IMG/VR virus record: IMGVR_UViG_3300008111_001118
DNA length: 64,000 nt
Source: a virus
Taxonomy: Duplodnaviria > Heunggongvirae > Uroviricota > Caudoviricetes
Reading direction: 5' to 3' (one strand)
Both the position numbers and the translations under genes were made by a program. Positions 1 to 64,000 of the stretch are shown here, one piece after another. How positions within the stretch are numbered: position 1 is the stretch's first letter; each line of letters opens with the position of its first letter. A model generated the notes under the pieces. The model made no database searches. It was not told the origin of the DNA and worked only from the letters and a program-made list of their open reading frames with translations.

Positions 1-1850
1 TTTTGCAGTGTAGAGAATGCACTAAAGTATACAGAGTCAGTATCACCGTAAATTATTGCCTTACCGACATGATCGTATTCGCCAGTGATAATTTCATTTA
101 CTTTACTAGCCATGTGCTTGGCAATCTGTCTACCAGTTAGTGTAGTGCTTTGTCCAATGCGTTTGTCGAAAAACCTGCAACCTGGATTAAGAATAGCACC
201 ATACAAACTGTTAAGGTTAATCTTCTTAACCAACTGACGCTTGTCCCAGAACGAAATTTCAGTTTCGTTTCCTGCATCCTTTGCTTTTTTAAGCATTGCC
301 TGTAGTTCTTTACGTTCTTTGTACCAACGTGCCAGTAGTCCGGGAATAACAGATTCGAACTCATGTGTAAAGATAGTACCGTTAGCACTGATCATCCAAG
401 GCATGTTGCTGTCAAACATTAGTTTATAAAGTTCAGCACCGCTTAACACGTCAGTACGACCATCTTCCCAATCAACTGTGATGGTCTTGTCTCTGCGTTG
501 TTCCATTACCCAAGTGTATTCAAATGTGCCAAACAGGCCTTCCCACGCTGCGGCAAATGATTTTTTATGCAGTGTCATCTGCTCGTGGATATATTGATCA
601 GTGTATTCTGGGCGTAACTGTCCAACAATACTTTCTGGAGCCATGTTTAATGCTCTAATTACTGAAGGATACAGACTGTTCAAGTCCATACTTCCAACCC
701 ACTGATGCAATCCTTTTTTGGGATATGCAACATATGCACCTGCTGCTTGTGTGTTGCCGCCGTGGTCACGTCTATTCGGAACCTGCATACCTCTACGGTG
801 TGCTTCGTTGATAATTGCTTGTTCTGTAACAGCAACCGCACCCATAATAGTTTGCAACAGAACAGTGTTGTCGTGAGCAATCTCATTTGCTAGATCAATA
901 AAGCGTAGTTTTTTGTCTAGTTTATCAAGTAGTGCAACGTCCTGTCTGTTATATTCTATAAAGGTTCTAAAGTCGTTATTGTAAAGTTGATCTAGTGTGC
1001 CTTCGTATTGTGTCTTGCGTTCATCTAGTTCGTACTCGCCAATTGCATCAAGTCTATAACTATGACGTTCTTCGTAAGTGTACTTACGATACAATTCTAG
1101 AGAGTCAATATGTACACGACCTACAAAGTCAAATGTCTCAGAAGTCTTGCCGTACTTTTCGTATTCGCGCTTCTTGGGATATTGATCCCATAAGCAAAAA
1201 CGTCTAGTATCGTTTTTACTCAACACTCTAGCAACTCTATTGACAGTGTACGGAACGTCATATCCTTCACTGTTCCAACCACTTAGAATATCTGCATCTT
1301 GTATCAAGTCAAGAAATGTATCCAACATGTCTGCTTCTTTTTCAAAAAGAATACAGTTCTCGCCCCACTCTACACAATGTTCACGGGCTTGCTCCATTGT
1401 TAGTGTCTTTGGTGGAACTGCTAGTGTTATAAGTGCATCCACCCACTGTAAACAAACAGTGATTGCAGTAATTGGCATAAACGGATCGCTAGTAGGAGCA
1501 AATCCACGTTCTGGATCAAAGTCGGTCTCGATATCCCAAAATGCTACGTTTAGTTTAGGAGCATCTTGATTTTCGTAGTTTTCACTTAGACACTGAAAGA
1601 TAGGATTAATATCGCTTTCAAACAGATTCTTATTTTTATTAATTGCTAATTCTTTTCTGTAGTCTTTGGTATTTTTACAAACAATGCGACTTAGCGGATC
1701 GCCATATACACTTTTATACTTTCCTTTAGGATCTTCGTAATAGAAAGTATACTTTACTGGATACTCTTGTTGTATTCGTTTTCCGTCTTTACGTTCAATA
1801 ACTCTAATAATATCAGAGTCTCTGTCAAACATTGCGTCGACATATGGCAT
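1..1850 (-). CDS. DNA polymerase, family B (T4 gp43-like); N-terminal ~617 codons, gene runs off the left edge of the window
   Basis: Manual translation from the ATG at 1848-1850 (SD AAGGAG upstream) gives MPYVDAMFDRD... and contains FWDIETD (exo I), DLNSLYPS (pol motif A) and YGDTDS (pol motif C). Not in the ORF track because the stop lies outside the window. Confidence 0.9.
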   Translation of the reverse strand, partial: MPYVDAMFDRDSDIIRVIERKDGKRIQQEYPVKYTFYYEDPKGKYKSVYGDPLSRIVCKNTKDYRKELAINKNKNLFESDINPIFQCLSENYENQDAPKLNVAFWDIETDFDPERGFAPTSDPFMPITAITVCLQWVDALITLAVPPKTLTMEQAREHCVEWGENCILFEKEADMLDTFLDLIQDADILSGWNSEGYDVPYTVNRVARVLSKNDTRRFCLWDQYPKKREYEKYGKTSETFDFVGRVHIDSLELYRKYTYEERHSYRLDAIGEYELDERKTQYEGTLDQLYNNDFRTFIEYNRQDVALLDKLDKKLRFIDLANEIAHDNTVLLQTIMGAVAVTEQAIINEAHRRGMQVPNRRDHGGNTQAAGAYVAYPKKGLHQWVGSMDLNSLYPSVIRALNMAPESIVGQLRPEYTDQYIHEQMTLHKKSFAAAWEGLFGTFEYTWVMEQRRDKTITVDWEDGRTDVLSGAELYKLMFDSNMPWMISANGTIFTHEFESVIPGLLARWYKERKELQAMLKKAKDAGNETEISFWDKRQLVKKINLNSLYGAILNPGCRFFDKRIGQSTTLTGRQIAKHMASKVNEIITGEYDHVGKAIIYGDTDSVYFSAFSTLQ

Positions 1851-1917
1851 TCATTTCTCCTTGTTGCTTCTTGGCCAACTAACCATCTACTTGCTCTTAA
1901 GTGAGCGACTCTATTCA

Positions 1918-2178
1918 TTACTTATTGTGTTTTAACATGTACAGTGTAATTTTAGGATCATCTACTACTAGTAAATCGCTTGGGTATTTCCTATCAGGCC
2001 ATGATCGTCCTACTGCTACAACATTAATCATTTTAGGATTAACTTTTTTAACTACTGCTATTTTAAGCCTGCTATGGTCGGGGTACACCACAGTGTCCCC
2101 GACATTAATGCTGTTTCCTAAAATATCTTTATGTATTATTTCCTCAGTCATCTTTATCATAACCGAGAGTAGCAACAA
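1918..2178 (-). CDS. hypothetical protein (86 aa)
   Basis: ORF in the minus-strand operon immediately downstream of the polymerase gene. Confidence 0.4.
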   Translation of the reverse strand: MLLLSVMIKMTEEIIHKDILGNSINVGDTVVYPDHSRLKIAVVKKVNPKMINVVAVGRSWPDRKYPSDLLVVDDPKITLYMLKHNK

Positions 2179-2458
2179 TAGTTTCGAGATCTTCGAATTC
2201 GTCTGTGTGACGTGTCCAATCTCTTTTCATTGCAACTTTGATTGCTTTGTTAATCAAACTTGGTTTGACATTAAGTTCTTCTGCAACACTTTTAATAGTG
2301 TCTTTTAAGCCACCTTGCAAGTCGGCAATTTCTTGTAGGACGCTAACACCTTCCTTAACAAGACGATCCAATTTTGCTTTTTCTTCAGGCCCGTAGACTC
2401 TGTCACTCATGTAATACTCCTTTTTTAAAACTTTAACAATAAATTGCTTGTTTGTCAA
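2144..2458 (-). CDS. hypothetical protein (104 aa)
   Basis: ORF, tight operon spacing; no recognisable motifs. Confidence 0.45.
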   Translation of the reverse strand: MTNKQFIVKVLKKEYYMSDRVYGPEEKAKLDRLVKEGVSVLQEIADLQGGLKDTIKSVAEELNVKPSLINKAIKVAMKRDWTRHTDEFEDLETIVATLGYDKDD

Positions 2459-2462
2459 CAGG

Positions 2463-3059
2463 TTATTTTACAAATGCACCTATTCTTCCGTGTACATCTG
2501 GATATTCTTTATAGGTATATCCTTCGGGAGGCTCTGTGCTTTCGCCCTCCCACACTGGTATAAAATGAACAATATTGTTTTCAAAATCTTGATTATGTCT
2601 AAAATGAACTTCTATTAGTTTGCCGCCAATGTATTCGCAGTTAATCCATTCATACTTTTCTACAAACGGTTTTAGTACATTAGGTAATCTTATTCTGTCA
2701 GCAACACGAACCCAATGTTCCCAACGTGTAAATGTTGTGTCAGGTTTATGTCCTTCTACTGCTAAAACTTGTTTTCCTTGATAGTAGTCTATACTTAGAT
2801 GTCTACCTTCAAACCATTCACACCAAAAATGTCCTACAGGTAAGTGAGTGGTATCACGTTCTAGATAAACTTTTTGTGTACCTAGTCCTAACCCTTGCAT
2901 ATTAACACAAGGCCGTACAATATAATGGCCCGGTAAAGTTACATCTAAACCTACCGGGCCGCAATTATAATCGAGTTTTTTTGAAAGTATAAGTTTATCT
3001 AGAACCCACATATCGTCCGGATCAATTGTTTTCCAAACTAGATTTTCTGCGTATTCCAT
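2463..3059 (-). CDS. hypothetical protein (198 aa)
   Basis: ORF; Trp/His-rich; no recognised motif. Confidence 0.5.
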   Translation of the reverse strand: MEYAENLVWKTIDPDDMWVLDKLILSKKLDYNCGPVGLDVTLPGHYIVRPCVNMQGLGLGTQKVYLERDTTHLPVGHFWCEWFEGRHLSIDYYQGKQVLAVEGHKPDTTFTRWEHWVRVADRIRLPNVLKPFVEKYEWINCEYIGGKLIEVHFRHNQDFENNIVHFIPVWEGESTEPPEGYTYKEYPDVHGRIGAFVK

Positions 3060-3061
3060 TT

Positions 3062-3787
3062 TTACTTTTTAACGTGTTCGGGTTTACCTTTGTGCTTGGT
3101 TTTAGCATAGTCTTTTGCGTCTGCTTTGCTCATGCCTTTAGCAGCCTTTGCTACTTCTTTACTAGCAGGCTTTTCGCCCGATTTTGCAGCGTAAACCATG
3201 CCCATAAACTTTTGTTGTGCTTTTGACTTGGCTTTTTCCAGCAACGACTTGTATGCTGTTGCTTCTGATTCTTTCATTTTTAAAGTTTTTGATTCAGCAG
3301 TAATAGGACTCATTACTTTTTCATCATACTCTAGTGCATGATATACACTGCCGATATAGTCTGCTGCTTTGGTAATCTTGCTTTGCTGCCAACCTTCGAG
3401 GCCTTCTGCTTCACTGATGTTTTTTAGCAATTCGTGTAGTTTAATTGCATACTTTGCAATTTTATAAAGTTCAGCACGAGCCATTTGTACTTCGTGATCT
3501 TGTTCTGCTGCACCAGCAAGTTCAGCAAGACCTTCAATTAGTTTAGATTCTGCCATAGCAGGCTGTCCGGCCTTGTTTGCTCTTGCTACAAGACCCTTGA
3601 TAATTTCTGGAGACATTCCAGTTTTTTGTGAAAGTTCTGCCATGTTCTTAGCACCAAACGGTGTGCCAAAGTTTTCCAAATGATCTGCTAGTCTTGCCAT
3701 TGCGTTAGCAATCATATCGTTTGGTTCTTTTACTGCTAGTTGTTGCAGTTTACGGCCTAGTGCAGCATACTTCATATTTGGTTCCAT
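3062..3787 (-). CDS. hypothetical Lys-rich protein (241 aa), probably a late/virion protein
   Basis: ORF preceded on the minus strand by CGATAAATA (T4-late-promoter-like, plus-strand 3811-3819); C-terminal K/A-rich tail. Confidence 0.5.
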   Translation of the reverse strand: MEPNMKYAALGRKLQQLAVKEPNDMIANAMARLADHLENFGTPFGAKNMAELSQKTGMSPEIIKGLVARANKAGQPAMAESKLIEGLAELAGAAEQDHEVQMARAELYKIAKYAIKLHELLKNISEAEGLEGWQQSKITKAADYIGSVYHALEYDEKVMSPITAESKTLKMKESEATAYKSLLEKAKSKAQQKFMGMVYAAKSGEKPASKEVAKAAKGMSKADAKDYAKTKHKGKPEHVKK

Positions 3788-3813
3788 TGGTATCTCCGAG
3801 ATCTTTTATATAT

Positions 3814-4650
3814 TTATCGTTTAATTGTTTTACCGCCGAACAAACTTACATCTTTCATATCCAATGCGTTGTCAGTTGGCTTTTGCATTTTTACTTTTGT
3901 TTTACTGTTTGCAACAGTTGCTACACCGCCTGCACTAGTACCGCCTGCTGTAGCAGTTTCGGCAATTTCTTCAGTAAATTTCTTAGTAATTTTAATATCG
4001 TCACGTCCAAAGGCAGTTACAAATGCTTGGAATTCTTTTGGACCCATAACAAATTCGTTTGCGTTTGGTTTAAAGTATTGCATCACACGATCGTTTCTAC
4101 GTAGTGTGCTCATTAGTCTCGGACTGGTAACTGTAAAGTGTCTTGTAATCTTCTTTGCTGCTGGTTCAACTCGTGCGTCGGCACTACCCCATGATCCATC
4201 TGATCCTTTTTTCTTACCTTTTACAGTAATCTTATTGTCAACTTTGTCAGACTTTTCTTTTTCTTTATATTCTACTTTTACTTTACCATTACTGGCTTTT
4301 TCAATCTGTCCAAGAAATTCGCCAAAATACGAAAATCTGTTAGCCAGTCCTGGAGCATCGATGGATATTGTTACACCACGTGCTGCTGTAAATGTTTTGT
4401 CGGCAAGCATTTTTTTAATTGCATTAACCAAATCTTCCTTGCTTTTAAGATTGTAAAACTTCCATTTAGCATCGGCAAATTTTAAATCTGCTGCACTTGG
4501 AACAAAACCTGCATAACCTACCAAGTATGGGTTGTCATCACCACCACCTGCTGCGGCAATTGGCTTCTTAATGCCAAATCTCATAAAGATATTGCCGGCT
4601 GTTTTTTCTTTTTCTACTCTGTCTAGTTCTACAATCTGATTAACTTGCAT
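3814..4650 (-). CDS. hypothetical protein (278 aa)
   Basis: ORF; Lys-rich central region. Confidence 0.5.
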   Translation of the reverse strand: MQVNQIVELDRVEKEKTAGNIFMRFGIKKPIAAAGGGDDNPYLVGYAGFVPSAADLKFADAKWKFYNLKSKEDLVNAIKKMLADKTFTAARGVTISIDAPGLANRFSYFGEFLGQIEKASNGKVKVEYKEKEKSDKVDNKITVKGKKKGSDGSWGSADARVEPAAKKITRHFTVTSPRLMSTLRRNDRVMQYFKPNANEFVMGPKEFQAFVTAFGRDDIKITKKFTEEIAETATAGGTSAGGVATVANSKTKVKMQKPTDNALDMKDVSLFGGKTIKR

Positions 4651-4816
4651 TGTTATCCACCTACTAATTTACCGCGCAATGGGTGTTTTTGTGTTGGTCC
4701 CATAGTGGGATGTACTTTTTTAGGCATAGGATCGGATCCTTTTGCTTGGTCTGGTTTTTTCTTTTCGCGACCAACATCTACATTAAGTAAAGCAGTTTCT
4801 GTTATTTCAAAAACTT

Positions 4817-5122
4817 TCATTTTGCTTTCCTTAGACCTGCAATTTTTGCATTGATACCGTACTGTGCTAGTATTTGTTGTTTTGCTTCTTGAACATTACG
4901 TGCAGATACTTGAACAGGGATCCATTGACTATAGAACTTCTGTTGCACTTGTACGTTTGCAACAAAAATGGAAAACACCTGTGTATCTTTTAATTCACGT
5001 ATTAGCATATTAATATTTATTCCAATCAAACGGTTTACGTTTTTTAGGAATTTCTTCAACTGCATGACCGCCCTGCATTGCTGCCCATTCACGTAAACTA
5101 TATTTAGGCTCAACGGATTCAT
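4817..5122 (-). CDS. hypothetical small protein (true start probably an internal Met)
   Basis: ORF overlaps the 3' end of the 5010-6956 gene by about 110 nt; likely shorter in reality. Confidence 0.25.
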   Translation of the reverse strand: MNPLSLNIVYVNGQQCRAVMQLKKFLKNVNRLIGININMLIRELKDTQVFSIFVANVQVQQKFYSQWIPVQVSARNVQEAKQQILAQYGINAKIAGLRKAK

Positions 5123-6956
5123 TTGGGTTACTAGTCCAAAATGCCTTCCCTTGACTAGTTTGACTGGTACTAGGTTTAATATCGTTGCCCATACTTTTCA
5201 CAAATTTGTACATTGCAGTAGCTATTCCGTTGCGTTGATATTCATCATTAACACGCAAATTGCCGGCTACCAAATATGGATCAGCCTTTTTAAATCGTTT
5301 AAACAAACCAGAAGGTTCATCGTTTCCTATAACGATAAATCTCACATATCCAATAGACTTATTATCTATAAATGCTTCAACTTTTATTTGCGGAATCATA
5401 TTACTAGGATAATGATTTGCAACTATTTTTACTTTGCCTATCTTAGTATCAACTACAGTTTCTTTATGAAAGTCTTTGTTTAATAATTCAGGATTTATGC
5501 TTTCAAAAAGTCCTATGTTAAACAAAACATTTGTGTTAGATTCATTTAGTTTAAAGAACGGACCTTGGATGATACTTTTGCTTTTTTCTTTTACTAATCC
5601 TCTATTGAGATTTTTCTTAAATTCATCTGTGATGTGTCTATTTCGCAGTCCTTGACTAAAGAACAAGTGCGTTTCTACAGGATTGTTCCCGAACACCTTT
5701 GCTATTGCTGCCATGCGATTTCTGCCTTCATGCCCTACTACTCTAGCAGGCATAGAAAAATCACCATTTTCCCACGATTCTGGTATTTCTATTCTAAGGA
5801 AAGGACTGCCGATAGTGCCGCCTTGTTCGAGATGTTGGGCTATTTTTTCAGAAGGTTCACCGTCTAATGGTGCTGCTAGATCTATAAAATGCTTAGGAGT
5901 CATAGTCACACGCAAACCTAAATAATCGACTTCTTGGTTGTTAGGAACAGCACCCCATCCATTTTTATTGTCAATTATATCTACATTGGTATTGACACCT
6001 TTTACAATACGATCGTCTTCTTTAAAAAACTCATTTTCTCTTATTGTAAGACGACCTTGCTTTGTTAAAAATTCTTGATATTTTGGATCAGAGTGTTTCA
6101 TTACAAAATTTATAGAACTATCTTTGTTAAAATCGTTGAACGTATAAAAATTGGTACTTGGCCCAATAAACTGATATTCGTCGAAAGTTTTGTGATAAAT
6201 TACAGAATCAATTCTTCTAAAAAATAATCCTCGGCCGTATCTAGATTGAGAAAATTTGTCAACTACGTAATATCGTTTTTCTATTTTAACAATATCGTTT
6301 ATTTCAATATCTTCTCGCCAGTTTTCTGTATTTTCTTTGACTTGTTTCTTACTCTTGCTGTCTTCATAAACTGGATTGTTATTGTTTAACTTTGATTCTT
6401 TATAGTACGGATTTTTTGGATCAGTGTCTCCGGTAACATCTGGCCACCAATCTAACTCGAAACGTTTTCCATCAGCAAACATCTTCTTCATTGACTTGAT
6501 GCGCTTTTCATATTCGGCTTTCGAAGGTTTAACATTGTTTTCAACAACGTCAAGCACATATTGTATAGTAACTGCATTGGCACTTAAACTTGCACATCTT
6601 GCACCCACTTCACCTTTTAGATGATCTATTAAAATACTTTCGCTGCTTTTTGCCAAGTCGTCGGAAAGATCATGCGGTACTCTCAAGTCAACATAGGAAT
6701 AAACATAATCGTAGTGTGGTAGTGGTGACGAGTGTAGAATGTATTCGTCCAACACTTCGATTCTTTTAAATCCGTCTTTGTTATACCAAATTGCTCGTTT
6801 ATGTGTTAATTCATCTGGATTTTTAAAAAACTTTACCAGTTGTTTTACATATCCGGCAGGTTCGTCATTTTTCCATTGAGATAAAACATTTAAAGATTCA
6901 GCAACTTTTTTTCCACGCTTATCGTTTACTTCAAACAGATCTTGTATTTTCATCAT
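5010..6956 (-). CDS. large hypothetical protein (648 aa) with T4-like capsid-targeting N-terminus (MMKIQDLFE) and C-terminal GNAT-like motif
   Basis: N-terminus resembles T4 internal-protein targeting peptides ending in (L/I)-x-E; C-terminal region has an acetyl-CoA-binding-like Q/R-x-x-G-x-A motif (YQRNGIATAMY). Confidence 0.5.
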   Translation of the reverse strand: MMKIQDLFEVNDKRGKKVAESLNVLSQWKNDEPAGYVKQLVKFFKNPDELTHKRAIWYNKDGFKRIEVLDEYILHSSPLPHYDYVYSYVDLRVPHDLSDDLAKSSESILIDHLKGEVGARCASLSANAVTIQYVLDVVENNVKPSKAEYEKRIKSMKKMFADGKRFELDWWPDVTGDTDPKNPYYKESKLNNNNPVYEDSKSKKQVKENTENWREDIEINDIVKIEKRYYVVDKFSQSRYGRGLFFRRIDSVIYHKTFDEYQFIGPSTNFYTFNDFNKDSSINFVMKHSDPKYQEFLTKQGRLTIRENEFFKEDDRIVKGVNTNVDIIDNKNGWGAVPNNQEVDYLGLRVTMTPKHFIDLAAPLDGEPSEKIAQHLEQGGTIGSPFLRIEIPESWENGDFSMPARVVGHEGRNRMAAIAKVFGNNPVETHLFFSQGLRNRHITDEFKKNLNRGLVKEKSKSIIQGPFFKLNESNTNVLFNIGLFESINPELLNKDFHKETVVDTKIGKVKIVANHYPSNMIPQIKVEAFIDNKSIGYVRFIVIGNDEPSGLFKRFKKADPYLVAGNLRVNDEYQRNGIATAMYKFVKSMGNDIKPSTSQTSQGKAFWTSNPNESVEPKYSLREWAAMQGGHAVEEIPKKRKPFDWNKY

Positions 6957-7339
6957 ACACCATACTTGTTGCGTTTTGGTTTGGCAACTGGACTGTTTTT
7001 ATTTGTACTGTCCATTTCTTTACTTTTTGTATCGCCGTTGTTTAAATCTTTATAATTTAAACCAATTACTTTATAACTTTGTTTAAGCATTTCGGCTTCG
7101 ACTTCTGTGTACGGGTGTGCAGTTTTTTTCTTGCCTATCCAACTCATTGAATCCATATCTGGCGGAGTTTTTCCATCAGAACTTGCAAGGGCCATCATCA
7201 ATCTGTACTGTCCGTAGTCACTACCAAATGTTCCTAAATTCGGACCATCATCATATGTATGCAAACCTGCGGTTGACTCTTGTTCTCGTTTTGATAGTTT
7301 ACTTCCGGCGGCTTCACTGATTATATCATGTATTTTCAT
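6953..7339 (-). CDS. hypothetical protein (128 aa), paralog of 7341-7748; candidate internal head protein
   Basis: N-terminus MKIHDIISE; shares C-terminal ...SPVAKPKRNKYGV with the neighbouring ORF. Confidence 0.5.
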   Translation of the reverse strand: MKIHDIISEAAGSKLSKREQESTAGLHTYDDGPNLGTFGSDYGQYRLMMALASSDGKTPPDMDSMSWIGKKKTAHPYTEVEAEMLKQSYKVIGLNYKDLNNGDTKSKEMDSTNKNSPVAKPKRNKYGV

Positions 7340-7340
7340 G

Positions 7341-7748
7341 TTAAACTCCGTACTTGTTGCGTTTTGGTTTTGAAACCGGGCTTGACTTATTTACGTCCGT
7401 GGTTTCTGTGCTTTTACTACTGGTGATTTGCACTGGTGTAACACCCATCAATCTTGAGGCCAAAGTAACAATTTCTTCTTCTTCTTTGGTGTACGCAACC
7501 TGTGTTAAATTTTCTGCATATTCAGATTCTTGCTCAAAGTCGTCATTGGTTAAATGACCATCTGCCATTGCTTTTGCGGCTGCAACTGCAACACCGTATC
7601 TGTACTGCATGTAAGGATCTGTATTTCTAAGTTGCTTTTGTATAAAGGTAGCAGGCATAGGATCTGTAATTCTAGCAGGAAGTTTTCTAGACTTGCCAGT
7701 AAGTTTTGGTTCGCGCTGTTGTTCGTTAATAATGTCTCTAATTTTCAT
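7341..7748 (-). CDS. hypothetical protein (135 aa), paralog of 6953-7339; candidate internal head protein
   Basis: N-terminus MKIRDIINE; C-terminus ...SPVSKPKRNKYGV; internal blocks also align with the neighbour. Confidence 0.5.
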   Translation of the reverse strand: MKIRDIINEQQREPKLTGKSRKLPARITDPMPATFIQKQLRNTDPYMQYRYGVAVAAAKAMADGHLTNDDFEQESEYAENLTQVAYTKEEEEIVTLASRLMGVTPVQITSSKSTETTDVNKSSPVSKPKRNKYGV

Positions 7749-7969
7749 TTTTTCTTACGCCCTCTAAAACCCGGCTTTGTATTTAGCGCACCTGTCATGT
7801 GTGGAAGATTAAACCATAATTCAAACCATTCTTTATCACCAGGCTTGATATTTTTTTCTCGTTCTATACGACGTTTTTCTGTTCCGGTTACAGAGATGTT
7901 TTCGTTGTAAGGAGTATATCCTTTAAACTCATTTATGCCTGCAAGACGTTTTAGATCATCGATATTCAT
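7745..7969 (-). CDS. hypothetical basic protein (74 aa)
   Basis: ORF with 4-nt start/stop overlaps to both neighbours. Confidence 0.4.
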   Translation of the reverse strand: MNIDDLKRLAGINEFKGYTPYNENISVTGTEKRRIEREKNIKPGDKEWFELWFNLPHMTGALNTKPGFRGRKKK

Positions 7970-8771
7970 TTTTACCTTCTTGCTCTTTTTCTTTCCACCA
8001 ATTTAAAAAATTCATTGTTGGATTGCTTAGATACCAAGCAACATCTTTATATGTTTTAAATCTTGCTTGTAGCAATTCTTGTTTAATTTTTCCGTATTCT
8101 GGGTCACGCATTGCTCTTCTATCAGATGGTAAATTAATAAGTTCTTTTGATTTTTTACCGGCATACTTGCTTAAAAATTCTTGTAGGTTCAGCATATAGT
8201 AGAATGGTGTATCTACTATTACTTCGCCGTCCCATTCGCTTTGACTAGGAATACCTTGCTTATAACCTGCTAAGGCACGGTTAACTTCTTCACTAGCATC
8301 ATAGTCTGTTGGCCGCGATAAAGTCGTTCGCGCACCGCCTCCTAGATCTTTTGGTTTATATTTGTCATTGTAGCCTTCAAAACTTCCTAAGTCTAGTATC
8401 TCTGGGTTCCAATATGCTTTAAATTTACCACCCGGTATCATAATAAAGTTTGTGCCATGAAATCCTGATATATTATCGGGTGTAGTAACCAACGCTTGTG
8501 TAGGGTGTTGTACACCTAAACCGTTGAAGATTTTTTGTTGAAAGAAGCTACTATTGCCTTTTACACCTTTGCGTTCTCCGCCTTCGTTATTAACTTTTAT
8601 CATAAGATTTGTAGCGCCTCTGCTTCGAGATTCACCGCCCTCAAACATTCTATATAATATAGGAGTATTGCCTAGTTTATTACACATTTCAGCAGCAACT
8701 TTTACACGCTCAATAGCGTGATCTGTATCGTTAATAAATGTAACTTTTTCAGTAATCTCATTTACTTTCAT
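7956..8771 (-). CDS. hypothetical protein (271 aa), N-terminus MKVNEITE (capsid-targeting-like)
   Basis: ORF; no catalytic motif recognised. Confidence 0.45.
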   Translation of the reverse strand: MKVNEITEKVTFINDTDHAIERVKVAAEMCNKLGNTPILYRMFEGGESRSRGATNLMIKVNNEGGERKGVKGNSSFFQQKIFNGLGVQHPTQALVTTPDNISGFHGTNFIMIPGGKFKAYWNPEILDLGSFEGYNDKYKPKDLGGGARTTLSRPTDYDASEEVNRALAGYKQGIPSQSEWDGEVIVDTPFYYMLNLQEFLSKYAGKKSKELINLPSDRRAMRDPEYGKIKQELLQARFKTYKDVAWYLSNPTMNFLNWWKEKEQEGKNEYR

Positions 8772-9592
8772 TTCTTTTTAGCTCTTCCTGATTTCATATT
8801 GGCACACCAGTGGTACATCTTTCCACGTTCGCCGCCAGAATTCTTTGCACGTTTGCGTAATGCTGTTACACTGCCACTGCAACTAGCACCGGCACGTTTT
8901 ACTCTACCAGGACGGCTTTTGCCTTTTATTTTACCATCTGCAAAGTTTTCGTTATATGCTTTGTCGGCGGCTGCTTTTGCACTTGCACCATCTGGGTGGC
9001 GTGGATTAATACTAACAACATCACCATTCATAAGGTCGCTTACACTAGCACTCTTTCCTACTTTGTCCAACAGTTGATGCAGTTTATCATTTGGGTCGTA
9101 GCCATTGGTTTCATATCCCATTTTGCCACGTACTTCTGTTCTTTTGCCTGTGTTTTTATCTAAAATATGCAATATTAACATATTGGCACGTTTGTCACGT
9201 TCCAGTTGTAACAAATAATTTTTGCTATCAGCAACATTTTCGTTTATATCTACGTCGGCACTTTTAAAAAATTCTGGATATTTTTTGTTGAACATTCGCA
9301 TAATGATGCCGGCTTTTGTGTGTGCTTGGTTTTCTTCGGAACTACCAGTTTTGCCGCTGTCTTGATTTAGATCACCATCTAGCGATTGTTTAAAATGTAC
9401 AAGTTCGTGTGCAAACGTTCTTAGTATGTCAATAGGATGACGATCCTTAATACCTAGATATATAGCACGGTCATCGTTTACAAAACGTCCAAACGATGGA
9501 ATACATCTGTTGAGCAAGTTTAGGATTTGGTACACCTTGTGTAAATGAATCAAAGTCGCCTGTTGCTGCTGCCGCTCGCATTTTACTAGCAC
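8768..9592 (-). CDS. hypothetical protein with HExxH motif (possible Zn-metallopeptidase)
   Basis: FAHELVHF motif. The ORF as called overlaps the upstream gene by about 120 nt and there is no in-frame ATG/GTG after the upstream stop, so the start is uncertain. Confidence 0.3.
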   Translation of the reverse strand: MLVKCERQQQQATLIHLHKVYQILNLLNRCIPSFGRFVNDDRAIYLGIKDRHPIDILRTFAHELVHFKQSLDGDLNQDSGKTGSSEENQAHTKAGIIMRMFNKKYPEFFKSADVDINENVADSKNYLLQLERDKRANMLILHILDKNTGKRTEVRGKMGYETNGYDPNDKLHQLLDKVGKSASVSDLMNGDVVSINPRHPDGASAKAAADKAYNENFADGKIKGKSRPGRVKRAGASCSGSVTALRKRAKNSGGERGKMYHWCANMKSGRAKKK

Positions 9593-10049
9593 TCATGCCT
9601 TCTGCACCATCGGCGTCAGGATCTCTTTCGCCAGCACTTACAACTGTAATGCTATCAAACTGAAATGGTACTTTTCCGCTCTTGTCTGGTTTTCCATTGT
9701 AGGTGTCGAACAGTTTCTGAAAACCATCTACTCTGTCGCTGCCTGCAACAAACACAACATCAGTGTAACCTAAACTTTGAATATATTCTAGTGCAACAAC
9801 AGGTGTGTTAATGCCCTCACGACCGATTTCTATACCAGGAAAGAATGCCTTAGCAAACTTTAATTTTGTACCAAAGTCAAGTGGATCTTTTTTTTTATCT
9901 TGACTGTGACTTAAAAAAAGAAAATGATCGCCGGGTATGCTTTTGATTTTATCAACTAATTTAGCATGACCGATAGTTGGAGGATTCATTCTGCCAAATG
10001 CGAGAACTGCAACTTTACTACTTTGTTCAAACAGTTCTCTCAGTAGCAT
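9471..10049 (-). CDS. nucleotidyltransferase, cytidylyltransferase-like (HxGH family; NMN/NaMN adenylyltransferase-like)
   Basis: AVLAFGRMNPPTIGH matches the GxFxPxHxGH signature of the (H/T)IGH nucleotidyltransferase superfamily. Confidence 0.45.
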   Translation of the reverse strand: MLLRELFEQSSKVAVLAFGRMNPPTIGHAKLVDKIKSIPGDHFLFLSHSQDKKKDPLDFGTKLKFAKAFFPGIEIGREGINTPVVALEYIQSLGYTDVVFVAGSDRVDGFQKLFDTYNGKPDKSGKVPFQFDSITVVSAGERDPDADGAEGMSASKMRAAAATGDFDSFTQGVPNPKLAQQMYSIVWTFCKR

Positions 10050-10384
10050 TAGTATTCTCCTTTTTTAAAGTTCTCAACTTCTGCTTCTAAAATTCTATTG
10101 ATAATTTCAATTTTATCGTTATCGGCCAACAAGTCTTCCGGACGCTTTTTAATATTAAACTTTTTAACATACTTTTTAACAGCCGCATCAATAATCGGGA
10201 TCATTTCTTTCTTAGAAAACTTACCACCGTTCTTAACTGCTTCTTGTACATTTAACATCATAGGATACATATGTCTTCTATAAAATGCAGGATCGTTACG
10301 CATAAAGACCATAAGGTCTTCGACCAAATCCCACGGAAGATTTTCGTTCATATCCATATTTGAAAAATCTGTTACTTTTACCAT
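10049..10384 (-). CDS. hypothetical protein (111 aa)
   Basis: ORF. Confidence 0.4.
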   Translation of the reverse strand: MVKVTDFSNMDMNENLPWDLVEDLMVFMRNDPAFYRRHMYPMMLNVQEAVKNGGKFSKKEMIPIIDAAVKKYVKKFNIKKRPEDLLADNDKIEIINRILEAEVENFKKGEY

Positions 10385-10941
10385 TTTCTACACGACCAAT
10401 ATCTTGCTTTTGTTCTAGGACCTGGGTTATCACAATTGTGTCTTGCTCTAAAACTACGACGACGAGCAGGATTTGATTTTTTAATTTTCATATTCGGATC
10501 GCCAAAGTTTACCTTTTTAATATTTCCTGTACCTGGGTTCTTAACATAAACCTTGAACTTTTTAACATCGCCACGCATGGGCTTGCCAAGCGGTACTTTA
10601 CGTCCTTGATATTCTGCTTCATCTAGTACATCATCTTCGTTGAACCACATAACACCGTAGGCTTCGTAAAAGTCGTCGCCATCGTATGTTTCTTCTTCAA
10701 CTACGTCACCTTCGGTTGAGATCTCAATATCAAAGTCTTCGAATCCCTGTTCAAACATATAATTTGCTAAACGATTAGCATATTCGTCTGATTCTTCTTC
10801 ACTCAATTGTCGAGGCAACGGTATTTCGTAAACAGTAGTATCCTGACTGCTTTCATAAATTTCGTGACTGGGGAAAATACTTTCATCTAACTTTTTAGAT
10901 GTTTGTTGCTTTTCCATAATTATTCTTACAAAATGTTCCAT
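10378..10941 (-). CDS. hypothetical acidic protein (187 aa) with basic Cys-containing C-terminus
   Basis: ORF. Confidence 0.45.
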   Translation of the reverse strand: MEHFVRIIMEKQQTSKKLDESIFPSHEIYESSQDTTVYEIPLPRQLSEEESDEYANRLANYMFEQGFEDFDIEISTEGDVVEEETYDGDDFYEAYGVMWFNEDDVLDEAEYQGRKVPLGKPMRGDVKKFKVYVKNPGTGNIKKVNFGDPNMKIKKSNPARRRSFRARHNCDNPGPRTKARYWSCRKW

Positions 10942-10948
10942 GTTTACC

Positions 10949-11311
10949 TCAGTGATTTAGTGTGATGCTGTTTATACTACCTTGAGTCCAAGAAGCAGTT
11001 GCTCGTACCCAAACATAATTTCCTATAAAATTCTTAATAGTTGTACTGGTTGTTGACCCAACCGCAGTGTATTCTGTAGTGGGTACTGTAAACCAGTCTG
11101 TTTCTACAGGTGATACTGCTAGTGTTGCTTGCATCTTAACAGTACCTATAAACCCTGCTACTGAATATTGAACAGTATGGTAACCATCTGTTTTACCGTA
11201 ATAGCCGTCGGCCTTGTATTGTTCGCCGGTAACAGACTTGGTACCTGTACCGGAATATGCTTGATTTGATAAAATTGTTTCACTTGTAGACGACATATAA
11301 CTATTTATCAA
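10949..11311 (-). CDS. hypothetical Ser/Thr-rich beta-type protein (120 aa)
   Basis: ORF. Confidence 0.4.
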   Translation of the reverse strand: MINSYMSSTSETILSNQAYSGTGTKSVTGEQYKADGYYGKTDGYHTVQYSVAGFIGTVKMQATLAVSPVETDWFTVPTTEYTAVGSTTSTTIKNFIGNYVWVRATASWTQGSINSITLNH

Positions 11312-12011
11312 TGTTTGCTTTATAGATTAACTTATCTATTCTGGTGATATTATCACCAACAATCATTTGCACCAGCATTACTACATGTTCATTACGTACA
11401 TACATGTAAGTTCCTTGAATCCAGCGATATTCGTTTTCGTGATGATCTAATGCAACTTTGCCAATTGAAACATTTTTAGAATTTTTCTTAATCCAGTCGG
11501 CTAATATCTTACTGCCCGGTTTCTTTCCAAATGTCAATTTCCAAGGAAACTTTGGTTCTTGATTTACTAAGATAACATTTTGATTGTTGGTTAGAAAGTC
11601 AATTGCTGACTCAGAAGGTTCCCATATTTCGACGTTAACAGAAAGTTTTGATGATACTTTTTTTAATAAGTCGTGGTCGTTTGTGTAAATTATAAGTGTA
11701 CGACTTTCACAACGAATCATATATTCGCCGGCATTTTTTAAACACTTGTATATGTGATAGGCTTCATCAACTTCGTGTGAATGTATAACTGTGGCTTTAG
11801 AAAATCTATTTCTAAGAGTTAAAATTTCATTGGATTTATTACGCTGAACAAATTCTTTTAAACGTTGTTCAGCGTAAGACAATTTACCATTACGTTGTAA
11901 ATCTGTACGGAAAATACTTGTAAGTGTATTTGTAGTTTTTAACTTATACAAATATTTCCCGTAATGCAATCGCTTTGCTTCATGCAGTTTCAGATTGCTC
12001 ATGTGTTTCAA
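11301..12011 (-). CDS. hypothetical protein (236 aa)
   Basis: ORF. Confidence 0.45.
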   Translation of the reverse strand: MKHMSNLKLHEAKRLHYGKYLYKLKTTNTLTSIFRTDLQRNGKLSYAEQRLKEFVQRNKSNEILTLRNRFSKATVIHSHEVDEAYHIYKCLKNAGEYMIRCESRTLIIYTNDHDLLKKVSSKLSVNVEIWEPSESAIDFLTNNQNVILVNQEPKFPWKLTFGKKPGSKILADWIKKNSKNVSIGKVALDHHENEYRWIQGTYMYVRNEHVVMLVQMIVGDNITRIDKLIYKANIDK

Positions 12012-14229
12012 CTACTAATTTAATCTCGTTATCATTGATATCGATATGTACTTCGCCGCCATCTTTTAGGCTTCCAAACAACATAAGCCTTGAAAGAGGA
12101 CGTTTAATATCTTTGTCAATCACACGTTGTAGCGGTCTTGCACCCATTTTAGGATCAAAGCCTTTGTCAACCAAGTAATCCAGTGCTTCGTCACTAACCG
12201 TAATTTTAACATTCTTGTCTTTGACTTGATCCATGAGTTCTTTCAAGAACTTTCCTACAATTTTCATCATAACAGGCTTGCTAAGTTTTGAGAATGTAAT
12301 TACACCATCGAGACGATTTCTAAATTCCGGACTGAAGTACTTCTTTAGTTCGCCGTCTTCGTAATCTCTGTCAAGACTTTGACTAAAACCAATAGTATTT
12401 TTCTCTGCTTCTTTAGCACCAAGGTTAGTGGTTAGGATAAGAACGCAGTTACGAGCATCTGCTTCTTTGCCGTTGGACCCTGTGATTTTACCATTGTCCA
12501 TCAACTGTAGAAGCACTGCACTAACATCAGGATGTGCTTTTTCAATTTCGTCTAGCAACAGTACACAGTTAGGATTCTCTTGTAGTTTGATGATGAGTTG
12601 TCCTGCATCATCTTCAAATCCAACGTAGCCCGGAGGTGCACCGATAAACTTTGCAATACTGTGCTTTTCTTGGTATTCACTCATATCAAAACGAATTAGT
12701 TTAACACCAAGGTGATGTGCAAGTTGTTTTGCTGTTTCAGTTTTACCAGTACCTGTTGGCCCCATAAACACAAACGAACCGATTGGTTTGTTTTCAGGTT
12801 TAAGTCCTGCTTGAGCAACAAGAATTTTGTCAACAATACTTTCAATTGCACTGTCTTGACCATAAACACTTGATTTTAGATTTGTTTCTAGATTGACAAG
12901 ATTTTCTGTTTCGCGTTCGGCAATTTGATCTTCGGGAATCTTTACAAGTTTAGCAAGTTCGTACTGAATATTTTCAGCAGTTACAACCTTGTTGTCAACT
13001 TGATCCAGCACTTTGAATCTGCTACATGCAACGTCAATGAGATCGATTGCTTTATCAGGAAGTTTTTTATCTGCTTGATACTTGACTGAAAGTTTAACAG
13101 CGGCTTCGATTGCATCATCAGTGATTACTACACTATGATAATCCTCATAGTACTTGCGAATACCATCAAGAATTTTAACAGACATTTCTGGTGTAGGTTC
13201 ATCAACATTTACACGCTGGAAACGACGCATAAGTGCGCGATCTTTTTCAAAATACTTGCGATACTCTTCCCAAGTAGTGCTTGCAACAACCTTAACGTTG
13301 CCTTTTGATAGGGCAGGTTTGAGCATGTTTGCAAGATCGTTAGCACTGTTTCCACTGCCAGCGCCTGCACCACTGATCATGTGTGCTTCATCAATAAACA
13401 TAATGGTCTTGCCCTTTGTTTGTAGGGCTTGAAGAACAAGTTTAAAGCGTTCTTCAAAGTCGCCGCGGTACTTACTGCCGGCAAGCATACTACCAATGTC
13501 CAGTGCATAAACATTATAGTCTTGTAAAAACTTTGGTACTTGTTTGTTAACAATTTTCCAAGCAAGACCTTCTGCAATTGCAGTTTTACCTACACCAGGA
13601 TCGCCAACCATTAGTACGTTTGACTTGGTTCTACGTCCAAGTGCAAGAGCAACTTGTTCTACTTCTTCTTCACGTCCAATAACAGGATCAATCTTGTTTT
13701 TCTTTACTTCGCTGTTCAAGTCTGTGGTAAAGGAACGAAGTGCCTTGTTAGCAACGCCTTGATTTTCCTGTTGTTCTTCTTCGTCAACCATGCTATCAAA
13801 TTCAGTACTCATGTAAGTAACAAATTTGTCTTTTGAGATACCGGCTTGTTGTGTTACAAAGTATGCATACGAACGTTTTTCGTTTAGAATACTAACAAAT
13901 ACGTCACCAACGTCAATGTTATTACGTCCATTAAACAATACCTGTGTAAATGCTCTATTCAATACACGTTCAACAGTTTGTGTCTTTTTAGGCTTGTACC
14001 TTGTGCCTTCGATCTTAATCTCATCTAGTTTTGTCTTGAGATAGTTTTCAAGATTCTTTTTCATTAGTTCAGGGTCGGCACCAAACCCAATAATAACTTT
14101 TTCAAAGTGTTCTTCACACAGTATTGCATACAAAAGATGCTCAAGTGTAATGTACTCATGCTGTAGTTTTTTAGCATCGTTCATTGCTTTGTCAAAAACA
14201 ACTTGTAGTACTTGGCTAGGTTCAACCAT
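11980..14229 (-). CDS. clpA: ClpA-like AAA+ unfoldase (Clp N-domain plus two AAA modules)
   Basis: Clp_N-like EYITLEHLLYAIL; Walker A GDPGVGKT (D1) and GPTGTGKT (D2); the segment KNTIGFSQSL...FSPEFRNRLDGVITF aligns with the E. coli ClpA ClpP-docking IGL/IGF loop region. Confidence 0.85.
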   Translation of the reverse strand: MVEPSQVLQVVFDKAMNDAKKLQHEYITLEHLLYAILCEEHFEKVIIGFGADPELMKKNLENYLKTKLDEIKIEGTRYKPKKTQTVERVLNRAFTQVLFNGRNNIDVGDVFVSILNEKRSYAYFVTQQAGISKDKFVTYMSTEFDSMVDEEEQQENQGVANKALRSFTTDLNSEVKKNKIDPVIGREEEVEQVALALGRRTKSNVLMVGDPGVGKTAIAEGLAWKIVNKQVPKFLQDYNVYALDIGSMLAGSKYRGDFEERFKLVLQALQTKGKTIMFIDEAHMISGAGAGSGNSANDLANMLKPALSKGNVKVVASTTWEEYRKYFEKDRALMRRFQRVNVDEPTPEMSVKILDGIRKYYEDYHSVVITDDAIEAAVKLSVKYQADKKLPDKAIDLIDVACSRFKVLDQVDNKVVTAENIQYELAKLVKIPEDQIAERETENLVNLETNLKSSVYGQDSAIESIVDKILVAQAGLKPENKPIGSFVFMGPTGTGKTETAKQLAHHLGVKLIRFDMSEYQEKHSIAKFIGAPPGYVGFEDDAGQLIIKLQENPNCVLLLDEIEKAHPDVSAVLLQLMDNGKITGSNGKEADARNCVLILTTNLGAKEAEKNTIGFSQSLDRDYEDGELKKYFSPEFRNRLDGVITFSKLSKPVMMKIVGKFLKELMDQVKDKNVKITVSDEALDYLVDKGFDPKMGARPLQRVIDKDIKRPLSRLMLFGSLKDGGEVHIDINDNEIKLVVETHEQSETA

Positions 14230-14740
14230 TTTTAATCCTTTTGATTCTGCGCTTTTCGGCCATTTTATATTTTAGTTTACTAACTCTGTCGATGTACTGA
14301 ATACCATGTAAATGATCGTATTCATGTAAGAATATACGTGCATCTATATCATCAAACTTTGTTTCTACATGTATAACATTTTTAAAGTCACTTGTCAAGG
14401 TATCAAATTCAACAATGCAACTAATTGGACGTTTTACTTTTAAAAACAGCCCAGGATGACTTAAACAGCCTTCGGGTCCTTCTTCAGTTTCTTTGCTTAA
14501 TCCTTTAATAACAGGATTCATCACAACAGTTATCTCACCGTATTGTCTATTTAACACAGGTTTCATAACAAAAATCTGATACGGTACTCCTACTTGATTA
14601 GCACTTAACCCTAGACCGCCTTCTTTAACCACAAGGTCGATCATATCTAATGCAATCGGTGCAGGATGCAGTTGATTAAACGGCCAAGTTTGCGTTGGCG
14701 TTTCTAGCATAACATTAGGTGCTAGTATTAATTGCATCAT
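14222..14740 (-). CDS. def: peptide deformylase
   Basis: [18 protein letters not shown] and HEYDHLHG motifs. Confidence 0.85.
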
Positions 14741-15521
14741 TTATAACTTTTATCCTTTCGATTATGATATCGTCTGATATCTTTGGAACAAAACCTTTTA
14801 CTGTTAGATAAAGATGGCCAGTTATTCCTTTAGCAGGGTCTATTAAACCGTATCCTGCAATAGAAAAAACAGTTCCAGGTTGAGTTCCTTTAGGTATTTT
14901 AACATTTATTTCGTTGCCAGTCAATGACTTAATAACAACGCTTGTTCCTAAAATAAGATCAAAAACACTAACTTCTTTTGTGCATTTTAGATTCTTACCA
15001 TCTCTTTCAAACACTGAATGTTTCTTTACTCTAACAAGAACAATTAAATCACCTCTAGGTATTGAAGCGATACTGTTGTCGCCTAGACCTTTAAAACGTA
15101 TGGCTTCGCCGTCTTGTATACCAGCATGTATTTTAATTGTAGCAATAGTACTTTGTCCATTAAACAAATTGTAATTTGCAATTAAATCTTTGCCAGTAAC
15201 TACTTCTTCTAAGTCTAGCGTAATTGCTATTTTAATATCTCGATTTTTTCTAACATTAGGATATCCACGCATAGTTCCAAAGAATGCATTTAATATGTCA
15301 TCCATGTTTGTTGAATTGAAGTTGTATTCCTGTTTAGGTTGATCATACTCTGCACGTTTTGTAGTATCTTTTAACGTTTCGTATGCTTCGTTTATTTCAG
15401 CAAAACGTATGGTATCACCACCCCTGTCAGGATGGTGTTCCATTGCTAATTTTCTATATGCTTTTTTTATTTCATCTTGTGTAGCAGTTTTTGAAACACC
15501 AAGTACTTTATAATAATCCAT
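14715..15521 (-). CDS. J-domain (DnaJ-like) co-chaperone
   Basis: N-terminal DYYKVLGV...HPDRGGD J-domain containing the HPD tripeptide. Confidence 0.7.
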
Positions 15522-15555
15522 TGCTTATTATATATCGTCTATACGTATAGCGATA

Positions 15556-16035
15556 TTAGTTAAATGGATTTAATCTTTGCAATGCTGTTTCTTGTTGTTG
15601 TGTAGCGTTTGTTGCCTGTTCTGTTGCTGCCGCAATTTCTGCATTTGCAGCCTCTAAAGCACTATTACTATCTTTGTAATAGCCTTCGTATGCAATTATA
15701 ATTGCCTGTTGCTGTTGAATAAATGCTCTTAAATCACTAAGGTTAAGGGCAAGTGCTTCATAGCCCTCATCAGTTAGTGCAAAGAACACAACAGGTTTTC
15801 CTTTTGCTTTTAATTTTTCAATTTGTGCTTGAAAGTTTTCTGGTGTTACTACATACCACTCAACATTTCTAGTTTGTACTCTATCAACTCCGGGCAAAAC
15901 CAGTTCTGGTTTTTCAACTGGTTTTGCCGATATTTGTATAGGTTGTGGTTTTGGAGCACCACAGGCACTAACGACGAATAAGATCGTCGTAAAGCCAAGG
16001 ACATTCACTATTGAACGAACGTGCATCTTTTGCAT
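15556..16035 (-). CDS. outer-membrane lipoprotein, o-spanin-like
   Basis: Signal peptide with lipobox (LFVVSAC|G), Pro-rich linker; overlaps the 3' end of the upstream i-spanin-like gene. Confidence 0.5.
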   Translation of the reverse strand: MQKMHVRSIVNVLGFTTILFVVSACGAPKPQPIQISAKPVEKPELVLPGVDRVQTRNVEWYVVTPENFQAQIEKLKAKGKPVVFFALTDEGYEALALNLSDLRAFIQQQQAIIIAYEGYYKDSNSALEAANAEIAAATEQATNATQQQETALQRLNPFN

Positions 16036-16534
16036 TCCTTTCTTCTTCTGTTAATTCTGCCCCACTTAGTAGTTCGAAACATCTTCCTACTTTATTGCTT
16101 GCCCCGTTAATAATGCGTTCGACCAATGCAGGTTTTTCGTTGCCCAATACACCCAAGTCATGTTTAGCCAATCTGTTTGACAGTTCTCTATTTTGTTCTC
16201 GAATGGCTTGAAACTCTCGGTTGATACGAGTTATTTCTGCATTAGCCTTAGCAAAATCTTGTTGTAGTACATTTATAGTTTCTTCATTGGTTTGTACTGC
16301 TATTTCTAACTTAGCATTATTTTCAGTTAACGTAGCAATTCTAGACTGACTGTCTTTGTAATACCAAGCAAAAGCCCCTGCCATTGCTAGCATCAAGACT
16401 CCCATCATTGCCATACCTTTTAATCCTAACATAGACGGTACTCCAATTTTAAAACCACTGGTTAGCCTAGTAACTTTGACAATGTCTTTGGCCCGGCCAC
16501 TCCATCGGCTGTTAAGCCATTCTTTGTCTGCCAT
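15968..16534 (-). CDS. i-spanin-like protein (TM segment plus coiled coil)
   Basis: Hydrophobic segment MAMMGVLMLAMAGAFAWYY followed by a long heptad/coiled-coil region; position between endolysin and lipoprotein. Confidence 0.5.
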   Translation of the reverse strand: MADKEWLNSRWSGRAKDIVKVTRLTSGFKIGVPSMLGLKGMAMMGVLMLAMAGAFAWYYKDSQSRIATLTENNAKLEIAVQTNEETINVLQQDFAKANAEITRINREFQAIREQNRELSNRLAKHDLGVLGNEKPALVERIINGASNKVGRCFELLSGAELTEEERNAKDARSFNSECPWLYDDLIRR

Positions 16535-17397
16535 GCTTTTAATGCTGACTCTGTTCCAGGGCCAAATGAGCCGTCTGCTGTAACTCCAAGTGCTTTTTGC
16601 AATTTTGCTACTGAAGGGCCGCTTGATCCTTTTTTCAATGTTTCTGTAACGCTGGCTGATGCACCACCAGTACCACTTGATACGGAACTGGCTGATGGTG
16701 TAAAATTTCCACCAAGTACTTTCAATGCTTCTTCAAAACGTTCTTTACGATCAGCAAGGCCGATGTCACCACCGTTGATGATTTTTGTCATCTTAACAAT
16801 GTCTTTGGTGTCAGCAACTGCATTTAGTTTCTTTGCGTTCCAGAACCAGCAAGCACTCTCGATAGCACCTTTTTCAGTTGCAACATAATCAGCAGCCTGT
16901 TCTGCTGTCATGTTAACACTTTTACCAAAGTTGGTATAGTTCTCACGGCCAGTAAGTTGCTTTAGACCACGACCACGGAATCTCCATCCGTCGCCTTCTT
17001 TTACGTTGCCCATCTTGGAAGTTCTGAACTCGTCCATGTAAACATAGTTAGCAATCATCTCTGGGTTTTTAGCATACTCTTTTGCGTTACGCTTGCCTGG
17101 ACCAAAATAGCGAGGGAATATTTTTAACAGAGTTTCTTCTCTATAATTCAAATTCTCTTCGAGCATCTTGAAGTTACCTGACTCGTGAGCACACTGAGCC
17201 ATAAATCCTGCAACACGCTCGATTGTGTTAATTTCGTACTTAGGAAATATCTCTATCATTGCGGCATGCCACTTTTCGGCATCCGGATTTCCTTTTAAAA
17301 TTTGTTTTACTTGTTCAACTGTAAATTTGAACTTTAAGTCTTCTGCGCCCATAGTAAATTCCTTTCTTGACACTCGCGACATTGGCAGTTGTCGCAC
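16462..17397 (-). CDS. endolysin: glycoside hydrolase family 19-like catalytic domain plus C-terminal peptidoglycan-binding domain
   Basis: FMAQCAHESGNF...E catalytic region typical of GH19 lysozymes; C-terminal LQKALGVTADGSFGPGTESALKAWQ...GLTADGVAGPKT PG_binding_1 repeat. Confidence 0.7.
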   Translation of the reverse strand: MRQLPMSRVSRKEFTMGAEDLKFKFTVEQVKQILKGNPDAEKWHAAMIEIFPKYEINTIERVAGFMAQCAHESGNFKMLEENLNYREETLLKIFPRYFGPGKRNAKEYAKNPEMIANYVYMDEFRTSKMGNVKEGDGWRFRGRGLKQLTGRENYTNFGKSVNMTAEQAADYVATEKGAIESACWFWNAKKLNAVADTKDIVKMTKIINGGDIGLADRKERFEEALKVLGGNFTPSASSVSSGTGGASASVTETLKKGSSGPSVAKLQKALGVTADGSFGPGTESALKAWQTKNGLTADGVAGPKTLSKLLG

Positions 17398-17512
17398 ACT
17401 TTCATTTGACCAAATAGTCTTAGACTATCGCTGTCTCTATAATCTTCCCACAAACTAATGCCACAATGTGCAGATCTTCCGCAATTATTGCAACGCTTAT
17501 CGATAGATTCCA

Positions 17513-18232
17513 TTAAATTCTTTCTAAAACTAATGTATGTCCAGCATTTTCGAAGGTTAGTATAGTATTACCATATTTTGTAACATTGTAATCGCCTACG
17601 TATTTTGTAAGAAAAAGTATCTCTGCATAATCGTTAATATTTATTTTTTCTTTAATACTTTCGTTAACTTGCACGGTATTTCCGAAATCCTTAACTTTAA
17701 ATCCAATAGGATCTGCAAACACTTTTTTAATAATTAATTCTTCATCTTCGGTTAACTCGATAGAATCCAAGTAACTTTTGTTAAAGAAATTTTTAAAGTT
17801 GTTCATATTAGATTCTGTAACTGTTTGATTGTACGAATCTGTATCCAGTGGTATTTCTGCTGCTAGGTTTTCAACAGTCAACGGCTGACTGCGAAATCCT
17901 CTGTAGTATCTAAATTTCCAATTTTTCTTAGCAGTTAGTTTTGTAATACCATCCATTAGTTCCATGATTTGTTCTGGAACACTGTTGTCTCTTTCGATTT
18001 CAACAAACACACGATACATACCGTCTTCTAGTTCACCTGGCGAAACATCTGCATCCAGTACAAAACTATAACCTTTTTCGATAAAGTCAGATAAATCTCT
18101 AGCAGGTTGTTCTTCGTTTACAGTGAAACTTACAACAACGATATCTTCGTCGCTGCCCATTTTACTTTTATAAGAATCGATTTCAATGATTCTGTAGACT
18201 AAATCTACCAAATCGCCTTCTTTAAGTCCCAT
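17513..18232 (-). CDS. hypothetical protein (239 aa)
   Basis: ORF. Confidence 0.45.
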   Translation of the reverse strand: MGLKEGDLVDLVYRIIEIDSYKSKMGSDEDIVVVSFTVNEEQPARDLSDFIEKGYSFVLDADVSPGELEDGMYRVFVEIERDNSVPEQIMELMDGITKLTAKKNWKFRYYRGFRSQPLTVENLAAEIPLDTDSYNQTVTESNMNNFKNFFNKSYLDSIELTEDEELIIKKVFADPIGFKVKDFGNTVQVNESIKEKININDYAEILFLTKYVGDYNVTKYGNTILTFENAGHTLVLERI

Positions 18233-18771
18233 TATATTCCAACCTCTCCTGCTGGTGCGATCTGATCTTGTGCTTCTGGCGGAGTATCCTGTGCCATTGC
18301 AGTTTGCTCAGGATTTTCTTGCGCCATATCCTCAACTTCCGAATCTTCTATCTCTGTATTATACATATCAGACAATAGTTTTTTTGGCATACGTATTTCT
18401 ACAATCCATATTGGATGTCTTTCGAGTTTGCCTTTTTTAGTACCAGGACGAAAATCGTCAGGATCCATTACAGTTCTTGGTTTAATGATGTAAGATTTCT
18501 GATAAAATACTTTGCAGTCGTAATCTAGGAGACGCTTGCCACCCATTGGATCTGGCATTTGATCAGCAGACCAAAAGAATTTTGCACTAACCCAGTGACG
18601 ATCAATAATAGGACCTTCAGCTAACTCGCCATCTTCCCAATTTTTGTAAACATATAGATCGAGTTCGTCTAATACACGCTCAAAGTCTTTTAACACATTG
18701 AAGGCAGTATTGCTTTCGTACATGCTTTCGATGTTTTTAATTACATCTATGGAATCAAGAATGTTTGCCAT
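18232..18771 (-). CDS. hypothetical acidic protein (179 aa)
   Basis: ORF. Confidence 0.45.
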   Translation of the reverse strand: MANILDSIDVIKNIESMYESNTAFNVLKDFERVLDELDLYVYKNWEDGELAEGPIIDRHWVSAKFFWSADQMPDPMGGKRLLDYDCKVFYQKSYIIKPRTVMDPDDFRPGTKKGKLERHPIWIVEIRMPKKLLSDMYNTEIEDSEVEDMAQENPEQTAMAQDTPPEAQDQIAPAGEVGI

Positions 18772-18923
18772 TGTATTTCCTATTCTTTTCTATACTTATT
18801 TAGTCGTTTTGCTGTTCAATATGCGCGGTTTTCTTTATGCCTCAAAGGTTAAATAAGTGTGCAGGGGAGGAAGTTTCCTGCAAAGGAAACTAACCCTGTG
18901 TTCCAAATCCATAGGAGGACTTA

Positions 18924-19658
18924 ATGGGTAAAGCTAGAGCCGCTAAGAGGCAAGCAAACTTTTCAACTAACAACACCAATAATGTTGTTAAATTTAACAA
19001 TTTCCTTCCAAAAAAGAATCGTACAGTAGATATACTTCCACGAAATAAAAGCCAAGAAAACTACGTGTTAACACTGTTGGATCCGGGTAAAGACATAGTC
19101 TTTGGTATTGGTCCAGCGGGAACCGGTAAGACTATGTTAGCCTGCCAGGTGGCCGTAAAGAAGTTTTTAGAAGGTGAAGTAGATCGCATTGTTGTAACTC
19201 GTCCTGCTGTCAGTGCAGACGAGGATCTAGGATTCTTACCAGGTACGCTAGAAGAAAAAATGGCACCGTGGACTAGACCTATCTTCGACGTTTTTAGAGA
19301 GTATTTTTATGCTAACGAAATCGAAGGTATGATTCAGGAAGGTGTTATTGAAATATCACCTCTTGCATACATGCGTGGTAGAACATTTAAAGATGCTTAT
19401 ATCATTGCAGACGAAATGCAAAACGCAACACCAAATCAAATGAAAATGTTACTAACACGAATTGGTAACAATAGTAAGATGGTTGTTACAGGTGATTTGG
19501 CCCAAGCAGACCGACTTAAAGATAATGGACTTATTGACTTTATAGGTCATTTAAAAGACACCGAGACTAGACGTATCGAAGTATGTGAATTTGCCTACAA
19601 AGATATTGAGCGACATCAAGCCGTTAAAGAAGTTCTTAGAGTTTACGGAGACGAATAA
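18924..19658 (+). CDS. phoH: PhoH-like P-loop ATPase
   Basis: GPAGTGKT Walker A and PhoH-type architecture; AGGAGG RBS; plus-strand gene followed by a hairpin terminator. Confidence 0.85.
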   Translation: MGKARAAKRQANFSTNNTNNVVKFNNFLPKKNRTVDILPRNKSQENYVLTLLDPGKDIVFGIGPAGTGKTMLACQVAVKKFLEGEVDRIVVTRPAVSADEDLGFLPGTLEEKMAPWTRPIFDVFREYFYANEIEGMIQEGVIEISPLAYMRGRTFKDAYIIADEMQNATPNQMKMLLTRIGNNSKMVVTGDLAQADRLKDNGLIDFIGHLKDTETRRIEVCEFAYKDIERHQAVKEVLRVYGDE

Positions 19659-19660
19659 TA

Positions 19661-19690
19661 GTAAAGGGCCTTAACGGGCCCTTTACTTTT
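19661..19690. terminator. bidirectional rho-independent terminator between convergent phoH and a minus-strand gene
   Basis: GTAAAGGGCC-ttaacg-GGCCCTTTAC perfect 10-bp stem followed by TTTT. Confidence 0.6.
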
Positions 19691-19961
19691 AATAAGATAT
19701 TCTCTTTCCACTCGTCGGTGGAATTGTATTTGGTTTTGGATTTTTTATAAGCCAAATTAAATATTCATTTTTATTTAATATAGATTTCCAATAAAGTGTC
19801 TTGATTGGAGGTTTTCCGTTTTCGTCATAGTGAGTTTGAATCTCATAAAACTCGTCAAGCCAAACCCATTTTCCTCTGGTTGTTTTTATCGGAAGATACG
19901 CATATTTTTTAACAACTGTTTCTCTAGGACTGGGTTGATAACCCATGTTAACGCCCATCAT
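19689..19961 (-). CDS. hypothetical protein (90 aa)
   Basis: ORF. Confidence 0.4.
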   Translation of the reverse strand: MMGVNMGYQPSPRETVVKKYAYLPIKTTRGKWVWLDEFYEIQTHYDENGKPPIKTLYWKSILNKNEYLIWLIKNPKPNTIPPTSGKRISY

Positions 19962-20824
19962 ACTGCCATGGGTGCCTTGATAGTATCATGATAACGATAA
20001 TCTACAAGAACATAATCACTGGCTTTTGTTTTGACTAACTCATCAAGTGTTGTAAAGTATGGCATCTTTAGTCCTGGGCCGGAATATATTTGTCGTGACA
20101 GTTGTTCTTCTACCGCATCGACGTGATTTTGATAGATGTGACAGTCACCGCCAGTCCAAACAAAGTCACCAACCTTGAGTTCCAGCAATTGGGCAAACAT
20201 ATGTGTAAGCAAACTGTAACTAGCAATATTAAACGGCACACCTAAGAACATATCAGCACTGCGTTGATAAAGTTGACAACTTAGTTCGCCATCTTGTACA
20301 TGAAATTGAAAAAGTGCATGACAAGGAGGAAGTGCCATAACATCAATCATGTCTGCGTTCCACGCACTTACAATATGACGTCTACTATCAGGATCGTTGT
20401 GCAGGTTTTCTAAAACATTTGCAATTTGATCTACAAATCCTAGTTTAGCATCCCAACTACGCCATTGGTGGCCGTATACTGGCCCAAGTTCTTTAACAGT
20501 ATCGTTGTTTTTGTATCCAAGATTTCGACCTTGTTTGTCTGCATTGGCAGTCCAAATAGTTGTTTTATCTACTAGTTCTTCACGCGGTTTTTCATAGTGA
20601 ATTTCAGCAAGTCTACGTTCGTCGGTACTGCCTTCTAGGAACCATAGCAGTTCGCTAACTACGCTACGCCAGGCAAGTTTCTTTGTAGTTACTGCTGGAA
20701 AACTATCTCGCAAATCAAAACGCATTTGATAACCAAACACGCCTCGAGTACCTACTCCAGTGCGGTCATCACGATCCTTGCCGTGGTTCATAATATATTC
20801 TAGAGCATCATGATATTGCTTCAT
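19958..20824 (-). CDS. thyA: thymidylate synthase (ThyA type), uninterrupted (no intron)
   Basis: RTGVGT, LPPCHALFQFHV and QLYQRSADMFLGVPFNIASY signatures. Confidence 0.9.
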   Translation of the reverse strand: MKQYHDALEYIMNHGKDRDDRTGVGTRGVFGYQMRFDLRDSFPAVTTKKLAWRSVVSELLWFLEGSTDERRLAEIHYEKPREELVDKTTIWTANADKQGRNLGYKNNDTVKELGPVYGHQWRSWDAKLGFVDQIANVLENLHNDPDSRRHIVSAWNADMIDVMALPPCHALFQFHVQDGELSCQLYQRSADMFLGVPFNIASYSLLTHMFAQLLELKVGDFVWTGGDCHIYQNHVDAVEEQLSRQIYSGPGLKMPYFTTLDELVKTKASDYVLVDYRYHDTIKAPMAV

Positions 20825-21302
20825 CGTTTTTCCTTCTATACTTTTCAGTAGTTAGTTTGCCGTCAAAGTAATGCTCATAAAATTCAAATTTTGTCAAGAC
20901 TAAATCTTTGGATAAAAAGGTATCACAATTATATGTACCTTCAATTCGACTTAGCCAAATTTCGTCAATGATGTCTATGCAACTTTCAAATAGTTGAGCA
21001 CCACCGATGATCCATTTGGACTTGTCTGACATGTGAGGCAATACTTGTGTTATAGCGTTTATGTTCATAACAGCATCTGCACCTGGAAAATGAGACAAAT
21101 CATTTGTGGAACATACTATGTTATTTCTTTTTGGCAACGGCTTAACTGGTAAACTTTCCCAAGTTTTTCTACCCATTACCACAGTACTTTCACTGGTACA
21201 GTTTTTAAACCACTTTAAGTCGTCACTGTTATGCGGCCACGGAAGACTGTTGTTTTTACCAATGCCCCAGTTGTCATCACAGGCAAATATTGCGTATATC
21301 AT
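20808..21302 (-). CDS. folA: dihydrofolate reductase
   Basis: N-terminal IYAIFACDDNWGIGKNNSLPW DHFR signature; adjacent to thyA. Confidence 0.8.
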   Translation of the reverse strand: MIYAIFACDDNWGIGKNNSLPWPHNSDDLKWFKNCTSESTVVMGRKTWESLPVKPLPKRNNIVCSTNDLSHFPGADAVMNINAITQVLPHMSDKSKWIIGGAQLFESCIDIIDEIWLSRIEGTYNCDTFLSKDLVLTKFEFYEHYFDGKLTTEKYRRKNDEAIS

Positions 21303-21303
21303 G

Positions 21304-21552
21304 TTATCCTCTAATCCTACGCATCATATCTCGATTTTCTTCTTCGACTTTCTCTTTGGCATCACGCCACATATCTCTTACTAGCCAACCTACAACAGGA
21401 ATAATAAAAGTAACACCAAAAAACAAAAGTCCCGCAAAATCACTGTAATTGTGCTTCAAATACTGTGCACCTCCTGTTACAAAAAGAATATACACTACAA
21501 ACCCAACGGGCCATGCAATATTTTTTAAAAAGTGTTTCCAAACTCTATTCAT
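21304..21552 (-). CDS. small membrane protein (82 aa)
   Basis: Two hydrophobic segments. Confidence 0.4.
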   Translation of the reverse strand: MNRVWKHFLKNIAWPVGFVVYILFVTGGAQYLKHNYSDFAGLLFFGVTFIIPVVGWLVRDMWRDAKEKVEEENRDMMRRIRG

Positions 21553-21553
21553 T

Positions 21554-22468
21554 TCAAAGTCTTCCTAGCCTAATAAGTGTTGCTGCCAAGTTAATTTCTG
21601 GATCCACAACCAGCGTATGATCCACAAGCCCTTGTTTGATAATAAGGATTGCTGACTCTTGCTTTTCGTTGTCTCCAAACAACGAAATATTGTCATACAA
21701 CCACCGATAAACATCTTCCATTTCTTCAGCACGAATTGTTCCGCAAAGTAGTTTACGTGCTTCAAAGATCTTACCTTCTTTGAACAAGTCAACCATTTGT
21801 ATTTTCCAATCGGCTTGTCCGGAATCGCCCTGACTTGCAGAGATTAACGATCCTGCTGTGCTGTTTTGTTGTACCATATTGATACATTTACGCAAGTCAG
21901 GATAAGTTGCTTTTACATAAGTATCAAGTACATCTAAATCAAATGTAATGTCTTCGCTAAGAAGAATTTCTGCAACTCTAGCAGTAAACTCAACTTGATC
22001 GGTTTTTGCAATATGGAAACTCTGACAACGACTGTGGATCGCTGGAATTACTTTGTTAGGATAGTTACAGGTTAGAATAAATCTTACTGTATTATGGTAT
22101 TCTTCCATAATACCACGCAATGCAGCCTGTGCGTTGATTGACAAATAGTCTGCTTCGTCTAGTAGAATTACTTTAAAATCACCAAATGGAATCATCTGTG
22201 AAAAGCCAGTAATTCTATTACGCATTTCGTCTACGCCAGTTTGACGACTGCCGTTTACTTCTAGAATGTCCAGTGGATTAACTTTTAATTCGTTAAGTAA
22301 TAGTTTTGCGAGTGTAGTTTTACCAATGCCTGCATTACCACTAAACAGCAAATGAGGAATACTTCTTTCATTGATCCACTGCAATACTTGCGATCGTTGT
22401 GTTTCATCTCGAAACACATAACCATCAACTGTGTTTGGCCTGTATTTTTCTACCCAAAGTTCTTTCAT
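21554..22468 (-). CDS. clamp-loader ATPase subunit (RFC small subunit / T4 gp44-like)
   Basis: WVEKYRP N-terminal RFC box, Walker A GNAGIGKT, DEAD-like LLDEAD, SRC motif (SRCQSF). Confidence 0.85.
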   Translation of the reverse strand: MKELWVEKYRPNTVDGYVFRDETQRSQVLQWINERSIPHLLFSGNAGIGKTTLAKLLLNELKVNPLDILEVNGSRQTGVDEMRNRITGFSQMIPFGDFKVILLDEADYLSINAQAALRGIMEEYHNTVRFILTCNYPNKVIPAIHSRCQSFHIAKTDQVEFTARVAEILLSEDITFDLDVLDTYVKATYPDLRKCINMVQQNSTAGSLISASQGDSGQADWKIQMVDLFKEGKIFEARKLLCGTIRAEEMEDVYRWLYDNISLFGDNEKQESAILIIKQGLVDHTLVVDPEINLAATLIRLGRL

Positions 22469-22710
22469 TGTTCTAGCCTTTTTAATTTATTTTCAAGTTC
22501 TTCAATATAGTCTGCAATCTTCCAATCAATCGAGTCCATACATTTAAATTTATATTCTTCGCCCGCACGATTACGCAGAAAACGAACCATCGGACTTGGA
22601 TCGATCATAGGAGTAAGTTCGGCATACACTTTGTCTACAACATCGTGTTCGTTTTCTTCTTCAAACCCATGTGTATTATGCGGTGAACTCATTTTATTAA
22701 ATTGCTCCAT
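22465..22710 (-). CDS. hypothetical protein (81 aa)
   Basis: ORF directly downstream of the clamp-loader gene. Confidence 0.4.
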   Translation of the reverse strand: MEQFNKMSSPHNTHGFEEENEHDVVDKVYAELTPMIDPSPMVRFLRNRAGEEYKFKCMDSIDWKIADYIEELENKLKRLEQ

Positions 22711-23039
22711 ATAGATAGTTTTTTACGCTTAACAATTACTCTAGCATCCAATTCTTCGTTTGTCAAGAGTCCGTGTTCTACCATCAGTTCTAACATGCAT
22801 AGAACATCACCTGCTTCTTCAATCAGTGAGTCTCTATACTTGTCTCCGTATATTTCTTCAATTGTAGTATACTTTCGCATGATTTTCATGCATACTTGCG
22901 TAAGTTCGCTAGATTCCTCTGCGGTGATTGCCATAAGTTGCTGTACAGCATTAAGTGGTGACTCTAGTTCTTCGTTACTTACCATGTTTTTGTCTTTTTC
23001 TAAAATCGCAATAATCCACAGTCCAGAGAGAGTACACAA
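22689..23039 (-). CDS. small MazG-like NTP pyrophosphohydrolase domain protein (start probably internal Met MVSNEE)
   Basis: EESSEL ... EEAGDVLCML resembles the MazG EExxE / E-x-GD-x-L motifs. Confidence 0.4.
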   Translation of the reverse strand: MCTLSGLWIIAILEKDKNMVSNEELESPLNAVQQLMAITAEESSELTQVCMKIMRKYTTIEEIYGDKYRDSLIEEAGDVLCMLELMVEHGLLTNEELDARVIVKRKKLSIWSNLIK

Positions 23040-23483
23040 ATCCTGCTAGTAGACCGTTTAAAATGTTTATCCAAACGTTATCACCAGTTATGCTGGCTAT
23101 ACTAAAAGCAAGCATCAAATCTGCTGCAAGAATAGCAACTGCCCAATCATACCAACGTATTATTCTTAACTCCTGTGGTCATTTAATCTTCTACTGCTTT
23201 GTATATGTGTTTTGATGAATACAAACGTGCAGGACCAAACATAAGTTCTACCTTTTTAATAGCATCTTCTGGAGAATTTGCCCTTACTAAATCTATATGT
23301 TTTTGTCCTAAAATCACGTGAAAGTATATCATTTCGACAGTGCTTTACGCAGTTCTGATCCTTCGAAGTTTTTCATATCTGTATAGTGTTTAAGAACAGT
23401 ATTGTCAGGATCAAGGCGTTTGATTTCACGAGCAAAACGTTCAATCATATCATAGTCCAATTGAGTTTTAATGTGTTTACCCA

Positions 23484-24020
23484 TTATTTTGTCCATCCGT
23501 GATGTTTGAAGATAATTTGTACACTCTTGGCTTGGAAGTAAGCGTCAGCAAGAGCGTTGTGTAGATTGGTTTGCATGTCTTTGCGAGGATCCTTGGGCAT
23601 ACGTTTGGTAATTGTACGAGCGTCTGAAATTTGCCAAAACTGCCACGGAATAGGTTTACCTATGCTGCGATACATGTCTTCTAGCATTGTAATATCGAAG
23701 CCATATCCTTGACCCCAAATTTCGTCAACACCGACTGCCCACTTGTTAAGTTGACGCAGTGCTTCTTCTACTGTAACTGCACCAGTCTGATCAAATGCTT
23801 CTTCCATAACGGCAGGATCTTGTTGACTCCACCATTCAATGGTTTTATCACTGCTGGTACGACCAAGACGGTCTTGATCGTCTACTAGAATCTTAAAGTA
23901 AAGTTCGTCGTAGGGTTCGTCGTTGGTAAGTGGATTAAATTTAACTGCACCAAATGAAAGCACTGTTGCAGTTGGAATGACATCTAATGTCTCTAGGTCG
24001 ATCATGCCATGTACGGCCAT
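23484..24020 (-). CDS. 3'-5' exonuclease, DEDDh family (T4 DexA-like)
   Basis: IDLETLD (exo I) ... HNALADA (exo III with His) motifs. Confidence 0.6.
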   Translation of the reverse strand: MAVHGMIDLETLDVIPTATVLSFGAVKFNPLTNDEPYDELYFKILVDDQDRLGRTSSDKTIEWWSQQDPAVMEEAFDQTGAVTVEEALRQLNKWAVGVDEIWGQGYGFDITMLEDMYRSIGKPIPWQFWQISDARTITKRMPKDPRKDMQTNLHNALADAYFQAKSVQIIFKHHGWTK

Positions 24021-24082
24021 AAAAAAAACTCCTTGTTACTCTTATGCATACTAGCACAAAAATAACAAGGAGTCAATGTTTT
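24021..24082. terminator. long inverted repeat (possible bidirectional terminator or processing hairpin)
   Basis: AACTCCTTGTTA ... TAACAAGGAGT 11-bp IR flanked by an A-run and a T-run. Confidence 0.3.
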
Positions 24083-24382
24083 TTATGGGCGTGATGGCCA
24101 AAGACCATTTACACAAATAATGTAGTGTAGTCCTTTAGAAGGACTTTCTAGTTTTGGCAATGCAAAAGTAGTTATTCCATCGCCGCCAAAAGTACATCCT
24201 AGCAATGCAAAGAGGGCTTGATACTGAGAAATATTTAGTATTCTACCGTCACAGGCCATGAAGCCTTCTGGGTCATAGTTAAATGCAACAAGTTTAATTG
24301 CTCCAATAAATTCTTCCATGTTTTTTCCTTTATAAAATTTACAAATCGCCGACTTTGCGATTCTCACTATATTGTACATCAA
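24083..24382 (-). CDS. stand-alone phage tail-collar domain protein (99 aa)
   Basis: FNYDPEGFMACDGRILNISQYQALFALLGCTFGGDGITTFALPKL matches the tail-collar fibre domain consensus. Confidence 0.5.
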   Translation of the reverse strand: MMYNIVRIAKSAICKFYKGKNMEEFIGAIKLVAFNYDPEGFMACDGRILNISQYQALFALLGCTFGGDGITTFALPKLESPSKGLHYIICVNGLWPSRP

Positions 24383-24743
24383 ATTGTCCGCCTGGGTAAC
24401 GTGCTTCTAGTTTGCGAACGTTTTCAGCAATCACTTCATTTGGATCAATACCAATTGCTCTACAAGCATTAACCCAATACCAAGCAATGTCTCCGAGTTC
24501 GCGTTTCATATGAAAAACTGTTTCGTCGTTCATTGGCTTGCCTTGAAACACACATTTCTTAACAATTTCGGCAAATTCGCCACCTTCTGCTGCTATACCA
24601 GTACTACCAGTCATTAGCAATGCAATATTAACTACTTCGTTTAGTTCGCGAAGCCTAACAATCATGGCTTCGAGATCATTTGAAGGACCGCTTGTGACTT
24701 CTGCAACAAAATCACGATATTTATTTAGGTCGACTTGTGTCAA
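24339..24743 (-). CDS. mazG: MazG-type nucleoside triphosphate pyrophosphohydrolase
   Basis: AEGGEFAE and ELGDIAWYWV motifs; size typical of phage MazG. Confidence 0.6.
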   Translation of the reverse strand: MTQVDLNKYRDFVAEVTSGPSNDLEAMIVRLRELNEVVNIALLMTGSTGIAAEGGEFAEIVKKCVFQGKPMNDETVFHMKRELGDIAWYWVNACRAIGIDPNEVIAENVRKLEARYPGGQFDVQYSENRKVGDL

Positions 24744-24752
24744 ATTTTCCTC

Positions 24753-25157
24753 TTATCTGTTAATAAAATTTTCTGGGCGTATATCCACGCCTGCACCGTT
24801 TTCGTACTCTTTACCAAATATTACATCGTTGGGCTTTTCTTTGCTCCAACCAACAATACTAGTAGTTTCGATCATTCTTAGTTCTTTGCTACCAGTGCCG
24901 TCATCTACGTCAAACGCTCTAGTCCAACGTCCGTGTTCAACTAGAACCCAATCTCCAACTTGATAATCTTCGTTGTTTTCAGGCCCTTTAGCATGAACTC
25001 GACCCCAGCGTGGGTAAATTCCACGTGTAGTGCCGTCATCATCTTTGATAATCAATCCGCTCTTGGTTTTTTGTTCTCCAAAAAACATATCAGTTACAAT
25101 AACATGATCCTTAATAGGAGTCAATTTACCTTTAATTGTATTGATATTTAAAACCAT
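24753..25157 (-). CDS. GroES / T4 gp31-like co-chaperonin
   Basis: N-terminal LTPIKDHVIV...KSGLII mobile-loop/beta-barrel signature of the Cpn10 family. Confidence 0.55.
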   Translation of the reverse strand: MVLNINTIKGKLTPIKDHVIVTDMFFGEQKTKSGLIIKDDDGTTRGIYPRWGRVHAKGPENNEDYQVGDWVLVEHGRWTRAFDVDDGTGSKELRMIETTSIVGWSKEKPNDVIFGKEYENGAGVDIRPENFINR

Positions 25158-25160
25158 AAG

Positions 25161-25526
25161 TTATCCTTTTCGTGTTGTGGTTTTATTAGCAGTAGGAAGT
25201 TCTTTTTTAACAAAATTGCCATCAGTGTCTTCCTCCCAATCGGCTACTTCCGCCGCAGTTGTACCGGTAATATCTTCGTTTACTTTTTCATCTTGTCTCT
25301 TGACATTTTCTTCTTTGACGCCAGTAGACTTAGCATAATAATCTCGAAGAATATCTTCTTTTTTTCTAATTATTTTACCGCCAGGTCCTAACTCGTCTCC
25401 GCGAGCATTAACTCTAGCATTTCCTACTGCTGGAGTTAGTTCGTTTCTACTAATCAAGAGATCAAGATCAACGTTTTTACCGTTGGCCGTTCTATAAATT
25501 TTACGACCTTGTTGTTTCATTGTCAT
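25161..25526 (-). CDS. hypothetical protein (121 aa)
   Basis: ORF. Confidence 0.4.
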   Translation of the reverse strand: MTMKQQGRKIYRTANGKNVDLDLLISRNELTPAVGNARVNARGDELGPGGKIIRKKEDILRDYYAKSTGVKEENVKRQDEKVNEDITGTTAAEVADWEEDTDGNFVKKELPTANKTTTRKG

Positions 25527-25549
25527 GATAATCTCCTTACTTTATAACA

Positions 25550-27445
25550 TTACTTATGATCATTGTCAACCGATAGATTTCCATCTGATACAGTGCAACG
25601 CCAATAACTTGCTTTACGGTTCCAATGATATGCCTTATGATAAAAGGTTCTGTTATCAACAGGTTCTTTGTCCGCATGATCAATAACTAAATCATTGGAA
25701 CGTATTCCTAGCATACTTTCTGTTAAGTCTGCGTCTATATCATTGAGAATTATTGGATACTGCGCTGTATTGTTTTTGCACATTAGTATGTTTAAGAATA
25801 CAGATGGAAGTGCTGGTAACGATGGGTAATACTGCCGCATAAAAGCAACAAGATCATCAACTAACTTACGTGTGTTCTTGTGTAACACAACACTGGAAGC
25901 ACCTTTGTATTCCCAATAGATATCGTCTTCACCTAAAACCTTGCGACCCCAAAAACCTTGACTTTCGAATGTGTTTTTTAAATGAGAAAGTGTTTCTTGA
26001 TATTCACTATGTAAAATAGTATCGGGATTCTGCTTAATAAACTCCAATATATTTTCAAATACATCAGTTTCTTTGCAGCCAGTTTCTTTACAGATGTATT
26101 TTGTTAGATAATGTCCCCAACCATAATAATACATTAGGATAGAGATCCAACTAAACATATGCCCAGCAAGCATGGTTTCATAATCTACAGTTCTTGTGCT
26201 GCAAACAGCGTCAGTGTATTCAACAATATAGTCTTTTAAGTCCTTGGTACTTAGATAATATGTATCAAGAGGAACAGTTTTAGTTTTTATGCCCCAGCGT
26301 TGTTGATATTTAGGATCTCCCATTGTGGCATTATTGGTAATAACCAGTGGATGTATCATTAAGAAACTATCCTGCCCTAGGTCGATTAACTTTTGTATGC
26401 CTGTTTTAAGAGATTCGTAAGTTTCTTCAGGCATTGGCCATATAAGTTCGCTGTACGTTGGAATGTTTTCTTCTTTATAACGTTCTAAGTAATGCTTTAC
26501 TTCGTTTTCTTTTATATTAAAACGTTCACTGGCTTCAAGAGTAGGGTCGTTAAAACTTTGCATAGCAAACGTAACACCTTTGAATATGTCAACGCCGTTT
26601 GCTTTATTCATCATTGCTATTTCAAAGTTGCGATCGACATTGTTTTTAGCCCAAGTAGCATCCCACCAACGTGGATAACCGTACTTCTTTTTAGTGTCAA
26701 TAACATATTGTGTTATTTCAACGTCTCTTTCTAGTAATCCCCAATTGCTATCGCATACACTGACATATTCTATTCTATTGCGACCCATCCAGTCAATTTC
26801 TGCTTTGACACGATTTATATCAAACAGTGTTAGTTTATTCCAGTAACCGTCGCCGATATCACAGAACGCACAATGATAAGGACAGCCTCTTAGTGTTTCA
26901 AATGTGACTTGCCACATAGTATCTTCAGGATAATTGGCCATAATAGGTTCATAAAACCCTTCTAGTATAGGACTTGGTATGTCTGATATATCTAGAACTC
27001 TAGCAGCCATTTTTGGCATGTGAGTGCGAGTTTGCACATGAGGAATGTCGTTGTAGTTGTCCTCTCTTGCTAATATTTCTTTAAAGGCACGTTCTCCTTC
27101 TCCGTGAACTGCTAGATCAAACATAGGATATCGGTCAAAAAACTCAGGATCACGTTTGTGAATTTGTGGTCCGCCTACAACAATCTTACAATTGGGCCAT
27201 AATTTTTTAATTTCACGTGCCAGTGTTTGATTATATTCCCAATTCCATACGTAACTACTCATAGCAACCATCGAAGGATTGTCCATAGTTTTTACATAAT
27301 CAGTAGGAGGTATTTTTTCAATAAGTGTGTCTTTGAGATTCCAGTTTTCATTGCGAGCGTATAGCCATTGATAAGCAATTGCCAATGGTAAAAACTTATT
27401 AGGTCCGTAAGCATCAACAACTTGTACTAGATAAATGTTTTTCAT
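25550..27445 (-). CDS. radical SAM enzyme with N-terminal B12-binding-like domain (631 aa)
   Basis: CPYHCAFCD (CxxxCxxC) radical SAM cluster motif preceded by a KIVVGGPQ-type B12-binding-like domain. Confidence 0.7.
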   Translation of the reverse strand: MKNIYLVQVVDAYGPNKFLPLAIAYQWLYARNENWNLKDTLIEKIPPTDYVKTMDNPSMVAMSSYVWNWEYNQTLAREIKKLWPNCKIVVGGPQIHKRDPEFFDRYPMFDLAVHGEGERAFKEILAREDNYNDIPHVQTRTHMPKMAARVLDISDIPSPILEGFYEPIMANYPEDTMWQVTFETLRGCPYHCAFCDIGDGYWNKLTLFDINRVKAEIDWMGRNRIEYVSVCDSNWGLLERDVEITQYVIDTKKKYGYPRWWDATWAKNNVDRNFEIAMMNKANGVDIFKGVTFAMQSFNDPTLEASERFNIKENEVKHYLERYKEENIPTYSELIWPMPEETYESLKTGIQKLIDLGQDSFLMIHPLVITNNATMGDPKYQQRWGIKTKTVPLDTYYLSTKDLKDYIVEYTDAVCSTRTVDYETMLAGHMFSWISILMYYYGWGHYLTKYICKETGCKETDVFENILEFIKQNPDTILHSEYQETLSHLKNTFESQGFWGRKVLGEDDIYWEYKGASSVVLHKNTRKLVDDLVAFMRQYYPSLPALPSVFLNILMCKNNTAQYPIILNDIDADLTESMLGIRSNDLVIDHADKEPVDNRTFYHKAYHWNRKASYWRCTVSDGNLSVDNDHK

Positions 27446-27963
27446 CTTAAGAATTCACGCCAATCTAACTCGTACTTTATCGAATCAATCTTATGTATAC
27501 CAATAAGATAAAGAACGTAAGAAGCAACACTACTACCACGACCGACTCCCCAAACAATATTGTTTTCTCGCATAAAATCCACAAGATAGATCATGTACCT
27601 AAGTAGATTTTCTAAATCACGATCTAAGTAGGCAGATAATTCTTCTGCCATACGCTGAACTTGTACGTGATTGTCGCAGCGTTTATAAAGATATTCTAGT
27701 ACGTCTATATCTTTATAGTTATCTGGCATATACCAGTCTTTTTGACAAAGATTGTCAAATTCAGATTTATTCACGTCTAACGGTACATAGGCAGTTAACG
27801 TTGGCAACCCTAGTTCTTCCGATGCTTGATTAAATTTTTCTACATCGTCACTGGGATCGCAAAGTACAACATGACACATGTCCTGTCGACCCGAATATAT
27901 CATATCAATTAAGTCGCGATTACTGAATCGCGGAATACCGAGATTGTCTGTTTTCAAAAGCAT
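27442..27963 (-). CDS. hypothetical protein (173 aa), translationally coupled to the radical SAM gene
   Basis: ORF with 4-nt overlap. Confidence 0.45.
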   Translation of the reverse strand: MLLKTDNLGIPRFSNRDLIDMIYSGRQDMCHVVLCDPSDDVEKFNQASEELGLPTLTAYVPLDVNKSEFDNLCQKDWYMPDNYKDIDVLEYLYKRCDNHVQVQRMAEELSAYLDRDLENLLRYMIYLVDFMRENNIVWGVGRGSSVASYVLYLIGIHKIDSIKYELDWREFLR

Positions 27964-27971
27964 ACCTTATT

Positions 27972-28202
27972 TTAGTTGATTTTGATTAAATCGTCAAGAT
28001 CATCTTTGCCTTGTTCTTGCTGTTTACGTTTTGCAGCAACACGGCGTTCTTCTAAATCTAATTTATATGTATCCATCAACAAAATCATTTGTTGTCTCAC
28101 GGCGTCATTGTCAGTCATAAAGTATATAGAATTCAATCTCAACAACTTTTGCTCAATCTGAGACTCAGTTAGTTTCGATAAGTCTTCTGACATAGGGTGC
28201 AT
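27972..28202 (-). CDS. hypothetical coiled-coil protein (76 aa)
   Basis: ORF. Confidence 0.4.
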   Translation of the reverse strand: MHPMSEDLSKLTESQIEQKLLRLNSIYFMTDNDAVRQQMILLMDTYKLDLEERRVAAKRKQQEQGKDDLDDLIKIN

Positions 28203-28765
28203 TATGCAAACATTCCAAGATATCTTACAAATGCAGTTACGCCGCCGTCAAATGTACTAACTTCAATTAATTTTGGTTCAGTTGACGATGTTGCAGTAAG
28301 AGGGGATGGATAGCCAGTAGCATACTTAACAGTTCCGCCTTCTGATGTTAGTGTAACATTCCATACATTGTCGTCACTGTATAAGAACAGTCTCATAACC
28401 GAATAGTTTTCTGCGGCAAAGTCAGTGAATCTTAGTGTAACATCCGATTCTACTTTTATAACATGAACGTGTCCAGTTCCCCAAGAAATATCTACGTTTG
28501 TAGTACTGCTCAATCCAGTAGCATAAGTTTCATTGGTAAGTTGTGTGGTTGCTAATAATGCTGCTTCGATGATTTGATTTCCACCAAAGTTATTGTTTTG
28601 ATCTACTCTTGCAACACCGTCCTGCAGATCACCTATTTCATTTCTTGCTGTATTTAACGCAGTCTTGATAATATTAAAATTATCACGGAACCCCTGACTA
28701 TCGTTGTCAACCCCGGCTACTGGGAAGTTTTCATCTATTGTACTTGCTATAATTGTACTTGCCAT
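28202..28765 (-). CDS. fibre/baseplate-associated protein (187 aa) with weak similarity to the shared fibre N-domain
   Basis: AGVDNDSQGFRDNFNIIKTAL resembles the NDGTGDxLRxAFxKINxNF block of downstream fibre genes; preceded by a CGATAAATA late-promoter-like motif. Confidence 0.45.
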   Translation of the reverse strand: MASTIIASTIDENFPVAGVDNDSQGFRDNFNIIKTALNTARNEIGDLQDGVARVDQNNNFGGNQIIEAALLATTQLTNETYATGLSSTTNVDISWGTGHVHVIKVESDVTLRFTDFAAENYSVMRLFLYSDDNVWNVTLTSEGGTVKYATGYPSPLTATSSTEPKLIEVSTFDGGVTAFVRYLGMFA

Positions 28766-28798
28766 TTTAAATTCCTTAATTTGTAATATTTATCGTTG

Positions 28799-31700
28799 TT
28801 ATACGTTAAATTGATAATTTGCGAACAATATATACTGTTCTGTGCTGTTGCTGGTTGTTGCATCTATGATATATCTGTCAACTTCAAAGTTCAGTAAACT
28901 AAAGTCAAACCCAGAATTTGTGATATTATTTTTTATAGTGCTGCTGTAACCAGGCTTTGTATATACCAACGGTAATGCTAATACATAGTCGATTTCCGAT
29001 AAACTGCCATTTTGTGCAGTACGCATCCACAGTGGTAAAAAGTCTCTAGAACTTTCTCCAGTTTCTTTTATATTTGCTCTCATATTATCAATATTTGATA
29101 TGTATTTTTTAACATCGTTTTGCTGTGATGATTTTATTGCGTTACTGTCTGCTGTAATAGTGTTTGTAGTTGGTTTATATCTAAATCTCCACGGAGCACC
29201 GGCATCTCCCGAAGGCTGAACAATAGTAGCATTGAACACAATATTTGTACCATCTCTTGTTAGAACTCTCAGTGCGCCGTTTGCGTTGTAAATAACTTCA
29301 CTGCCGTCTCTTACAATAATAATCAAGTCCTCAGACACAAGTGGTATTGCAATTCCACCGTCTCTACCGCCAAGGTCTATAGTAATAGAACCATCACGTC
29401 CGCCAAATATGTCGTCTAATGGTTCGTACTTAACACTGTCTACTGTAATTTTTCCAGATCTATTTACAGTTTGGAAGAATTGTTTTGCTTTTCCAGACCT
29501 CGGTTTAGCCGGGTCTATTAGATCAACATATACAACTTCGTAGATTACTTCGTTGCTGCCTGGGTTTTTAGCAACCGCAGTTTTCAATTCTCCAAACAAG
29601 AAACGTTTCTTTTTGTGATTTTTTGCTGTTGCACTAACAAAAGTTGCAATATCGTTTGTTTCAATTCCTGCATATATCAACGCACGTAATTTTTTCTGTA
29701 TACCAAAATTAGAATCGCTGGGTCTGTAAACACTTCTAGGATCGAAAATCCGTGAGTCATTGATAAATTCGTCAAAAGATTGTTTTTGAGCAGGTATCAA
29801 AAATGGCTGAACAAAAATATTACTGTAAGTAAGATTGTCTTTGTCGTTTATTGATAGAGTAAATGTTCTAGAAACAGCACTAAATCCAAATCGATCTCTT
29901 GCCAATACTGTAAATGTATAGTCTCTGTCCAGTGAAGTAGTACTGCCGTCAAAAGTAGTAGTGCCGCCATCAAAGAAAGTAAGTCCAGGGTTTTCTACTG
30001 TGCCCGATATCGGAACTTTACCTACAATTTCTCCATCTAGTTTCAGTGTTAATCCTGGTGGCAATCTGCCTGAAACTAGATTATATTTCATATTTGCATC
30101 AGGGACTGTACTTTCTGCTTGAACAGACAGTGTGCTAATTCTGTTGGCCGGTAAAACACCAAGATTGCTGTCAGTGATCCATGTAATTGTACTGTCAATT
30201 TCTCCAAGCAGTTTCAGTGTAAATGTTTTGCTTTTTGATGCAGTATCGACTTCTGCACGTGGAAACGATTTACTAAATCCAGCACCAACATAGGTAGCCA
30301 AACTCAATTGTCTGCCAACGTCAAATGTTCTAGTCAGTGGTTGATCTAATAGTATTCTATCATTTAATCCAATTTGTGTTAGAACAATGGCAGTGCTATC
30401 GGAAGTATGAAATAGGCTATTAATGTAACTGGTATTTCTATTTTGTGCAGTTGCAGGAATAACCAATCTTATTTCAGTAATATTAGATCCGCCTGTTATA
30501 GTAACATAAGCAGGATTACCGTTGGAAGTTAACAGTTCATTTAATTTATTTGCAATTGTAGTAGTAACTGGTCCGGTTACACCTTCGTTAAGTTCGATAT
30601 ATGATGTAAGACTGTTGGTTGAAATTTTCCATTCAACATAAGGATAGATACTTCCGATTCTATAAACTTCGGAATCACTGAACTTTAAATTCTTTCCAGA
30701 GTAAAATAATTTATCCGACTCGCTGAGTGTAGTAACAAAGAAATAGTCTGTTCCTGTTGCAGTTTTTGTAACATTTAGTGGTGTTGCTGCTGGAGTAGGC
30801 TGCAATGTTTCAGTAAGAGTAATTGTGTCATACAATACGTTACTACCGTCAACACTTTCTACAGTATACGATCTTTGTTCTATAGCAATTTCTTTGCCCA
30901 CCAACGACTGCAAATCGTCTAAGCCATCGACGAGAGTTCTTGGTAGTTTTGCAACTCGGAATGTGCTTGTTCCAGAAAAGGCATCTTCGTAAAAACTAGC
31001 AAATACAGTAACCACACCTTGTTCTGCATTAAATCGTGTAGCAGTAATAGTAAACTTATATTCTTTGGTAATTGCTGGTTGGTATGGAACAATACCGGCA
31101 ATTTCTCCAGTTTCGGAATCTAGAGTCATACCTGGCGGCAGTTCGCTCTTAGAATTGTCGTCGTTAATAGTTTCTAAAAAGTAAAGTATATCGCCTTCGA
31201 CGTTTGTAGGATCTAATACGTCAAGGTATACTGTTATAAAATTGTTTGCTCTTCTAACACCCAGATCTGCTGGTGTTAACCATACCGGAGTTCTAAAGTA
31301 TGTAATGTCGGCTGTAAATACTCCATCGGCAGCCTTCATAATTGTGTTGTCTGCTCTTGTAAAGTCGTCGCCTACAACATAAATTTCAAATCGACGTTTT
31401 GCAAATGACACATTATCTGCAACTGTTACATAAAACTCGTATACTCTGTTTAATTTTTTAGGTGCTCTTGTAGGTATGTTATAGTCATAGCCTTTGGTGT
31501 CATAGTAGTATGTGTCTAAACCGTTATCACTTGGAATAGTATAATCAAAAGGATACTTTCCGTATTCTACAACGTCGTACCCTGCATTTAGTGCATTTAC
31601 ATCTAACGCTAAAAGTGGATCAACTACGCCAACAAGTCTGCCATCTCTTGTTAACTCAATGCCAGGTGGTAATTCACCTGCGCCGTCGGCAACAAAAAAT

Positions 31701-32377
31701 TCTAAGTTGTCGCCTGCTGGTAAGTCTGTATCAGTAGCAAGAAGTTGAAAATCAATAAAACTGCTGTCTAAAATAAACAGTACGTTATTTGGACCAACTG
31801 GTAGTCTGCCCTCAGGAGTTAACCACTGTGGATTATCCGGACCTTTGGTAACAATAGTAAATGTTCTATCTAATTCGCTTGATGACGTTTTTGCTCTAAT
31901 TACAAAAGTACTTTGTGTAGTTCTTGCAACTTCAAATAGAGTACCTACAATTGAGTTATTTTCTAGTCTTAGTCCTGCAGGCAATTCCCCGCTGATCACT
32001 TCAGTTGTTATATCAGAGGTTTCTTCTAGTGGAAGTGCAATATTAACAGTTGTTCTTTCTTCAAAATTACCTAGTTCTGTATTATTTGGTACTGTCCATC
32101 TTGGATAATTTTCAACTATTAATCTAAAAGTTCTATCTAGTACTCCGGCAGGTGTTTGTGCTCTTATTACAAAAGAAAAGTTTGTGTTGTAAACAACTGT
32201 AGGAGCAGTGCCTACTATTGCATTTCTTTCTATTGCTAGACCAGTTGGCAAACTACCACTTAAAAAAAAGGTATTGAGTTCTGGCATTTGCACTACCGGC
32301 AAAGGAATGTAAACTTCAGAATTTTCTGGTAATCTTCCTAGTTCTGTATTATTTGGTACTGTCCATTGTGGTAGCAT
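28799..32377 (-). CDS. large structural protein (1192 aa) with two tandem N-terminal Ig-like repeats
   Basis: Repeats PQWTVPNNTELGRLPEN... and PRWTVPNNTELGNFEER... of about 95 aa each; Thr/Ser/Asn-rich beta composition typical of fibre/baseplate proteins. Confidence 0.55.
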   Translation of the reverse strand: MLPQWTVPNNTELGRLPENSEVYIPLPVVQMPELNTFFLSGSLPTGLAIERNAIVGTAPTVVYNTNFSFVIRAQTPAGVLDRTFRLIVENYPRWTVPNNTELGNFEERTTVNIALPLEETSDITTEVISGELPAGLRLENNSIVGTLFEVARTTQSTFVIRAKTSSSELDRTFTIVTKGPDNPQWLTPEGRLPVGPNNVLFILDSSFIDFQLLATDTDLPAGDNLEFFVADGAGELPPGIELTRDGRLVGVVDPLLALDVNALNAGYDVVEYGKYPFDYTIPSDNGLDTYYYDTKGYDYNIPTRAPKKLNRVYEFYVTVADNVSFAKRRFEIYVVGDDFTRADNTIMKAADGVFTADITYFRTPVWLTPADLGVRRANNFITVYLDVLDPTNVEGDILYFLETINDDNSKSELPPGMTLDSETGEIAGIVPYQPAITKEYKFTITATRFNAEQGVVTVFASFYEDAFSGTSTFRVAKLPRTLVDGLDDLQSLVGKEIAIEQRSYTVESVDGSNVLYDTITLTETLQPTPAATPLNVTKTATGTDYFFVTTLSESDKLFYSGKNLKFSDSEVYRIGSIYPYVEWKISTNSLTSYIELNEGVTGPVTTTIANKLNELLTSNGNPAYVTITGGSNITEIRLVIPATAQNRNTSYINSLFHTSDSTAIVLTQIGLNDRILLDQPLTRTFDVGRQLSLATYVGAGFSKSFPRAEVDTASKSKTFTLKLLGEIDSTITWITDSNLGVLPANRISTLSVQAESTVPDANMKYNLVSGRLPPGLTLKLDGEIVGKVPISGTVENPGLTFFDGGTTTFDGSTTSLDRDYTFTVLARDRFGFSAVSRTFTLSINDKDNLTYSNIFVQPFLIPAQKQSFDEFINDSRIFDPRSVYRPSDSNFGIQKKLRALIYAGIETNDIATFVSATAKNHKKKRFLFGELKTAVAKNPGSNEVIYEVVYVDLIDPAKPRSGKAKQFFQTVNRSGKITVDSVKYEPLDDIFGGRDGSITIDLGGRDGGIAIPLVSEDLIIIVRDGSEVIYNANGALRVLTRDGTNIVFNATIVQPSGDAGAPWRFRYKPTTNTITADSNAIKSSQQNDVKKYISNIDNMRANIKETGESSRDFLPLWMRTAQNGSLSEIDYVLALPLVYTKPGYSSTIKNNITNSGFDFSLLNFEVDRYIIDATTSNSTEQYILFANYQFNV

Positions 32378-32386
32378 TTTTAGTCC

Positions 32387-33121
32387 TTATACAACTGTAC
32401 CTAGATCAACTGTTCCTGCTGTAGGTGAAACAAATGATCCAAAATCTACTCCAACTTGGTTGATTACCCAACTTAAAATACTGTTGCTAGTAATACTTGA
32501 AAATTCTCCAAAATCAAAACTCTCAATATAACGTCCTATAGAGTCGTAGTAATTTACTGTTTCGCTTCCTGTTTCTGAACTTTGTATATCAGTCAGTGTC
32601 ACTTTTGTTGCAACGACACTAGGTGTTACAATACTTTGTGTAGCAATATAATTAACATTTGTAATTTGTTTATTATTAGCATTAAGGTTTCCACCAAGTA
32701 CTGGTGTTGTTTCATTAACCAAGGCACCGTTGATTGTAATAGTTTTATTATTTTCGTTAATTCCTACAACAATTCCGCTGGCACCAAAGATATTGTAGTT
32801 TAAGCCAGGACCTGCAATCAAACTTCCAGCATCGCCTGTGATAATAAAGTTACCAGTAGGGGATATGGTATCAATAACAATAGTATTGTCAAGTTCTTGT
32901 AATGTTACACTGTTTCCAGCAACTAAACGTCTAAAATTTAAAACGTTGTCAACTGTGTTAGCGTACACTCTAGCACCAGCAGAACCTAAGTTTGCTGCAC
33001 TTTGAAATGCAATCAGTTCAATCTCTTGAAAGTTTTGATTTATCTTGATAAAGGCTTCTCGAAGATCATCACCTGTTCCGTCGTTAGCCGAGTTGCCCAC
33101 ATTGATATTTTGAATAGCCAT
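32387..33121 (-). CDS. tail-fibre-like protein (244 aa) with conserved N-terminal domain
   Basis: N-terminus MAIQNINVGNSANDGTGDDLREAFIKINQNF is shared with three other genes; late-promoter-like motif upstream. Confidence 0.55.
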   Translation of the reverse strand: MAIQNINVGNSANDGTGDDLREAFIKINQNFQEIELIAFQSAANLGSAGARVYANTVDNVLNFRRLVAGNSVTLQELDNTIVIDTISPTGNFIITGDAGSLIAGPGLNYNIFGASGIVVGINENNKTITINGALVNETTPVLGGNLNANNKQITNVNYIATQSIVTPSVVATKVTLTDIQSSETGSETVNYYDSIGRYIESFDFGEFSSITSNSILSWVINQVGVDFGSFVSPTAGTVDLGTVV

Positions 33122-33151
33122 TTTAATCCCCGTTTTAAGTATTTATCGATA

Positions 33152-34447
33152 TTACGGAGCCGCAGGAGGGTTGTACAAGTTAACCCATCCTGCTGTAGGT
33201 ACAAAACTAACATAGGACGCTATACCAACGTATACTTGAACTTGACTTGTAGTTTCATTGTAAATTATGTCACCCAATTGCGGGGTTAATGCATTTCTTT
33301 GTGTAGTAGTTAATACTGGCAACTGAAACACACCTGCAAATATGCTAACTCTACTTGTTGCAGTTCCTGGAGTAATATTAATACTACCAGCCGCGCCAAT
33401 AGTTACATTAGACTTTCCAGGAATACCTTGTAGATCACCGTAGTAAACTGTATTTTGAACATACGAATTACTAAAATATCTCGAGTCTGACCCTAGGTCA
33501 TAGACATTGGTTGTATCGGGTATGATACTGTTATAAAATGAAATTGCACTTTGACTTTTTATCTGTAGTGTGCTAGTGCCGCCGATGATCAATATTCCAG
33601 CGTTTGAATCAACAGTTATTGTTTCATTGGTGTCAAACAATAGATTTCCTGTACTTCTTAGTGATGTACCGGAAACTTGCCCATTTGCAGTCAACCCTCC
33701 TACTGTAATACTATTTGTAGTTGCGTTACTGCGATCTGTAATAGCATCTAGTGTATCTGCTTCGGCAGTTAGATAATTGTTTGGGTTAGTAAGACCGTTA
33801 TAAGGAGTATACCCTAGAGCATCTATAACATCTCCTGATGTTAAAGTAAAACTTGTTGTTGAAAATTGAATGCCATTTTCTGATCCATTAATTTGTAAAA
33901 ACTTACCAGCCTGACCTGAATAGGTGTTGGGTGTATCAGTTAAACCAGTTAATGAAAGTTCACTTATGTATCCTTCGGGGTTAAAATCATCGTAAGGAGT
34001 ATATCCTAGAGCATTAATAATATCGCTGCTAGATAGTACGGGCTTATTGTTTAAGTCGTTGTAATTTCCAGTTGTTGCAACAGTTGCTAGTACGGGCTTA
34101 TTGTTTAAGTCGTTATAATTTCCAGTTGTTGCAACATTAGCAAATGCAGGAACATTATTTAAATCGTCCCAGTCTACTAGTTCTAAGATGTTAGTATCGT
34201 TTATTCTAACCACACCTGTGACATTTAAGTTAGCGTTAGTAGAAATACTACCTGTAACAGTAACAGATCCACCTATAGTTGCGTTGCCCGATGTTTGAAC
34301 AGTTGCAGAACTTATACTGTTAATCACTGATAAACTAGTAACGCCTACTAATCCGTTGCCAGTTAAATTAAGATTATCTCCAGACGGCAATTCTTTAATT
34401 TGGTTACCCGAACTAGTGTCAACAATAAGTGGAAATCTATTTGCCAT
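33152..34447 (-). CDS. tail-fibre protein (431 aa) with internal tandem repeat
   Basis: N-terminus MANRFPLIVDTSSGNQIKELPSGDNLNLTGN; exact tandem repeat ATTGNYNDLNNKPVL x2; Gly/Thr/Ser/Asn-rich. Confidence 0.6.
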   Translation of the reverse strand: MANRFPLIVDTSSGNQIKELPSGDNLNLTGNGLVGVTSLSVINSISSATVQTSGNATIGGSVTVTGSISTNANLNVTGVVRINDTNILELVDWDDLNNVPAFANVATTGNYNDLNNKPVLATVATTGNYNDLNNKPVLSSSDIINALGYTPYDDFNPEGYISELSLTGLTDTPNTYSGQAGKFLQINGSENGIQFSTTSFTLTSGDVIDALGYTPYNGLTNPNNYLTAEADTLDAITDRSNATTNSITVGGLTANGQVSGTSLRSTGNLLFDTNETITVDSNAGILIIGGTSTLQIKSQSAISFYNSIIPDTTNVYDLGSDSRYFSNSYVQNTVYYGDLQGIPGKSNVTIGAAGSINITPGTATSRVSIFAGVFQLPVLTTTQRNALTPQLGDIIYNETTSQVQVYVGIASYVSFVPTAGWVNLYNPPAAP

Positions 34448-34479
34448 TTTTTATTCCTATTTTATGTATTTATCGTATC

Positions 34480-35343
34480 TTACCAAGTGTCGCCCGACCA
34501 AGCAACTCGTTTCCAAATGTTAGTGACACCGTCATGGTTTTGTGTGCAGTAGTACATATATGTACTGTCAAATGCTACTGATCCCACGTAATCATCGCTA
34601 ACACCTATACTTGTAGATGGCACCGCGGAAAGTATTCTTACATATTCCGTAATAAGAACAACGGTTTTACCACCGCTAGTATTTCCATCTCCGATTTGTA
34701 CTTGCGATATTCCATCTTGGGAAACTATAAAGTTTGTATAGACGTTGTTATTATCAACTTCCCCGACAATCTTACCTGCCACACCATCTACCAGTAGTGT
34801 GCTGTCGTCAGCGAATACACTACCAGTGACATCACCATCTAGTGAAGTTTGTGGTCCTGTATAGGCAGTAATCTGTACCGTGGCATCTGGAAATGTCAAC
34901 GCTCCTGCACTATCAAATTTCCAGATTCGACTTCCGCCGACATACGTAACTTCGATTCCGGCTCCGTAGCCATCCTCCACCCAAATGTAAGTACCGTCTG
35001 TACTTTGTAACTGAGCGAGCGGTGCTTGGATATCAATAATTTCGCCTGTAGGGTTAGTTATACCATTGGCATCAAAAACAATATTACCCAAACTGGGTAT
35101 AGTCGGTTTATTGGTTAAATCATTGTAACTGCCACTGAATGTGGAATATTGACTAAGACTAACGCTGTTGCCACCACTTATAGCTAATGTGTTTCCTACT
35201 AAAGTCAATGTTTGAGCATCAGTGTTTACTGCACGATCATACAATTCAGTAAAGTTGCTGTTGATCTTAGTAAAGGCTGTACGTAGCGGATCGCCATCGC
35301 CTTTGTTTGCACTCGACCCTATGTTAATGTTCTGCTTTGCCAT
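34480..35343 (-). CDS. tail-fibre-like protein (287 aa) with conserved N-terminal domain
   Basis: N-terminus MAKQNINIGSSANKGDGDPLRTAFTKINSNFTELY. Confidence 0.55.
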   Translation of the reverse strand: MAKQNINIGSSANKGDGDPLRTAFTKINSNFTELYDRAVNTDAQTLTLVGNTLAISGGNSVSLSQYSTFSGSYNDLTNKPTIPSLGNIVFDANGITNPTGEIIDIQAPLAQLQSTDGTYIWVEDGYGAGIEVTYVGGSRIWKFDSAGALTFPDATVQITAYTGPQTSLDGDVTGSVFADDSTLLVDGVAGKIVGEVDNNNVYTNFIVSQDGISQVQIGDGNTSGGKTVVLITEYVRILSAVPSTSIGVSDDYVGSVAFDSTYMYYCTQNHDGVTNIWKRVAWSGDTW

Positions 35344-38300
35344 TATACTCTTCCTACTACTACTTCAACAACGCCTCTAACATCGTCTAACTTGTTAGAA
35401 ACTGCTTTACCTATTACAGTACCAACACGAGGATCATTGTCAACTATGCCGTATCCTGGTATTGCACTTGTAACAATCAAGTCACCTTTTTGTACCTTGC
35501 CAAGAACCTTAACTGGTACACGCCCTTGCAGTGCAACCCCAGTTACAAAATCGCCTTCTAATGCACTGTTCATCAAGTGCGCTGGATTGGTTGTAACAAC
35601 ACCTGCTACACGTCGATCGCCCTTAACATTGGTTACAGTAACTTCTTGTTCGCCACCAAACACCAGTACAGTACCGGGTTCGTATGCTACGTCAGAAAGA
35701 TAGTTTTCTGCCAAGTCAGCATACAATGCTTCTGTAGCAGTACCGTTGAATGTTGTAGCATAAACAGTATTCCAACGTCTTGTACTTAGACCCAGCATCT
35801 GTCCGCTGTCTGTTGGACTGTTTAACCCAGGTATAATATTACCACCCATAGTAAGTATACCAGCAACAGTAACGTTATTAGGAAGACCTATAGTAACTGT
35901 TCCACCTGCTTGTGCTACTGTGGTTTCGTTTGCAGTTGCAGCAAATGTCAGTGTTCCTCCTAGAGCGATACTACTTGCTGTAGTGCCATCTGTTACAGAA
36001 ATGCTGCTGTTTGCAAGTTTGCTATTTGCAATTCCGCTTGTTAGTATTGATATCCATCCACTGCTAGCAGTAAATTCTGCACTGTTAAAACTAGCAAGAC
36101 CTCTATCGCCTTGTGTGATTCCAGTTGCGTTTGCTCTAGTTGTGGCAGCGTTCATACTCAATTTACTTTGAGCAATTGCTGCTGATGCACTTACATCAGC
36201 ATTAACAATAGATCCTGAGTTGTATTGTGCGCTTAATACACCTGCAGAATAAGTAAATGTAACGTCGCTAACCAACGGATCTGAAGAAAATGCTTCGTTG
36301 GTCCACTTGCTAGTAGATCCGTTATAAACTAAAATCTCAGCATTTGCAGGAGTTACAATTGCAACATCGTCTAGTTCTGACAATTCATCTTGTGCTGCTA
36401 GTAATCCATCAACATAATTTTTATTAACAGCATCTGTTCCAGCAGTCGGGGATCCTAGGTTAGTAATTTGATTACCACCCATACTTAGATTGCCAGTCAT
36501 AGTATCGCCGGCTTTTCTAATAGCGCCGCCGCCGATGATGTCTCCTAATAGTAGTGCATCACCGTCTCTGTCCCATCCTAAACGTTTGTTAATGTAACCT
36601 TCGACTGCGGTTTCAGTAGGTACACTATCGCCAGTTGCGTTAGTAAATGTAGTATCTGGTGAAAACTCGTTAACTCTAACACCACGTTTGAAACCAATAC
36701 CGTCGATGTTTGTTAGAACAAGTGCAGCGTTAAATGTAACACGACCGGTGCCTTGGTCAACTGTAAAGAATCTACCTACACGGAAGAAACCGTCTTGGTC
36801 AGTACTTGCAAAGAACACACGTCCTCTTACACGTTCTTGTACCTGTGCTTTGGTATTGAATCCGTTGCTATCCACTGCTTGTTCGTCAGTTACTGCGGCT
36901 TCAATTGGTGCACCGTAAATTCTATCAGGATAGTTAGAAGTGTTGTATCCACCAGTACCGATATCCAGGAAGTCATGACTTGTTGCACGAGTAGTACTGA
37001 TATTAACAGTGATATTGGCAGTTGCCCCAGTATCTAAACCTGCTTTGAGTGTGATATTGTCACCTATTGAACTGTCTGCTCTTACAGCAATACCTGTTCC
37101 AACATACGTAGGGTGAATACTGTACACATCAGTAAATGTAATAATACCTAGAGTATCACCGTTTAATCCAGATGTTCCGCTGGTATCAACAATTTCAGAA
37201 TAACCTGTAATTTCAAACTGTTTGCCGCCCCAAGTAAATACCATTCCTAGTATTCTTGTTTTATCAACAGTATCGAGTCTTGCAATTACAATATTAAGAT
37301 CTCCTACTGTTCTTCCAAGTGTAGTTCCACCTGTAGGAGCAGTTCCTATAGTGCTGCTAACTGTGTAGTTTACACCTAAGTTGTAACTGGCTCTATCATT
37401 GTCCACATTCAAGTCAATGTAAGAAAAGTTATCATCAACACCAACAACTGCCTGTGTACCAACAACCGGAATACCACTAACAATTGTATTTTCAAATGCA
37501 ATTGTTCTGTATGTATAAACTGGATACTCGTTAAATATAAAAGCAGTACTAGGTCTTGTTAGAACGTCTGAAGTGATTCCGTTTACATAGAAGTTTTGTT
37601 TTGCACGATAAACTGCCAACGTGCCAAACCCAGTAAGTTCTTGGATACCAGTGTCTGCGGTTGCAACACCACTGGTTAGATCAAGTCTCCATATTTTTGC
37701 ACGAATAGTACTTGTACTGTCGCACAATGAACTTACAAGGTTTGATGGAATTTCTAATCCTGTATCGGTAACGCTTACAACTTCGTAAGGTTGATACAAT
37801 CCAGTGGTATGAAGAATTTCAATTTCGCTGGCATTTAGCGGATAGTCGGTTAAGTCGTAAACATAAACAGCAACATCGTTTTCATTTGCAGTAAAGTTTC
37901 TATTTACAACTGTATATGGTGCAGTTCCTAGAGCAGTGCTGCCGCCTTCAACTATTTGATCACTAGCATTAAAACTACCACCGGTTATGTTTTCAATATA
38001 CAGTATGGTATTGCCGCCCACTACATCAAAAAATGCCAATTGACCTGTAACTGTTCCAGTTACTTGATCTTGCTTGATATTTTCGCCAGCAGTGAGCAAT
38101 GCACTTACATCGCCTGTTACTGTTACTTCTTGTTCAACTACATATATTTTTGCAGGCTGTACAAGAGGCTGTACAAGACTTGCTACTCTTGAAACTTCGT
38201 CAGGATCGCTGCCTTCTGCAACCATACCAAACGTACCGTAACTGTTGTTACCAGTTAGTGATCGTATCTGCGAACCGTTGCGTGAATAATAACCTGTGTG

Positions 38301-40931
38301 ACAATAATAAGTAAACACACTTACAAGTTCTGATAATGCGTTGTTTGTTGCAATTACACCATAACCTAAATCATTGATTTGTGTGTAGTCGTTTGCAAGC
38401 ATACTCTTGTTACCAGAACCCTGGAGAACAGTATCTATTTCCCCAAGAGCACTATCAACCATGTTGTCTAAACCAATGCCGTTGTTGCTGGTTTCATCAA
38501 GGATAAGTGTCGCTGTAGCAAGACCAGCACCGTCGTTGGGCACATAATTGGCAATTGCATTAACTTGATATCTTGCACCATTAATAAAGAACGAACACGG
38601 AGTTCTAGGTTTTCTAATACCAAGTCCACTTGTTGCAGGTGCTTCGATTTGTAGTGTAAAGTTGTCGTCTTTGTCTACAATAGTAATTGGCATGTTGTAA
38701 ACATAACCGTCAATAAACATACCACCGCGGAATGCCTTGCGATTCAAACTTCCGCTAAAACTAGTACAAGTTTGTGCATATGGTGATCTAGTTAAAATAC
38801 TACCAGTTGGATCCAACGCCATCATAAATCCACCATGACGTTGACCAGTAATATTACGTAACAGTGTGGCGTCGTTCATTAAGAAGACATCCATTTCGTT
38901 GTTGTTCTTTGGCGTACTATTTGGGTTACTTGGATCTGTTAGATAGTGATAACCATAATAACCAATTGTTGAACTGTCACTAGGATCAACATGCATATCG
39001 CCGCCTGTTGCAGTAGTTAACCCGTCGATTGTAGCATCTCTATAGAAATAAGTTCTAGCATGTATCGAAGTCGACACACCTGCTGCTGGACGAATAATCA
39101 CACGACGGAATTCATCACCCTTGATAGATACGTTTTCAGGAACACGTATTGGTAGTTGTTCATCGTAAATTCCAGATTCGACTCTGATTGCAATTTGATC
39201 TCTTTTTACAAAGTTTGCATATTCAAGTTCTTCATTGGCAACAAATTCTTTGGTGTCAACTAATTGAAGTTGCACAGTATCATATGTTGGTGCACCAACA
39301 GTATCGGCACCTCTTTGATAAGTTACAACCTGTCCAACTGCACCAGATGTTTTACCTCTAATTAACTTTCCTGGAATAATGTCGACATTTGGGTTAGCAA
39401 TACTTGGATTTCCTGACTGTGTGGTGTACTTGTCAGGACCACTGAATACAAAGATAGTATAATAGTTTGATGATTCAACTAAACTTGGGTCAGCAACTGC
39501 TGGGTTAATCATTGCAAGAACATCATCAAATCTGTTTGATGCTGCTGTATACCAAGGATTTGATATAGTTCCTAGTGCAGTTGCAATTTCAGCAAGCATT
39601 CTTGTTTTCGCTCTTTGTATTGCATATGCAGTTTCAGTATATTGACCTTGACTGCTAATTGCAAATTCAGCACTTGGATTCGAAAAGTATCTTAAACCTG
39701 CGTAGCGTGATAGATAATTATGTTTTATCAATCCTGTGCTTGCACCAATATCGAGTTTGATAGAATCTAAAATTAAACCTAGATCTCTGCGGCAAATAGA
39801 CTCTGTATAGATAAATGTAGGATATTCATCGGCAATATCAGCAATTACATCATCAATAATACCAGACTTTTCCAGTGCAATAGTATCGTAAACTGTTTCC
39901 TGATCGCCACTGATTGAATATCCAAACGGATTACCAGATGTGTCTGTAGCAACAATATACGAAGTTGGTTCATCTAAACCATCTGTGTATGTAATATCCA
40001 TAACATATGGTCCAAGGTCGACTGGCGATGCTTCTTGAATTCTTTCTGCTTTAGCACAAGCCGCAGCAATACTTGCAAATGAGTATGCTTCACTTCTGCC
40101 TTGTTTTCCGGGCGGGGTAGTTAATTGGTCATCACTGCCATTTTTAGTAACAAACAAATTAACAGTTGACGAATACGATGTACTGTCTACATAAAACTTT
40201 GTTGCTGCTTGGAGATCTGCGGTACTGTTTGGAGTACCAAAACCCTGGAATGGAAATGGATGGTCCGAAAGTGTTAGAGCACCGGTCATAGTGTCCCCAG
40301 ACTTCTTTACCACTTCTTGTACACGAGGTACTTGTGTACCACTTGCGCCTGCAGGAACATTTAATGCTCCGGTCATAGTATCGCCGGTAACATTTATATA
40401 TTTGTTATCTGCATATCCTTTGGTTATTACTAGATTTGCGGTAGTAATAGGATCTCCAGGATGTGCAGCGTTCCAGTCTGTTACAAGAGTGCCAATTGTG
40501 GCATCGTTTGTTAACAAGTTTTGTGTTGTATTATTATATGCTGCTACAGAACCTAATTGTAATGGATTGGTAGTTTCTGGTGACGGATCGTCTGCAAGTT
40601 TGGTATTAACTGCACGGACAACAAGTTTATTGTCAACAACGTTAAATGCTATGGTGTTGGCGGTATCCAACGGATTGTTTGTTCCTGCATCAGAAACTAA
40701 ATCATAAAAGTCAACTCCTGTGCCATCTTGTTTAACTAAAACAACTTTGCCTTCGTTACCCAAGTAGGTATCTGGTGTATCGTTTAGTGTTGTAAATCCA
40801 ATTTGACCACCTAGACCAAAAACTGCATAAAGTTCGCCGAAGTTTTCATTTACTTTGCGAAACGACTCACGAATACTGTCGCCTGTGCCGTCATTGCCCT
40901 CTACGCCGATATTGACTTCTTGTTTTGCCAT
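35343..40931 (-). CDS. giant fibre/structural protein (1862 aa) with conserved N-terminal domain
   Basis: N-terminus MAKQEVNIGVEGNDGTGDSIRESFRKVNENFGELY; very long Thr/Gly/Ser/Asn-rich beta-type sequence. Confidence 0.6.
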   Translation of the reverse strand: MAKQEVNIGVEGNDGTGDSIRESFRKVNENFGELYAVFGLGGQIGFTTLNDTPDTYLGNEGKVVLVKQDGTGVDFYDLVSDAGTNNPLDTANTIAFNVVDNKLVVRAVNTKLADDPSPETTNPLQLGSVAAYNNTTQNLLTNDATIGTLVTDWNAAHPGDPITTANLVITKGYADNKYINVTGDTMTGALNVPAGASGTQVPRVQEVVKKSGDTMTGALTLSDHPFPFQGFGTPNSTADLQAATKFYVDSTSYSSTVNLFVTKNGSDDQLTTPPGKQGRSEAYSFASIAAACAKAERIQEASPVDLGPYVMDITYTDGLDEPTSYIVATDTSGNPFGYSISGDQETVYDTIALEKSGIIDDVIADIADEYPTFIYTESICRRDLGLILDSIKLDIGASTGLIKHNYLSRYAGLRYFSNPSAEFAISSQGQYTETAYAIQRAKTRMLAEIATALGTISNPWYTAASNRFDDVLAMINPAVADPSLVESSNYYTIFVFSGPDKYTTQSGNPSIANPNVDIIPGKLIRGKTSGAVGQVVTYQRGADTVGAPTYDTVQLQLVDTKEFVANEELEYANFVKRDQIAIRVESGIYDEQLPIRVPENVSIKGDEFRRVIIRPAAGVSTSIHARTYFYRDATIDGLTTATGGDMHVDPSDSSTIGYYGYHYLTDPSNPNSTPKNNNEMDVFLMNDATLLRNITGQRHGGFMMALDPTGSILTRSPYAQTCTSFSGSLNRKAFRGGMFIDGYVYNMPITIVDKDDNFTLQIEAPATSGLGIRKPRTPCSFFINGARYQVNAIANYVPNDGAGLATATLILDETSNNGIGLDNMVDSALGEIDTVLQGSGNKSMLANDYTQINDLGYGVIATNNALSELVSVFTYYCHTGYYSRNGSQIRSLTGNNSYGTFGMVAEGSDPDEVSRVASLVQPLVQPAKIYVVEQEVTVTGDVSALLTAGENIKQDQVTGTVTGQLAFFDVVGGNTILYIENITGGSFNASDQIVEGGSTALGTAPYTVVNRNFTANENDVAVYVYDLTDYPLNASEIEILHTTGLYQPYEVVSVTDTGLEIPSNLVSSLCDSTSTIRAKIWRLDLTSGVATADTGIQELTGFGTLAVYRAKQNFYVNGITSDVLTRPSTAFIFNEYPVYTYRTIAFENTIVSGIPVVGTQAVVGVDDNFSYIDLNVDNDRASYNLGVNYTVSSTIGTAPTGGTTLGRTVGDLNIVIARLDTVDKTRILGMVFTWGGKQFEITGYSEIVDTSGTSGLNGDTLGIITFTDVYSIHPTYVGTGIAVRADSSIGDNITLKAGLDTGATANITVNISTTRATSHDFLDIGTGGYNTSNYPDRIYGAPIEAAVTDEQAVDSNGFNTKAQVQERVRGRVFFASTDQDGFFRVGRFFTVDQGTGRVTFNAALVLTNIDGIGFKRGVRVNEFSPDTTFTNATGDSVPTETAVEGYINKRLGWDRDGDALLLGDIIGGGAIRKAGDTMTGNLSMGGNQITNLGSPTAGTDAVNKNYVDGLLAAQDELSELDDVAIVTPANAEILVYNGSTSKWTNEAFSSDPLVSDVTFTYSAGVLSAQYNSGSIVNADVSASAAIAQSKLSMNAATTRANATGITQGDRGLASFNSAEFTASSGWISILTSGIANSKLANSSISVTDGTTASSIALGGTLTFAATANETTVAQAGGTVTIGLPNNVTVAGILTMGGNIIPGLNSPTDSGQMLGLSTRRWNTVYATTFNGTATEALYADLAENYLSDVAYEPGTVLVFGGEQEVTVTNVKGDRRVAGVVTTNPAHLMNSALEGDFVTGVALQGRVPVKVLGKVQKGDLIVTSAIPGYGIVDNDPRVGTVIGKAVSNKLDDVRGVVEVVVGRV

Positions 40932-40943
40932 ATTTCTACTCCA

Positions 40944-41309
40944 TTAAATAGCAGGTACTGCTAATTTATCCATATCAAAATTTACACTCACACCACAACC
41001 ACAACTGCTCTTGGCATTTGGATTGCGAATTTCAAAATTGCTGCCTACTAGACTGCGAATGTAATCTACTTCAGTTCCTATTAAAAACATAAGGCTGTGT
41101 GAGCCTACTACAAATCTACCAGCGTTATCTGTGTGTATAACAACGTCGTTGGGTTCTAGATCTGACGGATGTGCTACAGTTCCCCAATCATATTCAAACC
41201 CTGCACAGCCACCACCACGTAGATTCAAACTAATTGCATAGCAATTGTTTTCCTTGCATAGCATATCGATTTGTTTTTTAGCAGATTCTGTAAGAGTGCA
41301 AACTTCCAT
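40944..41309 (-). CDS. IscA/HesB-family A-type Fe-S cluster carrier
   Basis: GGGCAGFEY and C-terminal NPNAKSSCGCGVS align with the IscA SGCSGMAY / NPNVKDECGCGES Cys triad. Confidence 0.75.
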   Translation of the reverse strand: MEVCTLTESAKKQIDMLCKENNCYAISLNLRGGGCAGFEYDWGTVAHPSDLEPNDVVIHTDNAGRFVVGSHSLMFLIGTEVDYIRSLVGSNFEIRNPNAKSSCGCGVSVNFDMDKLAVPAI

Positions 41310-41325
41310 AACATTCCCTTTCTAA

Positions 41326-41333
41326 TATTTATA
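41326..41333 (-). promoter_or_regulatory. T4-type late promoter (TATAAATA on the minus strand) upstream of the IscA-like gene
   Basis: Plus-strand tatttata = minus-strand TATAAATA, about 20 nt upstream of the ATG. Confidence 0.5.
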
Positions 41334-41370
41334 GGTATTTTTTATAATCTTAATGTAACTAAATACATAT

Positions 41371-41658
41371 ATGTTTATCAAACAAAGCATAGTCGAAACC
41401 TCACACGTGAGAAAAAGCAAGTCCGGTGTTGAACATACCTACACACGCAAGAAAACTGTTGTTCACTTTAGATGTGATAACTGCGGTGAAGAATTCACAC
41501 GTGAAAGAGGATCTATGGATCCCAAGCGATTAAGCAATAATTATTTTCACGTATGTTCTGAGTGCGATATAAAAAAATTCGCCCAACGCAAGGGCGTTGA
41601 GCGTAAACGTGTATGGACATTAAATGCCAGTTCAGATTTGCCTATTAGCAAACTTTAA
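41371..41658 (+). CDS. small zinc-finger-like protein (95 aa; CxxC...CxxC)
   Basis: CDNCGEEF ... CSECD Cys pairs; one of only two plus-strand genes. Confidence 0.45.
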   Translation: MFIKQSIVETSHVRKSKSGVEHTYTRKKTVVHFRCDNCGEEFTRERGSMDPKRLSNNYFHVCSECDIKKFAQRKGVERKRVWTLNASSDLPISKL

Positions 41659-41981
41659 TCAGAACGTCTATTAAATGCTTGTATTGCTGTTTTGCGTTCG
41701 TTGCTTTCAATTCGTAGTTTACGTTCTAATGTGGCTAGTCTAGCATCTTGCTCTCTAACCTTCTGTTCAAGACTTTGAACATACTTTTGTGTAGGCACAC
41801 TACGTTCGACACCATCTTCGCCGAGTATAGAATAGTGGTCAGCGCCTTGTCCGCGCAAACCACCTAGTACACGATTGGTGTTTTTTGTTTCCTGTGACGG
41901 TCTGTTGCCGCCATACATGCGATTTAAATAACTCATACAGTATTTATTTTTTAGACTGTTCAAACAACTCAATAGAGGCAA
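41655..41981 (-). CDS. hypothetical protein (108 aa)
   Basis: ORF, convergent with the zinc-finger gene. Confidence 0.4.
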   Translation of the reverse strand: MPLLSCLNSLKNKYCMSYLNRMYGGNRPSQETKNTNRVLGGLRGQGADHYSILGEDGVERSVPTQKYVQSLEQKVREQDARLATLERKLRIESNERKTAIQAFNRRSD

Positions 41982-43014
41982 GATTTTTGCACTTTGCCTC
42001 TACCATAATGTCTGCCCACGTCCAATGACTCAATGCCCAATCATTACATGCTGTATTCCAACAATAATCACTGTGTGCTCTTAGTTTGGCTTTTTTGTAT
42101 CCACTTTCGAGCAGTGTTGCCATGTCTGGTCGTACACTTGTATCAAAATTCTGTAATACATCTTCACGGCTAATGCTATAATGCATAGCAGGACGTACAC
42201 CGCGCCAACTATCAACAATGCGTTCAATACGACTGTCATCGGGCTCGATGTATTCACCTGTCTTGACCCAATGGTGATGAATGTCCAGCACCAATGCTAC
42301 ATGATCAGCAAGTTCTAGGCTTGCGTCGAGTCCCCAGGAGTTTTCGTCGTTTTCGATAGTAATACAGTTTCTTGCCTCTGGAGACAGTCTTGGAAGTACG
42401 TCGATGATACCGGCTGGACCTTTTCTACCGGAGATGTGGACGTTACACTTGAAGTCTTGCCAACTCTTACCGTAGCCCATCCACCTGATGAGATTCGCAT
42501 GATATTCAAACTCCTCAATACTACGTTCTACAATTTCCGGATTCTCACTGGCCAACACAGTAAACTGACCAGGATGCATACTGACTCTTACATCCAATGC
42601 TCTAGCAGTTTCGCCAACCATTCCGTAGTGTTTTTCGCAGTATGCAACTACGTCTGGCTTGCCCCAAAAATAACTCCAACTGGCCTCAGTAGCACAAGGA
42701 AGTTGATTACTACCCAGTCGCACCATTCTAAGTTCAGGAGCCAAACTGCCTACATATTCCACTAGCCGTTTTGCTGCGTCAGCGTTATGTTCCATGATGT
42801 CCCAAAGACGTTGTTCAGCAACATCACGAGTTTGTCTGTTGAGCCATGCAACAGTTGTGCATTTTTCTGTTAAAGGACGTTGTAATTCTTCAAGCAATTT
42901 AGGCTTGAGTGTTTGATCCTCATGAAGATATTTACAAGCAAATCCTATACGTTTGTGCATTCTAGTTCCTCTCGCCAAACAATAATGTTGGCAGTATACT
43001 CTGTTACATTCCAA
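41944..43014 (-). CDS. uvdE: UV-damage endonuclease (UvdE/UvsE family)
   Basis: SMHPGQFTVLASENP, YHANLIRWMG, CNVHISG, IENDENSWG and LDIHHH blocks match conserved UvdE (B. subtilis YwjD / S. pombe UVDE) motifs. Confidence 0.75.
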   Translation of the reverse strand: MECNRVYCQHYCLARGTRMHKRIGFACKYLHEDQTLKPKLLEELQRPLTEKCTTVAWLNRQTRDVAEQRLWDIMEHNADAAKRLVEYVGSLAPELRMVRLGSNQLPCATEASWSYFWGKPDVVAYCEKHYGMVGETARALDVRVSMHPGQFTVLASENPEIVERSIEEFEYHANLIRWMGYGKSWQDFKCNVHISGRKGPAGIIDVLPRLSPEARNCITIENDENSWGLDASLELADHVALVLDIHHHWVKTGEYIEPDDSRIERIVDSWRGVRPAMHYSISREDVLQNFDTSVRPDMATLLESGYKKAKLRAHSDYCWNTACNDWALSHWTWADIMVEAKCKNLASIELFEQSKK

Positions 43015-43229
43015 TTGTTAGGATCGCCAAATTTTGAACGAGTTCTAATCAATACTTCATCTTTGGTCTCGCCGTACTCGTAGCCGAGGAACGTAAGACC
43101 TGCATATATCATGTATGTTCTTATCATGCTTTCACTATATGCGACTTCTCTAGTTTTGTCAATACCAATTTGATCTAGGCCAGTTATCAACGCAATCAGG
43201 TATGTTTGGTTCTCCGTGAAATACTGCAA
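42945..43229 (-). CDS. hypothetical protein (94 aa)
   Basis: ORF. Confidence 0.35.
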   Translation of the reverse strand: MQYFTENQTYLIALITGLDQIGIDKTREVAYSESMIRTYMIYAGLTFLGYEYGETKDEVLIRTRSKFGDPNNWNVTEYTANIIVWREELECTNV

Positions 43230-44046
43230 TATTTGTATTTTGTGAAATATTAGGAGTTCCGGATTTTGTAAAATTACGTTTACCGTTTACAAACCCTAAT
43301 TCTTTACGACCGCGCATTTCCCATTTATAACTTTGTATCCAATCGTCCGGCCAAAACACATGGTCTGTAATAGATTTAAACATCCAGTCTTGATCACCTT
43401 GATATCTTGCAACATTTCTTTGTGTATTTTGTTTGAATTCTTGATAAGCCGCGTTGTAATGTCCTATTTTAAATCTAAAAACACTACTGTTCATTCTGTC
43501 CCAGTTAGGACGTATTTGTCTATTAAAGTCTCTTATAATTACAAATGACTTTTCTGAACGATAAGCAAACAAATTATCAATGTTTCTAAAAACAATCAAG
43601 TCTAAATCTAAAAACAATGCTGTACCGTGTATGCCCAATTCATTGCTCAAAAACCAAGGCTTATACCACCAGCCACTAACTGGCAACACGGGCAACGGCA
43701 TTGTTTTAATATGACTATCTATACCTTTGGAATTTTCAGTATAACATACAAATTCGTAGTCTATTGTAAGATTACGTTTAACCATGTTGTAAAGTTTGTT
43801 TACGTATTCAGGTCCGTATTTGTTACCCCATTTTAAACAAACCACATAGTTCTTGTTTGTAGATTGTTTGTATGCTTCGAGATAGCCTCTTACATAATCG
43901 GTTCGCTCAACAGTAGAAAGGCCCTGTTTTTCTAGGGCCTTTCTTGCTTTTCTTTCACTTTTGGATTCAGTCCACTGTTTCATCAAACGACATCTTCTGT
44001 GTTGTGTAGGGTGTATAGATTGCACTGTTAGCACCGTGCTCTGCAC
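43159..44046 (-). CDS. putative nucleotide-sugar glycosyltransferase (DXD type)
   Basis: FLDLDLIVF DXD-like motif preceded by a hydrophobic beta-strand; overall pattern of GT-A sugar-transferase region. Confidence 0.4.
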   Translation of the reverse strand: MQSTVLTVQSIHPTQHRRCRLMKQWTESKSERKARKALEKQGLSTVERTDYVRGYLEAYKQSTNKNYVVCLKWGNKYGPEYVNKLYNMVKRNLTIDYEFVCYTENSKGIDSHIKTMPLPVLPVSGWWYKPWFLSNELGIHGTALFLDLDLIVFRNIDNLFAYRSEKSFVIIRDFNRQIRPNWDRMNSSVFRFKIGHYNAAYQEFKQNTQRNVARYQGDQDWMFKSITDHVFWPDDWIQSYKWEMRGRKELGFVNGKRNFTKSGTPNISQNTNIAVFHGEPNIPDCVDNWPRSNWY

Positions 44047-44533
44047 ATTCTACACTTTCACACCAGCAGCGTCCGTTGGTTTTTGCACGAACTAGTTCGT
44101 CAGCAAACTTCCACGCATGATATGCAAAACGTTCTGCACCTACACCGTCAAACACACGGATCTCTGCTAGATCCAATGCTTCAAGTTCACGGAACTTCTC
44201 AATATGAGGATCGTCGACATCCAGTGCTACTTTATGATCAAAGTTGTCTTCAAGCCATGCTTTAAGCGGTTTAAGTCCACCAAAGTCTACTGCCCAGTTT
44301 TTGTTGTCTAGTTCACTGCATCCAAATGTAAATTTAAACTGTAAACTATAACCATGCAGCAAATGGCAATGTGAATGATCTGCGTTAGGTTGACGGAACA
44401 CTGCACTCAAACCAATGTTGTGTCCGTATGTTTTTGTACTATAATATTTTCCCATAATTTTTCCTCGTTGGGTGAGGGGGCGGAATGTTTTAAGTGGGTC
44501 GATCCCTATATAGTCCACTGTATTACTTATCAT
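43967..44533 (-). CDS. queD: 6-pyruvoyl-tetrahydropterin synthase family enzyme (QueD-like)
   Basis: C-x5-HGH (SHCHLLHGY) zinc/catalytic motif and LEDNFDHKVALDVDDP block resembling the PTPS LDHKNLD region; start probably the internal Met (MGKYY). Confidence 0.55.
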   Translation of the reverse strand: MISNTVDYIGIDPLKTFRPLTQRGKIMGKYYSTKTYGHNIGLSAVFRQPNADHSHCHLLHGYSLQFKFTFGCSELDNKNWAVDFGGLKPLKAWLEDNFDHKVALDVDDPHIEKFRELEALDLAEIRVFDGVGAERFAYHAWKFADELVRAKTNGRCWCESVECAEHGANSAIYTPYTTQKMSFDETVD

Positions 44534-44840
44534 CGACTGATGTTAGTTGTTGAGAATCTAAAATAGCTCTACGCATGTCTTTGACTTCTTGAATAACTAT
44601 TTCGATTTCATTAGTTGACTTGGTTAACACTTTTGCAAGATATATGATGTTTTTCATTGTCCACCACCACCAAGTAATTGCAGTTACAATGTATAAACTC
44701 AATGCAATATAAAATAGAATCTGAAGTTCAACAACATCTAATCTATAAAATAATAGCAAAATTGCAGTCGAAACTATAGGAAGCATTACGGCTGCACGAT
44801 TCCACCAAATAATTTCTTTTTCAATTTTTTCTAAATCCAT
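44523..44840 (-). CDS. small membrane protein (105 aa)
   Basis: Two to three hydrophobic helices. Confidence 0.4.
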   Translation of the reverse strand: MDLEKIEKEIIWWNRAAVMLPIVSTAILLLFYRLDVVELQILFYIALSLYIVTAITWWWWTMKNIIYLAKVLTKSTNEIEIVIQEVKDMRRAILDSQQLTSVDDK

Positions 44841-44858
44841 TGTACAATATTTATTTTA

Positions 44859-45167
44859 CTACTGTTTCTCTAAATAGTCTACGTTTATTACACGTTCATA
44901 TACAAACGATCTCCAGCCGTTGGCATTAACGTCCCACACTGTAATAGTGCCAGGTTTGCCATCTTTTACACCCTTAGGATGATTTACTTCAGGAATGTGC
45001 AATAGATTTTTTGTACAGGTCATTACACGTTCGTCACCATCTAATTTTTTGAAGGTGACTACAACTGTGTTTTCTTGTAAAACTTCAACCAACTTTTCCT
45101 CTGTTGGAATATTTTTAATTTTTGCTATTGTATCTTTTACTATATTCGTCATAGAACATTTTTCCAA
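44859..45167 (-). CDS. hypothetical protein (102 aa)
   Basis: ORF. Confidence 0.4.
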   Translation of the reverse strand: MEKCSMTNIVKDTIAKIKNIPTEEKLVEVLQENTVVVTFKKLDGDERVMTCTKNLLHIPEVNHPKGVKDGKPGTITVWDVNANGWRSFVYERVINVDYLEKQ

Positions 45168-45723
45168 TTAACTTGTGTGTTTCGATTCCTGGGTGGCTTA
45201 GATCTCTAGCACTTTTGCAGTTACAAACTTCATAGTTATCTTCAAAATCAAGGTCAACAATTTCTATATTGTTTTCATAACAGATATGTTTTATTGCTAA
45301 CATATGCACTTGACGAAATTTATCAAGAGATTCATCGTTTAACAGATATTTTTTAATATTGTTAGAGTGGTCTGTCCACCATGCTACCGGTGTCCATATA
45401 GACTCAACAGTATTGTAAACTTCGTATCTTTCTTTTGAAGGTATAAACATAAAAATTCTTTTTACTTTCATACCTTCGTTTAAAAGTCCAGTTAAAGATC
45501 TATAGCACCCTCCTAAACTGCCACCAGGTATACCTGCATTATAAAATGGTTCAGAGAAGTGCTTTTTTAAATGATTGTACCAAACATCTTGTTCGTTAAC
45601 TCCAATTCCAAACGTATTACTACAACCTAACGCCAAATTGTAGTAATCATCGGAGAAGTCTGCGTCATTTCTAAAACCATACTTGTCAGTTTTATACATT
45701 ATATTCTTACCAGTCCATCCCAA
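45115..45723 (-). CDS. hypothetical protein (202 aa)
   Basis: ORF. Confidence 0.45.
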   Translation of the reverse strand: MGWTGKNIMYKTDKYGFRNDADFSDDYYNLALGCSNTFGIGVNEQDVWYNHLKKHFSEPFYNAGIPGGSLGGCYRSLTGLLNEGMKVKRIFMFIPSKERYEVYNTVESIWTPVAWWTDHSNNIKKYLLNDESLDKFRQVHMLAIKHICYENNIEIVDLDFEDNYEVCNCKSARDLSHPGIETHKLIGKMFYDEYSKRYNSKN

Positions 45724-45840
45724 CTTTTTTAAAAGTTCAGGGTTTAATTTTAAGTTTTTTTTTAAAATTTTCTCGTGAGTCGGACGGCAGCCAATCCGAC
45801 TCGAAATTTGTAGGTAATTTATTGTTAAAATTTGTATTCA

Positions 45841-46458
45841 TTATCTTTTTTCAACAACCTTATCGGCCAACCCATATTCTACTGCTTCTTCTGCTGATAG
45901 GAATGTGTCAAACTTCATGGTGTCGAACATGTCTCCGTAGGTCTTGCCTTTTGCATTGTGTTTTACATACAGTTCTGTAAGACGCTGGTTAATGCGTTGG
46001 CTCTCTTCAAAACTACGACGAGCATCTTCAAACTGTAGTTCTTGCACGTGAACACTACCGCGTGTTCCTGGTGTACCCGAACTTACACGGTGAATCATTG
46101 TACGTGATTGAGGCAATACATAACGCTTGCCTGCTGCACCTGCTTGTGCAAGAAAACTGCCCATGCTAGCGGCTTGACCCATAACAATAGTGCTAACGTC
46201 TGGTTTGATAAACTGCATGGTATCGTAGATAGCAAGACCAGCAGTAACCAGTCCGCCTGGGCTATTGATGTAAAGATTGATGTCTTTTTCAGCATCTACA
46301 CTTTCAAGAAACAGCATTTGTGCTACAACAAGATTGGCCATGTTGTCTTCAACTGGTCCGTTGAGCATGATAATGCGATCTTTAAGCAAACGGCTATAGA
46401 TGTCGTAAGAACGTTCGCCGCGTGATTCTTGTTCGATTACGATAGGTACTAGTGGCAT
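45841..46458 (-). CDS. clpP: ATP-dependent Clp protease proteolytic subunit ClpP
   Basis: Canonical ClpP sequence with active-site GQAASMGS (Ser), His and Asp in conserved positions; 205 aa. Confidence 0.9.
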
Positions 46459-46472
46459 TGTATTTCCTTTTA

Positions 46473-47660
46473 TTATAGTGCTTTTAGTAGAATAGTGTCT
46501 TCGTTGATACGTCCGCTGAGTTTAGTGTCAGTGGTTTTAATTTCGTCTAAGAAACGACGCAACTTGATCTTGCCTGCTGCCTTAAATTCTTTCAGTGTTT
46601 CTTCGGGCTTGCGAAGTGTCTTTTGCACACTTTTTTCTTCGTCGTAACCAATAAGAGCACTGCCCTTAACAGTCATTACGCTAGCATCTTCAGCAGCAAC
46701 ATACTTGCCAAGTTTGCGTGTCTTGATGTTGAATACCCAGATTTCTGCGGCTCCAATCAAGTCCAGCGGGTTAACACTTGCAAGTTGATACTTTTCGTCC
46801 ATTGCTTTGAATTTCAACTTAGCAACGATCTTGTCCTTGCTAGGTGCTTTCTTCACACGCGGCTTACGAGTTGCTTTACTGGTGTCAATAACCAGCATAC
46901 AAGCGCCTACAAGCGTCTCTAGTGCAGTTAGGTATGCTTGTGCATCTTTTTTACTAAGGTGGCTGTAGCCTTCGCGCAATTGCTGTGCCATATCCTTTTC
47001 ACGCTCGTCTTTGATCTTGGCAATGGTTTGCGGAGTAGGCAAGTTCTGAATCAAACGTACTTCTTCAAGTTCGCTTTGATAGTTAGACATGATCTTACGT
47101 GCATGAGCCTGCGTCACTTTATACTTTGCAAAGTGAGCAGTAAAGTCAAATCCTTTAGGATCAAAGGTTGTCTTATCCGTAACAAAACCTTCCAGCCACG
47201 CTTCGATGTCTTCCATTGCTTCTGCGGCTTGATCAGCAATACGTTCTTGAATTGTAGGCACAGGTGCAGAGGATTTAGCCGTCTTTTCTGCTGCACGATC
47301 CTTTTTAGCAACCTCTTTGCCTTCTTCGATAAGACCGTCAAGATAACGTTTAAAACCGTTAACATAATCTGTAGGAGGAGCAAGATTATTCAGCAGCCAG
47401 TGTGCAGTGATTGCCCAATGACTGTAATTAGCCGTCTTCCATTCTGGCAAACGGTTAATGTGTGCAGCATCAGTCTTAGGAAGAAATCTCTTCACGTATT
47501 CTTTGATCTTATTGCTCCATTCGCGGCTTTCAATTTCGTAATGAACGAAATGCTTTGCCTTCCAGAATGTGTCAGTTGGAGCAAGTGCAAAGCCACTAAG
47601 ACGACGAGTTGCACGAACAGTTGCTTTTTTCTTGGGTTTAAGAGCGGTAGTACGAGCCAT
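46473..47660 (-). CDS. hypothetical protein (395 aa) co-transcribed upstream of clpP
   Basis: ORF with a strong sigma70-like promoter upstream; Lys/Ala-rich with coiled-coil-like segments. Confidence 0.5.
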
Positions 47661-47683
47661 GTAGATCTCCTCTGTGTTTATAA

Positions 47684-47712
47684 AATATACGACACTATAC
47701 AGTAAATGTCAA
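47684..47712 (-). promoter_or_regulatory. sigma70-like promoter (TTGACA-N17-TATATT, minus strand)
   Basis: Read directly from the sequence upstream of the 46473-47660 gene. Confidence 0.55.
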
Positions 47713-47969
47713 CCGCCGTATTTAATCCTATAGAAGGTTTCATACTTGCCATCAAGTTCAAATCCTACTACATATGTAGTCATGAATGTTGCAGCATTGG
47801 CATAATTTTCTAACACTTTTACTTCCGTTGCGTGATCTGCTAGATACTTGAACCATTCCATGGTTCTGTATGCGTTGTCTAGTGTTTTGTCAAGTTCGAC
47901 ACTGTTTAATATTTGTCCACGCATACTCGAGCCGTGATAGCCTTCTACATCAAACGGCACTTTAATCAT
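47709..47969 (-). CDS. hypothetical protein (86 aa)
   Basis: ORF. Confidence 0.4.
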   Translation of the reverse strand: MIKVPFDVEGYHGSSMRGQILNSVELDKTLDNAYRTMEWFKYLADHATEVKVLENYANAATFMTTYVVGFELDGKYETFYRIKYGG

Positions 47970-48339
47970 ACTGACTATCTACTAATTTTAATAGCATTTG
48001 ATACCTTTCGTAAGCAATTTTTGCTGCGGGATTGTTGTTACGAATACGTAATTCTTTTTCGTGACCGTCAACAATCGATTTAGCATAACCAGAATAATGA
48101 TGAGTATCTCTCCAGTTTAGTTGTTCCTCCCAGTATTTTTCCATGCCAATCAGTGTTTCGAAGTCACGCTTGGGCATGTCAATTTGAACACTGGGTTCGT
48201 ATTCGAAGTCGAGATCAAACGGTTCGTAATTAGGGGTTAGAGAGTCCATGCTCATACGCTTGGGCACAGCATAGCGTCTATGCCCAGGTTGTACGTGAGC
48301 ACGGTACTTTTTCTTAAAATGTTCTACTTCATCTGTCAT
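47962..48339 (-). CDS. hypothetical protein (125 aa)
   Basis: ORF. Confidence 0.4.
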   Translation of the reverse strand: MTDEVEHFKKKYRAHVQPGHRRYAVPKRMSMDSLTPNYEPFDLDFEYEPSVQIDMPKRDFETLIGMEKYWEEQLNWRDTHHYSGYAKSIVDGHEKELRIRNNNPAAKIAYERYQMLLKLVDSQYD

Positions 48340-48601
48340 TAACTAATGTTCCGTATTTCATAGCAAATATGCTGCCGTATTTGGTGTTGTTAGGCACAAA
48401 GAAAACATTGTGGTAAGTTTCGTAAGAATCAACTGCACGGCCAAATTTATCCACTACTGGTACTTCTTCAAAGTAGAGTTTTTGTACTGCTTTACGAGCA
48501 AGTGCAGTGTCAATACCCAATACTGCGACGGCAGCAAATGGACTAGACTCCGGCGGAGGATGCCCAATATGTCCCATAATTCTACCAAGTTTGTAGATCA
48601 C
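48329..48601 (-). CDS. hypothetical protein (90 aa)
   Basis: ORF. Confidence 0.4.
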   Translation of the reverse strand: MIYKLGRIMGHIGHPPPESSPFAAVAVLGIDTALARKAVQKLYFEEVPVVDKFGRAVDSYETYHNVFFVPNNTKYGSIFAMKYGTLVNDR

Positions 48602-49923
48602 AGTTTTTCTCCAGGTGCAAATCCACGGAATGTTTTGAAACGTGGAAAACGTAGGCTGTAGGTGCCATCTTGATTCTGTGTTACTGCATCAGCCCTAACT
48701 TCCACAAGAGATCCAGCAAGACTATCACGGTCAGCCCAAAAAGCAATACGCTGCTCGTCTGTGAGACCGCTACCAACATTGACCCTAATATCTTTCCCGT
48801 CATCCTGCCCAGCGCATACCAAAGCCCCGAGTCTTCCTGTGTTTTTTCCTGTGCCTTCTTCATAGCCAACAATCTCCAGTGTTACTTCGATAAACGGTTT
48901 TGCTTTAAGCCAACTTGCACTGCGCTTGCACTCGTAAGGTGCATCAACGTCTTTGATCATCACACCTTCATACCCACCGTCTACAGCCGCCTTATTAAGT
49001 GCTACAAAGCGTAGGTAGCCTTCTGCGGTATCCAGGTCTACAGTTTCCCAACCCAGTGCTGTAACGTGCTGTAGCGTGTTTGCGTGGTCTTCAACCCAAT
49101 GACTGACCATTTCACTGCGAACACTTTGGTTAAAACTATAAACTTTGTTCTTAAAATTACCCAGCGGAATAATGTCAAACAAGTTCAACACTGCATCCTT
49201 TGCATCGACATCTTTCTTACGCTGCACTTGACGCATAAGATCTTGAAAACTAGCACTCATAATTTCGCCATCAAGTACCAACGGATACGGTGCAGGATGA
49301 TCTTTCAACACAGCACGAATTTCTTCAATGATGTGATCAAAGTTATGAAACTGTTTGCCATTACGACTAAACATTTCAATGCTTTTACCGTGTACATCAT
49401 TGATAACAACGAGCACACGAACGCCGTCTAGTTTAACTTCAATCTGTTTCTTGCCACGCATTTTATCTTCGTGGTTAGCACTGTCGTGAGCAAGTTGGCA
49501 TTCAAATACCGGCACTTGATACTCAGGGTGTTTTTTACACACTTTGTTAACAGTTTTTTCGCTCATGCCACAACGCAGGTCTTTGATAAGAATACGACGA
49601 TACCAATCATTCCACTGTCGCTGTGTAGCAACGTTCATTGCTAGTTCGATAGCATCACGTGCAGCATGACCTGTTAAGTTTCGATACTGCAAATCTTGGG
49701 CAAGTTTCAGGAAAACAGTCCACGGTAGCCCTTGGCCTGCATCCGCGTTTTTAAATGGCACCTGCTTGACACCGTATGTGATCAATGGGTCCAGTGCCAT
49801 TCTAACACCTTCAAAAAACTCGTCAAGACCTTCTGCAACTGCTGCCGCTAGAATTGCTTCTTTGTCCAGTCGGCTGTTGTGATTTTCAAGGTTGCGAATA
49901 ATCACGTCTGGTTGTGTACGCAT
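48598..49923 (-). CDS. ATP-dependent DNA ligase
   Basis: KLDGVR nucleotidyltransferase motif I (EVKLDGVRVLV) and overall size/motif order of ATP-dependent ligases. Confidence 0.8.
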   Translation of the reverse strand: MRTQPDVIIRNLENHNSRLDKEAILAAAVAEGLDEFFEGVRMALDPLITYGVKQVPFKNADAGQGLPWTVFLKLAQDLQYRNLTGHAARDAIELAMNVATQRQWNDWYRRILIKDLRCGMSEKTVNKVCKKHPEYQVPVFECQLAHDSANHEDKMRGKKQIEVKLDGVRVLVVINDVHGKSIEMFSRNGKQFHNFDHIIEEIRAVLKDHPAPYPLVLDGEIMSASFQDLMRQVQRKKDVDAKDAVLNLFDIIPLGNFKNKVYSFNQSVRSEMVSHWVEDHANTLQHVTALGWETVDLDTAEGYLRFVALNKAAVDGGYEGVMIKDVDAPYECKRSASWLKAKPFIEVTLEIVGYEEGTGKNTGRLGALVCAGQDDGKDIRVNVGSGLTDEQRIAFWADRDSLAGSLVEVRADAVTQNQDGTYSLRFPRFKTFRGFAPGEKL

Positions 49924-49945
49924 GGAAACTCCTTTGGTTAGTTTG

Positions 49946-49973
49946 ATTATAACTTAAACGATATTTTAGTCAA
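49946..49973 (-). promoter_or_regulatory. sigma70-like promoter (TTGACT-N16-TATAAT) for the ligase gene
   Basis: Read from the sequence; overlaps the 3' flank of the upstream terminator hairpin. Confidence 0.5.
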
Positions 49974-49976
49974 GAG

Positions 49977-50003
49977 AAAAGGCACCCTAGGGTGCCTTTT
50001 GTA
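49977..50003 (-). terminator. rho-independent terminator downstream of tRNA-Leu(TAA)
   Basis: AAAAGGCACCC-tag-GGGTGCCTTTT hairpin with U-tracts on both strands. Confidence 0.6.
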
Positions 50004-50013
50004 TCTGTTGCGT

Positions 50014-50097
50014 TGGTGCCCACTGCCGGACTCGAACCGGCACTCCAGAGGAAGCAAATTTTAAGTCTGCCGCGGCTACCAATTTCACCAAGCGGGC
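50014..50097 (-). tRNA. tRNA-Leu(TAA), class II
   Basis: Hand-folded: acceptor GCCCGCT/AGTGGGC, anticodon stem GCAGA/TTTGC with loop CTTAAAA, long variable arm, T-arm CCGG-TTCGAGT-CCGG, encoded CCA. Confidence 0.8.
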
Positions 50098-50100
50098 ATT

Positions 50101-50496
50101 TTATTTTTTATACTTATCACCGGTAACTTGACCGGCACTCATTATAATAACTGGAATACGTTTAATATTCATTTCACGAAATGCAAAGTAACGATGATGT
50201 CCATCAATTACTTGATAAGTGTTTTCTCGTGGAATTCTTCTTACTAGTATTGGAGGTATCTTGCTGATATCTCGTTTTATCTGTTTTTTAATACTGTTTA
50301 TATTTGCTCTAGCATCAACATCTTTAGTATCACCTTTACCGTCTCCTTCGAATCTAGATCGGATCTGATTCATAGGCATTACAACAACTCGGTTGTATTC
50401 GTTTTTAAAATCAGTTACATTGGCACCGACAGTACTGTCACCAGTTTCAGGATCAACGTCTTTGGTTATTTTTGCTACTACTTCAAATATTTTCAT
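50101..50496 (-). CDS. ParB-like nuclease domain protein (about 131 aa from the internal Met MKIFEV)
   Basis: DGHHRYFAF motif of the ParB/sulfiredoxin fold. The ORF as called (to 50553) would overlap tRNA-Leu(CAA), so the internal start is preferred. Confidence 0.5.
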   Translation of the reverse strand: MKIFEVVAKITKDVDPETGDSTVGANVTDFKNEYNRVVVMPMNQIRSRFEGDGKGDTKDVDARANINSIKKQIKRDISKIPPILVRRIPRENTYQVIDGHHRYFAFREMNIKRIPVIIMSAGQVTGDKYKK

Positions 50497-50512
50497 ATAG
50501 TATTTATTATTT

Positions 50513-50595
50513 GGTGCCCCAGGAGGGACTTGAACCCCCACGCCTTGCGGCAAAAGATTTTGAATCTTCCGTGGCTACCATTACACCACTAGGGC
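50513..50595 (-). tRNA. tRNA-Leu(CAA), class II
   Basis: Hand-folded: acceptor GCCCTAG/CTGGGGC, anticodon loop TTCAAAA, long variable arm, T-loop TTCAAGT, CCA encoded. Confidence 0.75.
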
Positions 50596-50820
50596 AAAGT
50601 GTTGTTTAAAGGTGGCATCAGCACTTGTCTAGTACAAATTTATCGGGCCCAGCTGCGTTCAAACAACTATGTGTCTGTTTTTACACCTACGTAAGGACTA
50701 GAATGTTTTTTATCCTTACTCCTTTAAACAATATAGTAATTAGCCTAGCAATAACCTATAGCATATCGCCGGGTCGCGGTCGACTCACTTCCCTTACACC
50801 CCCAAGGTGCAGGCTAAAAT

Positions 50821-50896
50821 TGGTTGCGGTGGGCAGGACTCGAACCTGCGATTTACTGGTTATGAGCCAGTCGAGATGCCGCTTCTCTACCCCGCA
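50821..50896 (-). tRNA. tRNA-Met/Ile2(CAT)
   Basis: D-stem GAGA/TCTC, anticodon stem ACTGG/CCAGT with loop CTCATAA, T-arm GCAGG-TTCGAGT-CCTGC; acceptor has one mismatch. Confidence 0.65.
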
Positions 50897-51397
50897 ATAA
50901 ACTTAACTAGTAGAACAGTCTCGGAAATGGAGTAGTCGCCTACAGCCAAATGGGTCTGTACTCGAAAACTGTTCAACTAGTTAAGTTAAAAGATATGCCA
51001 ATCCTCTTATCACTTTCCACAAACGGTACCGGTTTTTGAACTAACATATCGTTAAACTTAATTTTTGCATAGGCTGAGATTATGCCTTGCTGTAGGAGCC
51101 TTTGACCATTACCGTTAGCCTTGCGAGCCACGTTCTGTCGTTATCCACAAGAGCCTTTTACGGTCATCTTGTATCTCCCAGTGGTGCCTTTTTTGGAGAG
51201 TGGCGTTTCTCTCGTCGCACGTTGCTACTCGTCCTTCTATCCTTCGTCTGCCTTGCGAGCAGTTCACAGTCGCTAAACCGTTACGCTATCTTTCCGAACA
51301 ACTACATCAGCCTTGCGAGCATCCGTAGACCACATTCTCTTGCGAGTGTGGCATTAACCACCTTTCACAACGTACCGGGACAGTCTTTCGCTTTTGT

Positions 51398-51468
51398 TTA
51401 TCAAAGAAGGGATTGAACCTTCGCCGATTCCGTTCAATGGAATTGCTCTACCGCTGAGCTATTTGCGA
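51398..51468 (-). ncRNA. aberrant tRNA-like element (anticodon loop ATTGAAC = UGA anticodon, short variable arm, 2 mismatches in acceptor stem, no CCA)
   Basis: Good D-arm (GCTC-AGCGGTA-GAGC), perfect anticodon stem ATTCC/GGAAT, T-arm GAAGG-TTCAATC-CCTTC, but acceptor TCGCAAA vs TTTGATA pairs only 5/7. Confidence 0.4.
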
Positions 51469-52133
51469 ACCTACTTCGATGTGCTGTCCCAGTTGCTTCA
51501 CGTCTTGTTAGACGCAAAATACAACACACCGACTGTCTTTTGCCTTGCGGGCTACTCAACGTCTTTTTAAGTATCCGGGGCCTAACCCTTCCACTCTCAA
51601 GATGCTAACTTGCCTTTGCTTGCGGGCTCAGACTAGTTAACTACCTGTTAACTTTCAGCATTCGTTAGTTTGGCTGAACAGTGTTTGGGCGCCAACCCTC
51701 TTATCGCTCACCGACCGGCTCTGCGACTATCCTTTCGGACACTATTCCTAACTTACTGCCTACCGCCTTTCTACGGACGGGAGTTGCTTTCGGTACCCGA
51801 GTCAACTCTAGTTCAGGCTTGCTTAGATGGACCATTGCTGGCGCAAGTTTATAGGAAACCTTGCTTTGGGTGCATTACTGCACTTACCCTTACGTGGACG
51901 CTAAGCCGCCCATCTTACTGTGTTTACAACGATATATTGTTTATCTTATCGTCAGTCGATAGACATAGTGGTTAGCATTGCCATTTCAACTTATTGTCAG
52001 TAGCGTGTGGCCCTGTTGTTTCGCTAGGAACCACCCTAGTTACTTGACAGTGCTACTACCCAATATACCTGTGTAAACACAGTGTTTACCAAATTATCAA
52101 AGAGCGTGTAAACAACTTCTTGCTTACTTGTTT

Positions 52134-52162
52134 AATATAGTGCATGTTGCACCAAAGGTCAA
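52134..52162 (-). promoter_or_regulatory. sigma70-like promoter (TTGACC-N17-TATATT) firing leftward into the 1.3-kb ORF-free region
   Basis: Read from the sequence; copy 1 of a duplicated promoter-leader module (see 54979-55008). Confidence 0.55.
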
Positions 52163-52191
52163 CCACTTTTTTATCTTTTTTTATTTTTTTT

Positions 52192-52266
52192 TGGAGCGGG
52201 TAACGGGATTCGAACCCGTGACCTGGTGCTTGGCAAGCAGCCGCTCTACCCCTGAGCTACACCCGC
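52192..52266 (-). tRNA. tRNA-Gly(GCC)
   Basis: Acceptor GCGGGTG/TACCCGC, anticodon loop TTGCCAA, T-arm ACGGG-TTCGAAT-CCCGT, CCA encoded; one C-C mismatch in the anticodon stem. Confidence 0.7.
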
Positions 52267-52313
52267 ATTTTAAGTTTGTAGTGATTATTAAATTCACTAT
52301 GTAGACAATTTAA

Positions 52314-52389
52314 TGGTGCCGGTAGAGAGATTCGAACTCCCCACCTGATGATTACTAATCAACTGCTCTACCAAATGAGCTATACCGGC
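52314..52389 (-). tRNA. tRNA with anticodon loop TTAGTAA (AGT anticodon, nominally Thr; unusual A34)
   Basis: Perfect acceptor GCCGGTA/TACCGGC, D-arm GCTC-ATTTGGTA-GAGC, T-loop TTCGAAT, CCA encoded; one T-T mismatch in the anticodon stem. Confidence 0.6.
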
Positions 52390-53093
52390 AAATTATTATA
52401 AAATGGAATAACCACATTTTCAGCAAATGCTTCGTGTTGTTTTCCTGAAGGATGATCATCTCCCGGTGTAGGAAAGTCGTTGGGCATGTTATCTCTAGAC
52501 CATTCGTAGCAACCCTTAACTGGTACAAATCTTGTCCAGTCTACCATTTCTTTTAAATATTCTGTTTGCATAGTATTGACATTACTCTCATCAAATGTGC
52601 TTTGATTCATATTACTAAAAAAGTATTTTATATTATTTACTTTCAAGTAATTTTGCAATCTTAGAATATTTTCATAGGTTCTGATTAAATCAAATGTGTT
52701 GTTTGTATAAATCTTATAATGATTCGTTGAAAATCGACTAGGAAAACTTGCATTAATCAATACCCATTTGCCTGCAGGATCATTTTTTGGCCACGCTAGG
52801 TGACTGGCTTCGGATATGTTTGGCTTTGATAATTGATTTAATACAAATGAGTTTTCTACATAAAATGATGCTCTGTTGGCAGCACTCCACATAACCCCAA
52901 CTACTATATCTTTCGATTCTACATTGTTTTTGAATAAATCATTAACTTGATAAATTGCACGTCTAGCGATATGCTCATTTCCATTACTGCCCAATCCCAT
53001 TGGGTAATGGGCATATTTCATTTTTTTTGCAAAATGAAAGGGCCAAGTATGATTGTCGTATGTAAATGAGCATCCGCTTGATACAAAGTGCAT
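52380..53093 (-). CDS. hypothetical protein (237 aa) embedded in the tRNA array
   Basis: ORF flanked by tRNAs on both sides; no recognised motif. Confidence 0.5.
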   Translation of the reverse strand: MHFVSSGCSFTYDNHTWPFHFAKKMKYAHYPMGLGSNGNEHIARRAIYQVNDLFKNNVESKDIVVGVMWSAANRASFYVENSFVLNQLSKPNISEASHLAWPKNDPAGKWVLINASFPSRFSTNHYKIYTNNTFDLIRTYENILRLQNYLKVNNIKYFFSNMNQSTFDESNVNTMQTEYLKEMVDWTRFVPVKGCYEWSRDNMPNDFPTPGDDHPSGKQHEAFAENVVIPFYNNLPV

Positions 53094-53185
53094 ATTTTAT
53101 TTATCCCTCATATAGATCTTCGTAATCAATATCGTCATCGTCTTCTAACCAATCGGTATCGGACGAAGTTTGATCAACAGTTTAA

Positions 53186-53262
53186 TGGTCGGAGTGACAG
53201 GATTTGAACCCACGACATCTTGGTCCCAAACCAAGCGCTCTACCAAACTGAGCTACACTCCG
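53186..53262 (-). tRNA. tRNA-Pro(TGG)
   Basis: Acceptor CGGAGTG/CACTCCG, anticodon stem CTTGG/CCAAG with loop TTTGGGA, T-loop TTCAAAT, CCA. Confidence 0.8.
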
Positions 53263-53268
53263 ATATAC

Positions 53269-53344
53269 TGGCTGGGAAGGGTGGATTCGAACCACCAACC
53301 AACGGATTCAAAGTCCGGTACTCTACCAATTGAGCTACTTCCCA
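53269..53344 (-). tRNA. tRNA-Gln(TTG)
   Basis: U1:A72 acceptor TGGGAAG/CTTCCCA (typical of Gln), anticodon loop CTTTGAA, T-arm GGTGG-TTCGAAT-CCACC. Confidence 0.8.
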
Positions 53345-53350
53345 ACATTT

Positions 53351-53432
53351 TGGTGCGGATAGAGGGACTCGAACCCCCACGCTTACGCACTAGTTCCTAA
53401 GACTAGCGTGGCTACCATTACACCATATCCGC
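53351..53432 (-). tRNA. tRNA-Leu(TAG), class II
   Basis: Acceptor GCGGATA/TATCCGC, anticodon stem CTAGT/ACTAG with loop CTTAGGA, long variable arm. Confidence 0.8.
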
Positions 53433-53437
53433 ATTAA

Positions 53438-53513
53438 TGGTGCCCCCAGCAGGACTTGAACCCGCGACCCCCTGATTACAAATCAGGTGCTCTACCAGCT
53501 GAGCTATAAGGGC
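53438..53513 (-). tRNA. tRNA-Thr(TGT)
   Basis: Anticodon stem CCTGA/TCAGG with loop TTTGTAA, T-arm GCGGG-TTCAAGT-CCTGC, CCA. Confidence 0.8.
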
Positions 53514-53523
53514 AAAAACTTTT

Positions 53524-53597
53524 TGGAGCGGGTAACGAGATTCGAACTCGTGACAAGAGCTTGGAAGGCTCGCATGTTACCGCTACACCATACCCGC
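53524..53597 (-). tRNA. tRNA-Gly(TCC)
   Basis: Acceptor GCGGGTA/TACCCGC, anticodon loop CTTCCAA, T-loop TTCGAAT, CCA. Confidence 0.8.
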
Positions 53598-53604
53598 ATT
53601 ATAT

Positions 53605-53680
53605 TGGCGACCTGTACCGGGATCGAACCGGTGTTCTTCTGCGTGACAGGCAGACGTATTAACCACTTTACCAACAGGCC
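53605..53680 (-). tRNA. tRNA-Asp(GTC)
   Basis: Anticodon stem TCTGC/GCAGA with loop CTGTCAC, G73 discriminator, T-loop TTCGATC, CCA. Confidence 0.8.
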
Positions 53681-53870
53681 AAAAGCATCACACACGGCTT
53701 ACAAGTTCCGTCCCACCACTATGTGAAAGGTGTGATGCAACACTGTATACTACGCCGTTCCAAACCAACATCTAGTGTTGATATGCTATTTAAAGCCACG
53801 CACTGCTATTTCAAACAGTTACTCACGATGCTATGCTTACGCTACTAGGAGGTTCACAGTGTGTTTATTA

Positions 53871-53958
53871 TGGCGGAAGCGGTGAGATTCGAACTCACGG
53901 TACCTTGCGGTACGCTGGTTTTCAAGACCAGAGCCATCAACCACTCGGCCACACTTCC
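53871..53958 (-). tRNA. tRNA-Ser(TGA), class II
   Basis: Acceptor GGAAGTG/CGCTTCC, anticodon stem CTGGT/ACCAG with loop CTTGAAA, long variable arm, CCA. Confidence 0.8.
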
Positions 53959-53965
53959 GTATATT

Positions 53966-54041
53966 TGGCACAGGAGCAAGGACTTGAACCCTGGACATTC
54001 GGTTTTGGAGACCGACGCTCTACCAACTGAGCTACACCTGC
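53966..54041 (-). tRNA. tRNA-Trp(CCA)
   Basis: Anticodon stem TCGGT/ACCGA with loop CTCCAAA; acceptor with one mismatch and one G-U. Confidence 0.7.
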
Positions 54042-54047
54042 ATATAT

Positions 54048-54122
54048 TGGTGCGGAATGAGAGGGTCGAACTCCCGACAACCTCGGTGTAAACGAGGGGC
54101 TCTACCACTGAGCTAATTCCGC
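54048..54122 (-). tRNA. tRNA-Val(TAC)
   Basis: Acceptor GCGGAAT/ATTCCGC, anticodon stem CCTCG/CGAGG with loop TTTACAC, CCA. Confidence 0.8.
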
Positions 54123-54345
54123 ATATCACTGTTTACCGCGTGACTAGAAAACTTGCCATCAAAGCGGGATTTGTTAATTGCTTGTTAATCTCTGGGCTTC
54201 CCCGTTAATCTTCAAGTTCTTAACTGGTCTCGGACTGCAACTTTGATACCGTGTTTACTGATTGTGCAGTACTGTTCAAGTTAAACAACTTACACAATGT
54301 TCAACGCGGCTTTTCTAGCCCCTCGGAAAACAGTGATTATATTAA

Positions 54346-54421
54346 TGGTGGACCCTGCCGGGATCGAACCGGCGACATTATGCTTGCAAAGCATACGCTC
54401 TCCCAACTGAGCTAAGAGCCC
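54346..54421 (-). tRNA. tRNA-Ala(TGC)
   Basis: G3:U70 Ala identity pair present, anticodon stem TATGC/GCATA with loop TTTGCAA, CCA. Confidence 0.8.
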
Positions 54422-54427
54422 GTATAT

Positions 54428-54515
54428 TGGCGGAGCGTCTGGGAGTCGAACCCAGTCTACCCTTGCGGGTAGTGCAGATTAGCAATCTGGTGCCTTACCG
54501 TCCGGCCCACGCTCC
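54428..54515 (-). tRNA. tRNA-Ser(GCT), class II
   Basis: Acceptor GGAGCGT/ACGCTCC, anticodon loop TTGCTAA, long variable arm, CCA. Confidence 0.7.
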
Positions 54516-54522
54516 GTATATT

Positions 54523-54598
54523 TGGCTCCTCGTGCTGGGCTCGAACCAGCGACACTTTGATTAACAGTCAAATACTCTACCAACTGAGCTAACGAGGA
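54523..54598 (-). tRNA. tRNA-Asn(GTT)
   Basis: Acceptor TCCTCGT/ACGAGGA, anticodon stem TTTGA/TCAAA with loop CTGTTAA, CCA. Confidence 0.8.
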
Positions 54599-54978
54599 AC
54601 ACTAACTCTACTTACAGCTACACAGAAACTTAGCATAACGACCTCCGGACGGCCCTCTGCGAGTATATCTGTGTATGTGTAAATAAACTCTACTTACAAC
54701 TGCTAACGTGTAGGATTTGCACCTACAAGCGGACCGCCGTCCTATTTGCTACACCGCGTAGTTAAGCTGACTCGAACAGCACACCGCAACCCAACGGACC
54801 ACGGACTCGAACCGTGTTTACTTCTATTCATTAGCATGTGTAAGTAGAGTCATTCTCTACTTACCCCACAATTATCGACTTTCGTCTATGTAGGTGTTGT
54901 TTGAAGTTTCTAAACGAAACAAAACAACTGATCTAAATTTTCAAAGAGCGTGTAACTTGCGTTACTGTTTGTTTAGTT

Positions 54979-55008
54979 AACATAGCGTATATTTTTTACT
55001 GTGTCAAC
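54979..55008 (-). promoter_or_regulatory. sigma70-like promoter (TTGACA-N18-TATGTT) for the 13-tRNA operon and its structured leader
   Basis: Read from the sequence; copy 2 of the duplicated promoter-leader module; downstream leader shares UACACGCUCUUUGA with copy 1. Confidence 0.5.
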
Positions 55009-55119
55009 TGTTTTTTTCTTTTTTATTTTCGGAGCATCTAAACTGTTGTTCTTTGCGTCCTATGTATGTGTTATATAGTGTGTGCCTGTACTTGTCAACC
55101 GTCTTTTTGAACTACTAAT

Positions 55120-55152
55120 GAAAAAACCCTCCCAGTTTTGCTAGGAGGGTTT
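55120..55152 (-). terminator. strong bidirectional rho-independent terminator
   Basis: AAAAAACCCTCC-cagttttgcta-GGAGGGTTTT; on the minus strand the stem is followed by UUUUUU. Confidence 0.7.
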
Positions 55153-55329
55153 TGAAACTTTGCGAACTCGGTTTGTTCTTAGTCTCGTACCCCTCCAGAG
55201 CATAGGTCAACGCCTGGATTACTTGATCCGGCTGTCCATAACTGCACTGTTGTGGTCGAGAGTTTCATTGAACTTCTTTGTCCTTTGTTGTATTATATTT
55301 ATCTCTTTGAGACAAAAACTCAAATTTGG

Positions 55330-55713
55330 TTAACGCTTGTCTAGAGACTTTTGTACCAGTTGTTGATAGATAGCATGTAACACATCACTGTTGTCTTTGA
55401 TTTCATCTTTGTTTTGATAATCAACTAATTGGCGTTCTGCTAAGATATGTGTTGTATATTGGTACGGAAAACTTTTATCAGAATCTTCGCCCCAGTAACT
55501 GTGTTTATCTGCTTCGTTCAACAGGACATGTGCAGAAGCATAAATGCCGTCTTTACTGATGTCATATGCTATAGCAATATCACCAGTTGCTGATCCTGTT
55601 ATTTTTTTCTTTCTTCCTAAGACACCAATTGCAACACTTACGTTGTGCAGATTTTCTGACTCAACTGTGTTGTGGTCGTATGTAAAAGCGTAAAGTTTAA
55701 TATTTGCAGGCAT
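55330..55713 (-). CDS. hypothetical protein (127 aa)
   Basis: ORF. Confidence 0.45.
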   Translation of the reverse strand: MPANIKLYAFTYDHNTVESENLHNVSVAIGVLGRKKKITGSATGDIAIAYDISKDGIYASAHVLLNEADKHSYWGEDSDKSFPYQYTTHILAERQLVDYQNKDEIKDNSDVLHAIYQQLVQKSLDKR

Positions 55714-55768
55714 AGTGTTCCCCTTTAAACTACTTATCCAAGTAAGTCAACAATATTAATAAATTTGA

Positions 55769-56149
55769 TCAACTATAGTTGTAGTGGAAAGAACCAGTCC
55801 AATGAAATCCTGGAGGATTATCATTGCCTTCTGGATCAGTGAGTTTGTAAAGTACTTCTGGTACAAATTTTCCAGCACGGTCAAAAAACTCTACACGATC
55901 TAGTACCTCTGCGCCCATAGCATAATAGTCTCCAAAGTGTTCTTTGAACTCGTTAAGGGCACGTTCCTCCGGTGTGTTTTTAGTAGTTTTGTCAAATTGC
56001 CAACGCCCGTTTTCGTCAATATAACTCTTGTTTACATAGTCGTCCTGACGCGGGCTAGCACGAGTCACCATTGTCATTACAGTGCGACCTTCACCAGTAG
56101 CACCATAATCACAGAGTACGTATACGTTTGGATCTGTTTTTTCTTGCAT
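55769..56149 (-). CDS. hypothetical protein (126 aa)
   Basis: ORF. Confidence 0.45.
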   Translation of the reverse strand: MQEKTDPNVYVLCDYGATGEGRTVMTMVTRASPRQDDYVNKSYIDENGRWQFDKTTKNTPEERALNEFKEHFGDYYAMGAEVLDRVEFFDRAGKFVPEVLYKLTDPEGNDNPPGFHWTGSFHYNYS

Positions 56150-56150
56150 G

Positions 56151-56480
56151 TTATCCTCCAGTAGATGATCCTGTGCTTGGATTGTCGAAGTGTTGTACGC
56201 TGGTTAGTTTGGTTTTCCAATAGCCAAAGCCTGTGCCGGTTGTGCCATCGTCCCAGGTTTCTAGGGCATAGTAGTGTTCTAGCCAAACAGTGTGTCCGTC
56301 GTTTAGTTCAGTAGGACAAAATGCAAAGTACTTTACTACACGTCTGTCGCCTGTTTTTTGTTTGTCAGTTTTCCAACGCATCATCTTCATCCAATGTAAC
56401 CCATTTGGTTTCTTCATAGTAAGACATAAAGAAAGTATCGTTGTGATCAGGTTTTCCGTAAACCATAATCGCAGGGCCAT
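56151..56480 (-). CDS. hypothetical protein (109 aa)
   Basis: ORF; overlaps the next ORF, start uncertain. Confidence 0.35.
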   Translation of the reverse strand: MALRLWFTENLITTILSLCLTMKKPNGLHWMKMMRWKTDKQKTGDRRVVKYFAFCPTELNDGHTVWLEHYYALETWDDGTTGTGFGYWKTKLTSVQHFDNPSTGSSTGG

Positions 56481-56631
56481 CTGTATCTTCAGTAAGCCAG
56501 ATGTGATGGAAGATTAGGTCACTGGGCTGATCCAATTCTTCTGTTAGATGAGCAAGTTCTTGAGCGATCTTTTTACGCTGATTTTCTGTGAACTCAGGGT
56601 GTTCACTTTCCCATTCAATGTTGTGTGTCAT
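56365..56631 (-). CDS. hypothetical protein (88 aa)
   Basis: ORF. Confidence 0.35.
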   Translation of the reverse strand: MTHNIEWESEHPEFTENQRKKIAQELAHLTEELDQPSDLIFHHIWLTEDTDGPAIMVYGKPDHNDTFFMSYYEETKWVTLDEDDALEN

Positions 56632-56954
56632 TGTGAATTCTCTGCGGCTTCCATAATAAAGTCAATTGCATCGTTGATTACAAACTCGTTAAAGATGCCG
56701 TGATAGTTGTTCCAAATCTCAGCAGCAACCCAGTCCCATACTACAGCACCATCTTTCATGTAATGTGCTTGATTTTTACCAATAGTGCTGATAATCCAAA
56801 CTGCAAGACGGTGTACGTTTTCAAAATCACTCATTGATATTCTCCACAGTGTGTTCTCCAATTTCAATACGCACAATCTGATCAGGTGCATACCAAGTTT
56901 TATCAATTGTAATGCCTTTAGTAGCACGTTTGTCAAGCCACTCTCGAACGTCAT
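56628..56954 (-). CDS. hypothetical protein (108 aa)
   Basis: ORF. Confidence 0.35.
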   Translation of the reverse strand: MTFESGLTNVLLKALQLIKLGMHLIRLCVLKLENTLWRISMSDFENVHRLAVWIISTIGKNQAHYMKDGAVVWDWVAAEIWNNYHGIFNEFVINDAIDFIMEAAENSQ

Positions 56955-57156
56955 CTTCGAGATGAACTCGCATCATAAAATTGCCAAAACTCGCATCATC
57001 AAATTCGATAACGCGATTAAACGGCGTGTCCACGCCTTTGATGTAAATACGGAAGTTTTGTGTATAACGACGCAGTGGATCAGTTTCGTAACGTTTCTGA
57101 TCCTCAGTACGAGGATCCCACATCCATTTCAAAGTATCAAGCAGTTTCATCAGCAT
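56827..57156 (-). CDS. hypothetical protein (109 aa), first gene after a sigma70-like promoter
   Basis: TTGACA-N16-TATATT at 57175-57202 (minus) upstream. Confidence 0.4.
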   Translation of the reverse strand: MLMKLLDTLKWMWDPRTEDQKRYETDPLRRYTQNFRIYIKGVDTPFNRVIEFDDASFGNFMMRVHLEDDVREWLDKRATKGITIDKTWYAPDQIVRIEIGEHTVENINE

Positions 57157-57261
57157 TGCTCCTTGTATGTGTTTAATATACAGTATTTGTGTTAGTTGTC
57201 AATTAGATTAAAACGTGTAAGAACAAACATTTGCAATTTTGTTCTACAACCGGTCAAGAGA

Positions 57262-57288
57262 AAAGGGCCCTAAGGCCCTGATCTTTTT
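57262..57288 (-). terminator. rho-independent terminator (AGGGCC-ttag-GGCCCT plus U-run) fused to a TTGAC -35-like element
   Basis: Same GTCAAGAGAAAAGG-hairpin architecture as at 49966-50003. Confidence 0.5.
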
Positions 57289-58699
57289 ATTGCTTTACAG
57301 GAGTAGCAGCAACAGTTGGATCCACTTGCAGATCTTTGGCAGTCTTGATCATCAACATCTGCATAAAAGTATCTACAGTGCCCAGTGCATTACCTGCCGT
57401 TCCACCTTCGCCGCCAATCACAGTGGCAGGAACATTGATCTTGCTGGCAGCGTCTGCCCAAACTTTTTGTGCTTCTGTCCATGCAGCCAGTTTTTGTGCA
57501 AGAGCACCGTCAGCAAGTAGAATTGCTTCTTTGGCGTAGGCTTCAGCATCGGCAGCAACAGTTACGGCTTCGGCATCGATTCGCGCTCGGTCTAGATTGA
57601 TTGCAGCCGTTTGCTTGGCAATTTCTGCTTCTTCACGAACACGTTCTGCTTCAATCAGTGCCAATTTCTTGGTAGTTTCGGCATTAGTGGTCTTTTCAAT
57701 TTGCTCAACTTTTGCTTCTGCTTGACGCTTGGCAATATCAGTTTCACCTTGTTGGATAGCAAGCAAACGCTGTTCTTCCTGTTCAAGACGCTGTTCACGT
57801 GCTACAACTCGACGACTTGCTGCCTTCTTACGCTCGCCAATTTGACGTTCATATTCGTCATCAGGATCAATGTTTTCAAGAATAGCACTTGCTACAGTAA
57901 CACCAATTTCAGTAAAGTCGTGCGGTGTGCGAACATCATTACCAGCAGTGTCTGTAATTTTTTCCATCAACACTTTACGAACTTCAGTATCGCCTACGTC
58001 GCTGGTATCCTGTGCTACATCACTGTCACTAGCAGCAGCACGACTACGAATCACACCACCTGCTTGGTTAAGACTGATTTGACGAACTTGGGCACGACCT
58101 TTTTCAATTGCATCTTTGAATTCGCTCTTAAACTGGTCACGCTTACCGCCGCTGTAGTATTCTTCCATGGTAAACATGTTAGACACACTGTCAAGACTTG
58201 CAGTAACAGCAGGCTTTAGAGTAGTGTTAATCAGACGCTCGGGTGTACGGAAGGTACGTGCCATTTCAAGAAACTGTGCAGAGTCTTGCGGAATACCAAA
58301 GCGAGTAGTTTGAGTTACATCACCGGTCCAGTTGTCTGCTAGACGAACACGGTAGGGCTCTGCAATCGAACCTTGGAACACAGTGCCTGCATTTTCACCA
58401 GTTGCATCAAGAGTATGTGCTACAGTAATGTAATGCGGCCACGCAGTGCTAGTACCCCATCCTGCAAAATACCAACCGGTTTCGCAAGTTGAAGTTTCGT
58501 TACCAAAAATAGTTCGAGTGTGCTGGCAAAAACCAGCGTCGTTATAACCAACAGATCCGCCAAGGCTAAACACACCAGCCAAAGCAAACATTACAACAGA
58601 TCCAAGCGTTTTTACTTTGCGTAGCATAGGATCGACTGGAACAAACAGAACTGCAAAAGCACCAAGCAAGAACAGAACTCCAACAAAAATACCGAACAT
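57287..58699 (-). CDS. membrane protein (470 aa) with two N-terminal TM helices, SPFH/band-7-like region and long coiled coil
   Basis: Hydrophobic N-terminus, Ala/Glu/Gln-rich heptad region (REQRLEQEEQRLLAIQQ...); HflK/stomatin-like organisation. Confidence 0.4.
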   Translation of the reverse strand: MFGIFVGVLFLLGAFAVLFVPVDPMLRKVKTLGSVVMFALAGVFSLGGSVGYNDAGFCQHTRTIFGNETSTCETGWYFAGWGTSTAWPHYITVAHTLDATGENAGTVFQGSIAEPYRVRLADNWTGDVTQTTRFGIPQDSAQFLEMARTFRTPERLINTTLKPAVTASLDSVSNMFTMEEYYSGGKRDQFKSEFKDAIEKGRAQVRQISLNQAGGVIRSRAAASDSDVAQDTSDVGDTEVRKVLMEKITDTAGNDVRTPHDFTEIGVTVASAILENIDPDDEYERQIGERKKAASRRVVAREQRLEQEEQRLLAIQQGETDIAKRQAEAKVEQIEKTTNAETTKKLALIEAERVREEAEIAKQTAAINLDRARIDAEAVTVAADAEAYAKEAILLADGALAQKLAAWTEAQKVWADAASKINVPATVIGGEGGTAGNALGTVDTFMQMLMIKTAKDLQVDPTVAATPVKQ

Positions 58700-58735
58700 G
58701 TATATCTCCTTTTGTTACGGTGTCGTTTAAGTGTT

Positions 58736-58899
58736 TTATGTATACTTTAGTTTCTTCTTGAAGTCAAGAAGTTTTTGTTGATATTTGTCATAGTTGTCGA
58801 TATGATCTTGAACAGCATTTTCAACAACTCGGCAAACAACATAGATGCCACCAAACAGTGCAATGTTAGGCAACACATACCATAGAACGATTTCCAGCA
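58736..58899 (-). CDS. small membrane protein (54 aa; below the ORF-track cutoff)
   Basis: Manual translation MLEIVLWYVLPNIALFGGIYVVCRVV... with one TM helix. Confidence 0.3.
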
Positions 58900-58900
58900 T

Positions 58901-59449
58901 TTACTTAATCCTCAATTCTTCAATGTTAACGGGCGTGTAGTCAACGGCTTCTACACTCATATTGCGATATGGTCCTTCTGGACTAGGGTTTTGATGGATA
59001 TGTCCGTGGACATTAAGGAATGTCTTTTGAACTGTTCCTACATCACCTTCTGCAACAAAAACCCGTAAGTTGCTAGGATGAACAGGAACGTGTGTTAGTA
59101 GCAAGCCAAATTCAGAGAACATACGCCACATGTGAACTTTGGAGAAGAATCCGCCGCTGCTCAAATACTTGATGTCATCGTGATTGCCCACAATCAGCCG
59201 CTTTTGGCCATGCAGTTTAGGCCACAACTTTTGAAAGTATTCACGGTCGCCAAACATCACGTCACCCAAGTGATATACTTTGTCACCGGGTTTCACACGG
59301 CTGTTCCACTGTTCAACCATGTAGTCATCCATTTCCTTTACAGAGGAGAATCTAGCACCACGGACGAGTTTGCCAGTGGTGCTGTCTGTAAACGTTAGAA
59401 TATTTGCGTGATTGAAGTGTGTATCACTGATTACCCAAATATCACTCAT
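58901..59449 (-). CDS. calcineurin-like metallophosphoesterase (Ser/Thr phosphatase / phosphodiesterase family)
   Basis: ISDTHFNH, GDVMFGD, GNHD and HGHIH metal-binding motifs in canonical order. Confidence 0.7.
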   Translation of the reverse strand: MSDIWVISDTHFNHANILTFTDSTTGKLVRGARFSSVKEMDDYMVEQWNSRVKPGDKVYHLGDVMFGDREYFQKLWPKLHGQKRLIVGNHDDIKYLSSGGFFSKVHMWRMFSEFGLLLTHVPVHPSNLRVFVAEGDVGTVQKTFLNVHGHIHQNPSPEGPYRNMSVEAVDYTPVNIEELRIK

Positions 59450-59450
59450 G

Positions 59451-59939
59451 TTAATCTCCTTTTAGTTTGAACACACCAAGTACCAGTCTGCTTTCCGGTT
59501 GACGAATACCAGCACGAACTACCATTTCGTTGTTTTCGTTGTAGCGAATCAACCAGTTCAAGTAGTCAGTGCTCCACAGAGGAATGTTGGTAATACGCTG
59601 CAACATATCCTTAGGATAGTCATGCATTGCATATTGATCACCCAGATACTTTTTGTTCTTAAGATAAAAGAAAGTTTTTCTACGCTCAAAGTAATCTTTG
59701 GTAAGAGGCTTGAATGAGATCTCGTAATCTTTGCGAATGTCAGCAGGCAACTTTTTAATAGCACTCTCACGAATGATATAGTGCTTCTTGAGTTTGCCTT
59801 TGGCACGGCTTTTGAGATCACTCTTATGAGTCTGTTGCTGTTGATAGGTTAACATAGCAAACTCCTTTCTAATAAAATCTGCTTCTAGTTTCTCGTATTC
59901 TTCTTCTAGCATACTTTCGATATCTTTAAATGTCAACAT
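59451..59939 (-). CDS. hypothetical protein (162 aa)
   Basis: ORF. Confidence 0.45.
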   Translation of the reverse strand: MLTFKDIESMLEEEYEKLEADFIRKEFAMLTYQQQQTHKSDLKSRAKGKLKKHYIIRESAIKKLPADIRKDYEISFKPLTKDYFERRKTFFYLKNKKYLGDQYAMHDYPKDMLQRITNIPLWSTDYLNWLIRYNENNEMVVRAGIRQPESRLVLGVFKLKGD

Positions 59940-60612
59940 CTTTGTACTTTCCTTCTCGACTCCATTCGTCTAATACATCTGCAATTTCTAACATTGCTGC
60001 GGCTACTGCATGATTATCACCCCAATAACTGTAAACGTGAATGTTAATTCCCATAAGTATACCTCTCTATGATTCAACATACAACTCAATCACAGTTCTG
60101 TCAAGTCAGAACTTGCCTTAAATCCATTTTGAATTATTATAGTGTGATCAACGTAGTTGATCAGTTAAGTCTTTCGCAGGCTCAATCCTTAACATATTAT
60201 TCTTTTAGAGAGATTCTATCTAGATTTGGATTCACACTTAGCCTTCTTACAGGCTAAGGCAAGTAAGACTCTATCTGAGTTCTTTCATCACACTCATATT
60301 CAAAAACCTACTGTGTAAGGAAAAGGCGGTTGTGCTGTACCTTTTTACTTTGTGCTTAATTACAACGCGGATTCGCAAAACAATAATATGAGCAATTGTT
60401 TTGCTGTCTGTAGGTTCCAAACGTCAGGAGAGCCTACTCATTTTCTCCAGTCACGGAGACACGAATTACGGACTTACAAGGCGTGCGAGAACCACGCCAG
60501 GAACACCACCAGATCCAACCGCATCTGCGGGCTCAAGGTGACCTTACGGCTAAACTGTGCTGTATATAGCCTTTGCTTGCCTAGTTGTGCCTAATACTAA
60601 GACCGGACAATC

Positions 60613-60975
60613 TTAGTCGTTTCTTTTTGCCTTACAACGGTTGATGTATTCTTCTGCTTCATCTTTTGTATAGAACCAATGTTCTAGATGATGTTCGTCC
60701 TCGCCCGCCCACTCATCATAGATCTGTCCATCTGGATAGCGGAAATGGTATTCGGTGATACGATCTTCATCAAAACGAACATCGCCTTCTTCGATGTGTG
60801 TTACCTTGCCGCAATATTCGATAACGATGATGTTATATTCCCAATGATCTCGATCATACCGAAACCATTCAACACCATCAATTACAGTTTTGATTTTATT
60901 TTTTGTAAATGCATTGTTTTTTTCGTCGGCAATATAAACTTTATCGCCAAACTTTAAAGTGTTAAATTTGATCAT
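60613..60975 (-). CDS. hypothetical acidic protein (120 aa)
   Basis: ORF. Confidence 0.45.
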   Translation of the reverse strand: MIKFNTLKFGDKVYIADEKNNAFTKNKIKTVIDGVEWFRYDRDHWEYNIIVIEYCGKVTHIEEGDVRFDEDRITEYHFRYPDGQIYDEWAGEDEHHLEHWFYTKDEAEEYINRCKAKRND

Positions 60976-60986
60976 TTTAACTCCTA

Positions 60987-61400
60987 CTACTTTGTTTCCT
61001 TGGCAATCATTTTGTATCCGTTTCCTGTTGGATGTACACCGTCCTTGCTCATTGGATATGCCCTAGTATCTACGACACTGTCACCAAACTGTTTAGCAAT
61101 GACAAGTGCAGCATACCTAGATTCTTCGTTGTTTGCACTGAGAATCCAAATAACGTCACCCGAGATAAGTTCACGCAAGGCCAGCATTGGCCCATAGGAC
61201 TCTACGTAGCCATCATTGGAACCTAGACTAATAATGGTCTTTTTGGATTCAGTTAACACAAAATGTCTATACAAGCCGTTGGCATAATCCTCGGAATTGA
61301 TACCCGATTTAGCCTGCACAACACATTCTGGCCGCATCTGGCCGATGCCAACTGCAATACTATCGCCTAAAATCAAACATTCAATCATTGTTATCTCCAA
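60987..61400 (-). CDS. minimal SGNH/GDSL-type hydrolase (137 aa)
   Basis: Block I LILGDSIAVG, block III LGSNDG, block V DGVHPT. Confidence 0.55.
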   Translation of the reverse strand: MEITMIECLILGDSIAVGIGQMRPECVVQAKSGINSEDYANGLYRHFVLTESKKTIISLGSNDGYVESYGPMLALRELISGDVIWILSANNEESRYAALVIAKQFGDSVVDTRAYPMSKDGVHPTGNGYKMIAKETK

Positions 61401-61728
61401 TTAAATTAGACTCTTTGACCGTCTTAAATCGTTCATGATATTCTCGGTCATCAAACGTTTTCTTGTATTGCTCTGCACCAAGGTTGATCAAGTATTCAAC
61501 GTGAGCAAGATCACAGTTGGCAGAGGGTTCCTTCAAGTAAGCCAAGTTCCAGCCGTGCCGGTGAACGCAACGACCATAGTAGAGAGCATACCCGTCGCCA
61601 TGCAGTTCGATGGTGTATTGCGGTTCACAAGCACAAGGCTTCAACAGTGTTTCCCAGTCAGTCATAGCATTACTCCTAATACGATTCCAAAAGCAAACAC
61701 AAGACCTATAGCACTGATCACATACCAA
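61381..61728 (-). CDS. hypothetical Cys/His-rich protein (115 aa)
   Basis: ORF. Confidence 0.4.
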   Translation of the reverse strand: MVCDQCYRSCVCFWNRIRSNAMTDWETLLKPCACEPQYTIELHGDGYALYYGRCVHRHGWNLAYLKEPSANCDLAHVEYLINLGAEQYKKTFDDREYHERFKTVKESNLIGDNND

Positions 61729-61791
61729 AATGCTGGACCTAAAATCATACCAGCAGCATAGAAAACAAAGTAAGGAAACTCAATAATTTTT

Positions 61792-62214
61792 TTAATCATG
61801 GTCATAAGCCTTCAAAAAGTTTTCCATATACTTGCGAATGTTCTCTGCTCCTACGGGATTCATACTATGAACATGATATCCAAATCCCACAGGCAACCGT
61901 AGTTTGTTATCCATCACATGGTCACAAAACCATTTGGCAAAGGTGTAGCCAGTTTTCTCGCCTGTGTCTTTTTCGTAATGTTCGTCTGCCAAGTCATGGT
62001 CAAAACTGATCATAGTGGGCAAGCCATACTTTTCCACACACCAAACAGCATCATCCATGCTGCGGCAGATCACTACGTTTTTGTAAGGTCCGTAGTTGTA
62101 ACGCACATCACCGGGGAAGCGAATGTCATCTAAAAACAGTGTCCAGGTCATTTTACATTCCCATCCAAGCAGCACATTCATCCCAACGAACGTTGGTAGT
62201 GATTGACTTTTCAA
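61792..62214 (-). CDS. hypothetical protein (140 aa)
   Basis: ORF. Confidence 0.45.
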   Translation of the reverse strand: MKSQSLPTFVGMNVLLGWECKMTWTLFLDDIRFPGDVRYNYGPYKNVVICRSMDDAVWCVEKYGLPTMISFDHDLADEHYEKDTGEKTGYTFAKWFCDHVMDNKLRLPVGFGYHVHSMNPVGAENIRKYMENFLKAYDHD

Positions 62215-63307
62215 TGTGATCCAATATCATAGCACGACCGTCACGATCACCAAAACGACCAAACACATACACAGCCGCAAACGGATCGCGGTTCTTGATC
62301 GTAGGCATCCACTCCTGTGCATAACGCTTGCGATCAAGTCCTGACGCAACAACAGTGTTCCAGTAACGATCATACTTTTCCACAGTGTTGTGCAAACGTT
62401 CTGCAAATCTGCGTTCAAAGTCACGCACACGATCTGCCTGCACTTTAGGCAACATAGGAACAACATCATCAACTTCTTCGTTGAGGATCAAGTTCACAAT
62501 GTTACGATCAAACACAATACGATCCACAGTCTTGTGAATACGCACGTACCAGTCGTTCTTGATTTTGCACATGTGACCATCTGCAAAGCGGATGATGTCG
62601 CCTTCACGACCTTCTGCACCACGCTGACGAGCAATGTAGTCAACAAGATTGCCTGCTACACTACCATACTGCGTAACAGTGTTGAACGGACAAGAGATAT
62701 CCATTGCATATTCGCCAGTCAAGTTGTCACGAGTACCAAGATACACAAGGTCTGCTGCCTCATAAGCCAGCACAATCTGGTTAAATGGGCTTACCCACTC
62801 AAACAGCGGAGTTAATCCAAGATCAACCATAGTGCGAAGCCATTCCTTCAATCTGCGGTCCTGAGCAGCAAGCCACGCCTCGGCATCCATAGCAACCGAC
62901 GTCACTCCCATTTTGGTAGCCAGTCGCAGGTGCCCATCAACCAAGATCGGACGGATCATACTACCATCCATCTTTTCCATGATTACATGAGGCTGCGACA
63001 TGTCCACAGTATGAGTTTGAGTCTCTTCACGCTCGTTCACGTTGAAGAACTTGTGGAACGGACGGCTCATAAGAGCACCATCAGGACCAAAGATAAGACC
63101 ACGGCATTCACGACGAATCGCACCGCCCAAGTCGTCTGGGCCAGTCATGTCAAAGGTATCGGCCATAGCCACCACATAGTTGACCACAGTATAGCCTTCA
63201 CGTTCGGCTACGACAAATTCGTCACGGCCTTCTACGTGCGGCAGCACATCACTGATGTGACGGATCAGAGGAAAACGGTAGTTCATGATTTTATCCTTGT
63301 GTATCAC
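62153..63307 (-). CDS. rnlA: RNA ligase 1 (T4 RnlA-like; tRNA repair)
   Basis: ECRGLIF, RPFHKFFNVNE, lysine-adenylylation motif EKMDGSMI (KxDG), NQIVLAYE and KIKNDWYVRIH blocks align in order with T4 Rnl1. Confidence 0.8.
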   Translation of the reverse strand: MIHKDKIMNYRFPLIRHISDVLPHVEGRDEFVVAEREGYTVVNYVVAMADTFDMTGPDDLGGAIRRECRGLIFGPDGALMSRPFHKFFNVNEREETQTHTVDMSQPHVIMEKMDGSMIRPILVDGHLRLATKMGVTSVAMDAEAWLAAQDRRLKEWLRTMVDLGLTPLFEWVSPFNQIVLAYEAADLVYLGTRDNLTGEYAMDISCPFNTVTQYGSVAGNLVDYIARQRGAEGREGDIIRFADGHMCKIKNDWYVRIHKTVDRIVFDRNIVNLILNEEVDDVVPMLPKVQADRVRDFERRFAERLHNTVEKYDRYWNTVVASGLDRKRYAQEWMPTIKNRDPFAAVYVFGRFGDRDGRAMILDHIEKSITTNVRWDECAAWMGM

Positions 63308-63342
63308 CTACCCTAGTGTTATAGCACAAGGATAGGCAGTTG

Positions 63343-63861
63343 TCAATCACTGATTCTGTTGCCATACATGTCGTAGCAGCGAACAGCATCGAATCCTTCG
63401 TCAACAGTAGGGCGAACAAAACTATCCATCATTGATTCAATTACATGATCAGGAATAGTTTTGCCTGGACGGCTAGCCATACGGTGCTGCCAATCTTCCC
63501 ACTGGCTATCACCCGCTGGCAAGAGGATGCACTCGCACTCAACACGATAGCCAGCGTTACGCATACGATTAATGATCTTACGACGCTTGCCAACACCAAG
63601 GTTGGTCTGATCCCAGATGACATCCTTACGAAGAGTAACTATCGAGTTCAACTTCCGTTCGTTGAACTCCGTCGCAGCCTTAATGTTTAAAGAAAACGCC
63701 TCGTTATAAGTGATGCCGTTGTCTTCAGCAACCGTATCGATATACATATCGGTGCTGTAGATCCAAGTGTCTTCAGAGATCATTCTCTGAATGAGAGTGC
63801 TCTTACCGGTAGCGGGTAGACCGACCATCACAGTACAAGTAGGCATGTTTTCTCCAATCAA
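63343..63861 (-). CDS. polynucleotide 5'-kinase (T4 Pnk kinase domain only; no phosphatase domain)
   Basis: P-loop VMVGLPATGKST, VIWDQTNLGVGKRRKI and IPDHVIESM align with the T4 Pnk kinase domain; the protein ends after about 172 aa. Confidence 0.6.
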   Translation of the reverse strand: MIGENMPTCTVMVGLPATGKSTLIQRMISEDTWIYSTDMYIDTVAEDNGITYNEAFSLNIKAATEFNERKLNSIVTLRKDVIWDQTNLGVGKRRKIINRMRNAGYRVECECILLPAGDSQWEDWQHRMASRPGKTIPDHVIESMMDSFVRPTVDEGFDAVRCYDMYGNRISD

Positions 63862-63871
63862 TACTTAAAGT

Positions 63872-64000
63872 TTCCCATCGCTTCGTTATCTTTGAAACCA
63901 GCCATATATGCTTCGATTTCATCGGATGTCATGCGATCTTCAGGAACTAATTCGCTGGTTCCAGTGCCACCAACGTAGTAGTGAGGAACACATGGACGAC
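63872..64000 (-). CDS. C-terminal fragment of a gene extending beyond the right edge (function unknown)
   Basis: Manual translation ...VPHYYVGGTGTSELVPEDRMTSDEIEAYMAGFKDNEAMGNFKY* ending at the TGA (63869-63871). Confidence 0.4.

Follow-up and report, generated by a model that had tools for sequence, protein, structure and literature searches.

The window analyzed here, a stretch of 64,000 nucleotides from the IMG/VR virus record IMGVR_UViG_3300008111_001118, carries a tRNA island with 18 tRNA genes on the same strand between positions 50014 and 54598. Within this island lies a segment of 1.3 kb (50897–52191) that the first-pass annotation had described as free of minus-strand reading frames, and the longest minus-strand open frame in it was determined to be at most 57 aa, measured from stop to stop. 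The genes for tRNA-Met(CAU) (50821–50896) and tRNA-Leu(CAA) (50512–50595) lie, as had been reported, at its left end, both on the minus strand; the former was called with ARAGORN and scores 53.7 bits against the Rfam tRNA model. At the right edge a consensus scan returns a predicted sigma-70-type promoter on the minus strand, TTGACC-N17-TATATT (52162–52134), which agrees with the consensus at 10 of 12 positions, is preceded by an A-rich tract (52163–52191), and has a predicted transcription start near 52127. Two open reading frames, of 104 and 101 aa, are present on the plus strand at 51102–51416 and 51670–51975. The GC content of the region is 44.9%, versus 39.4% for the window. Coding in the window is dense despite its gaps and lies chiefly on the minus strand. 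The earlier remark that almost all of the other intergenic gaps are shorter than 60 nt was overstated, since a crude map of the reading frames of at least 70 aa contains other gaps of 150–600 nt; some of these probably hold small genes.

The region had also been described as rich in repeats that would form GCAA tetraloops on the minus strand. Six copies of the motif CTTGCG[AG]G are found on the plus strand of the region, at 51120, 51252, 51312, 51339, 51544, and 51619, each within 0–4 nt of the position originally given. The whole 64 kb contains seven copies on this strand and none on the other. The core hexamer CTTGCG is expected 0.34 times in the shuffled region, and the maximum among 2000 shuffles was 4. 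Each of the six corresponding CGCAAG motifs forms the loop of a hairpin whose closing helix covaries.

The first-pass annotation had proposed a long structured non-coding RNA and had suggested an Infernal/Rfam scan together with a covariation analysis against homologous phages. Using cmscan, nucleotides 51532–51071 of the minus strand were found to match the Rfam family RF02032 (GOLLD) with a score of 191.8 bits (E = 1.6e-52) over the full length of the model (positions 1–416 of 416), where the gathering score is 150 bits. The same family is matched by eight related loci, including those of the cultured phages DSS3_MAL1, MD18, phiCbK, and Sinorhizobium Phosso. The Rfam match and the covariation in both halves of the region uphold the proposal of a long structured RNA on the minus strand with the promoter at its right edge. 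We assign a probability of about 0.97 to the conclusion that the ORF-free region is the gene for a GOLLD RNA on the minus strand, and when the region is taken as a whole, a GOLLD RNA is very likely its best explanation. The GOLLD family was reportedly described by Weinberg et al. in 2009, and the region adds one further member to it. The large size that characterizes the family, many members of which exceed 800 nt, is found here as a block of ~870 nt with a structured 5′ region, and the location in a phage beside tRNA genes is likewise that of the family. The relatives come from IMG/VR viral contigs and from cultured phages. Two GOLLD RNAs have been examined by cryo-EM, env-38 (PDB 9MEE) and the one from S. 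agalactiae (PDB 9L0R) (PMC12286853, PMC12990946).

For the structural comparison, 25 non-redundant full-length homologues that are 55–95% identical were assembled. They define a conserved core of ~870 nt that runs from approximately 51929 to 51058 on the minus strand and is composed of two domains, both with covariation support. The 5′ domain (51533–51929) is ~400 nt in length and has 22 predicted helices. In the 25-sequence alignment A1, RNAalifold predicts 91 base pairs for this domain, 72 of which show compensatory changes. In total, 94.7% of the alignment cells are paired, as against 32–41% when the partners are slid, and the covariation score of 0.644 (at most 0.106 in the controls) was reached by none of 500 shuffles. 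Two of the GCAA-loop hairpins belong to this domain (51552–51542 and 51626–51619), as does a near-invariant hairpin with a GAAA loop (51738–51731).

The 3′ domain (51071–51532) is the part that is modeled by RF02032. In alignment A2 it contains 117 pairs, of which 82 show compensatory changes, and 96.9% of the cells are paired, versus 38–43% with slid partners; again, none of 500 shuffles was as high. Three of its helices can be equated with pairings of env-38 listed in Supplementary Table 3 of Kretsch et al. The helix that closes the variable linker (A2 helix 3; 51491–51483 with 51385–51376) has 9 pairs, is 97.3% paired with compensatory changes at 4 pairs, and corresponds to env-38 pairs 467–471:555–559. 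The long-range pairing annotated as a pseudoknot in Rfam (A2 helix 6; 51375–51367 with 51225–51217) also has 9 pairs, is 99.6% paired with 7 compensated, and corresponds to env-38 pairs 562–569:709–716. The second long-range helix (51362–51357 with 51186–51181), equivalent to env-38 pairs 576–580:743–747, shows compensatory changes at three positions among the 25 sequences. The other four C-GCAA-G loops, at 51125–51120, 51257–51252, 51317–51312, and 51344–51339, are carried by the covarying A2 helices 19/20, 13, 9, and 7, respectively. The terminal hairpin is followed by a conserved AUGCAAAA-like 3′ tail (51058–51070), which is the end of the block that is conserved in distant relatives; the blastn and nhmmer matches stop at 51054–51063.

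The agreement with env-38 is not found in the 5′ domain, which could be aligned with that of env-38 neither by sequence nor by threading. In the nhmmer comparison with env-38 (a sequence of 816 nt rather than 833 nt, here and in the threading), the similarity was confined to the 3′ part. Threading of the env-38 structure onto the 5′ consensus satisfied 34 of 72 pairs, no more than in the shuffled controls, and an exact 19-mer scan of viral contigs returned no relatives of env-38. By eye alone, there is a resemblance to env-38 in the first of the hairpins and in the GAAA loops. The unalignable 5′ domain fits the “less conserved 5′ region” of GOLLD in the literature. Since this domain has no detectable similarity to env-38, any cage that is formed could have a different cap, and the covarying 5′ domain may represent a cap architecture unlike the solved one. 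The window also differs from env-38 in having an extra leader of ~190 nt with a 23-bp stem.

This leader (51930–52127, minus strand) begins with a hairpin at approximately 52127–52108, followed by a conserved motif, GCUCUUUGA, at 52105–52097. The 23-bp stem is formed by 52083–52061 with 51939–51917, the two arms of inverted repeat I1 (87% complementary); it encloses 121 nt and ends at the 5′ boundary of the core. The predicted folding energy of the leader RNA is −66.1 kcal/mol (z = −3.6), and the stem is retained with a different sequence in four relatives (L001, L098, L092, and L093). The ~190 nt between promoter and core are absent from most relatives, and the mature 5′ end is therefore uncertain. 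Members with a short leader lack the 23-bp stem, so the stem is an insertion specific to the subclade of the window. The leader repeat TGTTTACA was considered as a regulatory motif used throughout the window and was rejected, because its ten matches are not significantly more than the 6.9 expected; the repeat simply belongs to the arms of the leader stem. In 17 of the 25 homologues the GOLLD core is preceded by the pattern TTGAC-N16–18-TAnnnT, whose hexamers are kept and whose spacer diverges. The predicted promoter is thus conserved across the relatives, and, as had been suggested, it points into the region.

On the other side of the core, a trailer (50897–51057, minus strand) separates the GOLLD RNA from tRNA-Met. 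It folds into a hairpin at approximately 51050–50993 and a long stem of ~21 bp (50987–50900) that abuts the 5′ end of the tRNA, with a predicted energy of −48.7 kcal/mol (z = −4.0). An inverted repeat had been noted beside tRNA-Met and is real; its arms (I2; 50900–50919 and 50968–50987) are 20 nt long and 95% complementary, so the 17 bp originally given were too few. The relatives L001, L004, L007, and L074 have kept the long hairpin. No terminator-like site was found on the minus strand between GOLLD and tRNA-Met, which makes co-transcription plausible, and tRNA-Met is probably part of the same primary transcript.

The variable linker of the 3′ domain follows the first hairpin and ranges from 61 to 118 nt in length among the homologues. 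In the window it contains a tRNA-shaped module (51396–51469, minus strand) that scores 52.5 bits against the Rfam tRNA model and is called “tRNA-Ser(UGA)” by ARAGORN. This element in the middle of the region had been missed by the first-pass annotation, which also did not name the GOLLD family. Its body is of class I and 74 nt long, and its acceptor stem is mismatched at 2:71 and 3:70. It is found in 20 of the 25 sequences, the window included, and is missing from the other five. Across these 20 homologues, pairing with compensatory changes reaches 98–100% in the D, anticodon, and T arms but just 65% in the acceptor stem, where 17 of 19 sequences lack the pair at position 2:71 and 12 of 20 lack the one at 3:70. 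In all, eight triplets (UGA, UCU, GCU, UAG, UUU, CUU, AUG, and UCA) occupy the anticodon position, and for four of the 20 aligned relatives (L116, L098, L095, and L109) ARAGORN reads an anticodon of 2 or 4 bases, with a loop slice of 8 nt. The body of tRNA-Ser belongs to class II, so a UGA anticodon on a class I body does not fit; a genuine class II tRNA-Ser(UGA) is encoded elsewhere in the window (53871–53958). The module therefore has neither a seven-pair acceptor stem, nor an anticodon conserved among orthologues, nor a body class fitting its anticodon. Because the top of the acceptor stem is mismatched and the anticodon drifts between relatives, the module is probably not a decoding tRNA. 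Sequence distances of the module body correlate weakly with those of the core (r = 0.38, compared with 0.88 between the two GOLLD domains). Vertical descent of the module was not upheld on this basis, and occasional replacement by recombination may have occurred. Published GOLLD RNAs sometimes hold tRNAs or pseudo-tRNAs in the linker (PMC12286853, PMC12990946, PMC6582537).

Two functions can be considered for this module. In the first, GOLLD would mainly deliver or store a phage tRNA, and the linker element would function as a tRNA, with tRNA-Arg(UCU) as its ancestral form, that is freed by RNase P and RNase Z; an “inhibited storage” of the GOLLD tRNA has been put forward (PMC12990946). The loop CUUCUAA, with the anticodon UCU, is indeed present in the distant relatives L001, L087, and L084, and CGUCUAA in L081; the module is annotated as tRNA-Arg in the GenBank records of DSS3_MAL1 and MD18; U33, the G18/G19 positions, and the T-loop are conserved; and the helix that closes the linker covaries. 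After such a release, the closing helix would hold the two halves of GOLLD together. However, the UGA loop on a class I body, the unpaired acceptor positions, the noncanonical anticodons, and the absence of the module from one-fifth of the homologues speak against this function, and the embedded pseudo-tRNA of Mycobacterium is not detectably expressed (PMC6582537). We therefore consider tRNA delivery to be unlikely. In the second, the module would be a selected tRNA mimic, copies of which are held inside an RNA cage, so that GOLLD would be a multivalent device that traps a factor recognizing the shape of tRNA or displays the mimic to it. In the clade of the window, compensatory change holds the elbow nucleotides and the three arms, while the top of the acceptor stem and the triplet of the anticodon vary freely. 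Candidates for the factor would be RNase P, an enzyme of tRNA modification, a tRNA site of the ribosome, or a defense nuclease that targets tRNA. This suggestion is tentative and has a low probability, and if true, it would provide the first mechanistic handle on the GOLLD family.

An array of heavily degenerated tRNA-like modules, which the first-pass annotation had offered in place of one large RNA, is highly improbable. One part of that idea stands: the region lies in a tRNA island and contains a single tRNA-shaped module, the one of the linker, and the leader stem-loops of L098, L092, L093, and L001 enclose GGTTCGATTCC-like sequences that are possible T-arm remnants. The rest of the region is not tRNA-like. 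A single tRNA match is obtained inside it even at E values up to 10, and the other ~800 nt consist of covarying non-tRNA helices and long-range pairings spanning up to ~175 nt, which agree with the GOLLD model over its entire length.

It is extremely improbable that the two plus-strand frames encode small Cys/Leu-rich proteins and that the RNA structure is incidental. Both frames exist, and several homologues have longer antisense frames, of up to 260 aa, but neither frame has a match in Pfam. The frame at 51102–51416 is broken in the homologues, with length differences that are not multiples of 3 in 16 of 24 and in-frame stops in 11, and the one at 51670–51975 extends into the nonconserved leader. 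The substitutions are pair-compensatory rather than codon-patterned, and the protein-coding reading was rejected. Where an RNA is rich in purines and has few stop-forming triplets, the opposite strand is expected to contain open frames.

A group I or II intron, RNase P RNA, tmRNA, or ROOL (Rumen-Originating, Ornate, Large) RNA, classes that share the size and the GNRA-rich, ornate structure and some of which had been offered as analogies, has a negligible chance of being encoded here and was ruled out, since none was matched in Rfam scans of 50550–52250 (E up to 10) and 49900–54700 (E up to 1), whereas GOLLD was matched with an E value of 1e-52 or better. The other families returned by these permissive scans were just tRNAs and chance plastid and Y-RNA-like fragments overlapping the tRNAs.

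The closest known systems include the GOLLD RNAs represented by env-38 and the S. agalactiae RNA, with which the window shares the variable linker, the tRNA-like insert, the two domains, and the location in a phage tRNA island. For env-38, as for the window, tRNA-Met is the immediate neighbor, but the order differs: the env-38 RNA lies downstream of tRNA-Met, whereas the GOLLD of the window has tRNA-Met downstream. The loci of the Ruegeria/Phaeobacter phages DSS3_MAL1 and MD18 and of the Sinorhizobium phage Phosso align with the window over both domains with 55–60% identity, carry the linker module, and adjoin tRNAs. In the alphaproteobacterial phages, GOLLD adjoins a phage tmRNA, unlike in the window. 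The anticodon of the module is UCU (Arg) in DSS3_MAL1 and MD18, compared with UGA in the window; the module of Phosso is not called by ARAGORN, and yet its aligned loop is still CUUCUAA. For Caulobacter phage phiCbK, the 3′ half alone aligns with the GOLLD of the window. In the GenBank records of these alphaproteobacterial phages, the GOLLD region is unannotated except for the embedded tRNA. A search for relatives through the neighboring DUF6071 gene found none; when 24 kb of the window were compared with cultured phages by Megablast, the matches were of tRNA size only; and the ligase of the window is at most 36% identical to that of any cultured phage. In mycobacterial GOLLD the linker also holds a tRNA-like gene, within a horizontally transferred tRNA array. 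That insert was judged to be a pseudo-tRNA not expressed alone (Behra et al. 2019; Morgado et al. 2020, the latter as cited in PMC12990946). The mycobacterial insert is a tRNA-Phe or pseudo-tRNA, in contrast to the clade of the window, in which three arms are under selection and the anticodon drifts (20 homologues). ROOL RNA is likewise a large, ornate RNA of phages and prophages near tRNA islands, and it forms an RNA-only cage with the disordered linker inside (PMC12286853, PMC5737381).

GOLLD is among the largest and most elaborate non-coding RNAs of bacteria and phages and builds RNA-only cages. The solved env-38 and S. agalactiae RNAs are a 14-mer and a 12-mer, respectively (PMC12286853, PMC12990946). 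By homology to these, the GOLLD RNA of the window rather likely assembles into a multimeric nanocage that encloses the linker. We propose that host RNA polymerase would initiate near 52127 and that the primary transcript would continue into tRNA-Met. The transcript could then be trimmed at the flanking stems of 20–23 bp, which resemble substrates of RNase III, while RNase P would cut at tRNA-Met. Transcription, the processing sites, and co-transcription with tRNA-Met are inferred here from sequence patterns. The mature RNA would self-assemble into a closed homo-oligomeric cage that is held together by kissing loops and GNRA/A-minor contacts and has the tRNA-shaped linkers in its interior. In other members, GOLLD expression rises during phage lytic growth (PMC12286853). 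Any specific biological role proposed for the RNA of the window has a low probability; our best guess is that the cage would act during lytic growth on tRNA or the translation machinery, where the tRNA-shaped module could be displayed or sequestered, or a tRNA- or ribosome-related partner could be enclosed.

The GOLLD RNA of the window by itself adds little to the catalogue, since the family model finds this copy directly, and its recognition indicates that a reading of the raw sequence is able to pick out an RNA of the GOLLD type. The gain comes from the relatives: a covarying fold for a 5′ domain that cannot be aligned with that of env-38, indications that the RNA has a promoter of its own, and the description of the linker “tRNA” as a module that is conserved in shape and free of a fixed anticodon. 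Some of the 25 relatives come from phages of Ruegeria, Phaeobacter, and Sinorhizobium that can be cultured, and these results offer a usable base for experiments on function.

The minus strand of the window at 51532-51071 was matched to GOLLD (RF02032), a giant phage RNA, in an Rfam 15 scan of the whole sequence (191.8 bits, with the gathering threshold at 150; E 1.6e-52; the full model, positions 1-416, aligned), and this was the sole match other than tRNAs. The same match was returned by permissive Rfam scans, in which no match to introns, RNase P, tmRNA or ROOL was found even at E values up to 10. The feature is a further member of an already known family, detected directly by the curated model. 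GOLLD RNAs are often longer than 800 nt and are found in phages and prophages, often close to tRNA islands, with a variable linker that sometimes holds a tRNA (PMC12286853, PMC12990946, PMC5737381). The residual novelty lies in an anticodon-free, shape-conserved linker module, in a conserved, predicted promoter dedicated to GOLLD, and in a covariation-backed 5' domain that cannot be aligned to the solved structure.

The surrounding region (50897-52191) lies among 18 minus-strand tRNA genes at 50014-54598 and has a GC content of 44.9%, versus 39.4% for the window. The first-pass annotation described it as free of minus-strand ORFs of 60 aa or more, and the longest open frame is indeed no more than 57 aa. 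The repeat reported there, CTTGCG[AG]G, was located on the plus strand at 51120, 51252, 51312, 51339, 51544 and 51619; the entire 64 kb holds seven plus-strand copies and none on the other strand, and the expected count of CTTGCG in the shuffled region is 0.34. These repeats had been read as GNRA tetraloops, and that reading is correct because each of the six CGCAAG motifs falls in a hairpin loop closed by a covarying helix; the 3' domain has four of these and the 5' domain two. The inverted repeat noted beside tRNA-Met was also recovered, with 20-nt arms (50900-50919 and 50968-50987) that are 95% complementary.

No close cultured relative of the phage was found, megablast giving tRNA-sized matches only. 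No cultured phage has an ATP-dependent DNA ligase more than 36% identical to its own, and an 87%-identical ligase occurs on IMG/VR viral contigs of up to 382 kb. GOLLD relatives were gathered from ligase-bearing IMG/VR contigs and by a pattern scan for a motif conserved in the 3' domain. The resulting 25 full-length, non-redundant homologues are 55-95% identical to the window; DSS3_MAL1 and Sinorhizobium Phosso are cultured phages among them. The GOLLD of MD18, outside the set, also aligns (hmm 93-866). All eight related loci that were re-scanned exceed the Rfam threshold. Distant relatives share a block of ~870 nt (about 51929 to 51058, minus strand), and the ~190 nt that separate this block from the promoter are kept in the nearest relatives only. 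In cultured alphaproteobacterial phages GOLLD adjoins a phage-encoded two-piece (permuted, alpha-type) tmRNA (GOLLD beside tmRNA at 1952-2368 in the DSS3_MAL1 locus, 1785-2200 in MD18 and 3161-3479 in phiCbK), and GenBank leaves it unannotated in such phages save for an embedded "tRNA-Arg" or "tRNA-Gly".

The RF02032 model is restricted to the conserved 3' half of the RNA, and the homologues were aligned separately over the 5' domain (51932-51528) and the 3' domain (51535-51060). For the 5' domain, 91 pairs were predicted by RNAalifold, 72 of them with compensatory changes; standard pairs occupy 94.7% of cells, versus 32-41% when the 3' partners were slid by 1-3 columns, and the covariation score of 0.644 (versus at most 0.106) was reached by none of 500 shuffles. 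For the 3' domain, 117 pairs are 96.9% paired, versus 38-43% when slid, and 82 show compensatory changes. The Rfam match and this compensatory pairing in both domains support the long structured non-coding RNA proposed in the first-pass annotation. The covarying pairs of env-38, a GOLLD with a cryo-EM structure, were taken from Kretsch et al. (Supplementary Table 3), and its three long-range pairings all have minus-strand counterparts in the window: a covarying helix closing the linker (51491-51483 with 51385-51376; env-38 467-471:555-559), the Rfam pseudoknot (51375-51367 with 51225-51217; 99.6% paired, 7 of 9 pairs compensatory; env-38 562-569:709-716) and a third covarying helix (51362-51357 with 51186-51181; env-38 576-580:743-747). 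nhmmer detected no similarity between the two 5' domains, and threading of env-38 onto the consensus gave 34 of 72 pairs, as many as shuffled controls did. Both comparisons are weakened by the env-38 sequence, which was read from a PDF and is 17 nt short.

The linker contains an element overlooked in the first-pass annotation, which ARAGORN calls tRNA-Ser(UGA) with a 74-nt class I body (51396-51469, minus strand); the phage also has a normal class II tRNA-Ser(UGA) at 53871-53958 on the same strand. Among the 20 homologues that carry the module (it is absent from 5 of 25), pairing reaches 98-100% in the D, anticodon and T arms, where compensatory changes occur, and G18/G19 and the T-loop are invariant. 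Judging from these patterns, the element in the window is a tRNA-like module conserved in shape and is probably not a decoding tRNA. Delivery of a tRNA by the linker is possible for those relatives with a UCU loop. For the window it is unlikely, as the acceptor stem is only 65% paired across the 20 homologues, with no pair at 2:71 in 17 of 19 sequences or at 3:70 in 12 of 20, and the anticodon drifts among relatives (UGA, UCU, GCU, UAG, UUU, CUU, AUG and UCA, with a non-canonical 2- or 4-base call in four sequences). Since UCU is present in distant members, the module may have descended from a tRNA-Arg(UCU). A tRNA-like gene is reported to be embedded in a mycobacterial GOLLD, where it was judged a pseudo-tRNA without separate expression (PMC6582537).

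The putative promoter, TTGACC-N17-TATATT, was found where it had been reported (52162-52134, minus strand), and TTGAC-N16-18-TAnnnT precedes the GOLLD core in 17 of 25 homologues. The distance from the end of the -10 hexamer to the core is 35-61 nt in nine homologues and 171-246 nt in the subclade of the window; the nearest relatives share the hexamers and differ in the spacer. Where the motif GCUCUUUGA is present (52105-52097 in the window), it lies ~30 nt past the -10 hexamer. Between this element and the core, the subclade of the window has an inserted leader stem of 23 bp (52083-52061 with 51939-51917, minus strand; fold z -3.6) enclosing 121 nt. The stem is retained with differing sequence in four homologous loci (L001, L098, L092 and L093). 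The leader at 51940-52060 and its equivalents in these loci resemble an insertion with inverted repeats of 20-25 bp at its ends, and GGTTCGATTCC-like T-arm remnants were seen in the leader interior of several relatives; the insertion may be a tRNA that has decayed or a small mobile element. Downstream, the 160 nt from GOLLD to tRNA-Met form two hairpins, the second with a stem of ~21 bp; no terminator-like site was found on the minus strand across 49900-54800.

An array of degenerate tRNA modules, also raised in the first-pass annotation, is rejected beyond the one module in the linker and the T-arm remnants that some leaders may carry. A coding role for the antisense ORFs is rejected: they have no Pfam match, substitutions are pair-compensatory, and among 24 homologues the 51102-51416 frame is broken by non-multiple-of-three indels in 16 and by stops in 11.

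From the sequence patterns, the primary transcript would start near 52127 and read on into tRNA-Met, where RNase P would cut. It would also be trimmed at its long double-stranded stems, structures of a kind typically cut by RNase III. By homology, the RNA would fold as separate 5' and 3' domains, and its copies would self-assemble to form a closed multimeric cage that holds the linker, with its tRNA-shaped module, in its interior. Judged by family membership alone, the GOLLD of the window should form such a cage. The cryo-EM structures are a D7 14-mer with a diameter of 380 Å for env-38 and a 12-mer for the Streptococcus agalactiae GOLLD (PMC12286853, PMC12990946). In the literature, GOLLD has been proposed to encapsulate tRNAs, ribosomes or other partners, or to keep the embedded tRNA in "inhibited storage" (PMC12990946).

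Elsewhere in the island, a 225-nt ORF-free spacer between tRNA-Met and tRNA-Leu(CAA) (50596-50820, minus strand; no Rfam match) is 96% identical to that of L001, whose GOLLD is merely 83% identical. Its core of ~130 nt (about 50602-50735) recurs in the homologous loci L004, L007, L074, L092 and L031 with the invariant motifs UCUAGU...ACUAGA and GCUGGGCCCG and an 11-bp closing stem; the spacer has a fold z-score of -3.0, and covariation is weak across six sequences. Two further minus-strand ORF-free gaps within the tRNA array also gave no Rfam match: 53681-53870 (190 nt) is 89% conserved in L001 across 125 nt, and 54123-54345 (223 nt), with no match among the fetched loci, folds to a long closed structure of -66 kcal/mol, an energy given without a shuffle control. 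A tRNA-Thr with anticodon AGU (A34; 52314-52389) is conserved among related phages (5403-5476 in L001, 2464-2539 in L031 and 4916-4989 in L074). A34 tRNAs are unusual in bacteria, tRNA-Arg(ACG) aside. The island also contains minus-strand genes for a DUF6071 protein (52380-53093) and a ParB N-terminal-domain protein (50101-50553); the longest call of the latter overlaps tRNA-Leu(CAA), and therefore the gene probably starts at an internal ATG (MKIFEVV...).

Follow-up and report, generated by a model that had tools for sequence, protein, structure and literature searches.

The window, by which we mean the whole 64,000-nucleotide stretch of viral DNA that was analysed, carries on its minus strand a GOLLD RNA, inside which lies a tRNA-like element, and 17 other tRNA genes, all on the same strand as GOLLD. 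An encoded CCA and an intact acceptor stem are present in 17 of the 17 other tRNAs, the embedded element being the sole exception. ARAGORN calls a tRNA-Gly(GCC) upstream of GOLLD (52192-52266, minus strand) and a tRNA-Met(CAU) about 175 nt 3' of its end (50821-50896, minus strand), and the phage-like neighbouring genes include a DNA ligase and ClpP. The array also houses a 237-aa ORF (52380-53093, minus strand) with a DUF6071 match (E 3e-7), whose 3' end overlaps tRNA-Thr(AGU) (52314-52389) by ~10 nt. A search for a cultured close relative of the window's phage gave tRNA-sized matches only.

The Rfam model of GOLLD (RF02032) is matched by cmscan at 51071-51532 on the minus strand over its positions 1-416 of 416, without truncation, at 191.8 bits against a gathering score of 150 (E 1.6e-52). 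The less conserved 5' domain is also present, as conservation reaches ~400 nt upstream of the Rfam match (to ~51915-51928), and the approximate full extent of the RNA, 51058-51928 or ~0.87 kb, comprises this 5' domain, a hairpin, a linker with the tRNA-like domain and a 3' domain; its ends (~51915-51928 down to ~51058-51072) are inferred from BLASTN conservation with IMG/VR relatives and are not mapped. The phage context expected of GOLLD is seen both in the 17 same-strand tRNA genes and in the closest relatives of the region, which are IMG/VR viral contigs (L012 at 92%, L041 at 91%, L049, L052 and L070 at 80%, and L026, L015, L019 and L044 at 76-79% in BLASTN). In the cmscan alignment, the tRNA-like element occupies the unpaired linker between a conserved hairpin directly 5' of it (51532-51471, model positions 1-62) and the pseudoknotted 3' domain (51071-51380, minus strand), which is the most conserved part of the RNA. 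The element is not a free-standing gene but a tRNA-shaped module in the internal linker of GOLLD, and the putative long ncRNA in which the initial annotation had placed it is identified as this RNA.

Found in phages and prophages, GOLLD RNA forms cages of 12-14 copies (Kretsch et al. 2025, PMC12286853), or of 10-14 copies when the review is included (PMC12286853, PMC12990946). Its two domains are separate structural units in the cryo-EM structure, with the linker as their only join, and in the cryo-EM of a tRNA-less GOLLD this variable linker is disordered and directed into the cage interior (PMC12286853). GOLLD ranks among the largest bacterial and phage non-coding RNAs and forms an RNA-only cage, its function having been a puzzle since 2009; the linker tRNA is the only part of it that resembles anything with a known partner. 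As to the surroundings of the RNA in the window, the interval that separates tRNA-Gly from the inferred 5' end of GOLLD contains a sigma-70-like site (TTGACC-17-TATATT, 52134-52162, minus strand), recognised by consensus match only (10/12 positions), and no terminator-like site was found 3' of GOLLD in the window. Two TTG-start ORFs of ~100 aa each run antisense to GOLLD (51102-51416 and 51670-51975, plus strand); they are almost certainly not genes, though an annotation pipeline could call them. A tRNA-Met(CAU) recurs downstream of GOLLD in many relatives, starting 11 nt past the GOLLD 3' end in L022, L024, L033, L035, L042, L046 and L058 and 176-226 nt past it in the window clade (window 50821-50896, L041 and L047), and the 3' end of GOLLD may be set by RNase P cleavage at this downstream tRNA.

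The element itself is a class-I cloverleaf of 71 nt (51398-51468, minus strand), recognised by ARAGORN, by the Rfam tRNA model and by the family model R1 introduced below. Of the tRNAscan-SE and ARAGORN checks proposed by the initial annotation, that with ARAGORN calls a tRNA with anticodon tga at 51396-51469 (minus strand), and RF00005 matches 51398-51468 (minus strand) at 52.5 bits (E 2e-8 for the whole window), with pairs 2:71 and 3:70 marked as non-standard in the alignment. Read on the minus strand, the element consists of the 5' acceptor strand (51468-51462), the D arm (51459-51445, GCUC-AGCGGUA-GAGC), the anticodon arm (51443-51427, AUUCC-AUUGAAC-GGAAU), a variable loop of 4 nt (51426-51423, CGGC), the T arm (51422-51406, GAAGG-UUCAAUC-CCUUC), the 3' acceptor strand (51405-51399) and a discriminator A (51398). 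The anticodon UGA (51434-51436), established by direct reading and by ARAGORN, lies within the 7-nt loop AUUGAAC (51438-51432), in which U33 and A37 are canonical. All the nucleotides on which the tertiary fold depends are present (U8, A14, G15/C48, G18G19, A21, A26, G46, U54U55C56, A58 and the G53-C61 pair), and the cloverleaf and tertiary fold of a canonical elongator tRNA are recovered by RF00005, ARAGORN and direct reading. The acceptor end departs from the canonical form in two respects. Its strands, UCGCAAA/UUUGAUA by direct reading, do not make a fully paired 7-bp stem, since A72 (51399), U71 (51400) and A70 (51401), the 3' partners of the frayed outer pairs, face U1 (51468), C2 (51467) and G3 (51466), giving the mismatches C2.U71 and G3.A70; in addition, the discriminator A is directly followed by AACAAAAG, so that no 3' CCA is encoded. 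As these acceptor mismatches would lead one to expect, the acceptor stem is missing from the single-sequence minimum-energy fold of the element (z = -0.9, not significant).

The long variable arm of class-II tRNAs is the main element by which bacterial seryl-tRNA synthetase recognises tRNA-Ser, and the embedded element, with its 4-nt loop, lacks it. The 'Ser' label carries no meaning on a class-I body whose anticodon loop, as described below, changes freely while the scaffold stays the same. Every detail that the initial annotation gave of this class-I, UGA-anticodon element with a defective acceptor and no CCA is present in the sequence. The bona fide class-II tRNA-Ser(UGA) that it also reported is equally real: ARAGORN finds it at 53871-53958 on the minus strand, 2.4 kb from the embedded element, with a long variable arm, an intact acceptor and an encoded CCA, and its presence makes the embedded element redundant as a decoder of UCA. 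Copying of the anticodon arm from this tRNA-Ser by gene conversion was considered and rejected, the stems being CUGGU/ACCAG in the tRNA-Ser and AUUCC/GGAAU in the element.

For comparison, we pooled 72 unique modules, all homologous, that come from metagenomes, viral contigs, cultured phages and two bacterial genomes. Among the GOLLDs of seven cultured alphaproteobacterial phages, six carry a module at the same place (DSS3_MAL1, MD18, phiCbK, Magneto, BL57 and Phosso) and one, that of DSS3P8, has none. A pattern scan of viral contigs yielded 74 IMG/VR loci, 21 of which carry a module at the corresponding place, in the form of a tRNA that precedes the GOLLD 3' end by 304-420 nt on the same strand, like that of the window; about two-thirds of viral GOLLDs are without a module. 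When bacterial genomes were scanned with the GOLLD 3' pattern, four real GOLLDs (L085, L098, L100 and L133) were recovered among 73 loci, the remaining matches being dismissed as chance matches, and modules are embedded in those of a Mycobacterium (L098) and a Pseudomonadales MAG (L133). A metagenome scan anchored on the module flanks added 53 unique modules, and the window's own module was found identical in four metagenome contigs (L166, four copies). The pattern of this last scan fixes part of the 5' acceptor strand, for which the sample is thus biased; the modules from viruses, cultured phages and bacteria, found independently of it, show the same acceptor trait.

Several features of these related loci deserve mention in their own right. 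In GenBank records MN602268, MT270409, NC_019405, JX100812 and PQ287320, the embedded modules are listed as ordinary tRNA-Arg, tRNA-Gly or tRNA-Lys and GOLLD itself is unannotated; GOLLD-embedded modules should not be reported as tRNA-Ser, tRNA-Arg, tRNA-Gly or tRNA-Lys genes. The evolution of GOLLD is also mosaic: the window shares a 98% identical 3' domain with L041 and L012, the module being only 71-75% identical, and an 86-87% identical module with L015, L019 and L026, the 3' domain being only 78-82% identical, which suggests, from sequence identity, either module exchange or very uneven rates. tmRNA genes directly adjoin GOLLD in several phages and in one Flavobacterium MAG (L001 3546-3980; L002 3713-4147; L007 2625-3046; L003-L005 about 1040-1550, on the opposite strand; L100 3185-3587), those of the alphaproteobacterial phages being two-piece or permuted; none was found in the window. 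Ordinary phage tRNAs with the amber-reading CUA anticodon occur in L049, L052, L070 and L077, the embedded module of L077 also having a CUA anticodon, and stop-codon recoding may take place in these phages.

The structural conservation of the module was evaluated with a covariance model, R1, built from 21 modules, to which the modules were then aligned (alignment A2). An alignment of this kind is fitted to the model and favours structure; a separate arm-by-arm parse gives the same picture, and both were used in place of a MAFFT alignment (A1) in which the acceptor strands are misplaced in several rows. Against R1, family members reach 65-95 bits and ordinary tRNAs at most 62, with one exception at 69.9 bits (L068); the window module scores 86.4 bits, a match by construction as the window belongs to the R1 seed, and it lies at the linker position with both GOLLD flanks included in the match. 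In the 21 sequences, 97.6% of cells are paired in the D stem, 98.1% in the anticodon stem and 99.0% in the T stem, and the four inner acceptor pairs, ~98% paired, behave like the other stems. Changes on both sides are found in 19 of the 21 pairs of these modules, the double-change cells numbering 113 as against 35.8 in shuffles, and the covariation score is 0.714 as against 0.204, a value that 0 of 500 shuffles reach; in slid-partner controls, pairing drops to 28-53%. The tertiary-fold nucleotides are invariant across the family (alignment A1). The element is a structurally selected tRNA-like domain, whose L-shape core, formed by the D, anticodon and T arms and the inner acceptor, is kept by compensatory evolution.

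The frayed acceptor end is likewise a conserved trait of the whole module family. At least one mismatch in the outer three acceptor pairs is found in 71 of the 72 unique modules, these pairs being standard in 35, 9 and 43 modules respectively and the inner four in 70-72; in the R1 alignment, the outer pairs are unpaired in 8/14, 17/21 and 12/21 sequences. The ordinary tRNAs of the same loci are of a different kind: an acceptor mismatch is present in 22 of 22 embedded elements as against 33 of 260 ordinary tRNAs, most of the latter being tRNA-Met with a 1:72 mismatch, a terminal CCA in 0 of 22 (ARAGORN-called) as against 163 of 260, and U33 is missing from 5 of 22 as against 8 of 260. Alanine identity conferred by G3.U70 or G3.A70, an idea that reportedly stems from an alanyl-tRNA synthetase result of the McClain laboratory in 1996, was examined and rejected, because G3 shows no preference for a partner, which is A, C or U in six cases each among the 36 distinct acceptor stems. 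At the 3' edge of the linker lies a conserved box, GCGAAAGACUG (51381-51391, minus strand, alignment A1), whose first five bases, GCGAA (51387-51391), complement UUCGC (51469-51465) of the 5' acceptor strand. Comparison at the same positions in L003-L006, L010 and L011 gave further examples of such complementarity (UUUGCG/CGCAAA in phiCbK and Phosso, UUGCAU/AUGCAA in L010, UUUGC/GCAAA in L011), and complementary runs of at least 5 nt between the two segments are present in 13 of 18 lineages and in 3.6% of shuffled strands. Such a helix has a register that differs by one position from lineage to lineage, and it competes with pair 4:69, which covaries. A hypothetical alternative helix between acceptor and box could explain the apparent mismatches of the outer pairs.

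These comparative data bear directly on the possibility, raised by the initial annotation, that the element is a pseudo-tRNA, in other words a functionless tRNA gene decaying in a tolerant linker. Two acceptor mismatches, a missing CCA, an anticodon that does not fit the architecture and a loop that looks unconstrained on the window scaffold are what such decay would produce, and the label 'pseudo tRNA' has been used in the literature (PMC6582537). However, the orthologous modules keep their structure (97-99% stem pairing, 0 of 500 shuffles), compensatory changes preserve all but the outer acceptor pairs across GOLLDs that are only ~70% identical, the tertiary-fold nucleotides do not vary, and lineages independent of one another, Mycobacterium and the Pseudomonadales MAG among them, show the same defect in the acceptor. 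A decaying pseudogene is refuted by these observations, which include the excess of double-change cells over shuffles, under the criterion that the initial annotation itself had set, and we regard this explanation as very improbable indeed. The initial annotation had looked to orthologous loci for compensatory changes in the acceptor as a mark of function; such changes are found in the D, anticodon and T stems and the inner acceptor pairs, but the outer acceptor stays mismatched throughout the family.

The anticodon loop behaves quite differently from the stem that bears it. The 72 modules contain 42 distinct anticodon loops in 19 anticodon classes, and the invariant AUUCC/GGAAU stem of the window scaffold alone bears 16 distinct loops, among them AUUGAAC (window), AUUGAUA, AUUGAUAA, AUUUUGA, AUUUCCA, CUUCUAA and AUGCUAA; in the modules of phiCbK, BL57 and Magneto, the loop is the only difference. 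Non-canonical loops, of 8 nt, without U33 or with a pyrimidine at position 37, occur in 17 of the 72 modules. Ser, Leu and Tyr anticodons are borne by class-I bodies in embedded modules. Outside GOLLD, eight Leu-anticodon and two Tyr-anticodon tRNAs in L008-L081 are only 73-78 nt long, which is class-I length, so that unusual architectures are not confined to the embedded modules. Some loops are nevertheless conserved across divergent bodies: CUUCUAA recurs on six different anticodon stems and CUCUUAA on three, UUUAGG(A/C/U) is found on several stems with position 37 obeying normal tRNA rules, and UUGA is retained in the window, L041 and L012, whose module bodies have diverged and whose stems differ. 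This conservation argues that the anticodon is under selection in some lineages, which would also fit a decoding role. From the behaviour of the loop on the window scaffold, we infer that the anticodon UGA represents one of the states that this variable loop can take and does not specify decoding.

A decoding role is nonetheless the essence of one alternative, in which the module is a pre-tRNA stored in the GOLLD cage, later to be released by RNase P, trimmed at its 3' end, supplied with CCA by the host, aminoacylated and used in translation. The intact cloverleaf with all its tertiary-fold nucleotides, the canonical U33 and A37 of the window element and the loops conserved across divergent bodies under normal position-37 rules are all consistent with this scenario, and an 'inhibited storage' of an embedded tRNA-Phe has been proposed (review PMC12990946). 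It could also draw on a shared codon demand, as the embedded anticodon is found on an ordinary tRNA of the same phage at no fewer than 7 of 19 loci (P = 0.008 when permuting among loci), but this excess vanishes against the pooled phage tRNA repertoire (P = 0.23), and the 19-locus test includes the window and L012, which are mutually related. Against storage stand the outer acceptor mismatched in 71 of 72 modules and the CCA that is never encoded, unlike in most neighbouring tRNAs, as well as the class-I UGA body without the long arm needed by bacterial seryl-tRNA synthetase, the 17 of 72 loops unfit for normal decoding and the proper tRNA-Ser(UGA) already present in the window. Moreover, the embedded gene of M. 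aubagnense gave no tRNA-sized product (PMC6582537). We therefore hold the stored pre-tRNA to be unlikely, though it deserves some weight.

The embedded elements form one conserved family that preserves an L-shaped core, has a consistently disabled acceptor end and CCA and varies in its loop, a combination that argues against a simple stored tRNA and points to a tethered tRNA mimic. A tRNA mimic was one of the readings offered by the initial annotation, and it is the one that fits the comparative data on the module family. We propose that the module is a tethered tRNA-like domain of the GOLLD linker, maintained by selection, and not a released and charged serine tRNA, an interpretation that we consider probable. 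Every lineage lacks what release and charging require and yet keeps the L-shape, so that the domain most likely remains in GOLLD. According to this proposal, the module would not be a serine tRNA and would most likely be neither released nor aminoacylated, but would stay covalently part of GOLLD; the frayed end and the missing CCA would plausibly protect GOLLD from being cut in two by RNase P and the 3'-end enzymes, which process the flanking tRNAs of this array. By analogy with the cryo-EM of tRNA-less GOLLD and other representatives, each cage would hold 12-14 tethered tRNA-shaped domains in its interior, which may present their anticodon stem-loop to some tRNA-recognising partner. Among the points that weigh against this proposal, some functional tRNAs have mismatched ends and an unencoded CCA, so that excision by RNase P followed by CCA addition would also fit, and the loops shared by different bodies (CUUCUAA on six stems, CUCUUAA on three) would fit decoding.

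The opposite relationship to RNase P can also be envisaged, with the tRNA shape serving as a processing signal that recruits RNase P and/or a 3' endonuclease to split the GOLLD domains, the excised piece being a by-product. The module does lie exactly at the boundary of the two domains, these are separate and joined by the linker only in the cryo-EM structure (PMC12286853), and it takes RNase P to process the tRNA array that makes up the whole region. However, the roughly two-thirds of viral GOLLDs that have no module indicate that cleavage is not needed for assembly, a good acceptor stem would be expected of a cleavage site and yet this end is degraded in every lineage, and the conservation of the anticodon stems would be given no reason. 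We judge a processing signal to be improbable.

If the module is indeed a tethered domain, the behaviour of its loop in the aligned sequences suggests a putative anticodon-specific partner. It can be hypothesised that the module is a deliberately non-chargeable and non-cleavable tRNA mimic, displayed in 12-14 copies per cage that would serve an anticodon-specific host factor as decoy, sponge or docking handle, although we advance this more specific idea tentatively and consider it rather doubtful at present. The factor could be the ribosome, a modification enzyme or a defence nuclease that targets tRNAs, the specificity being set by the anticodon stem-loop. Were the decoy idea true, the switching of loops from lineage to lineage would record an arms race, and the module would offer a direct experimental handle on GOLLD function. 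The reading as a tethered tRNA mimic is directly testable, as the module has cultured carriers, namely phiCbK with Caulobacter and MD18 or DSS3_MAL1 with roseobacters.

Other systems combine a tRNA fold with a larger RNA or with phage tRNA arrays. The tRNA-like structures at the 3' end of viral genomes (TYMV TLS) and the tRNA-like domain of tmRNA resemble the module in being a tRNA fold within a larger functional RNA. They differ in their terminal position on the RNA, in having or gaining a CCA and in becoming aminoacylated, whereas the GOLLD module is internal, without CCA and with a mismatched acceptor end; tmRNA, furthermore, has no anticodon arm, and that of the GOLLD module is complete. 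Mitochondrial tRNA punctuation and the mascRNA of MALAT1 share with the module an internal cloverleaf in a long transcript and a context processed by RNase P, but their acceptor is cleavable and demonstrably cut, whereas that of the GOLLD module is systematically weakened and has no known cleavage product. The phage tRNAs that escape anticodon nucleases (van den Berg et al. 2023, PMC10264068; Azam et al. 2024, PMC11555353) are comparable in their location in phage tRNA arrays and in their anticodon-loop variation. These are free, chargeable tRNAs that replace cleaved host tRNAs, unlike the GOLLD module, which looks non-chargeable and tethered, and a link between the module and tRNA-targeting defence is at this stage a conjecture.

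The closest counterparts are the tRNAs of GOLLD linkers themselves, which have been described before (Kretsch et al. 2025, PMC12286853; review PMC12990946, citing Morgado 2020). A tRNA-Phe has been noted in the linker of a Mycolicibacterium GOLLD, with the proposal of 'inhibited storage' (PMC12990946), and the gene embedded in that of M. aubagnense was termed a pseudo-tRNA, northern blotting having given no product (Behra et al. 2019, PMC6582537). The window element is like these tRNAs and pseudo-tRNAs in its RNA family, its linker position and its phage tRNA array, and nothing essential differs; the Mycobacterium GOLLD in our collection (L098) has a frayed acceptor end as in the window. A tRNA-shaped module in the GOLLD linker is a known kind of feature, of which the window element is another member. 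The family-wide outer mismatch, absent CCA and variable loop are not stated in PMC12286853, PMC12990946 or PMC6582537, the sources compared here (Weinberg 2009 and Morgado 2020 lying outside the comparison), and the description of a disabled acceptor end and a variable anticodon loop throughout the family may be a useful addition to the published record.

Follow-up and report, generated by a model that had tools for sequence, protein, structure and literature searches.

The phage DNA analysed here (the window, meaning the whole stretch of 64 kb) carries, on its minus strand, a leader of about 373 nt that is effectively free of open reading frames (ORFs) and lies between a promoter and the first gene of a tRNA array. 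In its layout, the conserved, modular RNA of this tRNA-operon leader follows bacterial rRNA-operon leaders; it represents a family described by no database and carries small structured RNAs rich in tRNA-type loops. As the 5' leader of a phage stable-RNA operon (18 tRNAs plus GOLLD), it is probably, with modest confidence, built as a miniature rRNA-operon leader. Judged from sequence, Nus-type antitermination combined with a leader-trailer stalk that delivers small stable RNAs is, with the same modest confidence, its favoured function. From 5' to 3', its parts are the promoter, a boxB-like hairpin, boxA and a three-strand scaffold.

A hairpin and a boxA-like element behind the promoter

The first-pass annotation of this DNA had placed an ORF-free leader between a promoter and tRNA-Asn, and this was borne out. 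Indeed, its single ORF (31 codons; 54837-54742) is cut by early stops in the relatives L118 and L144, and a leader-peptide reading was dropped, as this ORF is not conserved. Two checks proposed in that annotation also came out in its favour: the leader as a whole folds far better than shuffled sequences (z = -4.9), and the scaffold recurs in about 20 contigs with covarying decamer pairings. The spacer at 53681-53870 is no more structured than its shuffles (z = -0.1). The features named earlier are real, although their positions were off by 1-9 nt. The outer parts of the leader are the following:

54979-55007, minus strand: sigma-70-type promoter TTGACA-17-TATGTT, recognized by sequence and by a promoter-then-leader order that is repeated in relatives
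54952-54965, minus strand: boxB-like hairpin GUAAC-GCAA-GUUAC, ending 1 nt before boxA
54935-54950, minus strand: boxA-like element CGCUCUUUGAAAAUUU, with its core GCUCUUUGAAAA at 54949-54938, recognized by similarity to the E. coli rrn boxA
54523-54598, minus strand: tRNA-Asn(GUU), the first of 18 tRNAs, whose 5' end would define the 3' end of a released leader

Transcription probably starts at about position 54972. Downstream of the covarying hairpin, CGCUCUUUGAAAAUUUA shares 10 of its 12 core bases with the E. coli rrn boxA (GCUCUUUGAAAA in the window compared with GCUCUUUAACAA), while the version of the relatives (GCUCUUUGACAA) shares 11 of 12; AUUUA, 3' of the core, is also common to E. 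coli rrnH. The number of boxA-like matches in the window (two) does not exceed chance (1.7 expected); the case for boxA rests on position and conservation. Both matches follow a stable-RNA promoter at the same distance, each lying about 30-45 nt past its -10 element. Furthermore, boxA is invariant among 29 unique relatives and, at 28 of about 38 sites, lies no further than 570 nt ahead of an array with as many as 20 tRNAs; other sites in relatives head GOLLD. At about 19 of the sites of the 29 unique relatives, a hairpin ends 1 nt before boxA, the stems being unrelated in sequence and covarying, an arrangement that corresponds to the boxB-boxA order of rRNA operons. Since some relatives run from boxA to the first tRNA in just 27-37 nt, boxA is the constant element of these leaders. 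In sequence, position and hairpin order, the boxA-type leader agrees with an rrn-type Nus antitermination signal, for which it is a good candidate. This putative boxB-boxA signal (54965-54935) had been missed in the first-pass annotation.

A three-strand scaffold with alternative helices

The inner leader is organized around a decamer. Exact copies of GTAAGTAGAG occur on the minus (transcribed) strand at 54864-54855, 54697-54688 and 54615-54606, and its complement CTCTACTTAC occurs as a single copy at 54849-54840. These four exact decamer or complement copies are the only ones in the whole 64 kb (0.13 expected; none of 100 shuffles reached four), which upholds the earlier observation of three copies of GUAAGUAGAG and one complement on the transcript, there placed at 54605, 54689 and 54857, with the complement at 54846-54855. 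The 10-bp hairpin with the loop AAUGA described from them is real too, with a computed energy of -13.4 kcal/mol. The scaffold consists of:

54896-54928, minus strand: hairpin P2, GUUGUUU..GUUUC-GUUUA-GAAAC..AAACAAC, optional within the family
54865-54894, minus strand: P3 motif, with an outer helix CCUACA/UGUGGG around UA, a GNRA hairpin GAC-GAAA-GUC and GAUAAU, recognized by conservation
54855-54864, minus strand: strand 1, the upstream GUAAGUAGAG, 5' arm of an early hairpin, recognized as an exact copy and by pairing
54830-54849, minus strand: strand 2, CUCUACUUAC plus the extension ACAUGCUAAU, serving as 3' arm in the early hairpin or, alternatively, as 5' strand in stalk 1
54688-54707, minus strand: 3' strand of stalk 1, GUUAGCAGUU plus GUAAGUAGAG (strand 3), pairing with strand 2
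54668-54687, minus strand: 5' strand of stalk 2, UUUAUUUACA-CA-UACACAGA, a C-to-U degenerate copy of strand 2 in which G-U pairs are kept
54606-54626, minus strand: 3' strand of stalk 2, UCUGUGUAGCU plus GUAAGUAGAG, ending 7 nt before tRNA-Asn

Strand 2 has two alternative partners, strand 1 (10 bp) and strand 3, and the two pairings are mutually exclusive. The 2:3 stalk has an outer part of 11 bp and an inner part of 7-9 bp, separated by a conserved 2x2 CA/GY internal loop that 19 of 21 instances possess, and it encloses a variable cargo RNA. In 21 instances, 98.2% of 399 cells of the stalk are paired and double changes occur at 11 of its 19 pairs, these counts being inflated by the choice of the 10-mer instances through a search for complementarity, a bias of which the inner-stalk columns are free; slid controls were 30-51% paired. 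The presence of 16 G-U pairs versus one A-C pair indicates that the stalk forms in RNA of the transcribed strand. For the early hairpin (1:2), 94.3% of positions are paired over 21 instances, with the same inflation, and four of its 10 pairs show double changes, although its RNA-level signature is weaker than that of the stalk (eight G-U versus five A-C pairs). Its loop takes up a covarying inserted hairpin in seven relatives. A second allele of the decamers (GAAAACAGAG/CUCUGUUUUC) has all copies changed in concert at three positions. Similarly, P3 is kept in all eight aligned relatives, with double changes at three pairs of its outer helix, and the upper stem of P2 is swapped for ACAUC-GUAA-GAUGU in L081 and for other paired sequences in L144 and L166.

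As it brackets a structured RNA and is supported by covariation, the stalk has the structural properties of an rRNA-type leader-trailer helix, for which about 17 bp or more are expected. The first-pass annotation had not noticed that each of the downstream decamers provides the 3' strand for a stalk of about 20 bp around a cargo. Its proposal that the complement could pair with either downstream copy applies to copy 2, for which the extension is complementary as well, and not equally to copy 3, because the second stalk comes with a degenerate 5' strand for itself (UUUAUUUACA). Across phages with ligases that are only about 70% identical, the outer 11 bp and the CA/GY loop hardly vary (two alleles), and this holds even for cassettes devoid of strand 1. 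Such near-invariance exceeds the needs of a helix and may reflect a sequence-specific factor or cassette mobility. In the computed folding of growing transcripts, the 1:2 helix is part of each minimum-energy structure until strand 3 has been made, after which 2:3 takes over. Of 19 relatives, all single-cassette contexts, 19 favour the 2:3 state, by 3.3-12.2 kcal/mol. In the full leader of the window, which has two cassettes, the conformations differ by only 2.3 kcal/mol, and a true equilibrium switch is therefore possible in this case.

The leader family was found in about 20 distinct uncultured phage contigs. Neither near nor distant blastn searches of 50,697 cultured phage records with the leader gave a match, and a 48-nt boxA-leader probe retrieved only chance matches from cultured phages. 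A scan of metagenomes with the hairpin pattern returned 35 matches, of which only L110 is real (98.6% identical to L081), the others being unrelated palindromes. A genome scan with GGTGTAGCAAATNGGACG gave 20 matches (about 70 expected by chance), all of them chance matches in coding or unrelated DNA, and the 127-aa ORF upstream of the leader, used as a probe, retrieved no relatives from viral contigs. No Rfam family covers the scaffold, at E values up to 10 for the leader and up to 1 for six relatives; the sole overlap is tRNA-Sec on the cargo of L166, with 27 bits versus a gathering score of 47.

Cargo RNAs and their T-arm-like hairpins

In the window, two cassettes are arranged in tandem, cargo 1 containing three T-loop hairpins and cargo 2 being of another type (type D):

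54800-54816, minus strand: T-arm-like hairpin a, CACGG-UUCGAGU-CCGUG, a stem with a T-loop
54766-54780, minus strand: T-arm-like hairpin b, GCUG-UUCGAGU-CAGC, with a covarying stem and a T-loop that is kept
54731-54761, minus strand: hairpins CUAC-GCGGU-GUAG (54761-54749) and GGAC-GGCG-GUCC (54742-54731), joined by CAAAUA, with the conserved block GUAGCAAAUAGGACG
54709-54727, minus strand: T-arm-like hairpin c, UGUAGG-UGCAAAU-CCUACA, adjoining the 3' strand of stalk 1
54627-54667, minus strand: cargo 2 (type D), whose core GGGCCGUCCGGAGGUCGUUAUGCUAAG is conserved, with homologous cargo in L074 and L149

The tandem T-arm-like hairpins that had been reported earlier are real, but they number three instead of two, the third being located at 54727-54709. 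The hairpins of the window have stems of 4-6 bp and a 7-nt loop of the type U-U-C-R-A-N-Y, hairpin c having the variant loop UGCAAAU. Homologues of hairpin c with canonical loops exist in L118 (UGCAGG-UUCGACU-CCUGCA) and L119 (GUAGG-UUCGACU-CCUAC). The stem of hairpin b covaries at three of its four pairs (UGGG/CCCA, GAAGG/CCUUC, AAAGG/CCUUU), and L118 and L119 have the block GUAGCAAAUAGGACG unchanged, L081 and L144 a near-identical version of it. In the 5-kb tRNA/GOLLD region, no well-formed T-arm-like hairpins besides these three exist outside the tRNA genes; the minus strand of the 64 kb has four more non-tRNA matches, which are weak hairpins with UGC loops at other places. The single-sequence minimum-energy fold of cargo 1 lacks T-arm a and pairs CCGUGGUCC with GGACGGCGG; the comparative consensus was taken over this fold.

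Among the relatives, T-arm-like hairpins are present in 10 of 20 cassettes. All cassettes adjoin a tRNA 5' end, stopping 4-7 nt before the tRNA. The T-loop hairpins may, as suggested earlier, recruit RNase P, RNase Z or T-loop-binding proteins. A ctctgcgag motif that had been connected to the tgcgag repeats of the 51-kb region is present at 54655-54663, but the connection to GOLLD was dropped, since the motif is not conserved in the homologous cargo of L074 and L149 and the 'tgcgag' repeats of GOLLD are a different motif, namely C-GCAA-G tetraloop hairpins.

Function, rival readings and known counterparts

A possible course of events can be formulated from these parts. The hairpin and boxA (CGCUCUUUGAAAAUUUA) would recruit a host NusB/NusE-based antitermination complex, so that RNA polymerase could traverse some 5 kb of untranslated RNA and escape Rho-dependent termination. 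Next, CUCUACUUAC-ACAUGCUAAU, whose pairing is supported by covariation, would act as the 5' strand of a leader-trailer-type stalk, the 3' strand of which ends in GUAAGUAGAG, with a small structured cargo RNA enclosed. According to the computed folding order, the upstream GUAAGUAGAG would pair with the nascent 5' strand and prevent mispairing while the cargo folds; upon emergence of the 3' strand, its inner part would dock on the free extension and displace the upstream copy, giving the more stable stalk. Since only 4-7 nt separate a cassette from its tRNA, RNase P, by cutting at the tRNA 5' end, would presumably free the leader or cargo, the new 3' end being protected by the stalk; the stalk itself may undergo cleavage of the RNase III type. 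Once free, the cargo RNAs, the T-loop domain among them, would constitute small stable RNAs of the phage. With its two mutually exclusive helices, both backed by evolution, such a conserved modular scaffold would amount to a natural device for co-transcriptional strand displacement. The candidate phage small RNAs, an orphan multi-T-loop domain included, adjoin tRNA-repair genes and may bear on phage-host tRNA conflict.

A wider proposal is that the scaffold is a generic phage cassette for the expression and release of small non-coding RNAs in tRNA arrays and GOLLD, with a switchable, sequence-specific stalk read by a phage or host factor and presenting cargos that include a new class with up to three T-loops. 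This reading as a whole is tentative and rather unlikely. Under it, the T-loops could mimic tRNA elbows or T-arms and recruit enzymes of tRNA processing or modification (RNase P, TruB, TrmA, the CCA-adding enzyme) to the nascent array; alternatively, T-loop cargos could titrate host defence nucleases that target tRNAs.

The same repeats could act at the DNA level, as terminal inverted repeats or recombination sites of mobile cassettes (MITE-type, integron-type or targets of homing enzymes) that shuffle cargo modules among phage tRNA arrays, RNA pairing being incidental. The same flanks indeed surround unrelated cargos in the leader, after GOLLD and in mid-array, the presence or absence of modules among the window, L074 and L081 breaks exactly at the repeats, and the outer stalk is far more conserved than a plain helix needs. 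However, the 16 to 1 ratio of G-U to A-C pairs in the stalk is strand-asymmetric and fits RNA pairing on one strand, the degenerate second 5' strands retain G-U pairing, and the inner stalk covaries freely, as an RNA helix does. Moreover, with 3 to 39 nt between its arms, the 1:2 palindrome does not resemble a dimeric DNA-binding site, neither target-site duplications nor a transposase came to light, and recombination at repeats can follow from their conservation rather than cause it. The DNA-level explanation is therefore considered unlikely; the elements do not conform to MITEs, although inverted repeats do flank variable cargo and mobility may contribute. A regulated switch, in which a ligand or factor (as in riboswitch-, protein- or tRNA-sensing) sets the 1:2/2:3 balance and thereby controls downstream tRNA processing or expression, is judged quite unlikely. 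Both pairings are conserved and covary, the states are close in energy in the full leader of the window, and T-loop-rich cargo is placed between the competing strands; double T-loops are able to dock tRNA elbows in T-box RNAs and RNase P. Yet, neither a terminator nor a ribosome-binding site is available to act on, the cargo that separates the competing strands lacks the conservation of a sensor (at least six unrelated types are swapped and half of the cassettes are without a T-loop), and 2:3 prevails by 3-12 kcal/mol in all 19 single-cassette contexts. Of the 'conformational switch or attenuator' proposed in the first-pass annotation, the mutually exclusive, covarying pairings stand, whereas the attenuator was abandoned, since no terminator-like site was found on the minus strand at 54599-55010 (only UUUAU follows the stalk) and the stalk conformation is always the more stable one.

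The view that the T-arm hairpins and repeats are decaying, functionless remnants of tRNA genes or duplications in a fast-evolving array is very improbable. T-arm b does resemble the T-arm of the adjacent tRNA-Asn (GCUGG-UUCGAGC-CCAGC) and the arrays of relatives are highly rearranged, but the T-loops are kept while stems covary across five divergent homologues, the hairpins are 35-55 nt apart, which is tighter than tRNA spacing, shuffled sequences fold far less stably than the leader (z = -4.9) and the scaffold recurs in about 20 contigs. In addition, ARAGORN and the Rfam tRNA model detected no cloverleaf, tRNA or tRNA remnant in 54599-54978, at E values up to 10. The earlier description as 'tRNA relics' does not hold, as T-loop conservation with stem covariation, in 10 of 20 cassettes, indicates selection rather than decay.

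The favoured reading, a leader of the rRNA-operon type, has several known counterparts. In rrn operons, boxB-boxA-boxC is combined with a leader-trailer helix, for which an anchoring model has been proposed (PMC10250234). The phage leader shares with them the succession of promoter, hairpin and boxA, followed by a structured RNA set between the 5' and 3' strands of a long-range helix and then by a tRNA, as well as 10-11 of 12 boxA core bases, a long-range helix backed by covariation, and competing local helices (h0 in the rrn leader). Allele 2 of strand 2 begins with UCUGU, as does boxC (UCUGUGUGGG), the allele of the window being CUCUACUUAC. The phage leader differs in that its enclosed RNA is of 40-130 nt and variable identity versus 16S rRNA, its stalk is about 20 bp versus 25-40 bp, its 5' strand follows boxA at 24-130 nt versus a fixed 18-19 nt, an explicit full-length competitor strand occurs upstream, the outer stalk is nearly invariant, and the element is phage-encoded. 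BoxA also shields long untranslated CRISPR transcripts from Rho (PMC7665894); there too, it heads a long, untranslated, repeat-rich would-be Rho substrate, but without the stalk/cargo scaffold, whereas in the phage case tRNAs and GOLLD would be protected. Lambdoid nut sites (boxA plus boxB, with protein N) likewise are phage-encoded boxA elements with an adjacent hairpin, whereas the order in the phage leader is hairpin before boxA, as in rrn. No N-like protein was identified, and N-type loop recognition is unlikely, because hairpin 1:2, located downstream of boxA, has no conserved loop and tolerates loops of 3-39 nt. If the favoured reading is true, large phages borrow the antitermination and leader-trailer logic of host rRNA for long untranslated operons (tRNA arrays, GOLLD).

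With tRNA T-arms and YrlA-type RNAs (PMC4201824), the cargo shares stems of 4-6 bp and the loop U-U-C-R-A-N-Y, a long closing helix made by the 5' and 3' ends, and a neighbourhood of tRNAs and RNA-repair genes; in contrast, it has no D-arm, anticodon arm or cloverleaf, and up to three T-arms per domain. The YrlA model RF02553 did not match the leader, the only GNCGAA in the leader, the Rsr-binding motif expected in a YrlA closing stem, is the non-conserved GNRA loop of P3, and no Ro60/TROVE domain was found among 20 ORFs scanned. A YrlA/Ro reading was dropped for the lack of a model match and of a TROVE gene among these ORFs. RNase P-defined 3' ends of non-tRNA RNAs upstream of tRNAs or tRNA-like elements are known from MALAT1/mascRNA and from RNAs derived from tRNA-operon spacers. 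The phage arrangement is similar, as a structured RNA is situated directly 5' of a tRNA, so that tRNA 5' processing would make its 3' end.

A paralogous leader heads the GOLLD RNA of the window:

52073-52162, minus strand: paralogous leader, with promoter (52162-52134), hairpin (52127-52108) and boxA core (52105-52094)
52082-52089 and 52073-52080, minus strand: third allele, strand 1 GUAAACAC (52089-52082) and strand 2 GUGUUUAC (52080-52073)
51920-51937, minus strand: 3' strand of the stalk, AUAUAUC-GU-UGUAAACAC, directly before the conserved GOLLD start AGUAAGAUGGGCGG

The tRNA leader gave no match with the GOLLD model RF02032, which matches 51071-51532 only and covers only the 3' region of GOLLD (PMC12286853), a conserved region that the tRNA leader does not have. 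The scaffold is absent from Rfam and from cultured phage genomes, and the instances found make the family searchable and amenable to modelling. The boxA reading, if true, would offer a concrete handle on how GOLLD is made. The 5' region of GOLLD resembles the tRNA leader in promoter type, hairpin, boxA and a stalk-closed first domain (52162-51920).

Leader of the tRNA operon and its relatives

The window contains 18 tRNAs on the minus strand (50014-54598; ARAGORN) and a GOLLD RNA at 51071-51532 (191.8 bits; Rfam RF02032), in which a tRNA-Ser(UGA) is embedded (51396-51469). The leader from promoter to first tRNA comprises about 373 nt, folds far more stably than shuffled sequences (z = -4.9), and is effectively ORF-free, as the first-pass annotation had it: no conserved ORF is present, and the lone 31-codon ORF is interrupted by early stops in two related uncultured phage contigs (L118 and L144). 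The following features were located:

55007-54979, minus strand: sigma-70-type promoter TTGACA-17-TATGTT
54864-54855, minus strand: decamer GTAAGTAGAG, exact copy 1 (strand 1)
54849-54840, minus strand: complement of the decamer, exact copy (strand 2)
54816-54800 and 54780-54766, minus strand: T-arm-like hairpins a and b
54727-54709, minus strand: T-arm-like hairpin c
54697-54688, minus strand: decamer, exact copy 2 (strand 3)
54615-54606, minus strand: decamer, exact copy 3
54598-54523, minus strand: tRNA-Asn, first tRNA of the array (ARAGORN)

The count of three decamers and one complement reported at first pass stands, these being the only four exact copies in the whole 64 kb (0.13 expected); its coordinates were wrong by 1-9 nt. 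Both T-arm-like hairpins it described are present, but their number had to be raised to three. Hairpins a, b and c are the only well-formed ones outside tRNA genes in the 5-kb tRNA/GOLLD region, the remaining four minus-strand non-tRNA matches in the window being weak UGC-loop hairpins elsewhere. A supposed link of the leader to the 51-kb region through a tgcgag motif was unsupported.

Cultured phages gave no match to the leader; the closest by protein comparison, Alishewanella and Sinorhizobium myoviruses, are distant. Leader and decamers are nevertheless not absent from relatives, as about 20 distinct leaders of like build were found in IMG/VR contigs, reached via the neighbouring DNA ligase and via DNA patterns. 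A metagenome scan added one near-duplicate leader, and a genome scan returned chance matches only.

Three-strand scaffold and order of folding

Strand 2 pairs with strand 1 in an early hairpin (1:2) or with strand 3 in a long-range stalk (2:3) enclosing a variable cargo RNA. About 17 contigs supplied the 21 instances in which the scaffold was compared, with a fixed-length alignment for pair counts. ACAU(R) comes after strand 2 (CUCUACUUAC), and (Y)AG(Y)U before the strand-3 decamer. The resulting stalk has an outer part of 11 bp, then a 2x2 internal loop, which is CA/GU or CA/GC in 19 of the 21 instances, and an inner part of 7-9 bp whose sequence varies freely. Covariation in related phages supports both pairings: 98.2% of the cells were paired in the stalk (slid controls 30-51%; double changes at 11 of 19 pairs) and 94.3% in the early hairpin (36-61%; 4 of 10 pairs), the 10-mer columns being biased upward, since partners were found by complementarity, and the inner-stalk columns unbiased. 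G-U exceeded A-C combinations by 16 to 1 in the stalk, and by 8 to 5 in the early hairpin; the stalk pairing therefore takes place in the RNA of the minus strand. The early-hairpin loop varies from 3 to 39 nt and in seven relatives accommodates a further hairpin, which covaries and is capped by an ACCAA loop.

Allele 2 (GAAAACAGA(G/A) with (C/U)UCUGUUUUC) is changed at three positions, every copy being compensated at all three. Allele 3 (GUAAACAC with GUGUUUAC) heads the GOLLD RNA of the window, its 3' strand (51937-51920, minus strand) lying immediately before the conserved GOLLD start. The second stalk of the window has its own 5' strand, UUUAUUUACA, which repeats strand 2 with C-to-U changes and retains G-U pairs; because of this, the complement, which at first pass was held able to pair with either downstream decamer, does so with copy 2 and not to the same extent with copy 3. 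The outer 11 bp and the CA/GY loop are nearly invariant, which is unexplained by helix formation alone and points to a sequence-specific factor or cassette mobility.

The predicted hairpin of the complement with its adjacent decamer was recovered (1:2 alone, -13.4 kcal/mol). In minimum-energy folds of growing transcripts, it was present until strand 3 was made, upon which 2:3 formed. With each pairing enforced in turn, all 19 relatives folded favoured 2:3, the margin being 3.3-12.2 kcal/mol; in the full-length two-cassette leader of the window, the conformations differ by only 2.3 kcal/mol. The extension ACAUGCUAAU, which is not within the early hairpin, is complementary to the earliest-made part of the 3' strand, an arrangement that would correspond to the geometry of toehold strand displacement.

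A boxB-boxA-like element before tRNA arrays and GOLLD

All leaders of the family carry CGCTCTTTGA[A/C/T]AATTTAGA, about 30-45 nt past the -10 element. Compared with the boxA region of the E. coli rrnH leader (TGCTCTTTAACAATTTATCAG; sequence fetched for comparison), the 12-nt core agrees at 10 positions in the window and 11 in relatives, and the five bases after it are likewise identical. The E. coli 16-mer, with at most three mismatches, matched the window only in the tRNA leader and at 52105-52090, behind the promoter that drives GOLLD. This number alone is no more than chance (2 versus 1.7 expected); the identical placement of both matches, and the invariance of boxA in 29 unique relatives, are not chance. 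Twenty-eight of about 38 boxA sites lie at most 570 nt upstream of arrays with up to 20 tRNAs, and others head GOLLD. In some relatives only 27-37 nt separate boxA from the first tRNA, which leaves boxA as the invariable part of these operons. A hairpin ends 1 nt upstream of boxA at about 19 of 29 sites; its stems covary and are unrelated in sequence, and the order is that of boxB and boxA in rrn operons. BoxA is necessary and sufficient for assembly of the rrn antitermination complex (PMC10250234), and CRISPR transcripts, long and untranslated, are shielded from Rho by a boxA device (PMC7665894); no report tying boxA to GOLLD or phage tRNA arrays was found in the literature. Judging from its layout, transcription of GOLLD seems to be governed by boxA in the manner of the tRNA array:

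51071-52162, minus strand: GOLLD unit, with promoter (52162-52134), boxB-like hairpin, boxA (52105-52094) and stalk-closed first domain (52089-51920)

In addition, P3, a motif between boxA and strand 1 (54865-54894, minus strand; outer helix, UA, GAC-GNAA-GUC, GAUAAU), resembles CUUAA-CGUC-GCAA-GACG-AAAAAU near helix hA of E. coli rrnH (about 355-390 of the leader L170). Similarly, a possible mini-hairpin CAGA-CAA-UCUG in the rrnH boxA-boxC spacer, overlapping the boxC start, echoes the allele 2 core ACAGA...UCUGU. A host rrn leader may be the origin of these likenesses, or they may be coincidental.

Cargos, cassettes and reading of the leader

Between the window and two related contigs (L074 and L081), whole modules are present or absent, with breakpoints at repeats. 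Cargo 1, containing hairpins a, b and c, is absent in L074, and cargo 2 (type D, second stalk) in L081; after the last decamer and ahead of tRNA-Asn, both contigs have about 260 nt of conserved non-coding sequence (L074 244-506; L081 6931-7200; 77% identity). This module is missing from the window, also follows the cassette of contig L169, and fits no Rfam family at gathering threshold. The cargo 1 consensus (five homologues) consists of the stalk, T-arms a and b, a CUAC/GUAG hairpin, a GGAC/GUCC hairpin and T-arm c. Its T-arm loops are constant (U-U-C-G-A-N-U), the T-arm b stem covaries at three of four pairs, and 10 of 20 cassettes of relatives bear one to three such hairpins, the remaining cargos being unrelated; these hairpins, which at first pass were suggested as possible tRNA relics, are selected elements and not relics. 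Cargo 1 matched neither tRNA, YrlA nor any other Rfam model, and no TROVE gene occurred among 20 ORFs scanned.

A tRNA begins 4-7 nt past the end of every cassette (stalk plus cargo), and RNase P cleavage would therefore give the upstream RNA a stalk-protected 3' end. The outer-stalk alleles recur in cassettes that lie apart from boxA, directly after GOLLD, as tandem pairs and mid-array (contigs L001, 7195-7315; L014, 1-230; L153 and L158), each immediately 5' of a tRNA and some without the competitor strand 1. In unrelated loci totalling 345 kb, a rule-based scan gave two matches.

The best-supported reading of these conserved structures is an rrn-like leader, in which we infer Nus-type antitermination combined with leader-trailer stalks; the latter would let small cargo RNAs fold, shield them and set them free, the upstream decamer being a transient guard of strand 2. 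The interchangeable cargo makes a ligand-sensing switch unlikely, and the G-U asymmetry of the stalk runs counter to a purely DNA-level element. The attenuator proposed at first pass was ruled out, no terminator having been found in the leader.

RNA motifs already described as phage-associated also occur in tRNA arrays of relatives, namely a manA-like RNA in L118 (5249-5457; 54.8 bits versus a gathering score of 55.2) and a skipping-rope RNA in L146 (2726-2843; 43.7 versus 36.7 bits). Within the array of the window, the 223-nt tRNA-Ala/tRNA-Val spacer (54123-54345, minus strand) is much more stably folded than its shuffled versions (z = -5.0), and its ends pair in a 10-bp helix (AUCACUGUUU, 54337-54328, with AAACAGUGAU, 54134-54125), making it a further stalk-closed module; the Asp-Ser spacer (53681-53870) is unstructured (z = -0.1). 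Protein-coding genes lie closely upstream of the operon (first three) and within the array (last two):

58901-59449, minus strand: T4 Rnl1-type RNA ligase
62153-63307, minus strand: AAA_33 kinase-like protein
63343-63861, minus strand: metallophosphoesterase
52380-53093, minus strand: 237-aa DUF6071 protein
50101-50553, minus strand: 150-aa ParB_N-domain protein

The first three together suggest a tRNA-repair set adjoining the array, and the 5' part of the ParB_N-domain ORF overlaps tRNA-Leu(CAA) at 50512-50595.
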